Assembly (NCBI GenBank): GCA_964419225.1
Contig: CAYQPF010000003.1
Span: 37,523-101,522, forward strand
Source of the DNA: an uncultured Candidatus Cloacimonadota bacterium
GTDB lineage: Bacteria > Cloacimonadota > Cloacimonadia > Cloacimonadales > CAYQPF01
DNA: 64,000 bases
Direction: 5' to 3'
In this document: positions 1 through 64,000 of the stretch, piece after piece
How positions within the stretch are numbered: the stretch's first letter is position 1
Layout of the letters: every line of letters starts with the position of its first letter
Made by a program: the position numbers and the translations under genes
Notes under the pieces: model-generated
Told to the model about the DNA's origin: nothing
The model's input: only the letters and a program-made list of their open reading frames with translations
Databases searched by the model: none

Positions 1-1782
1 AGAGCCTTAATCTATGAAATCTCCTTTAAGGACAATGCTGTCAGTGGTTTGTGTGAGTGGGTCAAGCCTGAGCTTTCAGATATTGCCCCAACTAAAGCCA
101 GATATCCCCTCGATATGTTTAGAAGTCCCTTTTCGGTTATCAGACAAACAAATAAATATCTGGAGAGTCATTTTGACAATATTAAAGAACCTTTTCTTGC
201 CGACGGATCAGGGGAAACTCTGCACGGGTATTTTAAGATCAAGAGTTTACTCTGGTATCCTTTTGCTTTTACTGAAAATGGTTTCTATATTTTTGCTCTC
301 AATCATTTAACCGGAGACAGGCAGTGGCTACAGGACGAAATTATTTTTATGGAAGCAGTCTCTAAATATGTAAGCATTGCCCTGTTAAAAATCTGTATGC
401 TTGATGAACGGAAACTTTCCGAGGAAGCTTTAAGAGAGAGTGAAGAGAAATACAGACTGTTGCATGAGCATGCTGGTATTGGCATAGGCTATTATAAACC
501 TGATGGTACTGTTATTTCGTATAACCGTTTGGCTGCGGCCCATATGAATGGAGTACCTGAAGATTTTGCCGGCAGATCAATATATGATATTTTTCCCCAC
601 CAGGAAGCTGAGTTTTATCATGACCGCATTAAAAGAGCTGTTGAATCTGAGGTACCTGTCGTTTATGAGGATCTGGTACAATTACCCTTGGAAAATAAGT
701 ATTTTTTGAGTACTTTTACTAAGATAACTGACGCCGGTAATAATGTCTTGGGAATTCAAATAATATCTCAGGATGTTAGTATTCTCAAGAATACTGAAGC
801 ATCCTTGCGAGAGAGTGAAAAAAGATTTCAAGTATTGGAAAATGCCTCTTGGGAAGGAATACTAATCCATAAGGATGGGGTAATTGTGGACGCTAATGAA
901 TCTGCCGCAAGAATTCTAGGTTGCTCTATAAATGTAATAATTGGCAAAAATATGACTGACTTTGTTACACCGAAATCTTTGGATAATATCAGGAATAACC
1001 TCCAAAATAGTGATGAAAATGATGAAGTCTTTTTTGAAGGTGAGGGTCTAAGAATTGATAAAACTGTTTTTTCTGTAGAAGCTTTAGCCAGATCAATCAT
1101 TTATAATAACACAAATATGAGGGTTGTCGTATTCAGGGATATTACCGACCGTATGCAGGCTGAAAAAACCAAATCCCTTCTCGAAATCAACAAAGTTATT
1201 CTCCGCGAAGTCCACCATCGGGTCAAAAACAATATGAATACGATAGTGGCTCTTCTTTCTCTCCAAGCTGGTCATCTGACAGAACCCTCTGCCATAGAAG
1301 CCATTAATGACGCTCGCAGCCGGGTACAGAGTATGGGCATACTGTATGATAAGCTATTCAATGCAGCAAATTATAAAGAAATGTCCGTGCAGGAATTTCT
1401 TCCGCAATTAATCGATCAAACTATCAGTCTCTTCCCCAACAGAGGATCAATTACTATTGAGAAAAATATTGCTGACATTATACTTGATAGTACAATTTTA
1501 TCCCCCCTTGGTTTGATTTTGAGCGAGTTACTCACAAATATAATGAAATATGCCTTTACGGGGATAAACGAAGGTTTAGTTTCAGTATCTGTTTTTCAGA
1601 AAGAGCAAAAAGTCTTCTTAGAAGTTCTGGACAACGGGATTGGGATCTCTGATATAGTAGATTTTGAAAACTCAACTGGCTTCGGGTTAACATTAATAGG
1701 TCTTCTGACAAAGCAACTGGATGGAAATATTCGCATCGAACGGGAAAACGGCACTAAGATCATTTTGGAATTCAAGCCCTGA
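1..1782 (+). CDS. GAF/PAS-PAS sensor histidine kinase (HisKA_2/HWE type), 5'-truncated by the window edge
   Basis: Frame is open from base 1 (RALIYEISF..., GAF-like). Two PAS domains (one ending RDITDR), H-box EVHHRVKNN, ATPase motifs ELLTNIMKYAF, DNGIG, GFGL. Confidence 0.9.
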   Translation, partial: RALIYEISFKDNAVSGLCEWVKPELSDIAPTKARYPLDMFRSPFSVIRQTNKYLESHFDNIKEPFLADGSGETLHGYFKIKSLLWYPFAFTENGFYIFALNHLTGDRQWLQDEIIFMEAVSKYVSIALLKICMLDERKLSEEALRESEEKYRLLHEHAGIGIGYYKPDGTVISYNRLAAAHMNGVPEDFAGRSIYDIFPHQEAEFYHDRIKRAVESEVPVVYEDLVQLPLENKYFLSTFTKITDAGNNVLGIQIISQDVSILKNTEASLRESEKRFQVLENASWEGILIHKDGVIVDANESAARILGCSINVIIGKNMTDFVTPKSLDNIRNNLQNSDENDEVFFEGEGLRIDKTVFSVEALARSIIYNNTNMRVVVFRDITDRMQAEKTKSLLEINKVILREVHHRVKNNMNTIVALLSLQAGHLTEPSAIEAINDARSRVQSMGILYDKLFNAANYKEMSVQEFLPQLIDQTISLFPNRGSITIEKNIADIILDSTILSPLGLILSELLTNIMKYAFTGINEGLVSVSVFQKEQKVFLEVLDNGIGISDIVDFENSTGFGLTLIGLLTKQLDGNIRIERENGTKIILEFKP

Positions 1783-1986
1783 GTCCACAAAAAAAGATGT
1801 GACTACAACAATAGACACTACCCAGGTGTTACTAACAACAGATAACATTTCACTATAGAATTTTCTTCTTGCCAGAATAATTCAATTCACACATAATAGC
1901 CTCAGCTCTTTACTAAGGATAGTCTGGTTAAACAGGGAAGTTTTGAGTGGGAAATATTTTCCTACTGCTCTTTCATAATTTTCTTA

Positions 1987-2041
1987 ACTCCCTACATTTC
2001 AAACACTTACCTTAGTTATCATTAATGGCATAAACTATGCA
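1987..2041 (+). promoter_or_regulatory. Putative sigma54 (-24/-12) promoter with upstream IHF-like site
   Basis: TGGCATAAACTATGCA at 2026-2041 (GG-N10-GC). Upstream TAACTC-CCTAC-ATTTCA-AACAC-TTA resembles WATCARNNNNTTR and recurs at 62610. Confidence 0.6.
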
Positions 2042-2115
2042 TATTAGTTTTCTTGAAAAAGAAGAAAGCTCATTAAGAGCTATGCTGAATTTTTTCTTAG
2101 CTATGAGGGGTAGAA

Positions 2116-2307
2116 ATGGATAAGAAAGCAGAATTCGAGCATCTTTACAGGGATGGTATAATTACAAGCCAGACTGGAATAGGCAAGGATGCTAATAGTT
2201 TCAGAGAAAATAAAAATCTGAATACTACTATATCAGCAAAAATATATCCCTTCTTCAACATACAATTCAGCAACTTATCCACTCAAACAGGAATTAATCA
2301 AAAGTAA
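2116..2307 (+). CDS. Small hypothetical protein (63 aa)
   Basis: GAGGGG RBS 5 nt before ATG, just downstream of the putative sigma54 promoter. No recognisable domain. Confidence 0.4.
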   Translation: MDKKAEFEHLYRDGIITSQTGIGKDANSFRENKNLNTTISAKIYPFFNIQFSNLSTQTGINQK

Positions 2308-2367
2308 AATAAACTCATATGTGTTTTAAATGACAGTCTGTAAGTCATGCGGCGAAGCTGTGTTTGA

Positions 2368-2413
2368 TAGTTGTTAGTTATTAGTTGTTAGTTGTTAGTT
2401 GTTAGTTGTTAGT
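2368..2413. repeat. Heptamer tandem array (TAGTTGT)x6
   Basis: tagttgt tagttat tagttgt tagttgt tagttgt tagttgt tagt, preceded by GCGAAGC at 2352-2358. Confidence 0.9.
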
Positions 2414-2519
2414 GAAGAAAGGAAAGAGTACACAGACTTGCACAGACTAACACGGATGAGTGAAATGAATTGAGTTAAACAAAAGTATTTCAATAATTTA
2501 GAAAAGAAAGGAAGCGATT

Positions 2520-3560
2520 ATGAAAAGAGCATTAATTTCCGGGATAACTGGCCAGGATGGTTCATATTTAGCAGAGCAATTACTGGAGAAGGGTTATGAA
2601 GTACATGGGATCATAAGAAGATCATCATCTTTTAACACAAGCCGAATCGATCATCTTTATAAAGACATTCATGAAGAAAATGTGAAATTCTTTTTACATT
2701 ATGGAGATCTGACCGACAGCAGTAATTTGAATAGGTTGTTGGAAAAGATAAATCCGGACGAGATATATAATCTGGGTGCACAGTCACATGTTCAGGTATC
2801 TTTTGAAGTACCGGAATATACAGCAGAAGTAGATGGAGTTGGTGTTTTAAGATTTATTGATGCCATCAAAGAAACCAAAATAAATGCAAGATTTTATCAG
2901 GCTTCAACCTCAGAATTATATGGGCAGGTAATGGAAATACCTCAAACAGAAAACACACCTTTTTATCCTCGCAGTCCTTATGGAGTTGCCAAACTCTATG
3001 CATACTGGATCGTAAAGAATTATAGAGAAGCCTATAATTTGTTTGCAGTGAACGGGATCCTGTTTAATCATGAATCACCCCGCAGAGGGAAAACCTTTGT
3101 CACCAGAAAAATAACCCGGGCAGCAGCACTGATCAAAGAAGGTTTACAGGATAAACTTTATCTGGGTAATCTTGATTCAAAGAGAGACTGGGGATATGCT
3201 CCCGAATACACGGAAGCTATGTGGCTGATGCTGCAGCAGGACACACCGGATGATTATGTTATAGCTACAGGTGAAACCCATACAGTTAAGGAATTTTGTG
3301 AAGTCACCTTTAAAGAACTTGATATCAATCTTGACTGGCAGGGTGAAGGTGTGAATGAAAAAGGTATAGATGACAAAACCGGCAAAGTTGTTATAGAGAT
3401 CGACCCCAAGTATTTCCGACCGACAGAAGTAAGCTTACTGATCGGAGATCCTGCCAAAGCGAAGAGAGAGTTGGGCTGGGCTCCAAAAACGACTTTCCAT
3501 GATCTGGTGAAACTGATGATCCAGGCAGACTGGGAAAAAGTCAAAAGGAAAGGATATTAG
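2520..3560 (+). CDS. gmd: GDP-mannose 4,6-dehydratase
   Basis: [48 protein letters not shown] motifs. Confidence 0.98.
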
Positions 3561-3565
3561 GAAAA

Positions 3566-3599
3566 TTTTTGTCCACGAATTTCACAAATTCCACAAATT
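3566..3599. repeat. Left arm of 34-bp inverted repeat (9-mer periodic) flanking the GxxExxY gene
   Basis: tttttgtccacgaatttcacaaattccacaaatt matches the reverse complement of 4021-4054 at 30/34 positions. Confidence 0.9.
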
Positions 3600-3647
3600 T
3601 ATAATAAGAGACTAATTGGGAAAGTCAAAATAAACAAGGAGTGAACT

Positions 3648-4022
3648 GTGGTAGATTTGGTTTTGAAAGAAGAATCCTATAAGATTATTGGTGCCTGTAT
3701 GGAAGTACATAAAAATCTGGGGTGTGGATTTCTTGAGCCAGTTTATCAAGAGATTCTTGCAATGGAGTTTAAATTACAGGACATCCCTTTTGAGCAAGAA
3801 AAGAAAATTAATATTTACTACAAAGGTATGCAAATAAGCAAATACTATATTACTGATTTTATTTGTTATGACAAAGTAGTTGTTGAGTTAAAAGCTGCCA
3901 CAGATATAACAACAGAATTTGAGGCTCAAGTTCTGAATTATTTGAAAGCAACTGGATTAAATTTAGGATTGATCGTAAACTTTGGAAATATGAGTTTACA
4001 GTTTAAAAGAATAGTAAGGTAA
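3648..4022 (+). CDS. GxxExxY family protein (PD-(D/E)XK nuclease-like fold)
   Basis: GFLEPVY motif, DFICYDKVVVELKA, QVLNYLKATG...GLIVNFG. 124 aa, AGGAG RBS, GTG start. Confidence 0.93.
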   Translation: MVDLVLKEESYKIIGACMEVHKNLGCGFLEPVYQEILAMEFKLQDIPFEQEKKINIYYKGMQISKYYITDFICYDKVVVELKAATDITTEFEAQVLNYLKATGLNLGLIVNFGNMSLQFKRIVR

Positions 4023-4054
4023 TTAGTGTAATTAGTGAAATTCGTGGATAAAAA
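4021..4054. repeat. Right arm of 34-bp inverted repeat flanking the GxxExxY gene
   Basis: aattagtgtaattagtgaaattcgtggataaaaa. Overlaps the GxxExxY stop codon and abuts the fcl RBS. Confidence 0.9.
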
Positions 4055-4064
4055 AAGGAATTGT

Positions 4065-5162
4065 ATGGAACGACAGGCGAAGATTTATGTAGCAGGACAT
4101 AGCGGTCTGGTGGGATCAGCGATTGTGCGGAAATTGCAGGAAGAGGGTTATAACAACCTTGTTTTCACACCTCATACTGAGGTGGATCTGATCGATCAAA
4201 AGCAGGTATATGACTTTTTTGAGAGAGAAAGACCTGAATATGTATTCCTGGCAGCTGCAAAAGTAGGCGGAATACTAGCTAATTCTGAATATCCTGCTGA
4301 TTTTATATATCAGAATTTAATGATCGAAGCCAATATTATTCATTGTGCACATATATTTAATGTAAAGAAACTGCTCTTTTTAGGCAGTTCCTGTATTTAT
4401 CCCAAGAATTGTCCTCAGCCAATTAAAGAAGAATACTTACTGACCGGATTATTAGAAGAGACCAATGAAGCTTATGCTCTGGCCAAGATCAGCGGATTAA
4501 AAATGTGCGAATATTACCGTAAGCAATACGGTGATGACTTTATTTCAGCGATGCCCACCAATATGTATGGGTTGAATGATAATTATAATCTGGAAACATC
4601 TCATGTTCTACCGGCTTTGATCCGGAAAATGCACCTGGCAAAATGCCTGGAGATGAATGATTTTGAAGCAATACGTAAAGATTTGAAGAAATATCCATAT
4701 TCAAACAAAGTACTGTACTCAGACTCAATGACTGATCAGGATCTGTTAAAGCTATTAAACAATATTGGAATAGAAAGAATTAATAACACTTCTCTGAATT
4801 CGAGTAATTCTTGGACAGTTACCCTGACTCTTTGGGGAACCGGAGAGCCATATAGGGAATTTCTTTTCTCGGATGATCTGGCAGATGCTTTGTTGTTTAT
4901 GATGAATAATTACTCTGATTTTGTGCATTTAAACGTAGGAACAGGCGAAGATTTAAAGATAAAAGAGATCGCAATCTTAGTCAAAAATCACGTTGGTTTT
5001 CAGGGAATATTGAAATGGGATGCAGGTAAACCTAGTGGAACACCAAGGAAGAAGTTGGATGTGAGTAGGTTACATGCAATCGGATGGAGTGAGAAAGTCA
5101 GTTTGGAAGAGGGAATCAGACAAGTTTATACGAGTTATCAGGTGAATACTGAGTCGTTTTAA
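4065..5162 (+). CDS. fcl: GDP-L-fucose synthase (with internal insertion)
   Basis: GHSGLVGSA, AAAKVGGI, LGSSCIYP, YALAKISG, MPTNMYG, SHVLPALIRK, WGTGEPYREFL. ATG at 4065 follows an AAGGA RBS. Confidence 0.96.
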   Translation: MERQAKIYVAGHSGLVGSAIVRKLQEEGYNNLVFTPHTEVDLIDQKQVYDFFERERPEYVFLAAAKVGGILANSEYPADFIYQNLMIEANIIHCAHIFNVKKLLFLGSSCIYPKNCPQPIKEEYLLTGLLEETNEAYALAKISGLKMCEYYRKQYGDDFISAMPTNMYGLNDNYNLETSHVLPALIRKMHLAKCLEMNDFEAIRKDLKKYPYSNKVLYSDSMTDQDLLKLLNNIGIERINNTSLNSSNSWTVTLTLWGTGEPYREFLFSDDLADALLFMMNNYSDFVHLNVGTGEDLKIKEIAILVKNHVGFQGILKWDAGKPSGTPRKKLDVSRLHAIGWSEKVSLEEGIRQVYTSYQVNTESF

Positions 5163-5187
5163 TTATCAAAAAAGAATGGAGTAAGCA

Positions 5188-6174
5188 GTGAGAAAAATTC
5201 TTGTAACAGGAGCCGATGGCTTTATAGGAAGTCATTTAGTAGAAAAACTATTAGACGATAATTATCAGGTTAGAGCTTTTGTATATTATAATTCATTCAA
5301 TAACTGGGGTTGGCTGGATGCACTACCCAAGGAGAAACTAGATCGTATAGATGTCTTTGTCGGAGATATCAGGGATCCAAATGGGGTTAGAAAAGCGATG
5401 GAAGGAATAGATCTGGTTTTTCATTTAGCAGCACTGATTGCCATACCTTTTAGTTATCATTCTCCTGACAGCTATGTTGACACCAATATAAAAGGTACAT
5501 TAAATGTATTGCAGGCTGCCAGAGATTTAGGCACAGCAAGAGTTTTGGTCACATCTACTTCAGAGGTATATGGTACAGCCAAATATGTTCCCATAGATGA
5601 AGAGCATCCATTTCAGGGGCAATCACCTTACTCAGCAACAAAAATCGGTGCTGACAGAATAGCCGAATCATTTTATAAAAGTTTTGGTCTGCCGGTAACA
5701 ATTGTCCGACCTTTTAATACATATGGACCAAGGCAATCAGCCAGAGCAATAATACCGACCATAATATCTCAGTTATTAACTGGTTATAGTGAGATAAAGC
5801 TGGGATCTTTGCATCCAACCAGAGACTTTGTTTATGTGCAGGACACTGTATCAGGTTTCATATCAATAGCTGAAACAGACAAAACGATAGGAGAGGAAAT
5901 CAATATTGCGACCCAACAAGAAGTGTCAATAGAGCAGTTAGCCAAGGTATTGATAGGAAAAATTAATCCTGAAGCCAGAATTATTTCAGAAGACGAGCGT
6001 AAAAGACCTGAATTAAGTGAAGTTGAGAGATTATTGGGAGCAAATAGTAAGATTATGCGATTAACAGGGTGGATGCCCAAGTATAATTTGGAAGAAGGCT
6101 TAGCAGAGACGATTGCATGGTTTTCAGACAAAAACAATTTGAGATTATATAAACCAGGACTGTATAATGTTTGA
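5188..6174 (+). CDS. legB: NAD-dependent nucleotide-GlcNAc 4,6-dehydratase, legionaminic acid pathway
   Basis: GADGFIGSHL, HLAALIAIPFSYHSPDSYVDTN, QSPYSATKIGAD, PFNTYGPRQSARA. Confidence 0.9.
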   Translation: MRKILVTGADGFIGSHLVEKLLDDNYQVRAFVYYNSFNNWGWLDALPKEKLDRIDVFVGDIRDPNGVRKAMEGIDLVFHLAALIAIPFSYHSPDSYVDTNIKGTLNVLQAARDLGTARVLVTSTSEVYGTAKYVPIDEEHPFQGQSPYSATKIGADRIAESFYKSFGLPVTIVRPFNTYGPRQSARAIIPTIISQLLTGYSEIKLGSLHPTRDFVYVQDTVSGFISIAETDKTIGEEINIATQQEVSIEQLAKVLIGKINPEARIISEDERKRPELSEVERLLGANSKIMRLTGWMPKYNLEEGLAETIAWFSDKNNLRLYKPGLYNV

Positions 6175-7318
6175 AAAAATTTTGAAGCAGATCAGAATTA
6201 ATTTTCAATCTGAAGATTTCATACCTCTTCATGCACCAGTTTTTGTCGGAAATGAAAAGAAATATCTGAGCGAATGTATAGATACTACATTTGTATCTTA
6301 TACAGGTGCTTTTGTCGGCAAGTTCGAAGAAATGGTTAAAACCTATACGGGATCAAAATATGCTGTAGCAATGGTTAATGGAACATCTGCTCTACATTTA
6401 GCATTGCATATATGTGGGGTTGAAAGAGGAAATGAAGTATTAACTCAGGCTTTAACTTTTGTTGCCACGGTAAATGCAATAACTTATACAGGTGCTAAAC
6501 CAGTATTTATAGACAGTGAAAAAACCAGTCTGGGAATGGATCCTGATAAATTGGAGGAATTTTTACATCAAGAAACCACGATGAAAGACGATGGGTTCTG
6601 TTATAATAAAACTACGGGCTCTAGAATAACAGCCTGTGTTCCGGTTCATGTATTCGGTCATGCTTTTATGGTAGATAAGATTAAATCTATTTGTGATAGA
6701 TTTAATCTTATTTTAGTGGAAGATGCTGCTGAATCAATAGGGTCTTATTATAAAAACCAGCATACAGGCACTTTTGGAAAAGCTGCTATTCTCAGTTTTA
6801 ATGGCAACAAAACCATTACTACCGGTGGTGGCGGTATGCTTCTTACTAATGATGCAGATTTAGCTCAAAAAGCTAAGCATTTATCAACTACTGCCAAAAT
6901 TCCTCATGCTTATGAGTTTTATCATGATCAGACTGCTTTTAATTACCGAATGCCTAATGTAAATGCAGCCATAGGATGTGCTCAAATGGAATGTTTAAAT
7001 CACTTTTTACTGAATAAGAGGGAGTTAGCCCATCTTTATGAAGCATTCTTTACTGAGACAAATATTGAGTTCATCAAAGAGCCTGAACAAACAAAATCCA
7101 ATTATTGGTTAAATGCCATAATTTTAAAGGATAGAATTGAGCGGGATGAGTTTTTAAAATATGCCATTGACAATCAAGTTATGTGTAGACCGGTTTGGAC
7201 TTTAATGAACAGATTACCCATGTATGAAAGATGTCAATCAACAGATTTAGAGACAGCATCCTGGCTGGAAGACAGAGTCGTAAATTTGCCAAGCAGTGTT
7301 AGATTATTTTCGAGGTGA
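6167..7318 (+). CDS. legC: LegC-family PLP aminotransferase
   Basis: IPLHAPVFVGNEKKY, LTFVATVNAI, EDAAESIGS, SFNGNKTITTGGGG, NYRMPNVNAA. Confidence 0.92.
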   Translation: MFEKILKQIRINFQSEDFIPLHAPVFVGNEKKYLSECIDTTFVSYTGAFVGKFEEMVKTYTGSKYAVAMVNGTSALHLALHICGVERGNEVLTQALTFVATVNAITYTGAKPVFIDSEKTSLGMDPDKLEEFLHQETTMKDDGFCYNKTTGSRITACVPVHVFGHAFMVDKIKSICDRFNLILVEDAAESIGSYYKNQHTGTFGKAAILSFNGNKTITTGGGGMLLTNDADLAQKAKHLSTTAKIPHAYEFYHDQTAFNYRMPNVNAAIGCAQMECLNHFLLNKRELAHLYEAFFTETNIEFIKEPEQTKSNYWLNAIILKDRIERDEFLKYAIDNQVMCRPVWTLMNRLPMYERCQSTDLETASWLEDRVVNLPSSVRLFSR

Positions 7319-7322
7319 TAAA

Positions 7323-8006
7323 ATGAATATCCGCAGTTTTATATTTGGAGCATCCGGTTTTGCCAAGGAAGTGGAATGGCTGATATACGAAGCAAATAAA
7401 CACAACAAGAACTTGTATCAGCTTGAATCATTTGTTGTATCCGATGCTGATTTATACAATTATGAAAATTATCTATGGCATGATCTGAATGTGATATCTG
7501 AAACAATGTTCATGAACATTTGTGAAACATCTATAGAGCAGATAGCATGCTTTATAGCGATCGGGAGTTCCAAAGTTAGAGAGAAGATAGCCCATAAGAT
7601 AAGCAATTTAGAACGAGTATTTTTCCCGAATCTAATAGCTCCTGATGTTGCCTGGGACAGCAGATCAGACTATGTTAAAATGGGAAAAGGCAATATAATC
7701 TGTTCCGGAACAAGAATAACCACGGATATCGTTTTTGGTGACTTCATTCATGTAAACCTGAACTGTACAGTCGGGCATGAGTCAAAAATTGAGGATTTTG
7801 TCACAATGGCACCTGGGGTTCATATCTCAGGATTAGTAAATTTGGGAAGACATGTCTATATAGGAACCGGTGCAGTAGTGTTACAGCAGATAAATATTAT
7901 TGATCACACTGTTGTAGGGGCTGCTGCAATGATATGTAAAAGCATAAATGAGTCAGGTACATATGTGGGTGTACCGGCAAAAATGATAGTTAAAAGAGGA
8001 GATTGA
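7323..8006 (+). CDS. NeuD/PglD-like hexapeptide-repeat sugar N-acyltransferase
   Basis: IFGASGFAKEV N-domain, left-handed beta-helix with TVGHE, C-terminal YVGVPAK. Follows legC. Confidence 0.85.
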   Translation: MNIRSFIFGASGFAKEVEWLIYEANKHNKNLYQLESFVVSDADLYNYENYLWHDLNVISETMFMNICETSIEQIACFIAIGSSKVREKIAHKISNLERVFFPNLIAPDVAWDSRSDYVKMGKGNIICSGTRITTDIVFGDFIHVNLNCTVGHESKIEDFVTMAPGVHISGLVNLGRHVYIGTGAVVLQQINIIDHTVVGAAAMICKSINESGTYVGVPAKMIVKRGD

Positions 8007-8008
8007 TC

Positions 8009-8836
8009 ATGAATATAGGCATTGCAGGATTAGGCACAATAGGGTTAAAACTTACGGAATACCTTGCTGATAAAGGCTTTAAGATTACCGCTTATGGCAG
8101 AAATATAGATTTGAAAAAGAGAGCTTTTGAGCAAATTTTAGAAGACAAGTTAAAAGCCAATAAGCTTACAGTAGAGGAGGCTTCAACTGTCAAAAACAGA
8201 ATTCTTTTCACAGATAAAATTACAGATTTTGGAATTTGTGATTTAATTATAGAGAGTTTAAAAGAATTGTATGAGTTAAAAATTAGTTTTCTGGAAGATC
8301 TGCATAAGGTGTTTCCAGATAAAATTGTTGCCTCAACGACCTCAAGTTTGGATTTGTACAGATTAGCAGAGCATTATAATCCGAAGCAACTAATCGGGTT
8401 ACACTTTTTCAATCCACCAATGCGCATGAAATTAATAGAGTTGTCCTTTTTATCGGAAACTCCTCAGAAGGCAAAGAATTTAATATATGAGTTTACCGGC
8501 ATGTTAAAAGATAAAATAGTGATAGAATTGCCTTTTATTCAAGGATACATCGCAAACAATCTTTTACTTGCATATATAAATCATTCTGTAGAGTTTTATC
8601 AAGCAAATGATTTGAATAAGGAAGATATTGATAATGCCATGAAACTTGGGACAAATATGCCTATGGGACCTTTGGAATTGGCTGACTATATTGGGAATGA
8701 TATTGTCCTGGAGATCTTAGTGGAATTATACAGTGCAACTCAGGATCTGCGTTTCAAACCCAGCACAATGCTAATTGAAATGGTAGCTAATAAGAAGCTT
8801 GGCAGAAAGAGTAAATCAGGTTTTTATAATTATTGA
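8009..8836 (+). CDS. 3-hydroxyacyl-CoA (3-hydroxybutyryl-CoA) dehydrogenase family protein
   Basis: GLGTIG Rossmann motif, STTSS, GLHFFNPP, PMGPLELADYIG, LGRKSKSGFYNY. AGGAG RBS before ATG 8009. Confidence 0.9.
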   Translation: MNIGIAGLGTIGLKLTEYLADKGFKITAYGRNIDLKKRAFEQILEDKLKANKLTVEEASTVKNRILFTDKITDFGICDLIIESLKELYELKISFLEDLHKVFPDKIVASTTSSLDLYRLAEHYNPKQLIGLHFFNPPMRMKLIELSFLSETPQKAKNLIYEFTGMLKDKIVIELPFIQGYIANNLLLAYINHSVEFYQANDLNKEDIDNAMKLGTNMPMGPLELADYIGNDIVLEILVELYSATQDLRFKPSTMLIEMVANKKLGRKSKSGFYNY

Positions 8837-8872
8837 CAGAATAAATTTAAATATCGGAAATTGGAGAGTAGA

Positions 8873-9874
8873 ATGGGCAGAGTATTAATAATTGCTGAAG
8901 CCGGTGTAAACCACAACGGGGACATCGATATAGCTAAAAAACTGATTGAAAAAGCAGCTTGGGCCAAAGCTGATATTGTCAAATTCCAGACTTTTAATAC
9001 AGATGCAGTACTTTTACGCGACACTAAACAGGCAGAATACCAAAAACAGAATTGTGGTAACCAGACACAATATGAAATGGTAAAAAAATATGAGTTAAGT
9101 CCAGAAGCACATCTAATTTTAATTGACCATGCTCAAAAGTACAATATAGAATTTTTATCAACAGCATTCGACTTTGGCAGTGTTGACTTACTGCACAAAC
9201 TACAGCTGAAGAGATGGAAAATACCCTCAGGAGAAATAACCAATATTCCTTATTTACGAAAGATCGGACAATATAATGAAGAAATAATTCTTTCAACCGG
9301 GATGCCTAATCTCGGAGAAATTGAAAGAGCGATCCTGGAATTAGTTAATGCCGGCACTTCGCGGGAAAAAATTAACCTTTTGCATTGTACTACAGAATAT
9401 CCGGCACCTTTTGCTGAGATAAATTTAAAAGCAATTCAGACATTGCAGACAGCGTTTCAGTTAAATACAGGCTACTCTGACCATACAAAAGGAATTGAAG
9501 CTGCGATAGCAGCAGTTGCCCTCGGAGCCACTATAATTGAGAAGCATTTCACATTGGATAATACAATGGAAGGTCCTGACCACAAAGCTTCACTGGAACC
9601 AAAAGATTTGAAAAAGATGGTTGAAGCCATAAGGAATATAGAACTGGGTTTAGGAAATGGTATCAAAGTATCCGGGAAAACAGAAACGAAAAATATAGCA
9701 TTAGTTCGCAAAATCATAGTAGCAGCTCAGAAAATAGCCAAAAACGAGGTGTATTCACCTGATAACTTAACAGTAAAACGGGGTTCTGCCGGTATAGGTA
9801 GTGAGTATTGGGATCTTGTATGCGGGAAAAAAGCCGGGAAAAATTATGAAATCAATCAATCGGTGGAGATATGA
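8873..9874 (+). CDS. neuB: Nonulosonic acid (legionaminic acid) synthase, NeuB/LegI
   Basis: IIAEAGVNHNG, KIPSGEITN, LHCTTEYP, GYSDHT, IEKHFTLD, GPDHKASLEP. Confidence 0.95.
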   Translation: MGRVLIIAEAGVNHNGDIDIAKKLIEKAAWAKADIVKFQTFNTDAVLLRDTKQAEYQKQNCGNQTQYEMVKKYELSPEAHLILIDHAQKYNIEFLSTAFDFGSVDLLHKLQLKRWKIPSGEITNIPYLRKIGQYNEEIILSTGMPNLGEIERAILELVNAGTSREKINLLHCTTEYPAPFAEINLKAIQTLQTAFQLNTGYSDHTKGIEAAIAAVALGATIIEKHFTLDNTMEGPDHKASLEPKDLKKMVEAIRNIELGLGNGIKVSGKTETKNIALVRKIIVAAQKIAKNEVYSPDNLTVKRGSAGIGSEYWDLVCGKKAGKNYEINQSVEI

Positions 9875-11055
9875 TGCAGAAGAAAATATGTATAGTCACC
9901 GGTTCCAGAGCTGAATACGGGTTATTAAAACCATTAATTGAAGAGTTAAAGAAAAATGATAAATTTCAAATACAACTGTTAGTAACAGGAATGCATCTTT
10001 CACCTGAGTTTGGCCTTACATATAAAGAAATTGAACAGGACGGAAATAAAATAAGTGAAAAAGTGGAAATGTTATTGAGTTCTGACACACCAACAGGAAT
10101 AGCAAAATCAATGGGTTTAGCATTGATTTCACTCTCAGAGGCATATTCCAGATTAAATCCGGATTTGGTTATTTTATTAGGAGACAGATTTGAGATATTT
10201 GCTGCTGCTACTGCTGCGAATATAACACATATTCCTATTGCCCATTTAAATGGAGGAGAACTCACTTTCGGAGTAATAGATGATAATTTCCGACATGCTA
10301 TAACCAAAATGAGCAATCTCCATTTTGCTTCTACAGAGGAGAATCGCAAGAGAGTAATCCAGTTAGGTGAAGAACCTGAAAGGGTTTTTAATGTAGGGGC
10401 AATTGGATTGGATAGTATTAAGATCTTAAAGCTGTTGTCCAGGGAAGAACTTGAGCAGCAGTTAAATTTTAAATTCAATAAGCGGAATTTGTTAGTAACT
10501 TTCCATCCTGTAACTTTGGAGGCCATGACCGTTGAGGATCAATTCAACAACCTACTGGCTGCATTAAAGGAATTAACGCATACAAATATCATTTTAACCA
10601 AGGCTAATGCAGATACGGATGGAAGAATCATCAACAGAATGATAGATGAATTTGCTGCAGAAAATCAAGAAAACTGCAGAGCTTATGCTTCGTTGGGTCA
10701 GTTAAGGTATTTATCGGCTTTACAATTTGTAGATGCGGTGGTTGGAAACTCTTCCTCAGGTATCGTAGAAGCACCATCATTTAAAATTGCCACAATTAAT
10801 ATTGGTGACAGACAAAAAGGAAGAGAGCAAGCAGGTAATGCAATTAATTGCGGTACAGAGAAAGATGAAATTTGTAAAGCATTGAAAGAAATATATAGTC
10901 CGGAATTTAGAAAGAAAATTGAGAATGCAGTTAATCCTTACGGGATGGGTAACACATCGGTGAAAATTGCAGCATTACTAAATGAAATACTTGATAACCA
11001 AATTGACTTGAAGAAAAAATTTTTTGATATAGAATGGAGTAATTATGTTAGCTAA
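9871..11055 (+). CDS. neuC: Hydrolysing nucleotide-sugar 2-epimerase, NeuC/LegG
   Basis: TGSRAEYGLL, GMHLSPEFG, LGDRFE, RHAITKMS, GNSSSGIVEAP, NIGDRQKGR. Confidence 0.95.
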   Translation: MMQKKICIVTGSRAEYGLLKPLIEELKKNDKFQIQLLVTGMHLSPEFGLTYKEIEQDGNKISEKVEMLLSSDTPTGIAKSMGLALISLSEAYSRLNPDLVILLGDRFEIFAAATAANITHIPIAHLNGGELTFGVIDDNFRHAITKMSNLHFASTEENRKRVIQLGEEPERVFNVGAIGLDSIKILKLLSREELEQQLNFKFNKRNLLVTFHPVTLEAMTVEDQFNNLLAALKELTHTNIILTKANADTDGRIINRMIDEFAAENQENCRAYASLGQLRYLSALQFVDAVVGNSSSGIVEAPSFKIATINIGDRQKGREQAGNAINCGTEKDEICKALKEIYSPEFRKKIENAVNPYGMGNTSVKIAALLNEILDNQIDLKKKFFDIEWSNYVS

Positions 11056-12115
11056 AGATTTTTTAATAACCCCGGATTACTCAATTAAAGCGACTTTAAA
11101 AAAGCTTGATGAAACAGGTTTAAGAACACTTTTTGTAGTAACAGAAACCAATGAATTACTAGGATCGGTAACTGATGGTGATATCCGAAGATACATATTA
11201 AGAGGTGAGAGTCTTGATGGTGACATAAAAAAAGTTTATAATTCGAATCCTTATGCAGTTAATCAGAATAATTATGATCTTGCAGTAATTGAGAAATTAT
11301 TTAATATTGAAATGATAGAACTTTTACCTGTAATCGACAATAATAAAATAGTAAAGGAAGTTATAACCTGGCCGGAAATATTTTCGAAAGCAAAAGACCA
11401 GACGATCTTAACTCCATTAGATATACCCGTAATTATAATGGCTGGCGGGAAAGGTTCCAGAATGGATCCATTTACAAGAATTCTGCCCAAACCTTTAATT
11501 CCCATTGGTGATAAAACCATAGCCGAGGTAATTATTGATGAATTCAGGAAATATGGAGTAACAAACTACTATATGACTCTGAATTATAAGGGAGAGATGA
11601 TCGAGGCTTATTTTAACAGTATTGAAAAGGATTTCAAGATCAGTTATTGCCGTGAGAAGGAATTCTATGGGACTGCCGGCAGTTTGAAATTATTGGAAGG
11701 GTTTATTGCAGATACTTTTATTGTTTCAAATTGTGATATAGTAGTAAAAGCTGACTATCATGACGCAGTTAATTTTCATTATAGTAATAATGCTGATTTC
11801 ACGATTATTTCCTCAATCCAGAATCACAAGATACCCTATGGAGTGATCAGTTTTATCGAGGGTGGAGAAGTAACACAGATATTAGAAAAGCCAGAATACA
11901 CTTTTACTATCAATACAGGAGTATATATTTTGAATAAAGAATGTTTAAAATATATTCCTGAAAACACAGTTTTTGATATGCCGACATTGATAGACATGCT
12001 ATTAAAAGAGAAAAAGAAAGTATTGACCTATCCGGTAAATGAAAATGATTACATAGATATTGGTCAATGGGAAGAGTACAAAAAAGCAACTGAGAAGTTG
12101 AAGATCATGATTTAG
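11045..12115 (+). CDS. CBS-domain nucleotidyltransferase (PtmE/LegX-like)
   Basis: N-terminal CBS pair (GSVTDGDIRR), then MAGGKGSRM...PKPLIPIG, GTAGSL, IDIGQ. Confidence 0.88.
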   Translation: MLAKDFLITPDYSIKATLKKLDETGLRTLFVVTETNELLGSVTDGDIRRYILRGESLDGDIKKVYNSNPYAVNQNNYDLAVIEKLFNIEMIELLPVIDNNKIVKEVITWPEIFSKAKDQTILTPLDIPVIIMAGGKGSRMDPFTRILPKPLIPIGDKTIAEVIIDEFRKYGVTNYYMTLNYKGEMIEAYFNSIEKDFKISYCREKEFYGTAGSLKLLEGFIADTFIVSNCDIVVKADYHDAVNFHYSNNADFTIISSIQNHKIPYGVISFIEGGEVTQILEKPEYTFTINTGVYILNKECLKYIPENTVFDMPTLIDMLLKEKKKVLTYPVNENDYIDIGQWEEYKKATEKLKIMI

Positions 12116-12125
12116 GCAGATAACG

Positions 12126-12833
12126 ATGTATAAAGGCAGGAAGTTTTTAGCAATAATCACAGCCCGTGGTGGTTCTAAGGGATTAAAAGATAAGAATATC
12201 AAATCACTGAATGGAAAGCCTTTGATAGCATACACAATAGAAGCCGCAACAGAAAGCAACATCTTTGATAAAGTAATTGTATCAACAGACTCAGAACAAA
12301 TTGCCGATGTTTCAAGAGAGTATGGTGCCGAAATACCCTTTATAAGACCAAAGGAATTAGCAACTGATGAGGCTAAAAGTGCTGATGTTGTTTTACATGC
12401 ATTGGATTATTATAAAAAGCAAAACGAGAATTATGATTATTTTATTCTGTTACAGCCTACTTCTCCTTTAAGAACAGGAGAAGATTTAAGCAATGCAGCA
12501 GATTTGATTCTGGAAAAGGGTGGGAATTCGGTTGTTGGGGTCTGCGAAGTTGAACACTCTCCTCTCTGGACAAATGAACTACCCCGGAGTTTATCTTTAG
12601 AAGGATTTTTACATAAAGAGATAATAAACACCAGACGGCAGGACTTGCCTGTGTATTATCGAATCAATGGTGCTTTGTATATTTGTAAGCCAGAAATATT
12701 TTGGGCAAGCAGAGATTTTTTTGGTGATAAGAGTTATGCTTACATAATGACTAAAGAAGCCTCTGTGGATATAGATGATGAGACAGATTTTTTATTTGCT
12801 GAGTTATTACTTAAACAAAGAAAGAATGGATAA
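12126..12833 (+). CDS. neuA: CMP-nonulosonic acid synthetase, NeuA/LegF
   Basis: ARGGSKGLKDKNI, VSTDS, LLQPTSPLR, RRQDLP, NGALY, VDIDDETDF. Confidence 0.93.
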   Translation: MYKGRKFLAIITARGGSKGLKDKNIKSLNGKPLIAYTIEAATESNIFDKVIVSTDSEQIADVSREYGAEIPFIRPKELATDEAKSADVVLHALDYYKKQNENYDYFILLQPTSPLRTGEDLSNAADLILEKGGNSVVGVCEVEHSPLWTNELPRSLSLEGFLHKEIINTRRQDLPVYYRINGALYICKPEIFWASRDFFGDKSYAYIMTKEASVDIDDETDFLFAELLLKQRKNG

Positions 12834-12920
12834 GCTTCCGTTTATTGCAGATAGAGAAAATGCTCAAGTGTCAGTTGATGAACATTAAGATGAACAGATA
12901 TTTTCAAAACAGTTTAAATA

Positions 12921-12947
12921 ATGGACCATATGGACAATATGGACAAT
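12921..12947. repeat. 9-mer tandem repeat (ATGGAC[A/C]AT)x3
   Basis: atggaccat atggacaat atggacaat in the neuA-amidotransferase spacer. Confidence 0.75.
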
Positions 12948-12994
12948 ATAAAAGCTGAAAATGTATGGGAGGACGTATTTCAGAAGGAGGAAAG

Positions 12995-14086
12995 ATGAAA
13001 TATTGTACTAAATGTGTAATGCCGGAAACGAGACCCGGGATTACCTTCAACGAAGCTGGAGTATGTTCAGCTTGCATCTCTTTTGAGAACAGAAAGAAAG
13101 TTAACTACGAAAAAAGGTTTGAAGAGCTGAAAGCATTAGCAAAGAAGCACAAGAAGAATGATGGCAGTTATGATTGTATGATTGCCGTAAGTGGTGGTAA
13201 GGACAGTCATTTTCAAGTTCATGTAATGAAAGAAGTTTTGGGATTAAATCCTTTACTGGTGACAGTGGAAGATAATTTCCCTTTGACAGATGCTGGTTCA
13301 CACAACTTAAAAAACATTTCTGAGGAATTTGGCTGTGATTTGATCAGTATGAAACCCAATATGAAAGTTCAGAAAATAATCATGAAATATACTTTTGAAA
13401 AATATGGAAAGCCAACTTATTTTGTGGATCGCTATATATATACTTATCCTCTGCAAATGGCAGCAAAGTTCAATATTCCTTTGTTAGTTTACGGGGAAAA
13501 TATCAGTTATGAATATGGCGGAAATAACCAGGTTGAAACATATTCAGCAAAAGATCAAATCAATAACGGAGTAGCTTCAGGAATTGAGGTTGAGGAATTA
13601 CTGGCACTTGAAGGTGTGAGCAAGGCTGATTTAAACTTTTTTGAGGCTCCAACCAGCAAAGAACTTGATGCATTGGAACCGATATATTTAAGTTATTTTG
13701 TAGAATGGAACAGTTATAATAACTATCTTTTTGCAAAATCCAGAGGCTTTCATGATTTGACACATGAGTGGGTTAGAACGCATCATATAGAGAATTTTGA
13801 TCAGGTTGACAGCAGAGCATATCTGGTTCATCCTTGGATGAAATATCCCAAGTTTGGCCATGCTACAGCGACAGATTATGCTGCAAGATTTGTTAGATAT
13901 GGAAAGCTTTCCCGCGAAGAGGCTGTGGAATTAGTCAAAAAGCATGATCATAACCTTGACGACTTATGTGTAAGGGATTTCTGTCAGTTCTTAGGCTATT
14001 CTGAGAGCGAGTTTTGGAGAATAATTGAGACCCATTATAATCCCAACTTATTCAAGAAGGAAAATGGGCATTGGGTATTGAAATAA
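12995..14086 (+). CDS. N-acetyl sugar amidotransferase (PseA/PtmG/WbpG family, acetamidino formation)
   Basis: CTKCVMPETRPGITF...CSAC, PP-loop SGGKDS, YGEN, KYPKFG. AGGAGG RBS. Confidence 0.9.
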   Translation: MKYCTKCVMPETRPGITFNEAGVCSACISFENRKKVNYEKRFEELKALAKKHKKNDGSYDCMIAVSGGKDSHFQVHVMKEVLGLNPLLVTVEDNFPLTDAGSHNLKNISEEFGCDLISMKPNMKVQKIIMKYTFEKYGKPTYFVDRYIYTYPLQMAAKFNIPLLVYGENISYEYGGNNQVETYSAKDQINNGVASGIEVEELLALEGVSKADLNFFEAPTSKELDALEPIYLSYFVEWNSYNNYLFAKSRGFHDLTHEWVRTHHIENFDQVDSRAYLVHPWMKYPKFGHATATDYAARFVRYGKLSREEAVELVKKHDHNLDDLCVRDFCQFLGYSESEFWRIIETHYNPNLFKKENGHWVLK

Positions 14087-14103
14087 CTGTTAATGTATTG
14101 TAT

Positions 14104-14140
14104 GCAGACCAGTCTGACAAGACAGACTGGTTTGCTTATT
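14104..14140 (+). terminator. Strong intra-operon hairpin (terminator or RNA-processing stem)
   Basis: GCAGACCAGTCTG-acaaga-CAGACTGGTTTGC, 13-bp stem with one G:U pair and a weak T tail. Confidence 0.55.
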
Positions 14141-14172
14141 GATACATTTAAATAATTGTTAAGGAACAGATT

Positions 14173-16371
14173 ATGAATTTCATGGAATGTACAGAACACT
14201 TTATTAATTTTTTAAATACCGTTGATGCGAAATCTGTTTTACAAGTAAATACTTCTGAAAAAGAAGTAGGTTTTGTCGTATCACCCTGGTTATCTACATC
14301 AGTTCCCTGGTTTACATTAACACTTCTTCTTCTTTACAGGACAAGAGGATTTAAGTGTACCATTATTTGGGATGATCTTTTTTTTGAGAACGAAGCGGTA
14401 ACAAAAGAAGAAAATGGATATATCGAAGTAGTTCTGGGTTATTTTAAACATTTCACAAACATAATCAAAGTTAGCGATCTAGAGAACATTCAGTTAAGTT
14501 TAAGAGAAATAGAAGAGGTAGATAAACTGGCGATAGTCAATGCTATCTGGACAAAGCGTACATCAGTTTTTATTGAGAGAGAACAGGTTTTAATTCAGAG
14601 GTATAGAGAAAAGCTGGGGAGTAATCTTAAGAAGATAAAGGCAGTATTTACTCAAAACAAATTCGATCATATAGTATGCCCTGGTGGGGTATATGGGAAT
14701 AGTGGATTATTTTTGTTGAAAGGCAAAGCAGAATCAATCAGGATTGCCACGTACGATTGCGGAGATGGAGCACTATTTTTAGGTTCAGATGATGCTGCTT
14801 CTTATTTTAAAGATACAGTAAGAGCACTTCAATCATTACACAATAATTCCAGTGGTATTGATCAGCAGTTTTTGGATTTCATAATAAAAGAAGCCAAGGA
14901 AGAGTTTAATCTTCGTTTGGGAGGACTAGACAAATACAAATACCAGGCAGTTGGAACCGATGCATCTCTTGAAACAGAAGACTTTGAGGTGTTGATTCCT
15001 CTGAGCATAGATTGGGATGCCCCGGCACTTGACAGAAACAAATTTTTTGGGAGTCCTTCACAATTAGTTAGTGAAACGGTACATCACATATTAAACAACA
15101 GTAAGGTAAAAGTAGTTATCAGACAGCATCCTTACAACCGCTTTATTGACGGCAGAGATAGTTGGGAAGATTTTATTAAGACCACGTTTGTTGGACATGA
15201 AAAGAGAGTAATTTTCGTAAAAGCAGATGCGAAGATAAATACTTATGAATTATTAAAAAAATGCAAATTGGTCTTGCCTTATGTTTCCACTATCGGGATA
15301 GAGGCAATATTTTTTGGCAAACCAGTCATAATTGAGAGTAATGTCCATTATTCAAGTTTAAATGCAATTGTATCCGGCAAATCGAAAGAAGATTATTTTG
15401 CTAAGATAATAGAAGAATTACAAAGAGATAATCATACCATACAAGATAAGGACATAGATGAAGCTTATTTATATTATTATTTGTTTCAAATAGCTTCATT
15501 TGTTAATTCGAGCTTTACCCCTCAACCTCAGGATTATGAAGTATGGGTTAAGAGAACTCTCAAAGAGCTTACAGAGGATGAGCATTTACAAGTCATAATG
15601 GAGTCATTAATCACAACGAAGCCTGTAGCTTTGATAAATGTTGAAAAGCTATACAAAGAAAAGAAGGTAAAGGAACCTGTTGAAAACGTGCAGTTGGAAG
15701 CTAGTGCAAAAAAGGGAGACTTATCTGATTTTGTTGATGTTTCCTTTGGTAAAAGCGTTCAACTCATAGGGATGAGAAATATCGAAATTGGTAAGGGAAC
15801 TGTGATTGGTGATGACACCTGGTTGAATATCTGTCAAAGAGATGACAAAATCAGAATGAAAATTGGCAAATGTACTCTTATAGGCAGAAGGTCAATGGTT
15901 TCAACAGGTGGCTATTTGGAGATTGGTGATTATTGTGTTTTTGCACCTAATGTCTATGTTTCCGATGCAGATCATGTTTATCAGGACATAACCTTGCCTA
16001 TAATGCAGCAGGGAGCGACTTTAAACCGAAGTGTGATTGTTGAAGATAATTGTTGGCTGGGTATAAATGTAGTGGTTTCTGGGAATGTCATTGTTGGCAG
16101 AGGTAGTGTGATCGCTGCGAACAGTGTGGTTTTAAAGGATGTTCCACCATTTAGTGTAGTTGCCGGGAATCCGGCAAAAGTAATTAAAATGTATAATTCC
16201 CAGACAAAAGTATGGGATAAAGTTAAATCTGAAGATGTTTTATTACATCTTCTCAGAATCAGAACTACTTACATGATTCCATCGAAGGAAGAATATAGTC
16301 AGATACTTGCAAAAAATGCCAAGTTGGGAAGAATCGATCCCATAGTTGGTGGTAATGGAATTTGCATTTAG
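14173..16371 (+). CDS. KpsS/KpsC-like (capsule synthesis) GT-B domain fused to a C-terminal hexapeptide O-acyltransferase
   Basis: VVIRQHPY and STIGIEAIFFGKPVI motifs. C-terminal LbH with DADH, VIAANSVV, VAGNPAKVIK. Confidence 0.7.
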   Translation: MNFMECTEHFINFLNTVDAKSVLQVNTSEKEVGFVVSPWLSTSVPWFTLTLLLLYRTRGFKCTIIWDDLFFENEAVTKEENGYIEVVLGYFKHFTNIIKVSDLENIQLSLREIEEVDKLAIVNAIWTKRTSVFIEREQVLIQRYREKLGSNLKKIKAVFTQNKFDHIVCPGGVYGNSGLFLLKGKAESIRIATYDCGDGALFLGSDDAASYFKDTVRALQSLHNNSSGIDQQFLDFIIKEAKEEFNLRLGGLDKYKYQAVGTDASLETEDFEVLIPLSIDWDAPALDRNKFFGSPSQLVSETVHHILNNSKVKVVIRQHPYNRFIDGRDSWEDFIKTTFVGHEKRVIFVKADAKINTYELLKKCKLVLPYVSTIGIEAIFFGKPVIIESNVHYSSLNAIVSGKSKEDYFAKIIEELQRDNHTIQDKDIDEAYLYYYLFQIASFVNSSFTPQPQDYEVWVKRTLKELTEDEHLQVIMESLITTKPVALINVEKLYKEKKVKEPVENVQLEASAKKGDLSDFVDVSFGKSVQLIGMRNIEIGKGTVIGDDTWLNICQRDDKIRMKIGKCTLIGRRSMVSTGGYLEIGDYCVFAPNVYVSDADHVYQDITLPIMQQGATLNRSVIVEDNCWLGINVVVSGNVIVGRGSVIAANSVVLKDVPPFSVVAGNPAKVIKMYNSQTKVWDKVKSEDVLLHLLRIRTTYMIPSKEEYSQILAKNAKLGRIDPIVGGNGICI

Positions 16372-16410
16372 ACAAATAACCAGCAGAAAAAATACAATAA
16401 AGGGGATAAC

Positions 16411-17169
16411 ATGAATACTAAGCAATATCAGTCATACAACACTTATGTTGAAGTCAACAACCAATGGTATGATCCAATTATAGCCGGAGCTGACACCTTA
16501 AAACACTTTCTATTTAACAGAACTGTCTATGATGGCGTTAACAGTGTACTGACCAGATTGGAAATGGATGATTATTCTAAATTTTTAAGCAGATTTTTAA
16601 GTAAAGGTATAGAGAGTTTTGGAAGTCATTGGAGATATGCGGACATTTGTACAGTTCTATACACTTTAAGTAAGAAGTTAGAAATTCGCAGTTATTTGGA
16701 AATTGGAGTCAGACGTGGTAGAAGTATGGGAATGGTAGTGGCAAATAATCCGAATGTCAGCATTGTTGGTTTTGACATGTGGCAACAGGATTATGCAGGC
16801 ATGAAGAATCCTGGACCTGAATATGTGGAAGCAGAAATGAGAAAGCTTGGTCTGCAGGTTCCGGTGGAATTTGTTTCCGGGAATTCACATGTTACTCTGA
16901 AGGAATTTTTCAGAAAGAATCCTGACAGATTTTTCGATCTGATCACAGTAGATGGTGATCATAGTTTTGATGGTGCAGTTGAAGATATTATGGATGTTTT
17001 ACCGCATTTGAGTATAGGTGGAGTTATTGTATTTGATGATATAGCTCATCCACAGCACAAATATTTAGCAGAGGTATGGGCACAGTGTGTGGGCAGTAAC
17101 GATGCATACTCATCATATAGTTTTACAGACATTGGATATGGTGTATCTTTTGCTGTAAAAAAAAGATAG
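16411..17169 (+). CDS. Class I SAM-dependent methyltransferase (Methyltransf_24-like)
   Basis: YLEIGVRRGRS, DLITVDGDHS, GGVIVFDD. Confidence 0.88.
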   Translation: MNTKQYQSYNTYVEVNNQWYDPIIAGADTLKHFLFNRTVYDGVNSVLTRLEMDDYSKFLSRFLSKGIESFGSHWRYADICTVLYTLSKKLEIRSYLEIGVRRGRSMGMVVANNPNVSIVGFDMWQQDYAGMKNPGPEYVEAEMRKLGLQVPVEFVSGNSHVTLKEFFRKNPDRFFDLITVDGDHSFDGAVEDIMDVLPHLSIGGVIVFDDIAHPQHKYLAEVWAQCVGSNDAYSSYSFTDIGYGVSFAVKKR

Positions 17170-17196
17170 TTACATTAGGATAAATGGGAGAAACGG

Positions 17197-18105
17197 ATGA
17201 CGACTCAGAAAGTGCTGATTACAGGTGTGAACGGTTTTATTGGCAGTAATATTGCCATGGTGTTGAAAAGTAGTTTTAAGATCATTGGTTTGGATACAGG
17301 TTCAACAGATTTATCGGGATCGGTTGATTTTTATTTCCAAATGGTATTGCCAAGTTCAGATCTGGAAGGATTAATCAAAACTTTTGAACCGGATTATTGT
17401 GTGCATTGTGCCGGTTCAGCTTCTGTAGGAAATTCGATGACTTCTCCAGGCATGGATTTTAATGCCGGACCAACAGCGGTATTTAACTTGTTGGATTCCA
17501 TCAGAAAAGCAGAAACAAAATGCAAAGTTATTTTCTTATCCAGTGCAGCGGTGTATGGTAATCCGCAGATTTTACCTGTTAGTGAAACACATGCGTTAAA
17601 GCCTATCTCCCCATATGGTTATCATAAAATGATCAGTGAAAAAATACTGGAAGAATTTGCAGAGATATATGGTATTAATTCTATCGTTCTAAGAGTATTT
17701 TCCTGTTATGGAAATGGACTTAAGAAGCAATTACTTTGGGACATGGCCAATAAAATAGTCAACAATAAGACCCTTGAACTTGACGGATCAGGGAATGAGA
17801 CCAGAGATTTTATTCATGTGTCTGACCTGGCAGAGCTGATTAAGCTGATGATCAACTTAAAAATTGAAAAAGGTATTTATAATGTGGCTGGCGGTAAAGA
17901 AATTTCCATAAATGAAGTAGCAAGTTTGATGATAAAGCACCTAAAGAAGCAAGACTTAGAAATTAATTTCTCTGGGAATAATAGAATTGGCGATCCCTTA
18001 AACTGGGTTGCAGATGTGAAAAACATAAAGAATCTTGGATTTAATCCTTCTATAGAGATTGAATGTGGGATTAAAAACTATTGTGAATGGTATAATAATT
18101 TATAA
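17197..18105 (+). CDS. NAD-dependent epimerase/dehydratase
   Basis: TGVNGFIG, SSAAVYG, PISPYGYHK (YxxxK), ETRDFIHV. Confidence 0.9.
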   Translation: MTTQKVLITGVNGFIGSNIAMVLKSSFKIIGLDTGSTDLSGSVDFYFQMVLPSSDLEGLIKTFEPDYCVHCAGSASVGNSMTSPGMDFNAGPTAVFNLLDSIRKAETKCKVIFLSSAAVYGNPQILPVSETHALKPISPYGYHKMISEKILEEFAEIYGINSIVLRVFSCYGNGLKKQLLWDMANKIVNNKTLELDGSGNETRDFIHVSDLAELIKLMINLKIEKGIYNVAGGKEISINEVASLMIKHLKKQDLEINFSGNNRIGDPLNWVADVKNIKNLGFNPSIEIECGIKNYCEWYNNL

Positions 18106-18132
18106 AGTTTCATTTGTGGAAGGGGACAGACT

Positions 18133-20931
18133 ATGAAAAAGATAAAATTAGGGATTCCACCCTTAGGAGACAGTTCCTGGCCGGGTGGGGTAAATTATGT
18201 TATAAATATAGTAAAAGCATTGCAAAGTAATAATAATAAAGAAGAAACTGAGTTATATTTTGTAATAGACAAAAATACCATAAAATCAATAAATTTGTAT
18301 GAAAGTATTCTCCCAGATTTCAGAAGAGTAATTTTTGTGGGCGACAAGAACCAGACAGCAGATAAATTATTTGGCAGCAAAGTCGTGTATTCAGAAGAAT
18401 TTAGTAAAATTTTTGACATAATAGATGTATATTTCCCAGTAAATTCAAATGTTATAGAAAGTGGTAACTGTATTTCATGGATTCCTGATTTCCAACACTT
18501 GTATTTACCTCAGTTCTTTTCTCCAGCAGAAATAGAACAAAGAAATGGATGGTTTGAAAAAATTGCCAACAAAGCTAAACTTACGGTATTCAGCAGTAGA
18601 AATAGTGAAGATGATTTTAATAAATTTTATCCCCAACACATTGGTAAAACAAAAGTTCTGAATTTTTATACAAAATTTGAAACTGATATTTTTAAGAATG
18701 ACCCGCACTTAATTGCAAAAAAATATTCTTTACCTGACAAATTTTTGATCAATTGTAATCAATTTTGGATACATAAGGATCATAAAACAGTGTTTGAAGC
18801 AATCGCAAAACTGAATAAACTGGGAATCAAGATGAACTTAGTCTGTACAGGCACAATGAAAGATTATCGTTTTATGGACTATTGTGATAACATAAAAAAA
18901 TACATTAATGAGTTGGGAATTGAGGACCAGGTTTTTCTTTTGGGATTAATCCCGCGAGATGACCAAATTCAGTTGATCAGAAAGAGCAGTGCGATAATAC
19001 AATCCTCCTGGTTTGAAGGTTGGAGCACAGTAGTTGAGGATGGCAGAGCTTTAGGTAAGATCATGATAATGTCTGATATCGGTGTTCATCTTGAGCAAAA
19101 TCCGGAATACGGCTTATATTTCAAAAAAGGCTCATCAGATGATTTAATCAAAGTACTTTCTGAAATATCCCTTGAATTACAATCTGGTCCTGATAAAATA
19201 GCTGAAGAACGGGCTTTTAAAATATCTGAGCAACTACAAAGCAAATTTGCAGACGAAATAATTGAAATATTGAAAGACACCCTTTGTCCTGAAGAGATTG
19301 ATTCAATTCAAAACAAGTATATGGAGTTAGAGAATTTTGCCCAAAAAGCTAACACACTTTTGGGTGATAAATTTAGACAAAAGACGTTAATGACTAATAG
19401 AGATTCAGATTTTGTACTCGCTACAAGTTTAAACCCTAAGGGTGGTGAGAATCAACTAAGGGCCTATAACAGTTGGGTTGACTTTGGATTTAAAGTATTA
19501 TCTTTCAACAATAAAAGTGAAATTACATTATTACAAGCACAGTTTCCCTCAGTTATCTTTTACGAAGTAACCCGTACAGCACAGGAGAAAGTAGGCAAAC
19601 CGTTGGTTTATTTAGATGACATTCTGAAAGAATTAAAAAAGCTTCCGAACAAGCATTTCGGATTTATCAATTCTGATATTGAGTTCAAACTTGCTTCAAT
19701 TGACAAAAAACTTTTAAAAGCCAAAATAGAAAAGCAACTATCTCAGGGTTTATTATATGCCCAGCGAATTGATATTGAAAATGAAATCGATGAAAATGGT
19801 ATTGAATACGATAAGGGTTATGATCTCTTTTGTTTTTCCAAGGAGACATTGGATAAATTATTTGGGTATGATTTTGTAATTGGTCTTCCCTGGTGGGATT
19901 ATTTCTTTCTCACCTCAGCAATATTGAATTCCATACCGATAACGAAAATTAGTTTTCCCACTATCTATCATATAAAGCATGAATTCTTTTATAATAAAGA
20001 TTTGTGGTATGAATATGCTGAAAAGCTCTTGGATTACATGAATGATCATATTCAGGATGAGACGATAAAATTAATCCGTAGCAAAAAGCAGTTAGGCAAA
20101 GATCAATATCAAAAGGCACTCTATGAGTTTAGTTTTGGGATAGTTGATCTGATTAAGCAAAATTCGTTATCTTTCAGTTCAGATGAGATTAAGAGTAAAA
20201 ACGATTCACAGTTTAATTATCTTAAAACAAGTTGGGATTTTTTTGGCAAGGAAGATCCTTTTTGGGCTGTCTTAACAGTACCCGAGAAGAAGGGCAATAA
20301 ATGGGATCCTGATGAATTCTATAAACACGGGCGAAACAGTATCAAAGGAGTTCTTAATCAACTTAATGAGATAGGCATAAAAATAACATTTAACAGTGCT
20401 CTGGATTTTGGTTGTGGAGCTGGCAGACTTAGTCAGGGTTTATCTCTCTACTTTGATCAGGTTTATGGTGTGGACATTTCCTTCTCAATGCTCGAGAAAG
20501 CAAATGAACATAATAAATTCGGTAAAAAGTGCCAGTATATTTTGAATACAAGAGATGATTTAAAAATCTTTCCCGATAATTCCCTGGATTTTATTATTTC
20601 AATTATTACCTTGCAACATATGAAACCTAAGTTTTCGCTTAGTTATCTGCGTGAGTTTATCAGAATTTTGAATGCAGGCGGAATTTTAGTATTTCAAATA
20701 CCTGGGAGAAGATTGGGTTATTCTGATGAGCAATGGAAGGAATTTAGAGAGAATCAGGATTCAGATTTGAATAAAAGTGGGCAGCCTAAGATGGAAATGA
20801 ACGGAATTGGCAAGGAAGAGTTGATTAAGCTTTTTGCTGAAAATAATTGCGAAGTATTAAAAGTGTTTGATGATGGCGGGTTAAATCCCCATTGGGAAAG
20901 CAATAATTATGTTGTTAAGAAGTTGTACTAA
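18133..20931 (+). CDS. Multidomain protein: GT4 glycosyltransferase + unassigned GT-A-like domain + class I methyltransferase
   Basis: PDFQH, NQFWIHKDH, FEGWSTVVED (GT4); FINSDI...GLPWWDY (middle domain); LDFGCGAGRL (MTase). Confidence 0.8.
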   Translation: MKKIKLGIPPLGDSSWPGGVNYVINIVKALQSNNNKEETELYFVIDKNTIKSINLYESILPDFRRVIFVGDKNQTADKLFGSKVVYSEEFSKIFDIIDVYFPVNSNVIESGNCISWIPDFQHLYLPQFFSPAEIEQRNGWFEKIANKAKLTVFSSRNSEDDFNKFYPQHIGKTKVLNFYTKFETDIFKNDPHLIAKKYSLPDKFLINCNQFWIHKDHKTVFEAIAKLNKLGIKMNLVCTGTMKDYRFMDYCDNIKKYINELGIEDQVFLLGLIPRDDQIQLIRKSSAIIQSSWFEGWSTVVEDGRALGKIMIMSDIGVHLEQNPEYGLYFKKGSSDDLIKVLSEISLELQSGPDKIAEERAFKISEQLQSKFADEIIEILKDTLCPEEIDSIQNKYMELENFAQKANTLLGDKFRQKTLMTNRDSDFVLATSLNPKGGENQLRAYNSWVDFGFKVLSFNNKSEITLLQAQFPSVIFYEVTRTAQEKVGKPLVYLDDILKELKKLPNKHFGFINSDIEFKLASIDKKLLKAKIEKQLSQGLLYAQRIDIENEIDENGIEYDKGYDLFCFSKETLDKLFGYDFVIGLPWWDYFFLTSAILNSIPITKISFPTIYHIKHEFFYNKDLWYEYAEKLLDYMNDHIQDETIKLIRSKKQLGKDQYQKALYEFSFGIVDLIKQNSLSFSSDEIKSKNDSQFNYLKTSWDFFGKEDPFWAVLTVPEKKGNKWDPDEFYKHGRNSIKGVLNQLNEIGIKITFNSALDFGCGAGRLSQGLSLYFDQVYGVDISFSMLEKANEHNKFGKKCQYILNTRDDLKIFPDNSLDFIISIITLQHMKPKFSLSYLREFIRILNAGGILVFQIPGRRLGYSDEQWKEFRENQDSDLNKSGQPKMEMNGIGKEELIKLFAENNCEVLKVFDDGGLNPHWESNNYVVKKLY

Positions 20932-20946
20932 TCCGGAGGTAATATA

Positions 20947-23900
20947 ATGGAAAGTAATAAAGCAAGATATTCTTTAACTGCAGCAAAATCTGAGATTCCA
21001 ATGCTTCCGAAAACAGAAGTGTCTCATACTAATTTTTTGAACCAATCAGTATCGATTATCCTTCCTACCAAAGATAGAGAAGAAGGTTTAAAAGCTGTTT
21101 TAGACAGTATTCCTCCTGCACTTGAAGGAATAGATTATGAAATAATTATTTGCCAGGATAAGCCCAATGAGACCACGGGCAGCATTTTGAAGAACTATAA
21201 AAACATAACAAAAGTAATATACGATAGTGAGATCTTTGCAGAAGGTCAGAAATTTTCCTGGGCGAAAATTATAAATTACGGATTTGCTCAAGCTAAGGGT
21301 GATTGGCTGGTTTTTGGAAGTGATGACATAGTTTTTTATCCTAAATCATTTCAAAACGCATTTAGAAAAATTAATAATGAATCCATTGGAGCTGTGAGTT
21401 TTTTACATAAGAACACAGTTGAAACTTATGGTGGTTTTTTTGATAATTACGGATATGACACTTTGAATGGTGATAAGATTTATATAAATTTTGGCATGAT
21501 CAAACGTAAGGCTTTTGAAAAAACTAATAAATTTGATGAAAAGTTTAAATTCTACTGGGCTGATGTAGATATTTGTATGCAGATCTGGAATTTGGGATTA
21601 ACAATAATAGCTTCCGAAGATTCTTTGGTTGATCATGTTAATATTTTGGATAAAGTTAAAACAGATAATAGTAATAAGGTGTTTTTAGATGATACCGAGT
21701 ATTTTTGCAGTAAGTGGCAGGATACCACATTATTTAAGGGAAGCAGTCCTCTTGAGAAAAAGAGATTTTTCTTGAAAGTAAAGGATCTTGAGACCATTAA
21801 AGATTCCTTACAAAGTCTTGATTCCAACCCTAAAAACAACAAATTCTTAATTGATGGAGTAATTTTTTATCTGCAAAGAAAGATATTCGGCGGAATAAGT
21901 GTTGTTTGGCAGAACTATTTAGAGAAAATAGCGAATTCAAATATTAAGGATCAATTCCTGCTTTTGGACCGTGAGAATACAGCACCGAGAATACCCGGAC
22001 TTAGAACAATATCAGGAAAATCGTATTCTGATGTGGGAAAAGAATCAAGATTTGAAGATGCTAAATACATTGATGAAATCTGCAGGCAAGAGGGGATCAC
22101 ACATTTCATATCAACTTACTACACTTATTCGCTTAGTTATAAAAATATCCTGATGTTACATGATTTTATACCTGAAGCATTAGGACATGATTTAAGCAAA
22201 AAAGCTTGGCCATCCAAAAAGGAAGCTATTCTCAATGGTAATTATTTTCTCTGCATTTCAGATAATACGAGAAAAGATTTTGCTAAATTCTATCCGCAAA
22301 AATATGATAAGAATAATGTATTTACAATATTCAATGGAGTTTCAGATATTTATAGACCTTGTTCGGAATTTGAGAAACTCAGTTTCAAAAGAAAGTATGG
22401 TTTAACAAAACCATTTTATGTGATTTGTGGTTATCGATCACCACATAAAAATGTAGGAGCTTTCCTCAAAGCGGTAAATTTAATAGATGATGCCAACAGC
22501 TTTGAAATCATCTTCAGTGGAGGTTCAGAGGAAATTGAAAAGGAATATTTACCTCTCCTTCAAGACTTAAATTACAGAAGATTTAATTTTCCCACCGAAG
22601 AGATGCCACTGCTTTATAATTGTGCTAACGCTCTTATATTTCTTTCTGACTATGAGGGTTTCGGACTGCCAATAGTTGAAGCACAAAAATCCGGGTGTCC
22701 TGTTATAACCTGTAGAAATTCATCGATTCCTGAAGTAGCAGGTGAAGCAGCGATATATGTGGATGGTAAAGATATCTTTGCGATAAAAAATGCTCTTCTT
22801 TCAATTAATGATGAAAGAATCAGAAGAATTATAATTGAAAAGGGCATGCAGCAGGCTGAGAATTTTTCCTGGGATAAGAGTTTTACCCGATTTAGAGAAA
22901 TAATGAGAGAATTTGGTTTATCTGATAATCAAAACCAACAAAAAGGAACAGTCGCCAATGCCGTGAATTTGTCTTTTGTGAACAAATCAAAAGACTACTG
23001 GGATGTGAGTGATTTGTATGAAGCTATGTTTACCAGAATTTATATTGACCCTTCTTTAAAGAACAAGACTCTTGATGAGCAAATAGATATCTGGAATAGA
23101 TCAGCTCAAAGCTCTGTAGATAAAATTCTCCAAAAAATACCTTATAAATCCAAGTGGAAAGCATTGGAAATTGGCTGTGGGATTGGAAGAATTATCAAGC
23201 CTCTAAGAGAAAAATTAGCGGTAGTAGATGGCGTTGATATTGCCCCTAATATGATTAAATTTGCTGAAGAATATTTGGGTACAGATGAAAGCAGAGGAAA
23301 GGTATTGGTCAATAACGGTTATGATTTAGCTGATCTCAAGGACAGGACTTATGATCTGGTATATTCGATGATTGTTTTTCAGCATATCAGATCTGCTTCG
23401 GTTGTGAAGAGTTATTTTAAAGAGATTAATCGAGTTTTACAGGATGATGGTTATTTAAGAATCCAAGTTTTTGATGACACCAAACCCGGCAGAGGCAAAT
23501 TTGATGAAGAAGCAATGTTCGGAATTGATTACGGTTTAATGGGTAATGGCTATAAACCGGAAGAATTTAGAAGTTTACTTGATCAGCATGGTTTTGAGAT
23601 AATAGATTTCGAATATGACTCACCCTGGTTATGGGCAACTTGTAAGAAGAAGATATCTGCTGAAATTATAAAGCAGGATATTCTGGTTTCAGCGATTGTC
23701 TCAACTTACAATGCTGAAGAATATATAGAAGGATGTTTGCAGGATTTAGTTGAGCAAACTTTGTTTAAATCAGGACAGCTTGAGATTGTTATTATCGACA
23801 GTGCTTCACCTCAGAACGAGAGAGCTATCGCAGAAAAGTTCCAAAATAAATATCCTAATATCAGATACGAAAGAACTCCTGAAAGAGAGACACTTTATAA

Positions 23901-26154
23901 AGCTTGGAACAGAGCAGTGAAACTTTCTCAGGGAAAATATATTACCAATGCGAATACAGATGACAGACATCGTTTTGATGCACTGGAAATAATGTCAAAG
24001 TATCTGGAAGCAAATCCTGATTGTGATCTGGTTTATACTAATTCCAAAATCAGCTATATTGCCAATGAGTCTTTTTCTGAGTGTGAAAGTAAGGATGTTT
24101 TAGTTAATTCAGAGTTTGATTCCAGAGAAACTCTTTTGCATTTCCAGTTTGGCCCTGCCCCAATGTGGAGAAAGAATGTTCATGATAAGATAGGTTATTT
24201 TAATGATAAATATATTGCAGTCGGCGATTACGATTTCAATATCAGGTTCGCGATTGCAGGTCTGAAAGCAAGATGGTTGAATGAAACCTTAACAATGTTC
24301 TATAAAAACCCTAATTCCATAACTTACTCTTTTTCTAATCAACAAAAGGAAAAACAGGATCTGCTGGCTAATTACCGAAATCCCAAAGTTTTGCTGGAAT
24401 TATACAAAACATACAGAACGGACTTAGCAGACAGAACTGCAATTTTAGATATTCTGCAGGATCAGGCTCTAAGATCCTTATCGTTCCACGTGCCTGGGAG
24501 TCCTAAAAAAGGGAAGGATGAACAGTATTTTTCACTTTTATGTGCTGAAAGTATAAAAGTACTTGAGAGCTCTCAAATTGCTCCAGAGAAAAAACTGGTA
24601 ATTTTAGTGGATTCCAATAATTTCTCCTTCATCTATGACTTCATTTTCTACCTGAAAAAACTGTCATTCGTATTAGTTCTTGATTCCAAAGATGATAAGC
24701 AATTACAATTTGCATATGATTGGGCAGATACAATATTCATTGAATGGATGCATAAGATAACTCAGTTATTTGCTCAACTCAAGAAAAAGCAAAGAATTAT
24801 CACCCGTTTGCATAGTCATGAAGCATATAAGAAATTTATCAAAACTACCAATTTAGAAAATATCGACTCTGCGGTGTTTGTTTCGGATATAATGGTGGAC
24901 TATCTCGAATCCATTGATATTGATATAAGGAACAAAACAAAAGTGCAGGTAATATCACCCGGGATAGATTTAGAAAAGTTTCCGTTCAAAAACAGAGTTC
25001 ATGGCTTTAATATGGCCTTTGTCGGACATTTGATTCAAACAAAAAATATAGCCTTCTTATTACAAATCCTGAAAATGCTTGTGAACAAAGATAAGCGTTA
25101 TCATTTACATCTCTTTGGTGAATTTGTTAATGATGAAGGAATTCCCGGGGAAGTGCCAAAAAGATATTTCCTGGATCAGATACAAAAACTGGGTTTGACA
25201 GACAATATTACTCTTTACGGTTATTTAGAGCATGACGAGCTTGTGCTGAAGATGGCTGATATTAATTATCTTCTCTCTACAAGTTACAGAGAAAGCTTAG
25301 GTCTGAATATTCTGGAAGCAATGGCTATGGGTATTATGCCTTTGATTCACAGCTGGCCTGGAGCAGAATCAATTTATCCGGAAGAACTTTTATTTAGTTA
25401 TTTTGAAGAAATCAATGATAAACTATGCTTAGACTATAATTCTCAGAAATACAGAGAATTTGTTGTACAGAAGCATAATGCTGTACTGAAAAACGCTGAG
25501 TTAGCATCACTCATTCTGGATCAACCTATAGCAGGGCCAGTATCTGAAGAGAAAGTCAATGTCTTTGATACCTGGTCATCTGCCTCTTTTACTCCTGAGA
25601 CCAAAGTAGAGGATGAATTAGCCGTTTTGCTGGAAATTGAAAAAATCCGTTTGGAAGATACACCAGTAAGAACAAAGGTAAACAAAACATTACAGTTAAC
25701 TGAAAAATATAGCAGCAGAAACTTGGATTTCTATTTAGATTTCCTCAAATTCAATCCCGATGATTTGGAAAACAGGTTAATGTTTAATTTATTTGATAAT
25801 GGCAGCAGTTTGAACTATATCTTGGCTGTAGAGTTTTTTGTAACCAATAATAGACTAATTGAAGCAGAGAATCTTCTTCAATATCAGATTGAACAGAGAG
25901 TGGAAAATTCTTATACCTGGCTGCAATTAGGAGAAATAGCCTTTGTTAAAGGTGATATTGAAACAGCCAGAAAGCACTTCAATAAGTCATTTGCCTTAAA
26001 TCCGTATTCAATTTCCTTATTGAATAATTTAGCAGTTTTACATTTTTATTTGAAGCAACCTGAAAAAGCTGCGGAATATGTAAATTTAGCCATAGAATAC
26101 TGTCCGAATTATCCGGATGCAATAAACAATAGAAATACTATTTTGAATATGTAA
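20947..26154 (+). CDS. Giant multidomain protein: GT2-GT4-MTase-GT2-GT4-TPR
   Basis: SIILPTKDR/GSDD (GT2); YEGFGLPIVEAQKSGCPV (GT4); LEIGCGIGR (MTase); SAIVSTYN/NANTDD (GT2); ESLGLNILEAMAMG (GT4); C-terminal TPRs (LNNLAVLHF, YPDAINN). Confidence 0.85.
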   Translation: MESNKARYSLTAAKSEIPMLPKTEVSHTNFLNQSVSIILPTKDREEGLKAVLDSIPPALEGIDYEIIICQDKPNETTGSILKNYKNITKVIYDSEIFAEGQKFSWAKIINYGFAQAKGDWLVFGSDDIVFYPKSFQNAFRKINNESIGAVSFLHKNTVETYGGFFDNYGYDTLNGDKIYINFGMIKRKAFEKTNKFDEKFKFYWADVDICMQIWNLGLTIIASEDSLVDHVNILDKVKTDNSNKVFLDDTEYFCSKWQDTTLFKGSSPLEKKRFFLKVKDLETIKDSLQSLDSNPKNNKFLIDGVIFYLQRKIFGGISVVWQNYLEKIANSNIKDQFLLLDRENTAPRIPGLRTISGKSYSDVGKESRFEDAKYIDEICRQEGITHFISTYYTYSLSYKNILMLHDFIPEALGHDLSKKAWPSKKEAILNGNYFLCISDNTRKDFAKFYPQKYDKNNVFTIFNGVSDIYRPCSEFEKLSFKRKYGLTKPFYVICGYRSPHKNVGAFLKAVNLIDDANSFEIIFSGGSEEIEKEYLPLLQDLNYRRFNFPTEEMPLLYNCANALIFLSDYEGFGLPIVEAQKSGCPVITCRNSSIPEVAGEAAIYVDGKDIFAIKNALLSINDERIRRIIIEKGMQQAENFSWDKSFTRFREIMREFGLSDNQNQQKGTVANAVNLSFVNKSKDYWDVSDLYEAMFTRIYIDPSLKNKTLDEQIDIWNRSAQSSVDKILQKIPYKSKWKALEIGCGIGRIIKPLREKLAVVDGVDIAPNMIKFAEEYLGTDESRGKVLVNNGYDLADLKDRTYDLVYSMIVFQHIRSASVVKSYFKEINRVLQDDGYLRIQVFDDTKPGRGKFDEEAMFGIDYGLMGNGYKPEEFRSLLDQHGFEIIDFEYDSPWLWATCKKKISAEIIKQDILVSAIVSTYNAEEYIEGCLQDLVEQTLFKSGQLEIVIIDSASPQNERAIAEKFQNKYPNIRYERTPERETLYKAWNRAVKLSQGKYITNANTDDRHRFDALEIMSKYLEANPDCDLVYTNSKISYIANESFSECESKDVLVNSEFDSRETLLHFQFGPAPMWRKNVHDKIGYFNDKYIAVGDYDFNIRFAIAGLKARWLNETLTMFYKNPNSITYSFSNQQKEKQDLLANYRNPKVLLELYKTYRTDLADRTAILDILQDQALRSLSFHVPGSPKKGKDEQYFSLLCAESIKVLESSQIAPEKKLVILVDSNNFSFIYDFIFYLKKLSFVLVLDSKDDKQLQFAYDWADTIFIEWMHKITQLFAQLKKKQRIITRLHSHEAYKKFIKTTNLENIDSAVFVSDIMVDYLESIDIDIRNKTKVQVISPGIDLEKFPFKNRVHGFNMAFVGHLIQTKNIAFLLQILKMLVNKDKRYHLHLFGEFVNDEGIPGEVPKRYFLDQIQKLGLTDNITLYGYLEHDELVLKMADINYLLSTSYRESLGLNILEAMAMGIMPLIHSWPGAESIYPEELLFSYFEEINDKLCLDYNSQKYREFVVQKHNAVLKNAELASLILDQPIAGPVSEEKVNVFDTWSSASFTPETKVEDELAVLLEIEKIRLEDTPVRTKVNKTLQLTEKYSSRNLDFYLDFLKFNPDDLENRLMFNLFDNGSSLNYILAVEFFVTNNRLIEAENLLQYQIEQRVENSYTWLQLGEIAFVKGDIETARKHFNKSFALNPYSISLLNNLAVLHFYLKQPEKAAEYVNLAIEYCPNYPDAINNRNTILNM

Positions 26155-26197
26155 TAATTCCTTTTTCGGAAACAATAAATTTTCCAAGGGGCAAATC

Positions 26198-28537
26198 ATG
26201 TATAACATCCTTTATCTGGCATATATAGAACCAAAATACAAACAGCTTCATACTAAGATCAATGGTCAGGTTGAAGCTCTCAAAGAGCTTGGCCATACTG
26301 TCAGTGCATTTATAATCGGCAGAAATTATCCTGCGGATTTTCCTTTTAATCCCAATTTTAAGATTATGGATACTGCCCAAACTGCAGAGAAAAGGCACGA
26401 AATAGTAGTGAAACTGATAGAAATGACTAATCCGGACATGATCTATTTCCGTTATCCGAACGGGTATAAAAATGTATTGGAACCTCTTATTCCAGTTTTA
26501 AAGAAATATCCTAAAGTAATCTTTGAACATAATACCAGAGAAGAGGATGAACTCGAGCATAACCAGCAATGGGAAATTCTGGAACAGGAAAAGAGCTGGG
26601 GCCGGCAACTGATTACATATGCAAAAGGTTTGGTCGGCTGTTTCCCCTCAGCTACACAACATCAGATTGAGAGAGCTCCTGATCTTAAAATTCCTACAAT
26701 TACAATAGGTAACGGTCTTAAGGTGGCAGATTATCCTGAAGCCCGTCAACCAGTTCTTGAAAAGGAACTCAATGTATTATTTTCGGGATACATCGCCAGG
26801 CATCACGGCTTGGAAAGAGCATTTGCCGGTATTTATGAGAATCCTGAGTTAAACATTAATCTATACATTGTAGGCAAATTCTTTGATAAAGATTATGAGC
26901 AGGCCAGTTTAACTCTGGTTGATCGATTGAATCTGAATAATAAAGTACATTTTCTGGGAGAATTGAATAAGCAGGAATTGAATCCCTGGTTTGACAAATG
27001 TCATATCTGTATTGGTTCTCTTGGTATGCACAGACTAAGCACCAAAGACGGTGCCAGCCTAAAAACAAGAGAATACCTTTCCCGGGGAAAAGCGATTATC
27101 ATGGACCATGAAGATCCAGATCTATCGCCAGATCTTTCCTTTATATACAGAATTCAAGGTGATGAATCTCCCTTGGATTTCAAGGATATTTATCATTTCA
27201 TCAAGAATGCTGATCTCTCCCCTCAGATCATAAGAGAATATGCTCTGCAACATTGTGACTGGAAAGGTAAGATGCAAAGACTGGTCAACTTCATGGAGTC
27301 GTGTATTTTTCCAGCTAAACAAATTGTTACAACAAAGAATATCCCAAATCAAACCAAAGATCAATATACAGTACTACTCACTCTCAATGATGATTATGAT
27401 GCCAATTACCTATGTCTGCAAGCGTTAACAGAGAATACTTTATTTGATGAGAATACAAAATTAATTATTCTGAAAGAATCATCTACTCAACGGAATAACT
27501 ATTTGATCGGTTGTGCAGCCAACTTTGCTCAGATAATTAGCATCACTTCTCCCCTATCCCCTGAGGAAAAGATTAATAAATTTGTAACACCAGACAGAAA
27601 AACAATAGATCTCAATAATACATTCCGTGCCTATCCAAATTGGTTAGAGCAACAACCTGTTTTAGAACCTTTACCTGAAACTATATCTAATAACGACTCC
27701 CGGGCTTTTTGTAATAGACAGGACTTTGATGCATATCAACTTCAATGCCGTGAAGAAAGACTTGCAGTGGAAAGGTATTTTGCAACTCAGAATCTTAAAA
27801 ATGAACAATTCTTTAGTGTAGGTTACTGTGAATATTGTCATCAACCAGTTAACTTTATGATAGACTGGATTTTGAATTATGACAATGTCCCCGGCTACAG
27901 AGAAAGGTTGATCTGCCCAGTCTGTGGTATGTCTGCCCGAAAAAGAATGGTGGCGTCACATCTTATTAAACAGACAAAAAATCTTAAGTCCAAGCCGAAA
28001 GTCTTTTGTTTCGAGCAGAAGAGTAAATTCTTTAAGATGCTTCTGCAGGATCATGGTTCCAGCATGGATTTGATCGGGAGTGAATATCTTGAGGATAACA
28101 TTGCCAGCGGTACAATTGTTAATGGATTGAGACATGAAGACGCTTCAAATCTCAGTTTTCAAAACTCTGAGCTTGATTTCATCTTGTCAAATGATGTCTT
28201 TGAACATGTACCGGATATTCATAAAGCAATCTCAGAATGTTACAGAGTTTTGAAAAAGGGCGGGAAGCTCATTTTCACTATTCCGTTCCGTTGGGATCAG
28301 GATAAAACTTTTGCCCGGGCAACAATAGAAAACGGTGTTATTAAACATTTGACCCAACCTCACTACCATAAAGATCCTCTCCGCAAAGAAGGGTCTCTGG
28401 TATTTTATGAATATGGTTGGGATCTTCTTGAATTCCTTAAAAGTGCCGGATTTAAAGCATACATTAAAGATTATTATGACTTTCTCTACGGATATTATGG
28501 AGATGCCATGAATTTGCTCTTCATTGCCGAAAAATAA
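26198..28537 (+). CDS. GT4 glycosyltransferase + degenerate GT2-like segment + Zn-ribbon/class I methyltransferase
   Basis: SLKTREYLSRG (GT4); CEYC...CPVC; LSNDVFEHV, VLKKGGKLIFTIP (MTase). Confidence 0.8.
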   Translation: MYNILYLAYIEPKYKQLHTKINGQVEALKELGHTVSAFIIGRNYPADFPFNPNFKIMDTAQTAEKRHEIVVKLIEMTNPDMIYFRYPNGYKNVLEPLIPVLKKYPKVIFEHNTREEDELEHNQQWEILEQEKSWGRQLITYAKGLVGCFPSATQHQIERAPDLKIPTITIGNGLKVADYPEARQPVLEKELNVLFSGYIARHHGLERAFAGIYENPELNINLYIVGKFFDKDYEQASLTLVDRLNLNNKVHFLGELNKQELNPWFDKCHICIGSLGMHRLSTKDGASLKTREYLSRGKAIIMDHEDPDLSPDLSFIYRIQGDESPLDFKDIYHFIKNADLSPQIIREYALQHCDWKGKMQRLVNFMESCIFPAKQIVTTKNIPNQTKDQYTVLLTLNDDYDANYLCLQALTENTLFDENTKLIILKESSTQRNNYLIGCAANFAQIISITSPLSPEEKINKFVTPDRKTIDLNNTFRAYPNWLEQQPVLEPLPETISNNDSRAFCNRQDFDAYQLQCREERLAVERYFATQNLKNEQFFSVGYCEYCHQPVNFMIDWILNYDNVPGYRERLICPVCGMSARKRMVASHLIKQTKNLKSKPKVFCFEQKSKFFKMLLQDHGSSMDLIGSEYLEDNIASGTIVNGLRHEDASNLSFQNSELDFILSNDVFEHVPDIHKAISECYRVLKKGGKLIFTIPFRWDQDKTFARATIENGVIKHLTQPHYHKDPLRKEGSLVFYEYGWDLLEFLKSAGFKAYIKDYYDFLYGYYGDAMNLLFIAEK

Positions 28538-28549
28538 GTGAGGTAAAAC

Positions 28550-31500
28550 ATGCCTGATATTGATAAGAATTATGAAAAGTGGAACAATAAATACTCCTGG
28601 TCACAACAGGGAGACGAGTGGTCTTCTGTCTGGGGATCTGTGGAACTGCAGTGGTTTGGCACAATTTTCCCCAGAATTCAGAGTTTTCTACCCGTAGAGA
28701 ACATTCTGGAAATAGCTCCTGGTTTTGGCAGGTGGACAGATTTTCTCAAAGATTACACAAAGACCCTTTCGGCTGTAGATCTCTCCGATAAATGCATCGA
28801 TTTTTGCAACGATAGATTTAAGGACAAGCCAAACTTGAAATTCCATACCAATGACGGCAAATCTCTGGCAATGATTCCGGAAAAATCAGCTGATTTTGTT
28901 TTTTCTTACGATTCTTTGGTTCATGTGGAAATAGATGTCATGGAAGCTTACATTAGTCAGTTAAGCAAGATCATGAAGCCCAATGCTGTTGCCTTTTTAC
29001 ATCACTCAAACCGTGCCGACTATGCTCAAATGGAAGATAATCCGGAATTCCATAATCATTGGCGTGCCCAGTCTGTAAGCCATAAACTTGTCGAACAATT
29101 ATGTGAAAAATATAATTTGTGCTGTATCAGTCAGGAACTGATCAATTGGGGCAATCAGCCTGAATTTGCTATTGACTGTCTGACAGTTTTTACGCCCAAA
29201 GGCTCTATCTGGCAACGCGAAAACAGAGTCTTTCATAATGGTTCTTTCATGCCGGAGGCCAGACAATGGAAACCACTTTCCAATCTTTATGCTTATCCGC
29301 AAAAACATTATGAACCCAAAATTGTTACCTTGGAAAAAGCTCAGCCCCTTGTGTCTATCATTATTCCTGTCTGGAACAAGGTAGAATTAACCAGGCAATG
29401 TCTGGAAGCACTGAAAAAGAATAAGGAGCATACTCCTTATGAAATAATCGTTGTTGATAATCATTCTACTGATGCTACTGCTTCTTATTTAGACACTTTG
29501 AAAGATGAGATCAAAGTAATCGCCAATCCGGAAAATCTGGGTTTTGCCAAAGCCTGTAATCAAGGAGCCAAAGAAGCGACTGGTAAGTATCTGGTCTTTT
29601 TAAATAATGACACCATTCCTCTATCCGGTTGGCTTGATAAGCTGGTTTCTTCCATAGAAGAAATTCCTCAGCTTGGAGTTGTCGGTTGTAAACTGCTCTA
29701 TGCAGATAACTCAATTCAACACTGCGGTGTGGTTATGCGAAGAGACAGAAAAGCCTTCAAACATAATTATAAATTCTTTGAGGCGGAAAATGATATTGTG
29801 AGCTGTTCAGGTTATCGGGATGCAGTTACAGCTGCCTGTTTTTTAACACCCAGAAATCTGTTTCTTGAGCTCGGTATGTTTGATGAAAAATTTCTCAATG
29901 GTTGTGAAGATATAGATTACTGCTGTTCTGTCAGACAAAATGGTTATAAAATTTATTATCAGGCTGAATCGGTATTGTATCATTTAGAGAGTCAAACTCC
30001 CCGGGAAGTAAAAGCTGATGATGCTAATTTTGCTTTGTATCTCAAGAAATGGGGTGGTTATGCTCTGAATACTGAAATGGAAGTATATGCAAAGGATGGG
30101 TTTTGGCAGAAACAAGGGAACAAATATTTACCCTTACCGAATCCATATATGACTAACTGGGCGGTTGAATTTAACCAACTTTCCAATGATCCGCAAAATC
30201 CTGAATACATACGCCTTAAAAAACTTTTCAAGCATCTTTACACTGTCGATTCCTGGATCGATGATTCTCTGCCGATACCCCGACCTGAAGATGATAAAAC
30301 AATCAGTTTCAACTCAAAGAAAAAGGAAGAAAGTCCTCAACCAGCACCAGTAAAGGTGATCGATCCCAAAGAAATTGTCCGTCCTGTTAACAAAAAGATC
30401 CCCAAAATTCTCTTTGTTTGCCATGATTTCCCTCCGTATCGTTATGCCGGTGCACAGATCTATGCCAAAAATTTGGCTCAAGCCATTAACAAATCCGGTC
30501 TGGCTCAAGTTGATATCTTACACCCGGTATTCCGAACTATTGACAAGGAACTTGGTTCTATTGAAGAAAAATCTTTTGAAGGGTTGCGTATTTTTGAGTT
30601 AACCAAATTACTGCAAAAGCGGGATCCTGAGTGTATTAAAAGTCCTGTAGTAGAAAAGGCTTTTGATAAATTCCTCACTGATAATCACTATGATGTTATC
30701 CACTTTCACGGACTTGGTCAGCTTTCAGCAGTTCCTGTCGAAGTAGCCAAAAAACACAATATAAAAACAGTGATGACCCTGCACGATTATTGGTTTCTAT
30801 GTGAAGAATGGCACATGATTTATCCGGATCAAAATATCTGTTCTGGTCCTGAATCGGTGGAAAAATGTGCAGAATGTTTGTTAAAATTCTTTATTGCTCC
30901 TGAACAGGTTAATAGTTTAAGGAAGGCTGCTGTTCAATACAAATCAGACAGAAGGCAATACTTATTAGATGCCTTCAATATGATTGATATTAAGATTGCT
31001 CCCAGCAAATATTTAAAACAAAGATTTGAAGAATTTGGATTCAAAAACATCAAAGTTGTTCCACTAGGGTTTAATCTGGTAGAGCCAGTGCCATCTCCAG
31101 CCCATCAGAAAATTATTTTTGGTTATGCAGGGCAAATCATTGCCAGAAAGGGAGTCAATCTGCTTATTGATGCCTTTAAACATCTTTCTTCTGATAATAT
31201 TGAACTTCATATCTATGGCAAAACAGGTAAAACTGTTTTTGCTGAAGGTTTTTTTGAAGCTATTAAGAACGTGGCAAATATTCATTATTTTGGCGAATAT
31301 ACACCTGATCAGCTGCCGAAGATCTTCTCTACCTTTGATATTGCAGTTATTCCCTCCCTCATGGAAAACTATCCTCTTCTGGTTCAGGAAGCATTTATGT
31401 TTAAAAAACCTGTAATTGCCAGTTCTGCCGGTGGTATTCCTGAAGCAGTTATCGAAGATGTAAATGGCTTACTTTTCACACCAAACAATGTCTTAGAACT

Positions 31501-34500
31501 TCATAAACGGATGCTGGATATTTGTAAGAATCCGCAAATAATTTCCAAACTGACTCAAAATATTCCTTTAGTTCGCGAATTATCCATAGATGTCAGAGAT
31601 TATCTGGATATTTACTCCGGATCAGAGAGTATTGTTGAGACCAAAAAGCTTACTGTTCAATTCTATGTTTTTAAGAATGTGCATTGGCCTATGTTCGAAA
31701 ATCTCTACGAATACCTGACAACACGAAGCGATGTTAAAGATATAATTGTTTGTATTCCGAATGTACAGTCTATAACAAATGATATCGATGATTATCTGAT
31801 TGATAAAATAAGTGCCCTCCCGGTTACTTTGACCCACAATCCCCGACAGTATAAAGTCGATATCACCTTCATAGCAGATACGATTGCCGGTAAAGTAAAA
31901 GATGCCGGATATATCGTAAATGTAGGGCATGGTACGATTTCAAAGGGGTATTATTTTACCGATAGTATTTGGACCGAACGGGAAAACTGGGCGGATTTAC
32001 TCTGCGTCCCGGGTGAATATGCAGGTCAGCAATTTAAAAATATCCTCAGAACCAGAGTTGTTCCTACAGGTATGCCCAAACTGGATAATGTCTTTTCCGG
32101 CAAGTATAATAAAGCCTATTTATGTGATCTTCTGAAACTTGATCCAACAAAGAAAATTGTTCTCTATGCACCTACTTTTAACATTGATCTGAGCAGTATT
32201 TTCAATTTCAAAGAGAGATTTATGGAATTTGATAGTCTTGATTACTATACTTTGATCAAATTGCATGGTTCGACTTTGCCATATTTAGGTGAAAATTATA
32301 AACAAATTGCCTCTTCCTCAAAAAATATTATTTATATAGAAGATGCTAATCTGGCCCCGTATATTGGAGGAGCAGATATCATGATCTCTGATGTCTCTTC
32401 GGCTTTTATGGAATTTATGGCCTGCAATAAACCGGTTATTCTCTATAACAATCCCAATGTTCAGAAATATCATGGTTATAATCCTGAGGATATCGAGTAT
32501 GCCTGGCGTGATTTGGGGACTCAGGTCGGAAGTTTTGATGAATGTAAATACGCTTTGCAGCAGTTACTTGTGACAGGTGATGACAATAAATCAACTCTAC
32601 GACAGAACTATGCACATCAGCTATTTTCCGATCTTGCAGGTAATGCCTCTGCCAATGTTTGGAATGCCGTTACAAGTCTTTTCAAAGACAATGCCCTAAA
32701 ATCAGAAATCCCGGTTTTGTCCATTCACCTTCATCTCGATAACAATGAGTTTCTTATTCGTGATCAATTATACCATATTCAATTTTACAGCGTAATGCCT
32801 ATTGATTTGATCCTCACAGTCAACAATAACAACTGTTCTAAAGAATTCCTGCAGTCTATAGAAAAATTCCACGAATTCTACAGACTTCAAATAGTACAAA
32901 GACCCAATCTGGATTATCGAAATGCCTGCAATTTGGCAATCGAGCAAGCTTTGGGTGAATATATTATAATTTTAAACGAAGGCAGCAGGATTTTCAAGAA
33001 CTTTGATTATATTACCTACAAATCCTTCTTACTGAATAATGATCTTTCCATCTTTACAGGATTAACGAACTTGGCTAATACTACAAATAACTATGAAAAA
33101 TATGCCAAACTACCCGAAGATGGCTCTTTTGCCCGCTTAAGTTTGCTCGTTTTCACTGAGTACAAATGTCAAAAATTAGTTCAGTATGATTCTTCAATAT
33201 TACCTGATTTTGTTGCTCTAAAGAGAAGTGTCTTAGTTAAGAATGACGATTATTATTCAACAATTGTAAAACATGTTTCATCTGACAAAATGAAAATCAA
33301 CCTTTCAATTGCTTGTCAGTCACTCACAAAAGAAGAGATTTCTTATCTGAAAACCCTGTGGAACTACCAGTATAAATTGAGTGAAATTGACCTGAAAAAC
33401 TATCTGCAGAATATGCTCAAAGCTATTGAATTATATCACTTTACAGATTTTATATCCTTGTTGATTCTGACTCTGAACAAGACTAATATGTTTAATGGAA
33501 AGGAACTGATCGATTTGGCATATCAAAGTCTCTTCCAACGTTACTATGATGTGCAGTACAAGCAAACATTAATCAAGCTTTTCCCTCCATTTAAACCAAA
33601 ACTCTCCAAGCAGTTAGCGATCATTGAAAAACTTGATTCCGGCGAAAAACAATCTTTAGTACAACCTGTGATCCAACCAAAGACCCAAACTGCCCAGCAA
33701 CCTTTTAAAACAGCGAAGAAACGTGTTATGCTGTATTACTTCAAAAATGTACATATCCCCATCTTTGCCAATCTGCTTGAGGAAGTCAGGAAACAGCCTT
33801 GGGATGTGGCCATAGGTGTTATGCCTTATGCTCCGGAAATGCGGGCAGGTTTTACACCCGAAGAACTGGAAATCATCAAATCTTACGGTCTGCCTTTGTA
33901 CTTCCAGCCACAGGAATTTCAGCCGGATGTCACTCTGATCGCTGATTCTGTTTATCCCTGGGTACAGAACTGCGGTAAGCTGGTACACATCGGGCATGGT
34001 GTGCTCTGTAAAGGGCAGTACTATACAAAAACTCAAACTGCATTGAGAGAGAACTCGGCAGATGTGGTCTGCGTGCCTGGTGACTACCATGCTTCCCTCA
34101 TGAGGCAAATTCTTACCAAACCTGTCATTGCGACTGGCATGTCCAAACTCGATCCTCTTTTCTCAGGACAGTTGAAAAGAGATGAAATTCTGCAGGATTT
34201 TGGTCTTCCTTTGGACTTTAAGTACATCCTCTTTGCCCCTACTTTCAATGATGAACTGTCCTCCATTCCTTTCACAATGAACAGGATCACAGATGTGATA
34301 CCTGATGATAAAACTATCCTCTTAATCAAACTCCACGGTTCAACCAAGCAGGAATATAAGGATATGTATGCCGGACTGCCGGCAGTCGATCCACGCGTAG
34401 TCTATATTGATCTCCTGGATATCACACCCTTCCTGGCTGTTGCAGACTTAATGATCTCAGATGTCTCTTCTGCAATGATGGAATTTGCTGCTCTGGCCAA

Positions 34501-34759
34501 GCCAATTGTCCTCTTTAATAACCCGAATTGGAAATCCTATACCAACTACAATCCTTCTGATATCGAATTCACTCTCAGGAATATCGGATCTCAGGTAAAT
34601 TCACTGGCAGAGATTGTATCAGCAGTTAAAGACATCTTTGCAGGGAATGATCCTTATAAAGATGACCGTAAAAACATTTCCGACGCTATGTTCGCCAATA
34701 AATATGACGGCAAAGCTACGCAAAAAATACTCAATATTGTAGAAGAATTAATCAAATAA
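28550..34759 (+). CDS. Giant multidomain protein: MTase-GT2-GT4-TagF-like-(degenerate GT2)-TagF-like
   Basis: LEIAPGFGRW (MTase); SIIIPVWN/FLNNDT (GT2); TLHDYW...ENYPLLVQEA (GT4); two repeats of GHG...GM[P/S]KLD...APTFN...KLHGS...MISDVSSA (CDP-glycerol phosphotransferase-like). Confidence 0.85.
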   Translation: MPDIDKNYEKWNNKYSWSQQGDEWSSVWGSVELQWFGTIFPRIQSFLPVENILEIAPGFGRWTDFLKDYTKTLSAVDLSDKCIDFCNDRFKDKPNLKFHTNDGKSLAMIPEKSADFVFSYDSLVHVEIDVMEAYISQLSKIMKPNAVAFLHHSNRADYAQMEDNPEFHNHWRAQSVSHKLVEQLCEKYNLCCISQELINWGNQPEFAIDCLTVFTPKGSIWQRENRVFHNGSFMPEARQWKPLSNLYAYPQKHYEPKIVTLEKAQPLVSIIIPVWNKVELTRQCLEALKKNKEHTPYEIIVVDNHSTDATASYLDTLKDEIKVIANPENLGFAKACNQGAKEATGKYLVFLNNDTIPLSGWLDKLVSSIEEIPQLGVVGCKLLYADNSIQHCGVVMRRDRKAFKHNYKFFEAENDIVSCSGYRDAVTAACFLTPRNLFLELGMFDEKFLNGCEDIDYCCSVRQNGYKIYYQAESVLYHLESQTPREVKADDANFALYLKKWGGYALNTEMEVYAKDGFWQKQGNKYLPLPNPYMTNWAVEFNQLSNDPQNPEYIRLKKLFKHLYTVDSWIDDSLPIPRPEDDKTISFNSKKKEESPQPAPVKVIDPKEIVRPVNKKIPKILFVCHDFPPYRYAGAQIYAKNLAQAINKSGLAQVDILHPVFRTIDKELGSIEEKSFEGLRIFELTKLLQKRDPECIKSPVVEKAFDKFLTDNHYDVIHFHGLGQLSAVPVEVAKKHNIKTVMTLHDYWFLCEEWHMIYPDQNICSGPESVEKCAECLLKFFIAPEQVNSLRKAAVQYKSDRRQYLLDAFNMIDIKIAPSKYLKQRFEEFGFKNIKVVPLGFNLVEPVPSPAHQKIIFGYAGQIIARKGVNLLIDAFKHLSSDNIELHIYGKTGKTVFAEGFFEAIKNVANIHYFGEYTPDQLPKIFSTFDIAVIPSLMENYPLLVQEAFMFKKPVIASSAGGIPEAVIEDVNGLLFTPNNVLELHKRMLDICKNPQIISKLTQNIPLVRELSIDVRDYLDIYSGSESIVETKKLTVQFYVFKNVHWPMFENLYEYLTTRSDVKDIIVCIPNVQSITNDIDDYLIDKISALPVTLTHNPRQYKVDITFIADTIAGKVKDAGYIVNVGHGTISKGYYFTDSIWTERENWADLLCVPGEYAGQQFKNILRTRVVPTGMPKLDNVFSGKYNKAYLCDLLKLDPTKKIVLYAPTFNIDLSSIFNFKERFMEFDSLDYYTLIKLHGSTLPYLGENYKQIASSSKNIIYIEDANLAPYIGGADIMISDVSSAFMEFMACNKPVILYNNPNVQKYHGYNPEDIEYAWRDLGTQVGSFDECKYALQQLLVTGDDNKSTLRQNYAHQLFSDLAGNASANVWNAVTSLFKDNALKSEIPVLSIHLHLDNNEFLIRDQLYHIQFYSVMPIDLILTVNNNNCSKEFLQSIEKFHEFYRLQIVQRPNLDYRNACNLAIEQALGEYIIILNEGSRIFKNFDYITYKSFLLNNDLSIFTGLTNLANTTNNYEKYAKLPEDGSFARLSLLVFTEYKCQKLVQYDSSILPDFVALKRSVLVKNDDYYSTIVKHVSSDKMKINLSIACQSLTKEEISYLKTLWNYQYKLSEIDLKNYLQNMLKAIELYHFTDFISLLILTLNKTNMFNGKELIDLAYQSLFQRYYDVQYKQTLIKLFPPFKPKLSKQLAIIEKLDSGEKQSLVQPVIQPKTQTAQQPFKTAKKRVMLYYFKNVHIPIFANLLEEVRKQPWDVAIGVMPYAPEMRAGFTPEELEIIKSYGLPLYFQPQEFQPDVTLIADSVYPWVQNCGKLVHIGHGVLCKGQYYTKTQTALRENSADVVCVPGDYHASLMRQILTKPVIATGMSKLDPLFSGQLKRDEILQDFGLPLDFKYILFAPTFNDELSSIPFTMNRITDVIPDDKTILLIKLHGSTKQEYKDMYAGLPAVDPRVVYIDLLDITPFLAVADLMISDVSSAMMEFAALAKPIVLFNNPNWKSYTNYNPSDIEFTLRNIGSQVNSLAEIVSAVKDIFAGNDPYKDDRKNISDAMFANKYDGKATQKILNIVEELIK

Positions 34760-34786
34760 TTTTCTCAGTAACTCCTAAGATGAATG

Positions 34787-34820
34787 AAAGGACAGGCCAA
34801 ACGGTCTGTCCTTTTTTTTT
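34787..34820 (+). terminator. Rho-independent terminator ending the glycan locus
   Basis: AAAGGACAGGCC-aaac-GGTCTGTCCTTT hairpin running into a T9 tract. Confidence 0.9.
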
Positions 34821-34975
34821 GAGAAAATATTATTACTTGACTCACTATAGCAGAATCAATTTTAAGTAAGATATATTGTGTCAAATTAAGTGGTTGTTAG
34901 TTTCTAATCTGTAAGCAGTTTATAAGTTAGAAACATTAGTCTATAAAAATTCCGATATCCGGGTAAGTATAAAGT

Positions 34976-36583
34976 ATGGATGTATTAACCCCTGAGCAAA
35001 GAAAAAAGAATATGCGGGCAATAAAGAGTAAGAATACTCTTATTGAAGAATTATTAGCAAAAGCTCTGTGGCAAATTGGGTTAAAATATCGCAGGAATAA
35101 TGCTGGTATATTAGGAAAACCGGATTTTACTTTCAGAAAGCAAAAGATTGCTATTTTCTGCGATAGTGAGTTTTTCCATGGTAAAGACTGGGATATGAAT
35201 AAGAACAGGATTAAAACTAATACTGACTTTTGGCATAAAAAAATTGAAGGAAATATTCGAAGAGATCTTTTTGTTAATGAGAACCTGCAAAAATCAGGGT
35301 GGAGAGTCATCCGTTTTTGGGGTAAAGACATAAAGGCAAATCTTGATGAGTGTGTAAGGATAATATTAGTGGAATTAAAGGGAAAAATGATAAATTATTC
35401 TGAAATAAGAAAGTTGTTAAAAATTGAACCGGAAAAAGAGAAAGATGATAGTCTGGCTAATTTTACGCACTATTTGCAGACCCAAAACTCTGAAATCGAG
35501 AGTTATTACCAATCTAAAGCAGTTGATTATGTTGATCAAATGCAAATTAGTAAAGATTCTGTATGTGAACTTAATTTCCAACCATATCTTCCCATAAAAT
35601 GGGATATCCCTTTTCCTGTTGTTGACAAACCCCTGTTTACCTTCATAGATTTATTTGCAGGGATAGGCGGAATCAGGCTGGCATTTCAAAGACAAAAAGG
35701 GAAATGTGTATTTTCCTCGGAATGGGATAAATTTGCCAAGAAGACCTATGAAGCAAATTTTGGAGAAGTACCTTTTGGAGACATAACGAAGATCACTGAA
35801 GATGATATACCAGAGCATGATATTTTATTAGCCGGATTTCCATGTCAGCCGTTTTCTATTGCAGGTGTCTCTAAAAAGAATAGTTTGGGCAAGAGTCATG
35901 GATTTTTAGATGAAACTCAGGGAACTTTGTTTTTTGATGTGGCAAGAATAATAAAAAACAAACGTCCAAAAGCATTTATGTTAGAAAATGTTAAAAACCT
36001 CCTATCTCATGATAAAGGTAAAACTTTTTTTATAATCAATAAAACTTTGGAAGAATTAAACTATTCAGTTAAATATAAAATATTAGACGGGAAAGCATTT
36101 GTTCCTCAACACAGGGAGCGAATAATTATTGTCGGATTTGATAAAAATGTCTTTAAAGAACAGGAAAAGTTCCAATTCCCTGAAATGGTAACATCAGAGC
36201 ATTCCATTAGAAAGATTCTTGAAGACAGCCCTGATGTCAAATATACTCTGACTGATAAGCTGTGGAATTACTTACAAAACTACGCAATAAAGCACAAAGC
36301 AAAAGGTAATGGCTTTGGTTTTGGGCTTACTGATATCAACGGGATTTCACGAACACTCAGTGCCAGATATTATAAAGACGGGTCAGAAATACTAATTCCC
36401 CAAGCTGATAAAAATCCCCGAAGACTAACTCCCAGAGAGTGTGCAAGACTTATGGGATATCCGGATACTTTTCTGATTCCTGTTTCTGATAATCAGGCAT
36501 ATCGACAGTTTGGAAACTCTGTTATTGTACCCTTAATTGAAAGTGTGGCAAAAAATATAGTAAAGGAACTTCTTTATGAATGA
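34976..36583 (+). CDS. dcm: Vsr very-short-patch endonuclease (aa 1-137) in frame with a C5 DNA methyltransferase of Dcm/M.EcoRII type (internal ATG 35387)
   Basis: Vsr: [40 protein letters not shown]. MTase: [46 protein letters not shown]. Confidence 0.9.
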
Positions 36584-37751
36584 TATTTTAAACTTTGCGA
36601 TAGACTCTGTGACAAAGAGTCGAACAGCTTTCTGTAAATTTATCTCCGCAAATGATGCAGGGAAAACGGGCGGACATCAAGAAGGATTTTACATTCCCAA
36701 AAACTCCATACAACTAATGTTTGATACACCAGGTGTAAAAGGAGAAAACAAAGAAAAGTTAATTACCATTAAATGGCAAAATAATTTCGAGACTTCCAGC
36801 CGTTTCATATACTACGGTAAGGGCACAAGAAATGAATATCGCTTAACAAGATTTGGCAGAGGGTTTCCCTTTCTCACTGATGAAAATGTCGGAGATCTTC
36901 TTGTATTATGTCAAATTGATGACTACTTTTACGAAGGATATATCCTGCAAACAGATGATGATATTGAATCTTTCTTTTCAGCCTTTAACATTAACTCCGG
37001 ATTAACAAACAAGCTAATAGAAAAAACAGAAAGTATAAATTACGAAGATGAGCTCATGAAGTGTTTCCAAAAATATATTGCTACTCTTCAGGTTAAGTTC
37101 CCTTTGACGATTGATTTAGCAGGTAATTCCAGAAATTGTTATAATAAAGTATTCCATATAAATTCGTCAGATATATTAAAGAACCCCGATAAATGTTTAT
37201 TACACTGGCTTGATTCGGAATATAAGTTGTTTAAATGTATTGAACAAAGCAGATATAGTGAATTACTTGTATCTCCTTTTCAAAGTGTTGAACAACTAAT
37301 TGAATGTGCCAACAGCATTTTGAACAGAAGAAAAAGCAGAGCCGGCAAATCCTTGGAACATCATTTATCAGAAATATTTAATTGTTTCCAATTAAAATAT
37401 GAAACTCAAGTGATTACGGAAGAGCAAAAAAGACCAGATTTTATATTTCCCGGATCAAAGCAGTATAAAGATTTAAAATTCAATCAGGATAATTTAATAT
37501 TCCTGGCATCTAAAACTACATGCAAGGACAGATGGAGACAAATACTCAACGAAGCAGACAGGATTAAGTTTAAGCACTTGTTCACATTACAACAAGGGAT
37601 ATCTACTAATCAGTTAGCAGAGATGGATAAGTCTAATGTAGTATTAGTTGTTCCAAAAGAATACAAACACTCATTTCCTGTTGCTTACCATAACAGAATT
37701 CAAACACTGGAAAGCTTTATTGAAGTAGTTAAGAGCAAACAGACAGATTGA
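36576..37751 (+). CDS. EcoRII-like type IIE restriction endonuclease (probable CCWGG specificity)
   Basis: N-domain [15 protein letters not shown] and NEYRLTRFG; catalytic [36 protein letters not shown]. Confidence 0.9.
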
Positions 37752-37820
37752 TTTTAAGTTTCAGACAGATTTGCCAAATTCACTTAAAAACGCCATGAAC
37801 ACCAAGGATGAAGAGGGGGA

Positions 37821-38257
37821 GCGAAGCAGTTGAGAGTTGAAAGTTGAGAGTTGAGAGTTGGAGAGTCACGAGTCATGAGTCAACTAAAACCTGATACCTG
37901 CCTACTTGCACTTTAATATTTGCCTAGGGTTTCAATAATTTCCCCTTTCTCACATTAATAATTAATAATTGATAATTGATAATTAAATACTGCCTGCGGG
38001 TTTCAATGATTTCAAATACCAAGGATTAAGCAGAAAACATCCACTTTAAGGAATTATTTGCATTGATATTCAGGATTAAAAGGATGAGTGAGAAAAGTTG
38101 AGAGTTGATGAAACACATTATATTTGCTGCGTTAATAATTGCATGTTCCCTTTAGCTCCTTACTAGCTCCTTACTAGACCCCTACTTCTTGCCTGCGGGT
38201 TACAACAATTTCTCCTTTCTCACATTAATAATTAATAATTGATAATTAATAATTAAA
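37821..38257. repeat. Intergenic repeat mosaic
   Basis: GCGAAGC + (AGTTGAG)x5 at 37821-37863; ~67-bp direct repeat at 37921-37987 and 38190-38257 ending in (ATAATT[A/G])n; partial third copy at 37991; 11-mer (TAGCTCCTTAC)x3 at 38153-38185. Confidence 0.85.
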
Positions 38258-38280
38258 TTACCCATTCTTTCCTTGACTAA

Positions 38281-38296
38281 TGGAACATATCTTGCA
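38281..38296 (+). promoter_or_regulatory. Putative sigma54 promoter of the ABC exporter operon
   Basis: TGGAACATATCTTGCA (GG-N10-GC), ~50 nt upstream of ATG 38347. Confidence 0.55.
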
Positions 38297-38346
38297 CATT
38301 AGAGATTGTTAATATTTAAGTTATCATTAATGTTTAGAGGGAATTT

Positions 38347-39594
38347 ATGGATAAAGCTCTTTCTCCGTCTCAAAAAAGGAAGAAATACTATAAACCGGCG
38401 GTTATTACATTTACACTGCTGGTTTTTTTTGTTTTACTCTACACACTTGTTCTGAAAAATCTGACAACAATATCTGCTAATCTCAACGATATAACCACAG
38501 CTAAAGCATCTGTCATGGATTTGGAAATATCTTTTACTGTAGATGCTAAGGTCACTCCTCAGGTTATCTATCAGGTGGAATCTTCTGTCGGTGGTAAAAT
38601 TGAAAGTCTCAAACTCAAAGCAGGAGATCAGGTGCAAAAAGGTGATGTGATCCTGATTCTCAGTAACGATGATATGAAGATGGAACTCCTTAGTCAGGAG
38701 ACAGCCGTCCTCGATCAGGAGAATAACCTTTATACAGCGAAAGTCCAGTCTAATCAAAGCCGTCTGACTCATAAACGGGAACTCGCCCAATATCTTCAGG
38801 AAATCACCAAGGCAAAACGTGTTTACCGTAAGAATCAGGAACTCTATAACAAAAAATATCTGTCTGAAGAAGAATTCCTTGATTGCAAAGAAGACCTGAG
38901 TTTGCTTGAACAAAAATACCAATATACGATCGAAGAAGCTAAAACAGATTCCCTTTCCCGTGAAGCTCAAATCGAACAATCAGAACAATCATTAAAACAT
39001 ATAAAACTTACCCTTGTCCAAATGCGGAATAAAATTCAAAGTCTGACCGTCAAAGCTCCTATTTCCGGTGTGATCACAGATTTGGATCTGCTTGAAGGTC
39101 AATTTGTCAATATCGGATCCAAGATAGCCATCATTGAGGACAGCACGAAATTCTATCTCAGAGCATCAGTTGATGAGTATTATCTCCCGCGACTCAAATC
39201 CGGTGCACGTGCCAAGATGAATTTTAATGAACAGAATTATTGGCTGAACGTAGCCAAGATCAGCCCCAAGCTCTCCAATGGCGGAGTACAGGTTGATTTT
39301 GCCGGAGACTTGCCTGCTAATCTTAAGTCAGGCCAAAACGTTAGTCTGGATATCATTGGATCTGTAAAAAAGAATGCTCTGACCATTCCCACCGGGCAAT
39401 ATCTCACAGATACTAATTCCAACTGGGTCTATGTAGTAAACAAAGAGAGAAATAAAGCTATCAAGCGTAATGTCAAAATTGGTGATGGGAATCTTAAGGA
39501 GGTCACTATTCTTTCCGGGCTGAATGAAGGGGAAGAGATAATTGTCTCTTCTTATGAGAAATGGCTGAACAAATCACAAATCAATTTGAAGTAG
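38347..39594 (+). CDS. Efflux periplasmic adaptor (HlyD/MacA-like)
   Basis: N-terminal TM, lipoyl half-motifs (GDQVQKGDVI; VKAPISGVIT), coiled coil, ILSGLNEGEEII. Confidence 0.9.
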   Translation: MDKALSPSQKRKKYYKPAVITFTLLVFFVLLYTLVLKNLTTISANLNDITTAKASVMDLEISFTVDAKVTPQVIYQVESSVGGKIESLKLKAGDQVQKGDVILILSNDDMKMELLSQETAVLDQENNLYTAKVQSNQSRLTHKRELAQYLQEITKAKRVYRKNQELYNKKYLSEEEFLDCKEDLSLLEQKYQYTIEEAKTDSLSREAQIEQSEQSLKHIKLTLVQMRNKIQSLTVKAPISGVITDLDLLEGQFVNIGSKIAIIEDSTKFYLRASVDEYYLPRLKSGARAKMNFNEQNYWLNVAKISPKLSNGGVQVDFAGDLPANLKSGQNVSLDIIGSVKKNALTIPTGQYLTDTNSNWVYVVNKERNKAIKRNVKIGDGNLKEVTILSGLNEGEEIIVSSYEKWLNKSQINLK

Positions 39595-39641
39595 AATTTT
39601 ATGAATAAAGGTATTGGTTATAACTCCAGAGAAAAAGAATA

Positions 39642-39827
39642 TTTATCCACAGAAAGACACAGAGGGACACAGATTTTAGAGAAAACTCAGGATAGTTTTA
39701 TCTGGAAAGCATCTATAAAAGTTCAATTCTTGCGGGTCTTTTCTCTTCCCCTCTGTTTGGAACGGTTCATAACCGTTCCGCAAAGAATCCCCCTGACCAC
39801 TGACTACTGGCTACTGACTACTAACCA
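39642..39827. repeat. Spacer mosaic: 9/10-mer arm, REP-like palindrome and heptamer array
   Basis: tttatccacagaaagacacagagggacacagatt (39642); GGAACGGTT-cat-AACCGTTCC (39759-39779); (CTGACTA)-type x5 at 39793-39827. Confidence 0.8.
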
Positions 39828-39838
39828 AGGATTTACAC

Positions 39839-42253
39839 ATGCTTAAAAAATACACTTCCGGACTCTGGTACAATTTCAAAAAAGAACCCATAAATTATCT
39901 TATAGCTGTTCTGGCTGTATCATTTGGGTTATCTGCCTTTGTTCTATTATGGAATTTCTGTATGTTTTATTATAATTTCGACAAAGGAGAAAAGGATTGG
40001 CAGAATTGGTATCGTATTCGTACTATTGTTCAGACATCAGAGGGTAAATTCACTCAGGGAAGTGAATTCTTTTACTTATTCGCTCCAATATTAAAGTCAA
40101 ATATTCCCGAAATCAAGGACATGCTGTTAGATTCCGATAGATACTTTGTATTTAGTGCTGTTTGCGATGGCAAAAGATTTCAACTCAAAAACATTCACAA
40201 TGTTTCCAAGAATTTTATTAAGCATTATCAATTGAAATTCATCTATGGTAATCCTCAAAAAGCTCTCGACGACTTTCATAGCTTAATTATCAGTAAAAGT
40301 AAAAGTGAACTGATGTTTGGACCAGTTAATCCTGTCGGAAAAAATATCTATATCAACGGAAAACTCCGCTACACTGTTTCCGGTGTATTTGCCGATATTC
40401 CCCAAAATTATCATCTTAGAAGTGATATATACGCTTATGATAATTGTTTTGAAATGCCTGCACGAGATTTTGAAAAGATCTATTTTGATCTGTTCGCTCC
40501 TGTGAGGTTTAAAATCCCTGACAAATCACAAGTACTGGTTGTTGAAAGTAAAATCAACATACTTCTTGCTCAATATAGTAAAAGTTTAGGTTCAGAGACG
40601 ATTAAAACTGTAAAACTGGATCCCATCAACAGAATTCACTTCATTTCCGGACTCAATTCTGATAAAAAGACACTGAATATCATGAATATTCATACTGTTC
40701 TGTTTATTGGTATTATCCTTCTTTTGGCTGCTTTACTTAGCTTTCTTAATCTGCATTTACTGAATTGGAAAAGAAGGACTGAAGAGTTTTCTTTTCGTAA
40801 AGCTATAGGTGCAGAACCCAAAGACCTTCTAATCCAGTTAGTAGCTGAATATGCTTTTCTTTTTATTTTCGCCGAACTCGTTGCTCTGGTTCTCTATCAA
40901 TTGTCGTATGCAATCTTTGCTTCAGTTTGTGGGCATGATGTCTATCTTTACAATATTTTAACTCCACTGAAATTATTTGCGTTCATGCTTGTTCCCTTGA
41001 TAATTGCTCTAATCTTAATCTTACCTCAGATATTCAAAACATCTTTTTCTCCTTACCTGAATGCAGAAAGAAGAGCAAAATCTAAGAGTTGGGGAAATGC
41101 GATAATTCTCTTTACTCAAATCACCATCACTCTTACTTTCATTATTTCTGCTCTAATAATCTCCTCTCAAATGCATCTGATCAAAACATCAAACCTTGGT
41201 TACACACCAGACAATCTTCTGGAATATGATTATACTTCTGTTAACTTTATGCAGGGGATTGCTACTCCTCCCACAGTTATCAATTCCATAAAGACTCTTC
41301 CATATGTTACGGGTTGTACATCCTCTCAGCTTAGTATTGTTAGTGATGTTCCTGAGCCAAAAAATATCCAGGAAAGGCCTTTAACTTATTTAAAATTAAA
41401 TAATAAAAATATACCGGTAAACTCAAAATATACCTGGGTTTATCCTGATTATTTTAGGCAAATGGGAATCAGAATAATAGCAGGACGAGAGTGTATTGCC
41501 GATTCCAAAACAGAAAAAATGGTTAATAAAGCATTTGTGGATAAATACCTGCAAAACCAAAATCCACTCGGCAAACAATTATTCTTCACAAATAACGATT
41601 CTCTAAAAACCAAAGTCATCTCTACAATATCAGGTGTTATAGATAATTATCAATTCTTTCCGCAATATTCTGAAGTCAAACCACTGATTTTTGGTACTAC
41701 AAAAAATTATACAAATTATTTTCAAATAAGATATGTGCCAGGCAAAAGAGATACTGTGAAAAAAGAATTGGATTCGCTCTTCACTATATTTTCTGGAAGC
41801 AGTTTCATGGGTTATGATAGTAAAGATGTTAGTTCTGTTCTGGATTCTTTCTATCAGGAAGATAGTATCTACCTCATGATTATTGTTTTCTTTGCCTTGA
41901 TGCTTTCAGTTCTTGTTTCCTTTAGTCTTTATTCGATTATGAGCTTGCATATCGATCGTCAGAAGAACGATATTACCCTGATGAAAGTCTGGGGGGCAGA
42001 GCCTAAACACATCTTAAGACAATACGGTCGATCATATTTCTTTATCCTCTTGGCAGGTGTGGTAACAGGATCAATTGCTTCCTGGTATCTGACAACTCTA
42101 TTCCTTAATCGTTTCGCACAGACAATACCTTACACTTTCCCCTACTATTTAATTGGAATTCTGATAGTAGTCTTAATGGTTTTCATACCTTTAATTCTAA
42201 ATATCAGACGCATTTACTATCAACAGTCAAATGATTCCCTTAGGTCTGAATGA
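39839..42253 (+). CDS. ABC transporter permease, duplicated MacB/FtsX type
   Basis: ~800 aa with two periplasmic domains and FtsX segments (FRKAIGAEPK; MKVWGAEPK). Confidence 0.88.
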   Translation: MLKKYTSGLWYNFKKEPINYLIAVLAVSFGLSAFVLLWNFCMFYYNFDKGEKDWQNWYRIRTIVQTSEGKFTQGSEFFYLFAPILKSNIPEIKDMLLDSDRYFVFSAVCDGKRFQLKNIHNVSKNFIKHYQLKFIYGNPQKALDDFHSLIISKSKSELMFGPVNPVGKNIYINGKLRYTVSGVFADIPQNYHLRSDIYAYDNCFEMPARDFEKIYFDLFAPVRFKIPDKSQVLVVESKINILLAQYSKSLGSETIKTVKLDPINRIHFISGLNSDKKTLNIMNIHTVLFIGIILLLAALLSFLNLHLLNWKRRTEEFSFRKAIGAEPKDLLIQLVAEYAFLFIFAELVALVLYQLSYAIFASVCGHDVYLYNILTPLKLFAFMLVPLIIALILILPQIFKTSFSPYLNAERRAKSKSWGNAIILFTQITITLTFIISALIISSQMHLIKTSNLGYTPDNLLEYDYTSVNFMQGIATPPTVINSIKTLPYVTGCTSSQLSIVSDVPEPKNIQERPLTYLKLNNKNIPVNSKYTWVYPDYFRQMGIRIIAGRECIADSKTEKMVNKAFVDKYLQNQNPLGKQLFFTNNDSLKTKVISTISGVIDNYQFFPQYSEVKPLIFGTTKNYTNYFQIRYVPGKRDTVKKELDSLFTIFSGSSFMGYDSKDVSSVLDSFYQEDSIYLMIIVFFALMLSVLVSFSLYSIMSLHIDRQKNDITLMKVWGAEPKHILRQYGRSYFFILLAGVVTGSIASWYLTTLFLNRFAQTIPYTFPYYLIGILIVVLMVFIPLILNIRRIYYQQSNDSLRSE

Positions 42254-42321
42254 AAATAATATGAATAAAAATAAACTACATACAGTCAATATCCAATCAG
42301 ATTGTCTCTGCCTAGGTCTTA

Positions 42322-42354
42322 CTGGCACCTGGCACCTGACACCTGATACCTGAC
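42322..42354. repeat. Heptamer array (CTG[G/A]CAC)-type, about 4.7 copies
   Basis: ctggcac ctggcac ctgacac ctgatac ctgac immediately before the RBS of the ATPase gene. Confidence 0.8.
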
Positions 42355-42369
42355 GAAATAGGAGTACAC

Positions 42370-43029
42370 ATGATTAAAGCTAGCAAACTTACCAAGATCT
42401 ACTACACTGATGAAGTAGAAACTACTGCTGTTAATGCAGTAAATTTTCAGATCCAACCTAATGAATTTGTGGCTATTAAGGGGCCTTCAGGTTGTGGTAA
42501 ATCAACCTTACTCAATCTTCTTGGCTTACTCGACTCACCTTCAGCCGGAGACCTGGAAATTCTGGGACAAAATGTCACTAAACTTAACGAACTTCAACGC
42601 ACCCGTATGAGAAAAGGTAAAATTGGTTTTATCTTCCAGAAATTTGATCTTATCGAGTCTCTCAATGTCTTTTCCAATGTGGAACTGCCTCTTTTATATC
42701 TGGACATGGAAAAAGAAGAACGCACTAAACGTGTTAATGAGATTTTACAAAGATTAAGTCTTTCCCACAGAGCTAAACACTTCCCAGCCCAGCTATCAGG
42801 CGGTCAGCAGCAACGTGTGGCAGTAGCCCGATGCTTTGTTTCGAATCCTGATTTGATTCTGGCTGATGAGCCTACAGGTAATCTGGATTCCCAAAATGGT
42901 CTGGATGTGATGAATCTCCTCAAGGAATTCCACGCAGAAGGTAAAACTATTATCATGGTTACGCATGATGATAAATTTGCTTCCTTTGCCCAAAGAACAA
43001 TTAAGCTGCTTGATGGACAGATAGTATAG
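42370..43029 (+). CDS. ABC transporter ATP-binding protein (MacB/LolD family)
   Basis: GPSGCGKSTLL, LSGGQQQRVA, ILADEPTGNLD, MVTHD. Confidence 0.96.
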   Translation: MIKASKLTKIYYTDEVETTAVNAVNFQIQPNEFVAIKGPSGCGKSTLLNLLGLLDSPSAGDLEILGQNVTKLNELQRTRMRKGKIGFIFQKFDLIESLNVFSNVELPLLYLDMEKEERTKRVNEILQRLSLSHRAKHFPAQLSGGQQQRVAVARCFVSNPDLILADEPTGNLDSQNGLDVMNLLKEFHAEGKTIIMVTHDDKFASFAQRTIKLLDGQIV

Positions 43030-43118
43030 GACAATTATTAATTATTAATTGGGGAGAAAGAAAAAACAGCAGGACTAGAGTTGTCGCTGACTATCCCGGC
43101 AGTAAAAAGGATTAAACT

Positions 43119-45524
43119 ATGATTAAAAAGTATTTATTAAGTCTCTTACATAATATCAAAAAGGAACCATTTAACTTTCTAATTGCTATCTTGGCAGTAG
43201 CAATTGGGTTATCTGCATTTACATTGCTCTTAAATTTCTCTCTCTTCTATTTCAATTTTGACAAAGGCGAAAAAGACTGGCAGAATTGGTATAGAGCTAG
43301 AATTATAACTCAGGATTCACCTGGAAACTTTACAAAAGATTGCTACTTCTATGTGGATTTTGTTCCATACATAAGGCAGGAAAATCCTGAAATAAAAGAT
43401 CACCTGACAGATTTTAATACAAATATAAAAATGAATTTGATCTGTAACGGCAAAAAAATTACAATGCCCGGGTTTAATTTAGTTACGGCAAACTTCGCAG
43501 AGCATTATAAACTAAGATTCATTTATGGAGATCCTAAGAAAGCAATTGTTGATAAGGGTCTGATAATAAGCAGAAGTGCAAATAACAGATTATTTAATGG
43601 GAAAAACTCCATTGGGACAAAATTATACTTCAATAATAATCTACGTTTTATTGTTACCGGTGTTTTCGAAGATATTCCAAAGAATTTTCATTATCGGAGT
43701 GATTACTATACCCTGCAGTATAATAATCCGGATTTGAAAACCCAAATTAGCGAATGGTCCTTTTACGGATTTGAGCATGTAAGATTCATGATTCCGGATA
43801 AAGCAAAAATTCCTGCTGTTGAAGCAAGAATTAATAAGTTATTCAAAAATCATACAGGTAAGCTTGGTATGCATAATAACATAACGGTAAAACTTGATCC
43901 TATCCACTCCTTGCATTTTACACAAGGATTGAATAATGATAAGAAAACAATCAACCCATCGAAAATATATTCCGTATTTATTGTAGGAATTCTACTTCTC
44001 TTTGCAGCATTGCTTAGCTTTCTCAACCTGCATATCTTACATTGGAAAAAGAGAATTGAAGAGTTTTCTTTCCGCAAAGCCATTGGTGCAGAGCCTAAAG
44101 ATCTTCTTATGCAGCTTTTGTACGAATACTCTTTTCTTTTTATTCTCTCAGAAATGGTTGCTTTGATTATATATTTCTTTGCATATCCTATATTTGCTCA
44201 ATTATGTGGACATGACATTATTCTTTATAATATCTTTAGTCCTTTAAAACTGAGTCTGTTTCTCGGAATTCCTCTACTATTGGCTATACTTCTTGCCATA
44301 CCACAGATTTATAAAATAGCATCATCTCCATATTTAGATTCAGAAAATCGCAGAAACAGTAAAAATTTGGGTAACAATCTGATACTATTTGCTCAAATAA
44401 CCTTAACACTCATTTTCTTAATTTCAGGGCAAGTCATCTATTCGCAAATTCACTTTATAAAAAGTGTTAATTTGGGCTATGATCAACATAACCTCATAGA
44501 AATAAACTATATTAGTGCTACGTTTCCTAATCAGATTGCTCCTAAAACAGTAATTCAAGCTGTCAGAACTCTGCCTCATATTACCAGATTATCAGGATCT
44601 CAATTCAGTGTGATTAATGAAAGTGAGAATTGCTCTGAAATATTAGCATCACCCAATACCTTCCTTAACATAAATAATAAATTAAAACCTATTAAGGCTA
44701 AACTGGCTGGCTTTTATCCTGATTTCAATACTAATTTGAAAATTAAAGTTCTTTCAGGAAGAATGCCAAACTCAGGGGCTAAAGAATTTATTGTAAATAA
44801 GACATTTGTTAATCAATACTGTTCAAAAATCAATCCCTTAGGATTAGAAATAATTTCAATATCAGATGATTCTACAAAAACAAGAACCACTTCAAAAATT
44901 ACAGGAGTTATGGATGATTGTTACTTTTTCCCGGTTCATGCTTCGATACAACCTCTAATGTTCTGGAGTAGTGAGGAATTTGTCCATTTTTTTCAAGTTG
45001 GATATAATAAAAGTAATAAAGAATTAGCAAGAAAGGAATTGGATTCACTGTTTACTAAGTTTGAAGGACAAGGGTTACATGCGTACGATAGCAAAGATGT
45101 GGAATTAACAGTTCAAGCTTTCTATAAAGAAGACAACTTATATCTTTTAATAATTTCCTTTATCGCTATTCTTCTTCTGATCCTAACCATATTCAGTCTT
45201 TATTCAATTACCAGTATCCATCTGGACAGACAAAAAAACGATATCACCTTAATGAAAGTCTGGGGTGCAGAACCCAAACATATTTTCAAGAAGTACAGTA
45301 AGTATTACTTAATCATCTTTGGGCTAAGTTCGATTGCAGGGATAGCTGTATCATATTATCTGACGAGTCTTTTTCTTAGTCGATTTTCCCAAACAATCGA
45401 GGTGACCTTCCAGTACTATTTCATTGGGTTGCTTATTACTGCACTGATTGTCGTTATCCCTTTGATTATCAATATCAGAAGGATCTATTACCAAAAATCG
45501 TCAGATACGTTAAGATCGGAATAA
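43119..45524 (+). CDS. ABC transporter permease, MacB/FtsX type (paralog of 39839-42253)
   Basis: Shares FDKGEKDWQNWYR, EEFSFRKAIGAEPKDLL, DRQKNDITLMKVWGAEPKHI and C-terminal LRSE with the first permease. Confidence 0.88.
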   Translation: MIKKYLLSLLHNIKKEPFNFLIAILAVAIGLSAFTLLLNFSLFYFNFDKGEKDWQNWYRARIITQDSPGNFTKDCYFYVDFVPYIRQENPEIKDHLTDFNTNIKMNLICNGKKITMPGFNLVTANFAEHYKLRFIYGDPKKAIVDKGLIISRSANNRLFNGKNSIGTKLYFNNNLRFIVTGVFEDIPKNFHYRSDYYTLQYNNPDLKTQISEWSFYGFEHVRFMIPDKAKIPAVEARINKLFKNHTGKLGMHNNITVKLDPIHSLHFTQGLNNDKKTINPSKIYSVFIVGILLLFAALLSFLNLHILHWKKRIEEFSFRKAIGAEPKDLLMQLLYEYSFLFILSEMVALIIYFFAYPIFAQLCGHDIILYNIFSPLKLSLFLGIPLLLAILLAIPQIYKIASSPYLDSENRRNSKNLGNNLILFAQITLTLIFLISGQVIYSQIHFIKSVNLGYDQHNLIEINYISATFPNQIAPKTVIQAVRTLPHITRLSGSQFSVINESENCSEILASPNTFLNINNKLKPIKAKLAGFYPDFNTNLKIKVLSGRMPNSGAKEFIVNKTFVNQYCSKINPLGLEIISISDDSTKTRTTSKITGVMDDCYFFPVHASIQPLMFWSSEEFVHFFQVGYNKSNKELARKELDSLFTKFEGQGLHAYDSKDVELTVQAFYKEDNLYLLIISFIAILLLILTIFSLYSITSIHLDRQKNDITLMKVWGAEPKHIFKKYSKYYLIIFGLSSIAGIAVSYYLTSLFLSRFSQTIEVTFQYYFIGLLITALIVVIPLIINIRRIYYQKSSDTLRSE

Positions 45525-45606
45525 GAGAGCTGAGTTTAAAAACTTGACTAACTTCTAAGATAATTATACTTTACTTAAAACTATAATTATAAAGTGAGAT
45601 TGGGAT

Positions 45607-47301
45607 ATGAATCAGTTTATTACACTGAATACAATCATGGGAAATGGTAAATCATATCAAATACCCATGTATCAAAGGGATTATTCTTGGGATAAAGAAG
45701 ACTGGGAAGACTTATGGAATGATATTTTAGAGCTTCCTCAGGATCGCACTCATTATCTGGGCTATTTAGTTCTTCAACAAATGAATGAAACCGAGGAAAC
45801 TTTTTGGGTAATTGACGGTCAACAACGTCTTACAACTGTCTCACTGATAGCTCTTGCCATTATAGCTCTGCTCAAAAAGTGGAGTGAACAGGGAATTGAA
45901 CAAGATAATAATAAAATCAGATACGAAAAGGAAATTGAAAGATACTTGGGTAACTTTTCAACTTCTAAACTCACCCTCAGTCCTAAACTTACTCTTAATC
46001 GAAACAATAATGATTTTTATAAAAGTTGGATGTTGAACTTTAGGCAACCACCTTCCTTATCTAAATTAAAACCTTCTACTAAATTGATGCAACAAGCTTT
46101 CAATTTCTACTATCAAAAAATTGAAGAAATGTTTGATACTCAAAAGTCAGGTGCTGAGTTAACTGATTTCCTCGAAAAAACTATCGGTAATGGATTAGTA
46201 TTCACTACTATTTCTGTGCAAAATGACTTAGATGCTTTTAAAGTATTTGAGACCCTGAATGCTCGTGGAGTTAAATTATCACCTGCAGATTTATTAAAAA
46301 ACTACTTGTTTAGTCAGGTTTCCAAAAGCAGTCAGCTTGAACTTGATGAATCTGAAAGAAGATGGCAAAACATCAATGATACTTTAAGAAACAATGAAAT
46401 CTCTACGTATTTACGACATTATTGGAATAGTAAATATAAACTTAAAAGACAACCTGAACTATTTAAAGCTCTTAAAAAAGAAATCAGTGAATCTGGTAAT
46501 CCTGCTATTCGAGCCTTTGATTTGTTAAGTGATTTAGAATATCAGGTGGTATATTATTCAGCATTTGGTAATCCGAGTGATGATCTTTGGAACAAGAGTG
46601 AAAGAAAGTATCTTAAAGTACTTAATTTGCTTGAAGTCACAACTTGTTACTCCTTGATGCTAGCTGCACTTCATAAGTTGAACAGATTGCATTTTGAAGT
46701 AATTTTAAGAGAATTAGTTCAAATTACTTTAAGATATAATCTCAGTGGTTTAAATCCGAATGAAGCTGAAAGACTTTTTTCTGAAGTAGCTAACAGAATT
46801 TCCAATAATGAATTAACTGATCCAAGAAGCATAGCCTTAGCTCTTAAGCCTATTTATGTACCTAACGATAATTTCGAAATAGCTTTTTCCAGTCTTAGTA
46901 TCAGTACCCGTCGCAAAAAAGATTTAGTTAAATATTTGCTGATTAGTATTGAAAATCAGATTTCTAATTCAGATTATCAATTTGAAGATGCTTCTTCTAC
47001 AATTGAACATATTCTACCTGAAAACCCTGGCATCATCTGGGAAGATAATTTTCCGCCGGATATCCAGGAAGAATTCATATATCGTGTCGGCAATTATACC
47101 TTGCTTTCTGCCAGTGTTAACAACAAGCTAAATAATGAAATGTCTTTTTCAGATAAGTTAAAACAATATGAACAATCCAAATATAAGTTGTCTAATGAGT
47201 ATTGCCAATATGATAAATTTACTCCCGAAATCATTCAACTCCGCCAGGATCAAATGGCTAAAGTAGCCAAAGGAATTTGGAAAAGCTCGTTTATTGTATA
47301 G
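45607..47301 (+). CDS. DUF262 + DUF1524 (HNH) protein, GmrSD/SspE-like
   Basis: IPMYQRDYSW, VIDGQQRLTT, FETLNARG, TIEHILPEN, GNYTLL...N. Confidence 0.9.
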   Translation: MNQFITLNTIMGNGKSYQIPMYQRDYSWDKEDWEDLWNDILELPQDRTHYLGYLVLQQMNETEETFWVIDGQQRLTTVSLIALAIIALLKKWSEQGIEQDNNKIRYEKEIERYLGNFSTSKLTLSPKLTLNRNNNDFYKSWMLNFRQPPSLSKLKPSTKLMQQAFNFYYQKIEEMFDTQKSGAELTDFLEKTIGNGLVFTTISVQNDLDAFKVFETLNARGVKLSPADLLKNYLFSQVSKSSQLELDESERRWQNINDTLRNNEISTYLRHYWNSKYKLKRQPELFKALKKEISESGNPAIRAFDLLSDLEYQVVYYSAFGNPSDDLWNKSERKYLKVLNLLEVTTCYSLMLAALHKLNRLHFEVILRELVQITLRYNLSGLNPNEAERLFSEVANRISNNELTDPRSIALALKPIYVPNDNFEIAFSSLSISTRRKKDLVKYLLISIENQISNSDYQFEDASSTIEHILPENPGIIWEDNFPPDIQEEFIYRVGNYTLLSASVNNKLNNEMSFSDKLKQYEQSKYKLSNEYCQYDKFTPEIIQLRQDQMAKVAKGIWKSSFIV

Positions 47302-47327
47302 TACTCTGTTATTCTATTTAAAACAAA

Positions 47328-50300
47328 TCAATTCTTTGGTTTGCTTTTCTTCGGATTCGCATTAGATAAATACTTTCTGTTCTTCTCTAATACATTATCT
47401 AAAAAGGTATGTCCATATTCTTGGTACTTAATACAGATTCTTAATGCTAGTTCGCTGTCTTTCTTAAATAGGGTATCCACAATTTCAGTAATTTTTTCCT
47501 TCTCTGAGAATCGACAAAACTCCTCATTTAACAAGGCATATAACAACTCACCTACAGGTTTTGGAGTTTCCTTCAAATGAGGTATCAAACTATTCACAAA
47601 CAAATATGTTGTATGTCTATTTTTTAGGAACTTAATGGAGTATTTTAACAAAGCTAATATTTCTTTATCGATTTTATCTACTATAGATAGCCAATTGACT
47701 AAACTAGCAGCTACTTGTTCAAATGCTTCACTATCTTTTTTGCTCAGTTCTTTATGGAGCTTTTTCCAAAGTAGTTTAATTTTTATTTTGTTCTCTGGTT
47801 TAACACTTTCTTTAGATCTCCAAAAGAATTTAATGAGTGGTCTAAGTAAATCAGGGGCATCAGAGTGAATCAAACGAGAAATAAGACTTTTTCTATCTTT
47901 CAATTTCTCAATACCTTTTAAATAGGCAATACCTATGTGCTGAGATAATCTATCATTAATATTTTCATTAGCAAACTGGTATGTTAGTGCATGTTGATAA
48001 TGATTATTTTCCTTCAGTACTGTATATATGTCTAAATACCAGTATGAAGCATTATACAGATATCCTGTAAAAGAAGCTTCCCAATAGTGTTTTTCTTTCC
48101 AAGGAAAAATTAAACTCAAGTTGCTTGTCACCCAGTCTTTGTCTAAAACCCAGAAATCAACTAAATAAATTCCGAGTATTGTATAAAACTCCAGTGGCTT
48201 ACTGTCACTACTTTTCAAATATCCATTAAAAATCTTATCCTTTATTTCAGGGTCCCATTTAATCCCATTAACCTTGTTCTCGCTGGTATATCTTCTATTT
48301 AGGTTTATAAAAGCTGTGAAAATTTTCGATGCATTGGAATTCAAAGCCTTATCCAGAATTTCTTTTCTTTCATAACTCTCCAACTCCATTTTTTCTTCAA
48401 GCATGAACATTAAAGTCTTTACTCTCTCATAGTAATTGTATTCAAAGCATGTTTCTATTCTTATAGTACCAGCATTTATTAATTCAGCTATTGTAGATGT
48501 AACCCATTCCCGATGATCAATATCCTCTTTCTTGTAAACTTGAGCCCAAAAATCATCAGAAAGAACTAGATTCTCCATAAATGTTAAAATCCCCTCCCAA
48601 TCTAATTTATGTTGGTCTTTCAAATAATTCAGAAATCCCCATAGAATAAAATAGAGATAATAGTTATCAACATTGAGCAGTGGGGATAAATCTTTATATT
48701 TTAAGGGATTAGCATAAATTAGTTGTCTTAATTCTACGGCTAATCCGTTTTTACTCGGAGAATCAAACCTTTCTTCAGGTTCAAATTCTATAAGTATTTT
48801 TGCTATCTCCTCAACACTCTTTGTACCTAATTCTTCAATTTCATAAGGACTCTTAGGTACGGTTAAATAACTGCCTAAATTCCTAAACTCTGGATTCTCT
48901 ATTTCATCAGGACATATAGAGTTGAATTTATCATAAAGCTCCTTTATTCTCGAAGATGGATTTTCCATTAAAGCAAAAACCCATTGCTTTTGATGATAAG
49001 CGAGTGCCCTTTCCTTCTTTGATTCTTCATAACCTACAGGGAAATCTGGGTTTATAGCATTTACCCAGGGAATAAAAATATCCAACTCTTTATCAAGGAT
49101 ATTTGAAGCATTCTGATGAAGAATTTCATAAACTTCTTGATCCACATAGGGTACTTCCAATGGGTTATGCTCTAAATCCCAAAATAAATCTTTCAATTCC
49201 GCATAGTGTTTATTGATCATGTACAGTGCTATTCTAATAAATATTGTCTCCTTCTTAGAAAGCAAATCATTAACAGCATCTTTTCTTAAGCTTAGTGTTA
49301 AATTGTCTAATACGCTGCATGCAAAGCTGACAATTAAGCTATCGTATTCTTGGTTTTGGGAAGAATCGTTCATTGATGTTATTTTTGGAATAGAATAGAT
49401 GTTAAATTGAAAAGGATCTTCAGTAAGTATTGCAGAAATCTTTCCAATGCAGATATTGAATACATCTATTGAACAAATTCTGGAAATGTCTTTATAATAC
49501 TCTTTTAAAACTTCTGCCAGCCAATAGTCATCAAATATAGGTTTTAGTTCAATACCTATGATAGAAGTGCTTGTTATATTATAGTCTGTTACAATATCTA
49601 TTAGTTCCAATAACATTTCTGATTTATTGTTAAAAATCAATAATGGAATAATCTCTTTATCGATTTCATCTGATATTAAGTAACTTGCATATTCAGAATT
49701 AAGTAAAGTTTTTATTAATTGGATATCTTCTATGTTGATTCTTTCAATAGGTAGTTTGAAAATTATACTAATTATGCACCAGTTTATCCAAGAATTCTTA
49801 ACTAAGCAATTTTCTTCACTTAAAAATCTCGCTATGTCTCGTGCTATTTTTTCAACTAAATCTATAGATTCTACTTCAGGATTCTTTTGCAGATAAGTCG
49901 CAGTATTTCGTAAGTAAATTAGTATATCCCAACGCTCTATGTTTTCTTTAGAATCATCGGTCATTTCACTATTTAAGCTCAGTGGGCTGAAATATTCTTT
50001 ATCAAACAAGGGTTGCAATAGCTCTAAATGAGGATATTCCACTATTGCAAGATTTGCAAAAAAGAATGTATAGTTCATTTTATCTACTTTTATAAAAGAA
50101 ACTAGAAAATTTATGTCACCTTTGACTATTGGAAATTCTTGTGAAAGAGTATTTTTAACTTTTAACAAATTATCACTCATGATAATTGGAGAAAGGGTTA
50201 CATCTTTATTCCACTCTTTTAAAACATTGATTAACTCTAAATAGCTGTTAACATCTTTATTATACCTTATCGCTTCTATTCCTAGTGACTTATAATAATT

Positions 50301-51068
50301 TTTATAGTATTCAAAAACACTCTCTTCATAACTGAAAATTGGTAACAAGATATGATGCTTCAATTTATCGTTAGCTGAAGATCCTTCACTGATCCCCGAT
50401 TTTACTATCAAAAAGTCTAGAATCTCGAATTCTGCTAAACCGTAACCAACAAATAAAATTGAGTTTTTGGCGAATAATTTCTTCATTAAGCTTATAAATC
50501 CTTTATCACTGTATCTTTCTAGGTATTTGGGTAATGTGAATATTAGAGACTCTCTATTCTTAATACACCCATGTATTTGATAAAGTTTTCTATTGTCCAG
50601 AGATTTGATTTCATTTTCAAAATTTTGATATATTATGTCACATTGCAGAAATTTATAATGAAATTCGGTATCAGCATTCGTAGTAATAAATAAGCTGCCT
50701 AAATTAAACAATAGATTGTAAATCTCATGTTCTTGACTACTTTCATTACTAGAAAGTGCTTCTTTGAATATTATCCAAAATGATTCTTCAAGTTGTTTGG
50801 ATTTCATGATATCCTGACAAATTGATATAATCTTTTTATTATCTTTTTCTTGTTTCAATAATTCATATTCAGTATAATTAATACATTTTTTGTCCCAACA
50901 TTCTTTTAACAGGTTATTAGATAACTCATCCCAACCTTTACACCCAACAATTCTTGAAACACCTGCTCCTATAAAAATTGCAAGGTTATTATTTGTAATT
51001 TCATTTTTAATCTTCTGAGGTAAATCATATGTTTGATATTTTGAGTTAGTTTCATTTTCATTATTCAT
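47328..51068 (-). CDS. SIR2-like (NADase) domain fused to a long helical C-terminus, DSR-like defence protein (~1246 aa)
   Basis: AIFIGAGVSR...GWDEL, FITTNAD, LYQIHG, ILFVGYGLAE in the first ~300 aa. Likely start ATG 51068; the ORF track extends to 51137. Very AT-rich. Confidence 0.82.
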   Translation of the reverse strand: MNNENETNSKYQTYDLPQKIKNEITNNNLAIFIGAGVSRIVGCKGWDELSNNLLKECWDKKCINYTEYELLKQEKDNKKIISICQDIMKSKQLEESFWIIFKEALSSNESSQEHEIYNLLFNLGSLFITTNADTEFHYKFLQCDIIYQNFENEIKSLDNRKLYQIHGCIKNRESLIFTLPKYLERYSDKGFISLMKKLFAKNSILFVGYGLAEFEILDFLIVKSGISEGSSANDKLKHHILLPIFSYEESVFEYYKNYYKSLGIEAIRYNKDVNSYLELINVLKEWNKDVTLSPIIMSDNLLKVKNTLSQEFPIVKGDINFLVSFIKVDKMNYTFFFANLAIVEYPHLELLQPLFDKEYFSPLSLNSEMTDDSKENIERWDILIYLRNTATYLQKNPEVESIDLVEKIARDIARFLSEENCLVKNSWINWCIISIIFKLPIERINIEDIQLIKTLLNSEYASYLISDEIDKEIIPLLIFNNKSEMLLELIDIVTDYNITSTSIIGIELKPIFDDYWLAEVLKEYYKDISRICSIDVFNICIGKISAILTEDPFQFNIYSIPKITSMNDSSQNQEYDSLIVSFACSVLDNLTLSLRKDAVNDLLSKKETIFIRIALYMINKHYAELKDLFWDLEHNPLEVPYVDQEVYEILHQNASNILDKELDIFIPWVNAINPDFPVGYEESKKERALAYHQKQWVFALMENPSSRIKELYDKFNSICPDEIENPEFRNLGSYLTVPKSPYEIEELGTKSVEEIAKILIEFEPEERFDSPSKNGLAVELRQLIYANPLKYKDLSPLLNVDNYYLYFILWGFLNYLKDQHKLDWEGILTFMENLVLSDDFWAQVYKKEDIDHREWVTSTIAELINAGTIRIETCFEYNYYERVKTLMFMLEEKMELESYERKEILDKALNSNASKIFTAFINLNRRYTSENKVNGIKWDPEIKDKIFNGYLKSSDSKPLEFYTILGIYLVDFWVLDKDWVTSNLSLIFPWKEKHYWEASFTGYLYNASYWYLDIYTVLKENNHYQHALTYQFANENINDRLSQHIGIAYLKGIEKLKDRKSLISRLIHSDAPDLLRPLIKFFWRSKESVKPENKIKIKLLWKKLHKELSKKDSEAFEQVAASLVNWLSIVDKIDKEILALLKYSIKFLKNRHTTYLFVNSLIPHLKETPKPVGELLYALLNEEFCRFSEKEKITEIVDTLFKKDSELALRICIKYQEYGHTFLDNVLEKNRKYLSNANPKKSKPKN

Positions 51069-51453
51069 TTGCAATACCACCATTAACATATTTAATTCAA
51101 ACATATTCCGAATAATAAATCTTTTTGTTCTTGTCAATTCTAAAGTTTATAGTATGGCAGATTATCTATTCATAAAGTTAAGTATATTAAACAACCAATA
51201 TCCCATTTCTAATTTTCCAGAAATAGCCTTTGTATAAAACTGCATTTTCTTTATTTTTTTTACAACCTCTACACGATGATCATCTTTGAACTGTTTTTCG
51301 CTTCTATCAGAATTGTTGGACGATTTAAAACCATAGTAGAATAATGCTGCTTGCAAATTGATGTAAGCTTAACTATTTCAATCTTTCATTGACAGATCAT
51401 CTTAATTCATTTTACTAGATTATATGATTTCATAAGATGAAATTGGGGGAAGT

Positions 51454-53151
51454 ATGGCAAATAATATATTAGATACAAAAACTATGACTTTTAGCGATAT
51501 TATTGGAAATGGCAAAAGATATTCTGTTCCTTTGTATCAAAGAGATTATTCCTGGAAGGAAGAGAACTGGGAAGAATTATGGCTGGATATTCTCAATTTG
51601 CAGGAAGATAAAGATGTTCATTATATGGGTTCCGTTGTTCTGCAAAACGAAGGAGATAAAAGCTTTCGGATTATAGATGGTCAACAAAGAATTGCTACAA
51701 TTAGTATCTTAATTCTCGCTGCCCTCAAAATTATTCAAAACTTTATTGATAATCATATAGATGTTGATGACAATACGGAACGAAAATCAATTATTATGAA
51801 TACATTTTTAGGCAGTAAGGATGCCGTATCCCTGACTTATAACAGTAAACTCATGTTGAATGAAAATAATAACGGATTCTATCAAACCTACCTGCTTCAA
51901 CTGAATACTCCCCTGAATACAGGAAAATTCAACGACTCTGAAAAACTGATGATCGGTGCTTTCAAATACTATCTTTATAAGTTGGAAGTCTCGGATCATG
52001 CTAAAGATGGCATCGGTATCTCGAAGTTTGTTGAGAAGATCGTCGGAGATAAACTTTTGTTTATTCAAATTACCGTCGATGATGAACTTTCCGCTTATAC
52101 CGTTTTTGAAACCCTTAATGCCCGAGGTTTGGAATTAACTTCCACTGATTTGTTAAAAAACTATCTTTTTTCTCTGGTTACTAGTAAAACTGACCTAAAA
52201 AACCTTAACCATCAATGGGTAATTATTTCCAAGACTGTTGGCATTAAAAATCTGCCACAGTTCTTACGTTATTACCTTAATTCCAAGCAAAAGCTGGTTA
52301 GAGCCGACCGCTTGTTTAAAGAGATCAAGAATCAAATAAAGAAACAGGAACAAGTCTTTCCCTTACTAAATGAGTTAGAACGTTATGCTGATGTTTATGT
52401 TGCCTTGGCTGATGCTGAAAGTGATTTATGGAAGGGTAAACCCATCATTAAGGGAATTATTGAGGAAATTTGTCTTTTTAACTCCCAACAGCATAAATCC
52501 CTTCTTATGGGAGCATATTTCAGACTTGATGAAACTGAATTCTTAAAAGTTTTAAGAATTATTCGTTCTATTGTTTTCAGATATACTGTAATTAGTGGAT
52601 TTAATACTAATAACTTGGAAGATACATATAATAAAGTTGCAATTCTGGTATCTTCAGGACAGATAGACAATGCCTCGGCAATATTTAAAGAGTTAGCAGA
52701 GGTGTACATCAGTGATGAAGAGTTTAAAAATAACTTTGCTACCAAAGCATTCGAAACCCGAAACTCAAAGGTTAAGAAAGTTGTACGTTACATATTTGCA
52801 TCTCTGGAAAACCAGCAGTATCAAAAGTCATATCCTCTTATTGATGTCGATGCCACTATTGAACATATTCTGCCTGAAAATCCTTCAGATGAATGGTTAA
52901 ATAGCTTTGAACCTAATATGTTGGATAGTGCGACTTACCGCATAGGTAATTTGACTTTGCTTGAGGATAAACTTAATAAGAAAGAAGCAGAGAATAAATC
53001 ATTTGAGCAGAAGAAAGAAGTTTATGAAAAATCCCAGTTTAATATTACAACAGCTTTGGGTGATTATGAGAATTGGGATTTTGAAAAAATAAGATTCAGA
53101 CAACAAAAGTTAGCTAATATTGCTGTTACAGTTTGGAAAATTTCATATTAA
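51454..53151 (+). CDS. DUF262 + DUF1524 (HNH) protein, GmrSD/SspE-like (paralog of 45607-47301)
   Basis: VPLYQRDYSW, IIDGQQRIAT, FETLNARG, TIEHILPEN, IGNLTLL...N. Confidence 0.9.
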   Translation: MANNILDTKTMTFSDIIGNGKRYSVPLYQRDYSWKEENWEELWLDILNLQEDKDVHYMGSVVLQNEGDKSFRIIDGQQRIATISILILAALKIIQNFIDNHIDVDDNTERKSIIMNTFLGSKDAVSLTYNSKLMLNENNNGFYQTYLLQLNTPLNTGKFNDSEKLMIGAFKYYLYKLEVSDHAKDGIGISKFVEKIVGDKLLFIQITVDDELSAYTVFETLNARGLELTSTDLLKNYLFSLVTSKTDLKNLNHQWVIISKTVGIKNLPQFLRYYLNSKQKLVRADRLFKEIKNQIKKQEQVFPLLNELERYADVYVALADAESDLWKGKPIIKGIIEEICLFNSQQHKSLLMGAYFRLDETEFLKVLRIIRSIVFRYTVISGFNTNNLEDTYNKVAILVSSGQIDNASAIFKELAEVYISDEEFKNNFATKAFETRNSKVKKVVRYIFASLENQQYQKSYPLIDVDATIEHILPENPSDEWLNSFEPNMLDSATYRIGNLTLLEDKLNKKEAENKSFEQKKEVYEKSQFNITTALGDYENWDFEKIRFRQQKLANIAVTVWKISY

Positions 53152-53271
53152 AGACAGTAACTCAATTTCATATGGGAAGAATTACTTCAACTCAAGAGTC
53201 AAACATCACACTACTAAACAAAACCATCTTTGTTCTTACTACTTTTGAACTATCTTATCCCGTAGGAGATT

Positions 53272-54090
53272 ATGATTATGAGTTTTAAAGACATTTATAC
53301 AGAAATCAAAATAGCCAAGCCTCTGGCTCCGGTTCTCTTCATCGGACATGGGAATCCGCTAAATGCCATTACAGATAATATCTATCGCGATGACTGGCGG
53401 GAATTAGGTGAAATCCTGCCCAGACCCAAAGCCATCCTCTGCATCTCAGCTCACTGGCTAACTTCCGGCACTTATGTAACCATGTCAGACCATCCCCGTA
53501 CGATCCACGACTTCGGTGGTTTCCCCCAAGAATTGTTTGAGGTACAATATCCTGCTCCCGGAGCTACAAAAATTGCTCAGGCTATAATTGATCATATTAG
53601 AACGACTAAAATCCAGGAAGATCATAAATGGGGTCTGGATCATGGAACCTGGTCAGTACTGATGAATATGTACCCCCAAGCAGATATTCCGGTTTTGCAA
53701 ATGAGTCTTGATGTGAAAAAAGATCTGGAAGAACACTATCAATTAGCAAAAGAACTGGCATTTCTCCGCAAGGAAGGAGTTTTGATCGTTTCAAGTGGTA
53801 ATGTTGTACATAATCTGGGTAAAGTTGATTGGGATAATGAGACAAAACCTTATGATTGGGCACTGCAATTCGATGAATTCGTAGCCAAAAGCATCATTGA
53901 TCAGAATGATCCGGTATTAATAGATTATCTGGATTTGGGTACAATTGCCCAACTTGCTCAGCCTACCAATGATCATTATCTTCCTCTTATCTATACCATT
54001 GGTCTGCGAGAATCGGATGATGCCCTCTATTTCTTTAATGAGTCTATAGATATGTGCTCGATCGGGATGAGGAGTATGATTTTTTATTAG
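53272..54090 (+). CDS. ygiD: 4,5-DOPA extradiol dioxygenase (LigB family)
   Basis: FIGHGNPLNA, ISAHW, TIHDFGGFP, GLDHGTW, SGNVVHNL, PTNDHYLPL. Confidence 0.9.
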   Translation: MIMSFKDIYTEIKIAKPLAPVLFIGHGNPLNAITDNIYRDDWRELGEILPRPKAILCISAHWLTSGTYVTMSDHPRTIHDFGGFPQELFEVQYPAPGATKIAQAIIDHIRTTKIQEDHKWGLDHGTWSVLMNMYPQADIPVLQMSLDVKKDLEEHYQLAKELAFLRKEGVLIVSSGNVVHNLGKVDWDNETKPYDWALQFDEFVAKSIIDQNDPVLIDYLDLGTIAQLAQPTNDHYLPLIYTIGLRESDDALYFFNESIDMCSIGMRSMIFY

Positions 54091-54136
54091 AAATGAGTCC
54101 ACTCTAACCCTAAATAGTCACAAAAAGGCACAGTGA

Positions 54137-54169
54137 GAATTATGGATTATGAATTGTGAATTATGAATG
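54137..54169. repeat. Heptamer array (GAATTAT)-type, about 4.5 copies
   Basis: gaattat ggattat gaattgt gaattat gaatg. Confidence 0.75.
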
Positions 54170-54430
54170 GGAAATAAAAATAAACTATTCGCAGAGAAAA
54201 AGGGATCGGAATTAGTGGTTTTTAATGTATCTAAATTTAAAAGAGTGTGATAAGAAGCCGAAAAGTAACTTTGAAAAGTTAACCTTGAAGATTTAACACC
54301 GGACTCAGAAATAATTCTAAAAACAAAATAAACTTGCTTTTTTGAAGAAAAACTTCAATTTTTAAATATATTTCTTTACAGAAATTTCAGGCAATGCATA
54401 ATTTGATTACTCTCAGGAGTATAGAGTGGA

Positions 54431-56014
54431 GTGGAAATGGAAGATTACAAAGAGATTTTTATGGCTCAGTTGAACGAGCTGAACAAAAGCTGGTTTAACC
54501 CGGATACTAAGTATTTTACCGAAATGGATGAACTGCTTGCCAAAAGCAGGCAATATGGCTTTTTAGATTTGGAAATCAGAGTACTGGGTTCCTTTGGAAT
54601 AACCTACACAGCCACTCACCAACAGGATAAAGCAGAACAAGTCTATGCAGAGATTGGCAGATTAATTAGCAATTCCAATGATCCTATGATTCTTGCCATG
54701 GGTAATTTGATCGTAGGCACCTATCACTGGAATTATTGCAAATTCGATAAAGCTGTAGAATATCTCGAGAAATCAAGCGAATATTATAAATCTCTCAACG
54801 ATGAATATAATACTATTTTTGTAGCTCAAAATCTCGGTGTCGCATATTATAAACTTAATGATTATAAAAAAGCATTTGAATATCTCAATTTTGCTTACAT
54901 CAATATTGGCAAAGTAGATAATCTTCGAGTCAAGGGCAGTATTTATTCCTGGTTCGGTATCCTGCATAATGAGATCGGCCTTGTTGATAAAGCTTTCGAA
55001 TTATTACTTAAATCTGATGAATTATTTAAAGAATCAAGATACTATTATGGGTATGCCACAAATCAGAATTCTGTAGGTCTCATCTACTTCAATATCGGAA
55101 ACTATGAAAAAGCTATCATCTGTTTCAGAGAAGCTGCCAGATGCGGTAGAGAAGGAAAGGCAGATCAAATCGTAGCAGACTCTTTAAACAATATTTCGAT
55201 GGTTTATGATTCTCAGGGTGACCTGCAAAGCGGTATTAAATATGCACTTGAATCCTTGGAACTAAGAAGAAAATGCGGACCGGATGATAAACTCCTGACT
55301 ACCCTCTGTGTTCTTGCCAGATCTCTTATGCTTGGTGATATTCTCACTAATATCCCGCCATTGCTTGATGAAGCTCTTTTAATTGCCAACAAAATCAATA
55401 CCCCAAAGAATTTCTTCCTTTGTTATAAAAATTATAGCAGATATTATCTAATGATAGGTGAACTCGATAAAGCTCTGGATTATGCCCAAAAATGTCTGAA
55501 GATAGGTGAAGAAATCCAGAACAATCCTTTTATTGATGAGTCTTATGGATTACTTATCTCCTATTATCAAAAAATCGGTGATTTTTCCAAAGCCCTGGAC
55601 TACAGTGAAAAATCACGTGGATTAATGCGGGAAATCTTCGGAGCTGAGACAAAAAGCAAAGTCGAAAACTTCCATTATCAATATGAAATCATGTCCCTAA
55701 AAACCGAATATGAAGCCAAACTTCAGAGGGAAAAGATCAATGCAGCTCTGGCTATGGCTGTGACTGCAAACCATGAAATCAATCAGCCTCTCATGATCAT
55801 TCAGGGTAATATCGAAATGTTCATCGGGAGTTTCCATGATTTTGAACTTACTGAACACCAGGAAAGATATCTGCAAAAAATAAATAATGGAATGGACAGG
55901 ATCAGAGATATCCTGACTAGTTTCAAAACCAAAACAGAAATCAATTTTACCGATTATAGCGATGAAGAAGAAATGGTGGAAATTACTTTCCCCAGCTCTA
56001 AACAGGAGGCATAA
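54431..56014 (+). CDS. TPR-repeat protein with C-terminal HisKA dimerisation domain and no ATPase domain
   Basis: Multiple TPRs (NLGVAYY, NSVGLIYF, LNNISMVY). H-box ANHEINQPL; protein ends ~75 aa later. Confidence 0.8.
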   Translation: MEMEDYKEIFMAQLNELNKSWFNPDTKYFTEMDELLAKSRQYGFLDLEIRVLGSFGITYTATHQQDKAEQVYAEIGRLISNSNDPMILAMGNLIVGTYHWNYCKFDKAVEYLEKSSEYYKSLNDEYNTIFVAQNLGVAYYKLNDYKKAFEYLNFAYINIGKVDNLRVKGSIYSWFGILHNEIGLVDKAFELLLKSDELFKESRYYYGYATNQNSVGLIYFNIGNYEKAIICFREAARCGREGKADQIVADSLNNISMVYDSQGDLQSGIKYALESLELRRKCGPDDKLLTTLCVLARSLMLGDILTNIPPLLDEALLIANKINTPKNFFLCYKNYSRYYLMIGELDKALDYAQKCLKIGEEIQNNPFIDESYGLLISYYQKIGDFSKALDYSEKSRGLMREIFGAETKSKVENFHYQYEIMSLKTEYEAKLQREKINAALAMAVTANHEINQPLMIIQGNIEMFIGSFHDFELTEHQERYLQKINNGMDRIRDILTSFKTKTEINFTDYSDEEEMVEITFPSSKQEA

Positions 56015-56455
56015 ATGAAACATTTGATCATTCTAATCTTACTTCTGGCGATTTACTTCGGTACCACTCTGGAAGCAAAAAACATAGCAGTCTGCATGCT
56101 CAAAGGAAAATCTACTCCCTTCAAAGATGCAGTATTGGACTCCCTCAAAACTCAGTTCTCCAACTATAAAATAGACATTATCAATGATGTTAAACCCAAA
56201 GAATTTCAAGCATCTAAATACGACGCCGTGATCGTTGTCGATGAACTCGAAGCCTGGACCTGGTTCAATACTAAACTTAAAAAACTGAGTAAACAGCTTG
56301 ATCCAAAGAAAACAATATATTTTATTACCGCCGGAGATGCCAACTGGAAATGGAAAAAAGAAAATGTCCTGACAGTCACTTCTGCTTCCAAAAATGATAA
56401 AATTATCCCTACCTGGCATAATCTGAAGAAGCAATTACAGAATATCTTGCATTAA
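56015..56455 (+). CDS. Secreted hypothetical protein (possible flavodoxin-like alpha/beta fold)
   Basis: Signal peptide MKHLIILILLLAIYFGTTLEA. GGAGG RBS inside the upstream gene; starts immediately after its stop. Confidence 0.7.
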   Translation: MKHLIILILLLAIYFGTTLEAKNIAVCMLKGKSTPFKDAVLDSLKTQFSNYKIDIINDVKPKEFQASKYDAVIVVDELEAWTWFNTKLKKLSKQLDPKKTIYFITAGDANWKWKKENVLTVTSASKNDKIIPTWHNLKKQLQNILH

Positions 56456-56480
56456 TAATTGAACCCATTCCAGAAAGTTC

Positions 56481-56640
56481 TTTATCCACAGAAAGACACT
56501 GATTTACTCAGATTGGGAAAATTAGTTAATATTATAAAAGGATGGTTTTCTCTTCTCATATGTCCGTAGGACAATAGATATATAGCCTGCAACTTCAGTT
56601 GCAGGAGTGAATGACCTCAAATCCCTGTCCGGAAGGACGA
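56481..56640. repeat. Spacer mosaic: 9/10-mer arm plus REP-like hairpins
   Basis: tttatccacagaaagacac identical to 39642-39660; TGTCC-gta-GGACA (56561); CCTGCAAC-ttca-GTTGCAGG (56586-56605); GTCC-ggaa-GGAC (56627). Confidence 0.75.
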
Positions 56641-56867
56641 AAGATTATTAATTGAGCATAAACAATTGTAAGATACCAGTCTGAAGACAGGTTCTACAGT
56701 AACAAGTAGATGCTTCCCGCTCTCGCCCTGACACCGAAGTTGCTACTTGTGCCATCAAGATTTTTCCATTTAAAGATTTAATTTGACATCACATTACAGT
56801 TCAGGAGATTTGACAGGTTATATTATATGTTGTGATACAAGGTTTTGTATTACTGTTTGGAGTAGAA

Positions 56868-57335
56868 ATGGAAGCTAAGATCAATGGACGGATAGTTCAC
56901 CTTGCTGAGAACAAGTTAGAGGAGAACCTGCTAAACTTTTTAAGAGAAGATCTGGATCTTACAGGTGCTAAAAACGGCTGTGGAATTGGGGTATGTGGTG
57001 CCTGTACAATTCTTATAAACCAGGTTGCTGTCAGATCATGTATCAAAAAAGTAAAAGATATTGTGGATAAAGAAGTTATAACGATCGAAGGTATGGAAGA
57101 CCCAAAAGGTATCCCCCACCCCCTGCAGCAGGCTTTCATGGACGCAGGTGCTATTCAGTGCGGCTTCTGTACTCCGGGAATGGTTCTTTCTGCCCATGCA
57201 TTTCTTCTCAAAAACAATAACCCCACCAGAGATGAAATCAGAAACGCCATCAACGGAAATTTATGCCGTTGTACAGGCTATCAACAAATAATAGATGCAA
57301 TCGAAAACGCAGCAAAATATTATCAAGGAGAATAA
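56868..57335 (+). CDS. (2Fe-2S)-binding subunit of the xanthine dehydrogenase/CoxS family
   Basis: GAKNGCGIGVCGACT, SC, QCGFCTPG, NLCRCTGY. Confidence 0.93.
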   Translation: MEAKINGRIVHLAENKLEENLLNFLREDLDLTGAKNGCGIGVCGACTILINQVAVRSCIKKVKDIVDKEVITIEGMEDPKGIPHPLQQAFMDAGAIQCGFCTPGMVLSAHAFLLKNNNPTRDEIRNAINGNLCRCTGYQQIIDAIENAAKYYQGE

Positions 57336-57337
57336 AA

Positions 57338-58534
57338 ATGACTAACAACATTGTTACTAAAAACCTGGATATTTTAAAGAAACTCAACTTTGACATGTAT
57401 GGAAAAGACTTTCTTTTAACCTGGGAAAAAACCTATGACGAAATTCTCAGTACTCTCTACACCGCAGAAACCTTGAAGGAAATGCATAAAGAAGGCTTAG
57501 ATCTGAAAATCTTCCGCTCCGGTCTTGCCATTTCCATTTTTAGAGACAAATCCACCCGTACCAGATTCAGCTTTGCCTCAGCCGTAAATGCTCTCGGTCT
57601 CACAATGGCCGATATGGATGAAGAAAAATCTCAAATTGCTCATGGTGAAACTGTGCGTGAAACTGCTAACATGATCTCCTTCCTCACTGAAGTGATCGGC
57701 ATCAGAGACGATATGTTCCTCGGTGAAGGCAATAAATATATGAGAGAAGTAGCTGACAGCGTAGAAGACGGCTACAAAAATGGTGTTCTACACCAGAGAC
57801 CTACCCTCGTAAACCTGCAATGCGATATCGATCATCCTACCCAATCTATGTCTGATCTTTTAAAACTGCAGGACTATTTCGGTGGAATCGAAAACCTGAA
57901 AGGGAAGAAAATTGCCATGACCTGGGCTTATTCCCCCAGCTACGGCAAACCCCTCTCCGTTCCTCAGGGCATTATCGGACTCATGACCAGATTCGGCATG
58001 GATGTTACACTCGCTCATCCGGAAGGTTATGACCTTATTCCTGAAGTGGAAGAAATTGCTAAAAAGAACAGTCTTGCTTCCGGTGGCAGTTTCAAAAAAG
58101 TCAATTCTATGGAAGAAGCTTTCAAAGATGCCGACATTGTTTATCCTAAATCCTGGGCTCCTTACCATGTTATGGAAAGAAGAACTCAACTCCTCACTAA
58201 AGGTGACAGAGACGGGCTGAAAGATCTTGAAAAAGAATGTCTCGCTAACAACGCTAAATTCACTAACTGGGAATGCACAGAAGAGATGATGAAACTCACC
58301 AAATATGGCAATGCCCTCTACGAACACTGTCTGCCTGCAGATATTACTGATGTCAGCTGCAAACAGGGTGAGGTATCAGCGGCTGTGTTTGATAAATACA
58401 GAATGCATACATATCATGAAGCAAGCTACAAACCTTTTGTTATCGCTGCCATGATCTTCTTATCCAGAGTCAAAAATCCGACAGAAGCTTTGGAAGCTAT
58501 GCTCAATAAAAACAAGATGAAACTTAAATACTAA
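57338..58534 (+). CDS. ygeW: Knotted carbamoyltransferase YgeW
   Basis: FRDKSTRTRFSF, QIAHGETVRETANMISF, LQCDIDHPTQ, WAYSPSYGKPLSVPQG, HCLPADI. ATG 57338 follows an AGGAG RBS. Confidence 0.95.
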   Translation: MTNNIVTKNLDILKKLNFDMYGKDFLLTWEKTYDEILSTLYTAETLKEMHKEGLDLKIFRSGLAISIFRDKSTRTRFSFASAVNALGLTMADMDEEKSQIAHGETVRETANMISFLTEVIGIRDDMFLGEGNKYMREVADSVEDGYKNGVLHQRPTLVNLQCDIDHPTQSMSDLLKLQDYFGGIENLKGKKIAMTWAYSPSYGKPLSVPQGIIGLMTRFGMDVTLAHPEGYDLIPEVEEIAKKNSLASGGSFKKVNSMEEAFKDADIVYPKSWAPYHVMERRTQLLTKGDRDGLKDLEKECLANNAKFTNWECTEEMMKLTKYGNALYEHCLPADITDVSCKQGEVSAAVFDKYRMHTYHEASYKPFVIAAMIFLSRVKNPTEALEAMLNKNKMKLKY

Positions 58535-58543
58535 GAGGCTAAA

Positions 58544-59989
58544 ATGTCAAAAATCATCAAGAAAATTAATGCTGAAGTACAGAATAAAACTGCCAAGAGA
58601 TGCAGAGACAAGAATATAGTTATACCCACTTTCAAGCAATTGAGAAACCCTGAACTTATCCCTGATGAAATCAAAAAGCAGCTTGACGGAGTTGGCTTGT
58701 GGGATGTTAATCCGGTCAATCTTTTCAGGATCACCTGGAAAAACAATATGGAAACCGGACAATATGGAAAAGTGAACTATCTGGAAATCCCTAAAGAGAT
58801 CACAGGAATCAAAGCCAGAGTCATCGGACTCATAGGCAAATACTTCCCCACTGGTGCACATAAGGTCGGTGCTGCATTCGGTTGCCTTGTACCAAGACTC
58901 GTCAGCGGTGAATTCGATCCGGATGTCCACAAAGCTGTCTGGCCCTCCACCGGCAACTACTGTCGTGGTGGTGCCTTTGACTGTGCTTTGCTCGGTTGTA
59001 CTTCGATCGCCATCCTTCCCGAAGAAATGTCTCAGGAAAGATTCACCTGGTTGAAGGAAATCGGTGCGGAAGTCATTGCAACTCCAGGATGTGAATCCAA
59101 TGTTAAAGAAATATATGATAAGTGCTGGGAACTTAAGAACGATCCCAACAATATGATTTTCAATCAGTTTGAAGAATTCGGTAATCCTTTGTTCCATTAC
59201 AATGTCACAGCTCCGGCAATCGAAGAAGTATATGGTTATGTTAAATCTGATACTTCAAGATTATCAGCATACATCTCAGCGACAGGTTCCGCCGGCACAA
59301 TTGCTGCAGGTGATTACCTGAAAAAATATTATCCGCATGTAAAAGTGGTTGCTACGGAAGCACTCCAATGCCCCACCCTGTACATGAACGGATTCGGTGG
59401 TCATAGAATCGAAGGTATCGGCGACAAGCATGTGCCCTGGGTGCATAATGTCAGAAACACTGATGCTGTTGCTGCGATCGATGATGAAGACTGCATGAGA
59501 ATTTTAAGACTCTTCAATGAAAAAGACGGTAAAGAATACCTGAAGAAAATGAATGTCTCCGAAGATGTAATCAGCAAACTCTCTCTCCTGGGTATTTCCA
59601 GTATCTGTAATCTCTTGGCCGGAATCAAGACTGCTAAATACTATGAAATGGATGAGAACGATCTCATCTTCACTATTTTTACAGATTCAGCTGAAATGTA
59701 CGGTTCACGTTTAGAAGAGCTGACTCAGGCTGATGGAGAATATAATATGATCCAATCTGCCAAAGATCAAGCTGCCTGTCTGGAACATCAGAGTATTGAT
59801 TTCTTTAAAGAATTGGGATACTACGACCGCAAAGCTATCCATAACCTGAAATACTATACCTGGGTGGAACAACAGGGCAAAACCTATGAAGAGATTCTGG
59901 AACAATGGAACCCACAATACTGGACCGACTTGTTTGAGAATGAAATCGGGTTCTTCGATGATCTGATCGACAAATTCAATAAATTATAA
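58544..59989 (+). CDS. PLP-dependent enzyme, fold type II (cysteine synthase/Trp-synthase-beta superfamily)
   Basis: FPTGAHKVGAA (Schiff-base Lys), PSTGNY, TGSAGT, HRIEGIG. Confidence 0.88.
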   Translation: MSKIIKKINAEVQNKTAKRCRDKNIVIPTFKQLRNPELIPDEIKKQLDGVGLWDVNPVNLFRITWKNNMETGQYGKVNYLEIPKEITGIKARVIGLIGKYFPTGAHKVGAAFGCLVPRLVSGEFDPDVHKAVWPSTGNYCRGGAFDCALLGCTSIAILPEEMSQERFTWLKEIGAEVIATPGCESNVKEIYDKCWELKNDPNNMIFNQFEEFGNPLFHYNVTAPAIEEVYGYVKSDTSRLSAYISATGSAGTIAAGDYLKKYYPHVKVVATEALQCPTLYMNGFGGHRIEGIGDKHVPWVHNVRNTDAVAAIDDEDCMRILRLFNEKDGKEYLKKMNVSEDVISKLSLLGISSICNLLAGIKTAKYYEMDENDLIFTIFTDSAEMYGSRLEELTQADGEYNMIQSAKDQAACLEHQSIDFFKELGYYDRKAIHNLKYYTWVEQQGKTYEEILEQWNPQYWTDLFENEIGFFDDLIDKFNKL

Positions 59990-60006
59990 TACAATAAATC
60001 GTTAAA

Positions 60007-60954
60007 TCAAGGACACTTCGGTGTCCTTTTTTTTATTTCAAAAGCCATTTCTGTTCGAATTTTAGCAATTATCATTGAAGAAAAAAGAAGAGCTCCTTTA
60101 TGATTCAAATGAATAGTATCATGAAAATATGCATTAGTTTGAAAAACTGGATCACTGGAGTAATCCCAAACATTATAGTTATATATTCGTAAAGTAGTTT
60201 TGGTTAATTCTATTGTGTTATGCCTGAACTTATTACGATTAGGAGATATGACAAAATAAAGTTTTACTCCCTTGTTTTCACAAAGATCAATAATTTCTTT
60301 TAATCGATTGAACTTCTTTGAATCAATTGGTCTAACCCTATTTTCTTCATAAGGAGGAACGTTATAATTAATTGTATTATAGCGTGGTTCATAACCCAAT
60401 TGTTCAACATTGCCAATTTTTAAATTGTGTTGAACTATTGGTACAAGCAAGGAATTAAAACGGTATAGCATCGATAATTTTGCTTTGATCACTTCAGGTT
60501 TGTTAAATTGGTTTAATTCATTGGTTATTATTGGATTATCTGAAATATAGGGGAGAAGTGCAGATACTAACTGTAAGTTTTTTGTGGCTTGGTCTTCCAG
60601 ATCCTGGAATTCTATAAGACTTATATCTAAAATCACTATTTTGGGAGTATATCGGGATAAAACTGATTTTAACATTATTGTATGATAATTAATGTCCATA
60701 GCATCCCGTCCGATATTAAAGGCTTTAATCCCTAATGAGTCTTCAAACATTTGTGATACATAATGATGAGAGGCTCTTGAACTTCCCAGAATGAGTAAAT
60801 CTTCTTTTGCATGATTAACCGAATAAGTAGTTAAAAAAGTATAACCTTGCTTTTCATTATAATAAAATTTTTTAAGTACAATTCCCATTAATCTGTCCAT
60901 ACAAAAGACTAGAAGTAACAAAAGCATTAAGTTCCAGAAAAGTTTCTTTTTCAT
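60007..60954 (-). CDS. Membrane-anchored SGNH-like protein (PatB/AlgJ/DltD-like partner of the MBOAT)
   Basis: N-terminal TM, ILGSSRA (catalytic Ser block), FHDTIHLN (DxxH). Confidence 0.75.
   Translation of the reverse strand: MKKKLFWNLMLLLLLVFCMDRLMGIVLKKFYYNEKQGYTFLTTYSVNHAKEDLLILGSSRASHHYVSQMFEDSLGIKAFNIGRDAMDINYHTIMLKSVLSRYTPKIVILDISLIEFQDLEDQATKNLQLVSALLPYISDNPIITNELNQFNKPEVIKAKLSMLYRFNSLLVPIVQHNLKIGNVEQLGYEPRYNTINYNVPPYEENRVRPIDSKKFNRLKEIIDLCENKGVKLYFVISPNRNKFRHNTIELTKTTLRIYNYNVWDYSSDPVFQTNAYFHDTIHLNHKGALLFSSMIIAKIRTEMAFEIKKRTPKCP
60009..60034 (+). terminator. Rho-independent terminator between convergent operons
   Basis: AAGGACAC-ttcg-GTGTCCTT followed by a T tract. Confidence 0.9.
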
Positions 60955-60963
60955 ATCAACACC

Positions 60964-62382
60964 TTAAAACTGAAAATAAATAAATTGACTGCCATTAAAA
61001 ACACCGATCATTAAAATAAGAATTATCAGTGTTGAATATCCTGCAAATCGTATAATTTTATTACTATTATACAATATAGAGAAATTGAGTTTTTGGAGGA
61101 ATTCCGTTTTAAACTCAACAGCAAAAAGAATCAGGATAACAAGTAGGCTATAAACAAAACTAGCCGGATTTCCCAGGAAGAATTTTCCCTTAAGGTGTAT
61201 AATACTATTAATTATATTCATTGCGTCTGAAAAACTGTTAGCTCGGAAGAAAATCCAAGCAAAACAAACAAGGCTGAAGGTACAAAAATATGACAATACT
61301 GTATAATAGGATTTCAGAACAGCAGCTATTTGATCTAAGTACTTTCTTAACAAATTTCCTGAAATCAAAAAAGCACCATGCAATCCACCCCAAATAATAT
61401 AATTCCAACTCGCTCCATGCCATAATCCACTTACTAAAAAAACTATCAAAAGATTCCTGTTCCATCTAACCTTTGATACTCTACTGCCTCCTAATGGTAT
61501 GTATAAATAATCTCTGAACCAACTGGATAGTGATATATGCCATCGCCCCCAAAATTCATGTATTGATCTTGAAAAATATGGTCTTCTAAAATTGGTCATT
61601 AGTTTGAATCCTAATACTCTGGCAGATCCTAATGCTATGTCTGAATATCCTGAAAAATCACAGTAGATTTGTATCGCAAAAAATATGGTGGCTATGATTA
61701 GAGTAATACCACCATGCCAACTCTGATTATTATACACCGAGTTCACATATATTGCCAATCTGTCAGCAATCACTACTTTTTTAAAAATCCCCCATAATAT
61801 CAACTTCAATCCTTCTGCAACCCGTGAATAATCAAAATCATATTTACAGTGAAACTGATGCAGCATGTTCTGGGGTCGTTCTATCGGACCAGCAACTAAT
61901 TGAGGGAAAAACATCACGTACAGAGCATAAATTCCAAACCTCTTTTCAGCCTTCTGATTACCGCGATACACTTCAATAGTATAACTCATGGCCTGAAAAG
62001 TGTGAAAGGATAATCCGATTGGCAAGAGAATAGATAAATTCGGAATCGTGTTTTGATAACCAATACTATTTAAAAAATATGACAAATTCTCATTAAGAAA
62101 ATTATAATACTTAAAAACAGCCAACACTCCGACATTTGCTATTAGACTAGCAATTAAGTAAATCTTGCGTTTTCTCCCCTTTGTCCTTTCCAGATAAATT
62201 CCGGCTATGTAATCTATAACTATTGTAAATCCAAGTATCAGGATATATATGGGCAAAAAAACCATGTAAAAATAACAACTGCTTAGTAAAAGCCAAAACC
62301 ATCTTTTGTTATAGGGCAGCATGAAATATATTATTGTAACTAATAGAAAAAATAATGCAAAGTGTAAAGAATTGAAAAGCAT
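60964..62382 (-). CDS. MBOAT family O-acyltransferase (AlgI/PatA/DltB-like)
   Basis: LPIGLSFHTFQ, FFPQLVAGPIER, YCDFSGYSDIA, FWGRWHISLSSWFRDYLYIPLGG, GLWHGASW, FIYFQF. Confidence 0.95.
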   Translation of the reverse strand: MLFNSLHFALFFLLVTIIYFMLPYNKRWFWLLLSSCYFYMVFLPIYILILGFTIVIDYIAGIYLERTKGRKRKIYLIASLIANVGVLAVFKYYNFLNENLSYFLNSIGYQNTIPNLSILLPIGLSFHTFQAMSYTIEVYRGNQKAEKRFGIYALYVMFFPQLVAGPIERPQNMLHQFHCKYDFDYSRVAEGLKLILWGIFKKVVIADRLAIYVNSVYNNQSWHGGITLIIATIFFAIQIYCDFSGYSDIALGSARVLGFKLMTNFRRPYFSRSIHEFWGRWHISLSSWFRDYLYIPLGGSRVSKVRWNRNLLIVFLVSGLWHGASWNYIIWGGLHGAFLISGNLLRKYLDQIAAVLKSYYTVLSYFCTFSLVCFAWIFFRANSFSDAMNIINSIIHLKGKFFLGNPASFVYSLLVILILFAVEFKTEFLQKLNFSILYNSNKIIRFAGYSTLIILILMIGVFNGSQFIYFQF

Positions 62383-62609
62383 CTATATGACCCCTGAAAC
62401 ATAATTTCTTCACCCTTTTATGTTGTCAAATGATAAGTTCAATCCGACAATATTACTCCGTAACACAAATGATACACTGAAACAAATGTGTTTATTCCAC
62501 TATTTCTCTTTATTTAATTTGTTATCAACATTTTACAAATTTCTGCAACATTTTTGTGCAACACTTCTGTTACAAACCCAACAATCTCAAGTCTTGAGAC
62601 TATATTATC

Positions 62610-62667
62610 TAACTCTTTATATTTCAGCGTATTATAGTTTTGGTACAAGCATTGGCATCGGCCTTGC
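62610..62667 (+). promoter_or_regulatory. Putative sigma54 promoter with upstream IHF-like site
   Basis: TTGGCATCGGCCTTGC at 62652-62667 (GG-N10-GC). Upstream TAACTC-TTTAT-ATTTCA-GCGTA-TTA matches the motif at 1987. Confidence 0.65.
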
Positions 62668-62717
62668 CTTATAAAAAGAAAAAACCAGTCTTCGGACTGA
62701 GAAAAATTGGAGGATAT

Positions 62718-64000
62718 ATGAGTTTCATAAGTTTGAACAAGAAATTCAGCTGGATGCTTTTCCTGACTCTGTTCTGCATGTTTTCATTAGTAAATGCAGC
62801 AACTGTAACAGGTAGCGTCTCTAACCAGGAAGGCACTGCAATCGCTAACAGTTTTGTTAGTCTTCATTTTGATGGTAACCCCGGTGATAACGGCTGCGAA
62901 CCTGGAGACAGCACAAATCATCATGCACAACTGAATGCCATGACAGATGCTTCCGGCATTTTCACTATTACCAATGTTCCAGTAGGTTCTTATACAGCTA
63001 TGGCACATGCACAGGGCTATATGATGGGTTTCTACAAAAATGCTGATGGTCAGATCGCTGTAATCGTTATTGATGCTGACGAACAGGAAGTAACAGGCAT
63101 TAACATTCTTTTAGGAAATGGAAACAATCCACCCCCACCACAAGAATTCGGTTCAATTGCTGGATATGTTTATGGCAACAACAACAATCCTGTCCCAATG
63201 CAATCAATTGGATTAGTAAATTCCACCAATCCTGACAGCCTTATTTGGGCTCAATGGGCTACCACAAATATGGAAGGCAGATATATGCTACACCACGTTC
63301 CAGCAGGGACATACCAGGTAGCTGTTTATCAATTAACAGATCCTGTAACTCTTGCCTATACAATTTTAGCAGTATCTGATGTTGTTGAATTAGTTGCAGC
63401 TGCACATCTTGACAGTGTTAACATCATCATGGATTATCAAAGTTATACTATTTCCGGTATTGTAACCAATGCTGATGGCCAACCGATTGCTAATGCCAAT
63501 GTTGAGGCTTTTACAGATATGGATGCTCCAGAAGGAACTAATGTAGGATTCCATAGATTTTTTGCTCATACTGATGCTACAGGTGCTTATTCTATCGAAG
63601 TTGTTCCCGGGCAGTACAAAGTCTGTGCTTGGGGTCATCACTTCCCCACAATTTATTATCCTTCAACTTATGACTGGATGCAAGCTACTCCTGTTGTTGT
63701 CGTAGATCAGAACATCGTTGATATCAACATGGCTGTTCCCGGTAATGCTGCAGTTCATATCAGTGGTATTGTCAAAGACCTGGCAACCGGGCTTGCTTTA
63801 GCCGGTATCACTGTTAAAACTGATGTAAACGGATACTATCATCACGGACATCATGGTCATCATGGCAATAATCCTGCCGACCCTGATTCCTCATACATTC
63901 CTGAATATTCGGCTACTACAGATGAAAACGGTGCTTATTCTATAGAAGTTCCCCAGGGAACATATAAAGTTCTGGCTATGAGTGCTGACGGAACTTATCA
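62718..64000 (+). CDS. Secreted protein with tandem carboxypeptidase-regulatory-like (CnaB-type) domains, 3'-truncated; absent from the ORF track
   Basis: GGAGG RBS, ATG 62718. Signal peptide MSFISLNKKFSWMLFLTLFCMFSLVNA. Repeats of G-x-V...TDASGIFTITNVPVGSY, TDATGAYSIEVVPGQY, TDENGAYSIEVPQGTY. Frame stays open to the window end. Confidence 0.85.
   Translation, partial: MSFISLNKKFSWMLFLTLFCMFSLVNAATVTGSVSNQEGTAIANSFVSLHFDGNPGDNGCEPGDSTNHHAQLNAMTDASGIFTITNVPVGSYTAMAHAQGYMMGFYKNADGQIAVIVIDADEQEVTGINILLGNGNNPPPPQEFGSIAGYVYGNNNNPVPMQSIGLVNSTNPDSLIWAQWATTNMEGRYMLHHVPAGTYQVAVYQLTDPVTLAYTILAVSDVVELVAAAHLDSVNIIMDYQSYTISGIVTNADGQPIANANVEAFTDMDAPEGTNVGFHRFFAHTDATGAYSIEVVPGQYKVCAWGHHFPTIYYPSTYDWMQATPVVVVDQNIVDINMAVPGNAAVHISGIVKDLATGLALAGITVKTDVNGYYHHGHHGHHGNNPADPDSSYIPEYSATTDENGAYSIEVPQGTYKVLAMSADGTY

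Follow-up and report, generated by a model that had tools for sequence, protein, structure and literature searches.

The 489-base unit that fills the gmd|fcl junction at positions 3566-4054 of the window (the whole 64,000-nucleotide stretch of DNA analysed here) probably belongs to a family of very small insertion cassettes that extends across phyla and includes copies without a gene. Its members consist of a promoter-less gene for a minimal Cas4/RecB-like nuclease between two arrays of ~9-nt words with the core CAC-N-R-AT, and as these word arrays are usually inverted, the cassette ends can form a hairpin. Comparison of genomes indicates that the cassettes lodge between co-directional genes of conserved operons, where they span the interval from the upstream stop codon to the downstream ribosome-binding site, and that arms and gene travel together. 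Arms of the same kind are found without a gene as well, in larger numbers and in part as hairpin doublets. As for how the cassettes move, we infer, and favour, a mechanism in which the Cas4-like nuclease acts on the word arrays as DNA.

At the locus, two arms and one small open reading frame (ORF) lie between the two host genes (Table 1). As a preliminary description of this DNA had claimed, the left arm begins 5 nt after the gmd stop codon, and the right arm overlaps the stop codon of the small ORF and reaches the ribosome-binding sequence of fcl. This ORF is the only one in the cassette and PF13366 is its only Pfam match, in agreement with the earlier statement that the cassette encodes no transposase. 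No promoter-like or terminator-like sites were predicted on the + strand between gmd and fcl, and no Rfam family, rRNA included, matched positions 3300-4300. The fcl product scored 446 bits against NF047922, below the cut-off of 500, with the match in two stretches; in the translation from the ATG at 4065 the match begins at residue 4. The cassette is probably tolerated in operons because transcription meets no terminator in it and the start signals of the next gene stay accessible.

Table 1. Features of the gmd|fcl junction (window coordinates).
Feature	Position	Strand	Remarks
gmd (GDP-mannose 4,6-dehydratase), upstream host gene	2520..3560	+	TIGR01472 592.6 bits, PF16363; stop 3558-3560
Left arm	3566..3599	+	Array of three 9-nt words, head to tail (core CACGAAT/CACAAAT); a T run precedes the outermost word, TCCAC
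Internal leader	3600..3647	+	Shine-Dalgarno AAGGAG 3636-3641, 6 nt ahead of the GTG start
GxxExxY protein gene, 124 aa	3648..4022	+	TIGR04256 1.3e-43, PF13366 4.4e-41; minimal PD-(D/E)XK nuclease
Right arm	4021..4054	+	Reverse complement of left arm, three words; ends GTGGA + A run
fcl ribosome-binding region	4055..4064	+	AAGGA 4055-4059 abuts right arm directly
fcl (GDP-L-fucose synthase), downstream host gene	4065..5162	+	NF047922 5.5e-134; ATG at 4065

The arms, 34 nt each and 421 nt apart, are complementary at 30 of 34 positions (88%) and share an exact 14-nt core, TCCACGAATTTCAC. Their four mismatches are a G opposite A in arm register (equivalent to G:U in RNA), A.A, C.U and A.A, and the left arm is composed of three 9-nt units (TCCACGAAT, TTCACAAAT and TCCACAAAT). 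The inverted repeat thus stands as first described, with its positions, number of matches, exact core, single G:U-type mismatch and three units of ~9 nt. Its outermost word with flank (TTATCCAC) presumably resembles the DnaA-box consensus of E. coli. With up to two mismatches allowed, the core occurs three times in the window, compared with 0.50 expected from shuffling. Chance pairing of flanks was gauged by scoring 150 nt upstream against 150 nt downstream of 4286 crude ORF calls of the genome: an inverted flank score of 20, as at the GxxExxY locus, was reached by 11 of them, and a score of ≥16 in either orientation by 56 (1.3%). No target-site duplication was evident at the locus or in comparisons of filled and empty sites; the empty sites compared are those of distant relatives, whose flanks reach no more than 88% identity. 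The AGGAA present on both sides of the cassette was considered as such a duplication and rejected, as AGGAA is a ribosome-binding sequence and no consistent duplication appeared elsewhere.

Profile scores of 148.1 bits against TIGR04256 (cut-off 35; positions 2-116 of 116) and 140.3 bits against PF13366 (PDDEXK_3; cut-off 22; positions 2-117 of 117) confirm the earlier assignment of the ORF to the GxxExxY family and to the PD-(D/E)XK nucleases. It contains the motif G27-F-L-E30-P-V-Y33 together with D70 and E80-L-K82, and G27, E30, Y33, D70, E80 and K82 are invariant across 79 aligned sequences. An AF2 model (pLDDT 96.3) has a restriction-endonuclease-like alpha/beta fold with secondary-structure elements in the order H-H-E-E-E-H-E-E. 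Foldseek comparison with the PDB gave Cas4 SSO0001 as the top fold match (E 4.6e-4), along with lambda-exonuclease-like enzymes, 3ijm and Hjc, all of them, Cas4 included, being weak to moderate matches (TM 0.4-0.6). The modelled fold is accordingly closest to Cas4, lambda-exonuclease-like and RecB-type DNA nucleases. The PD-(D/E)XK-type homing endonuclease domain I-Bth0305I (3r3p) was a weak match at rank 42 (E 0.042). Searching PDB sequences with the ORF yielded no match (best E 0.11), nor did PADLOC and PHROGs models, and in the available text of a 2012 survey of the PD-(D/E)XK superfamily PF13366 is entered as 'Unknown'. In-frame stops were seen in 5 of 80 homologues, as expected of decaying selfish genes. 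In the one paralogue of the genome without repeats, the catalytic E and K have been lost as well, which, together with the invariance of the catalytic residues elsewhere, suggests that enzyme activity is tied to the arms.

The arms are not private to the locus: with one mismatch allowed, the core occurs 23 times genome-wide and its reversed control not at all, and arm matches at E ≤0.01 number 60, on 28 contigs. Half of the neighbouring arm pairs (9/18) are convergent, and eight of these nine contain no gene. Matching flanks were found for four of five GxxExxY paralogues in the genome, compared with 56 of 4286 ORFs overall; in two of the four they are direct rather than inverted. Each flanked paralogue has its own word type, and each of these four types also recurs at scattered gene-less sites (31, 57, 13 and 13 of them, compared with none for the reversed control). 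The arm family is likewise dispersed in other families of the same order, and genome G037 carries a 115-bp gene-less hairpin in two copies inside one operon. Across 41 related genomes, GxxExxY gene counts and arm counts were weakly correlated (Spearman 0.34), and the gene was present in 7 of 9 genomes with ≥10 arms and in 17 of 32 others (Fisher p = 0.26, among relatives that are not independent); this correlation was dropped as support, being too weak to use. Two of these genomes, G010 and G018 (the latter 82% complete), have ≥10 arms and no GxxExxY match, and in G034, with 30 arms, all GxxExxY copies are broken. Matching tandem-word or palindromic repeats also bracket other genes of the genome that contains the window, namely a gene for the four-helix-bundle protein 23S_rRNA_IVP (C2:68633-69010), two IVP-like genes (C126:11042-11644 and C97:15696-16292) and a DUF559 gene (C257:529-921).

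Flanks of this kind recur at homologues from several phyla, where a score of ≥16 was reached by 35 of 82 copies compared with 20 of 301 control ORFs, and by direct repeats in 11 of the 82. Close homologues in other phyla have arms of the same words in the same polarity: the commonest upstream 7-mers are ATTACAC, ACGAATT and CACGAAT, and the commonest downstream ones are their reverse complements. The number of words is unequal between the two arms of close relatives. At non-core positions, the left and right arms of one locus agreed at 0.83 as opposed to 0.33 for shuffled partners, the former figure being inflated by the choice of best-matching segments for alignment. A second protein clade (C10 type) has flank repeats in 15 of 28 loci, with the words CAGGAT, CACGGAT/CACAGAT, CACCGAA and CACAGAC; the notion of one word type per protein clade was not upheld, as CACGGAT/CACAGAT words were found with both clades. 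Neighbouring genes are on the same strand in 73 of 75 cases upstream and 64 of 72 downstream, at median gaps of 70 and 68 nt, and the occupied junctions include gmd|fcl, cysD|cysN, rfbB|rfbA, legB|legC, sufD|sufS and others. Beside the cassettes of 80 loci we found no transposase or other candidate enzyme, the neighbours being ordinary operon genes. We did not find a published description of such cassettes; the domain list for rRNA-insertion ORFs in PMC11270868 might include PF13366.

In four order-level relatives, gmd and fcl are only 2-27 nt apart (measured between aligned protein ends), corresponding to an empty junction. Among 81 Flavobacterium genomes, rfbB, cassette and rfbA are contiguous in four, and rfbB and rfbA are adjacent without a cassette in at least seven. 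Near-identical cassettes occupy rfbB|rfbA (L114, L124, L128), tviC|tviB (L094, L115) and another junction (L100). DNA homology among them starts at the left-arm words, just past the upstream stop codon, and stops at the right-arm words, leaving between a few and ~25 nt to the ATG of the next gene. Empty junctions, together with near-identical cassettes elsewhere whose homology is bounded by the arms, indicate that arms and gene behave as one mobile unit. Not counting the window, 10 of 80 homologue loci lie in gmd|fcl, in records from Bacteroidota, Chlorobiota and Campylobacterota. These copies differ in word type and do not form one clade in a quick tree built from few columns, where 12 changes are needed for 14 rows, at least four of them imposed by well-supported branches. 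This junction therefore appears to have been occupied repeatedly by different lineages, in several phyla. Other tandem-word arrays were seen in some operon spacers that lack the gene, suggesting that such arrays also arise or persist alone. The preliminary description had proposed a self-contained cassette of ~490 bp as a candidate mobile or intervening element, and the present comparisons support it. The outcomes it had named against this proposal with regard to repeats, empty alleles and synteny failed to appear: homologues do not generally lack flanking repeats, the same words being enriched in the same polarity, the junctions compared among relatives, gmd|fcl as well as rfbB|rfbA, include empty alleles, and the gene is not stably syntenic, as near-identical cassettes lie in different junctions.

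In the mechanism that we favour, the nuclease would recognise the word arrays as DNA and cut at or near them, after which host repair or recombination would copy or move the unit into new sites. Gene-less hairpins would be mobilised in trans, a relationship like that of REPINs to RAYTs with a different enzyme fold. Processing of the arm stem in mRNA may add to the tolerance of the cassette in operons and is not needed for this DNA-level reading. In its full form, GxxExxY nucleases and word-array hairpins would constitute a self-mobilising repeat-and-enzyme system analogous to REPIN/RAYT and specialised to conserved operon junctions in many phyla, with the gene-less hairpins as non-autonomous satellites. 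We put this forward tentatively, at somewhat less than an even chance. A strand-transfer activity is not obvious in a nuclease of 124 aa, which counts against self-mobilisation, and the occurrence of word-array flanks in the same style around non-nuclease 23S_rRNA_IVP genes suggests that the mobilising activity may lie elsewhere. If arms and gene are a mobile element, GxxExxY, a large family of unknown function, would gain a function, and bacteria a class of mobile DNA with a nuclease instead of a transposase. Operon spacers of Bacteroidota, Cloacimonadota and other phyla contain short repeats, both tandem-word and hairpin, many of which would then be accounted for and linked to the old question why IVSs of rRNA contain ORFs. 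If the cassettes are self-mobilising, few autonomous mobile elements of bacteria would be smaller than their ~0.5 kb.

Such an activity could be supplied by a recombinase or transposase of the host or of another element that recognises the word arrays in trans, with GxxExxY as one of several interchangeable passengers, perhaps an addiction or defence nuclease. The bracketing of 23S_rRNA_IVP, IVP-like and DUF559 genes in the same genome is consistent with passengers of this kind, as are the far greater number of gene-less arrays than of genes and the two related genomes that have arms and no GxxExxY match. The ordinary operon genes adjoining the cassettes, however, offer no candidate for the enzyme, PADLOC and PHROGs models do not recognise the supposed passenger, and catalytic residues that are invariant, and lost in the only repeat-less paralogue, tie enzyme activity to the arms. 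We consider a passenger role somewhat unlikely.

The arms might instead matter mainly in the transcript, as in the intervening sequences (IVSs) of 23S rRNA, with a stem of ~30 bp that loops out the cassette and serves as substrate of RNase III or of the encoded nuclease, so that the gmd and fcl messages are separated or insulated. In the predicted fold of positions 3545-4075, the arms are paired in both the MFE and the centroid structure (z = -3.49, and none of 100 shuffles folds as well). Co-variation of left and right arms between loci and the lack of + strand promoter-like and terminator-like sites in the cassette would also fit, as does the anatomy, which matches that of the Coxiella 23S IVS as far as given in the available text of its description (PMC4990558). 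Yet 149 arm mismatches from 34 loci comprise 26 of G.U type and 24 of A.C type, that is, no sense-strand preference for G.U. Of the long mRNA stem envisaged in the preliminary description, the pairing is thus predicted by folding and the G.U bias in mismatches is absent. Flanks are direct in many members (11/82 homologue copies, 2/4 flanked paralogues, 16/28 of the second clade), no Rfam family matches, and the conservation of the word core across phyla and the unequal word number between arms are features for which a plain stem has no need. Among contigs from three runs of one study, the probable source contig runs across the cassette; these contigs have no joint or loose end at the arms and are silent on excision and processing; the joints listed in those contigs fall in conserved parts of gmd from other organisms. 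Overall, IVS-like RNA processing is possible but unsupported, and we judge it unlikely that the arms act mainly in this way.

A free-standing homing endonuclease that cuts empty junctions and is copied in by repair through the conserved flanking genes, with the arms secondary, is in our view quite unlikely. It would explain a gene between highly conserved genes, the recurrent occupation of gmd|fcl by copies that are not one clade and differ in word type, and filled and empty junctions within one genus. It leaves unexplained the conserved arms and the gene-less hairpin copies, and flanking homology cannot account for the moves that placed near-identical cassettes between unrelated flanking genes. 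The coincidental colonisation of both spacers of an ordinary accessory gene by a common intergenic repeat, inverted by chance, is strongly disfavoured and very improbable: the arm family is indeed dispersed in the genome and in other families of the order, and tandem-word arrays can be present in operon spacers that lack the gene, but the same words flank homologues in other phyla in the same polarity, four of five paralogues have matching flanks as opposed to 1.3% of ORFs, and the arms mark the limits of homology between cassettes from different junctions.

Among known systems, the DNA-level reading finds a close parallel in REPIN/RAYT, in which, as far as the available parts of the sources go (PMC3116915, PMC3337134), the enzyme gene has its own repeat type nearby or on both sides and gene-less doublets form hairpins. 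Both systems have several repeat groups per genome, each linked to its own enzyme gene, and more numerous gene-less inverted doublets that are extragenic and able to form hairpins. The enzyme of the cassettes, however, is a Cas4-like PD-(D/E)XK nuclease rather than a HUH/Y1 (IS200/IS605-like) transposase, 9-nt words in tandem take the place of GC-rich palindromes as repeats, and the gene-bearing cassette itself appears to be mobile, multi-copy and horizontally spread, with operon junctions as its sites. With homing endonuclease genes the cassettes share a small nuclease gene between conserved genes, presence or absence among relatives and reoccupation of the same junction; they differ in having conserved terminal word arrays and gene-less copies, and in apparent movement between non-homologous junctions, which homing does not explain.

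ORF-bearing 23S IVSs (Coxiella, Leptospira; S23p/23S_rRNA_IVP) resemble the cassette in outline. The available text on the Coxiella element (PMC4990558) gives a length of 428-444 nt, compared with 489 nt here, a terminal stem of 28 bp interrupted by one mismatch and a bulge, a small ORF, and cleavage by RNase III in vitro. On that partial account, both have terminal inverted repeats forming a stem of ~28-30 bp with few mismatches (predicted in the case of the cassette) and a single small ORF of ~120 aa, and both are sporadic, horizontally spread and inserted where the host transcript must stay functional. Unlike these IVSs, the cassette lies between two protein-coding genes, gmd and fcl, and not in rRNA, its ORF encodes a PD-(D/E)XK nuclease and not a four-helix-bundle protein of the S23p family, its arms are built as arrays from a conserved 9-nt word and have gene-less copies dispersed in the genome, and its mismatch pattern has no RNA-strand bias. 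The cassettes with genes for four-helix-bundle IVS proteins and DUF559 may be sister lineages with the same lifestyle, in which case the long-puzzling ORF-bearing rRNA IVSs would be explained too.

Small operon-inserting repeats, for which Correia and ERIC elements and the Geobacter Chunjie MITE form the comparison set, are like the cassette in being small, intergenic and co-transcribed, bounded by terminal inverted repeats and present in gene-less copies. In contrast to MITEs, the cassette carries its own nuclease ORF, and no DDE or other transposase was found in it or among the neighbours at the 80 loci. In practical terms, these cassettes split operons in annotation, mark polysaccharide loci exchanged between phyla and offer a candidate sequence-specific mini-nuclease with a defined repeat target.

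The finding at the gmd-fcl junction is real, and the cassette there is an intact, typical representative of a class that is widespread but apparently not yet published. The inverted repeat reported in the preliminary description was borne out in every detail, including its positions and 9-nt word structure, by a repeat search, the ORF list and profile searches (see table). The arms are 88% complementary, are separated by 421 nt and share an exact 14-nt core, TCCACGAATTTCAC, and on direct reading each comprises three 9-nt words. From the ORF bounds, the left arm starts 5 nt past the stop of gmd; its right counterpart overlaps the stop of the enclosed ORF. Here the inverted flank-to-flank score is 20; among the 4286 crude ORF calls made for the genome, just 11 score at least as high. 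Profile searches identified gmd as TIGR01472 (592.6 bits) and the cassette ORF as TIGR04256 'GxxExxY' (148.1 bits versus a cut-off of 35), and also as PF13366 PDDEXK_3. For fcl, the match to NF047922 (446 bits, below the cut-off of 500 bits) falls into two stretches. The protein has 365 aa versus 308 model positions, with residues 4-198 and ~253-363 matched, implying an insertion of ~55 aa; fcl products beside homologous cassettes in other taxa have 359-389 aa, with the first stretch stopping near model position 195.

Coordinates of cassette features in the window and of other ORFs in the window's genome (G000; C-numbers are its contigs)
Feature	Location	Description
gmd	window 2520-3560	from ORF list
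Left arm	window 3566-3599	34 nt; repeat search
GxxExxY gene	window 3648-4022	124-aa ORF; from ORF list
Right arm	window 4021-4054	34 nt; repeat search
AAGGA	window 4055-4059	directly after right arm
fcl	window 4065-5162	ATG at 4065
Third copy of arm core	window 32868-32881	2 mismatches
Fifth GxxExxY paralogue	G000:C14:41288-41665	
23S_rRNA_IVP four-helix-bundle gene	G000:C2:68633-69010	direct heptamer arrays (GTCGTCA/GGCGTCA) and a shared ~20-nt unit on both sides; flank score 43
Two ~200-aa ORFs, weakly IVP-like in the N-terminal half	G000:C126:11042-11644; C97:15696-16292	inverted 8-9-nt ATGGAC-word arrays
DUF559 (Vsr-like endonuclease) gene	G000:C257:529-921	inside an inverted repeat (45 nt, GC-rich)
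64-aa ORF	C134:7205-7399	enclosed by the same 45-nt repeat
ORFs with 28-nt palindrome on both sides	G000:C62:14216-14851; C264:655-1383; C27:3580-3846	

The gene and its arms are associated. Four of the five GxxExxY genes in the window's genome have matching repeats on both flanks (scores 17-49), against a background of 56 of 4286 ORFs (1.3%) with a flank score of at least 16. The four carry four different word types, each also dispersed without a gene at 31, 57, 13 and 13 sites, with none for the reversed controls; that one genome has four paralogues, and for each of them a separate dispersed word family, is a new observation from this locus. The fifth paralogue, the sole one without flanking repeats, lacks the catalytic E and K (IDIL instead of ELK) and the GFLE glutamate, and its sequence suggests that it is dead or has been domesticated. 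A homologue scan with one genome per species yielded 219 relatives, and we analysed the best 80 loci (50-64% identity), labelled in their records as Bacteroidota, Cloacimonadota, Chlorobiota, Lentisphaerota, Omnitrophota, Kiritimatiellota, Campylobacterota and one Actinomycetota MAG. These loci hold 87 gene copies, 82 of them with full flanks. Flanking repeats were present around the homologues too, with a score of at least 16 in 35 of the 82 copies (28 inverted, 11 direct) versus 20 of 301 other ORFs of the same loci.

The same kind of word makes up the arms across all examined loci. In an unbiased count, the commonest upstream 7-mers were ATTACAC, ACGAATT and CACGAAT, and the commonest downstream ones were their reverse complements. 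At least two forward words occurred in 48/82 upstream flanks and at least two reverse words in 44/82 downstream flanks, with both in 31/82. At non-core positions, arms of different loci agree at 0.33 and arms of one locus at 0.83, the latter value being inflated because the aligned segments were chosen for best match. A second protein clade, that of the paralogue on contig 10, was represented by 28 loci in 232 genomes of the phylum; 15 of these loci had flank repeats, more often direct and with variable word types.

The arms also form a dispersed repeat family in their own right. The window's genome comprises 5.59 Mb in 330 contigs (37% G+C) and contains 23 copies of the arm core with no more than one mismatch (reversed control, 0); a profile made from these copies gave 60 matches at E ≤0.01 on 28 contigs, intergenic wherever location was inspected. 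Nine of 18 neighbouring arm pairs within 600 nt are convergent, as in the cassette, and eight of these nine enclose merely 65-194 nt and no gene. The same arm sequence was also found beyond the family, elsewhere in the order. One such related genome, G037, has a 115-bp gene-less hairpin (left arm, ~55 nt, right arm) twice within one operon, the second directly preceding a GxxExxY gene that is followed by another right arm.

Relatives with and without the cassette point to mobility. In four relatives from other families of the same order, gmd and fcl have no cassette between them and lie 2-27 nt apart between aligned protein ends, with a stop/start overlap in one. Across the 80 loci, neighbours lie on the cassette strand in 73/75 cases upstream and 64/72 downstream, at median gaps of 70 and 68 nt. 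The junctions were cysD|cysN (14 loci, exclusively Flavobacteriaceae), gmd|fcl (10 loci by tblastn, seven with both genes immediately adjacent, with fcl directly downstream in three further loci), rfbB|rfbA (5-6), legB|legC (4), wecC|wecB, tviC|tviB and sufD|sufS (2 each), leuS|purT (1) and, for the remaining loci, others. The gmd|fcl copies do not group together in a quick, poorly resolved maximum-likelihood tree of 85 rows and 123 columns: their 14 rows require 12 changes, at least four of them forced by well-supported branches. As their arm words also differ (CACGAAT, CACAAAT, CACAGAT, GCGAAT), the junction has been occupied repeatedly; the window locus thereby newly reveals gmd|fcl as a recurrent landing junction across phyla. 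At three gmd|fcl loci of other taxa (L052, L061, L063), a gene-bearing cassette shares the junction with several gene-less hairpins in a stack of nested arms spanning up to ~0.8 kb; the junction looks like a hot spot.

Almost identical proteins occupy different junctions, namely rfbB|rfbA (L114, L124, L128), tviC|tviB (L094, L115) and a site before a UDP-glucose dehydrogenase gene (L100). DNA similarity among these contexts sets in at the left-arm words just past the upstream stop and breaks off at the right-arm words, a short way ahead of the downstream ATG, and the number of words varies among the near-identical copies. Among 81 Flavobacterium genomes, rfbB, cassette and rfbA are contiguous in four and partly so in a fifth, and at least seven have rfbB and rfbA adjacent without a cassette; the latter include the closest relative, in which the flanks are 85-88% identical and the spacer is 12 nt. 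Four gene-less Flavobacterium rfbB|rfbA spacers (L136, L138, L140, L144) contain 37-160 nt of other tandem 7-8-nt arrays of GTCGAAA, CAGTG and CACTAAT type, possible scars or landing pads if not independent arrays. Some copies show decay: in-frame stops interrupt 5 of the 80 homologues, and GxxExxY fragments or interrupted copies are common within single genomes. Overall, matching flanks, empty junctions and near-identical cassettes in different junctions support the initial reading of arms and gene as a mobile unit, although how it would move we can only infer from such sequence comparisons.

We considered whether the arms act in RNA or in DNA. In the predicted RNA fold of 3545-4075, the arms pair in both the minimum-energy and centroid structures (z = -3.49), and the gmd-fcl interval has no promoter-like or terminator-like site on its + strand, making co-transcription with a long stem plausible. 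Among 149 inter-arm mismatches from 34 loci, 26 were G.U-compatible on the sense strand versus 24 on the antisense strand, giving no indication that the sense transcript is under selection, and the direct flanks of many members allow no stem. Different phyla share the sequence of the word core, and the two arms differ in their number of words. Together, these features favour a model in which a protein would recognize the words at the DNA level; a stem in the RNA, should one form, would then be a by-product that may aid tolerance.

In the enclosed protein, E30, D70, E80 and K82, plus Q94 and R121, are invariant across 79 sequences. There was no PDB match by sequence, and the PADLOC and PHROGs models did not match the protein. 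A confident AlphaFold model (pLDDT 96.3, pTM 0.88) matched the fold of Cas4 SSO0001 best (E 4.6e-4), followed by lambda-exonuclease-type and RecB-type nuclease domains and an uncharacterised restriction-endonuclease-like protein, with Hjc and tRNA-splicing endonuclease far lower; every match was modest (TM 0.4-0.6). The family represents a minimal core of a nuclease, nearer to DNA than to RNA enzymes. Alternatively, something other than the enclosed protein could handle the word arrays. The main argument for this is that IVP, IVP-like and DUF559 genes in the same genome are bracketed like GxxExxY genes; ATGGAC words, at 183 separate sites on 96 contigs, are the genome's largest word family.

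Among known systems, the closest in anatomy is the ORF-bearing 23S rRNA intervening sequence (IVS), which measures 428-444 nt, has a stem of 28 bp, carries an S23p ORF and is excised by RNase III (PMC4990558); unlike it, the cassette lies outside rRNA and has a different ORF. Closest in genome-wide pattern, in the accessible parts of the sources, are REPINs and RAYTs (PMC3116915, PMC3337134), from which the cassette differs in enzyme fold, repeat type and copy behaviour. Some features are shared with free-standing homing endonucleases and some with MITEs, but the cassette appears to lack a defining feature of each of the four, and so it is filed under none. A PD-(D/E)XK survey, in its accessible part, gives the function of PF13366 as 'Unknown', and a further excerpt has GxxExxY/PF13366 as a domain call next to a reverse transcriptase; the searchable literature mentions both names just in passing and nowhere describes arm-bounded cassettes. 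For rRNA insertions in CPR bacteria, IVP is the sole domain mentioned in the available text (PMC11270868).

Two further sequence features were observed. A near-perfect 28-nt palindrome, GTAGAGACAGGGCATGCCCTGTCTCTAC, lies on both sides of several unrelated ORFs and looks like a separate REP-like family. In the window cassette (3566-3585, 4035-4054) and the G037 elements (locus L037), the outermost word plus flank reads TT(A/G)TCCAC, close to the E. coli DnaA-box consensus. The right arms of these elements all end in GTGGATAA, so that a stop codon falls on the element edge, and at some loci the TGA of the upstream gene directly abuts TCCAC.
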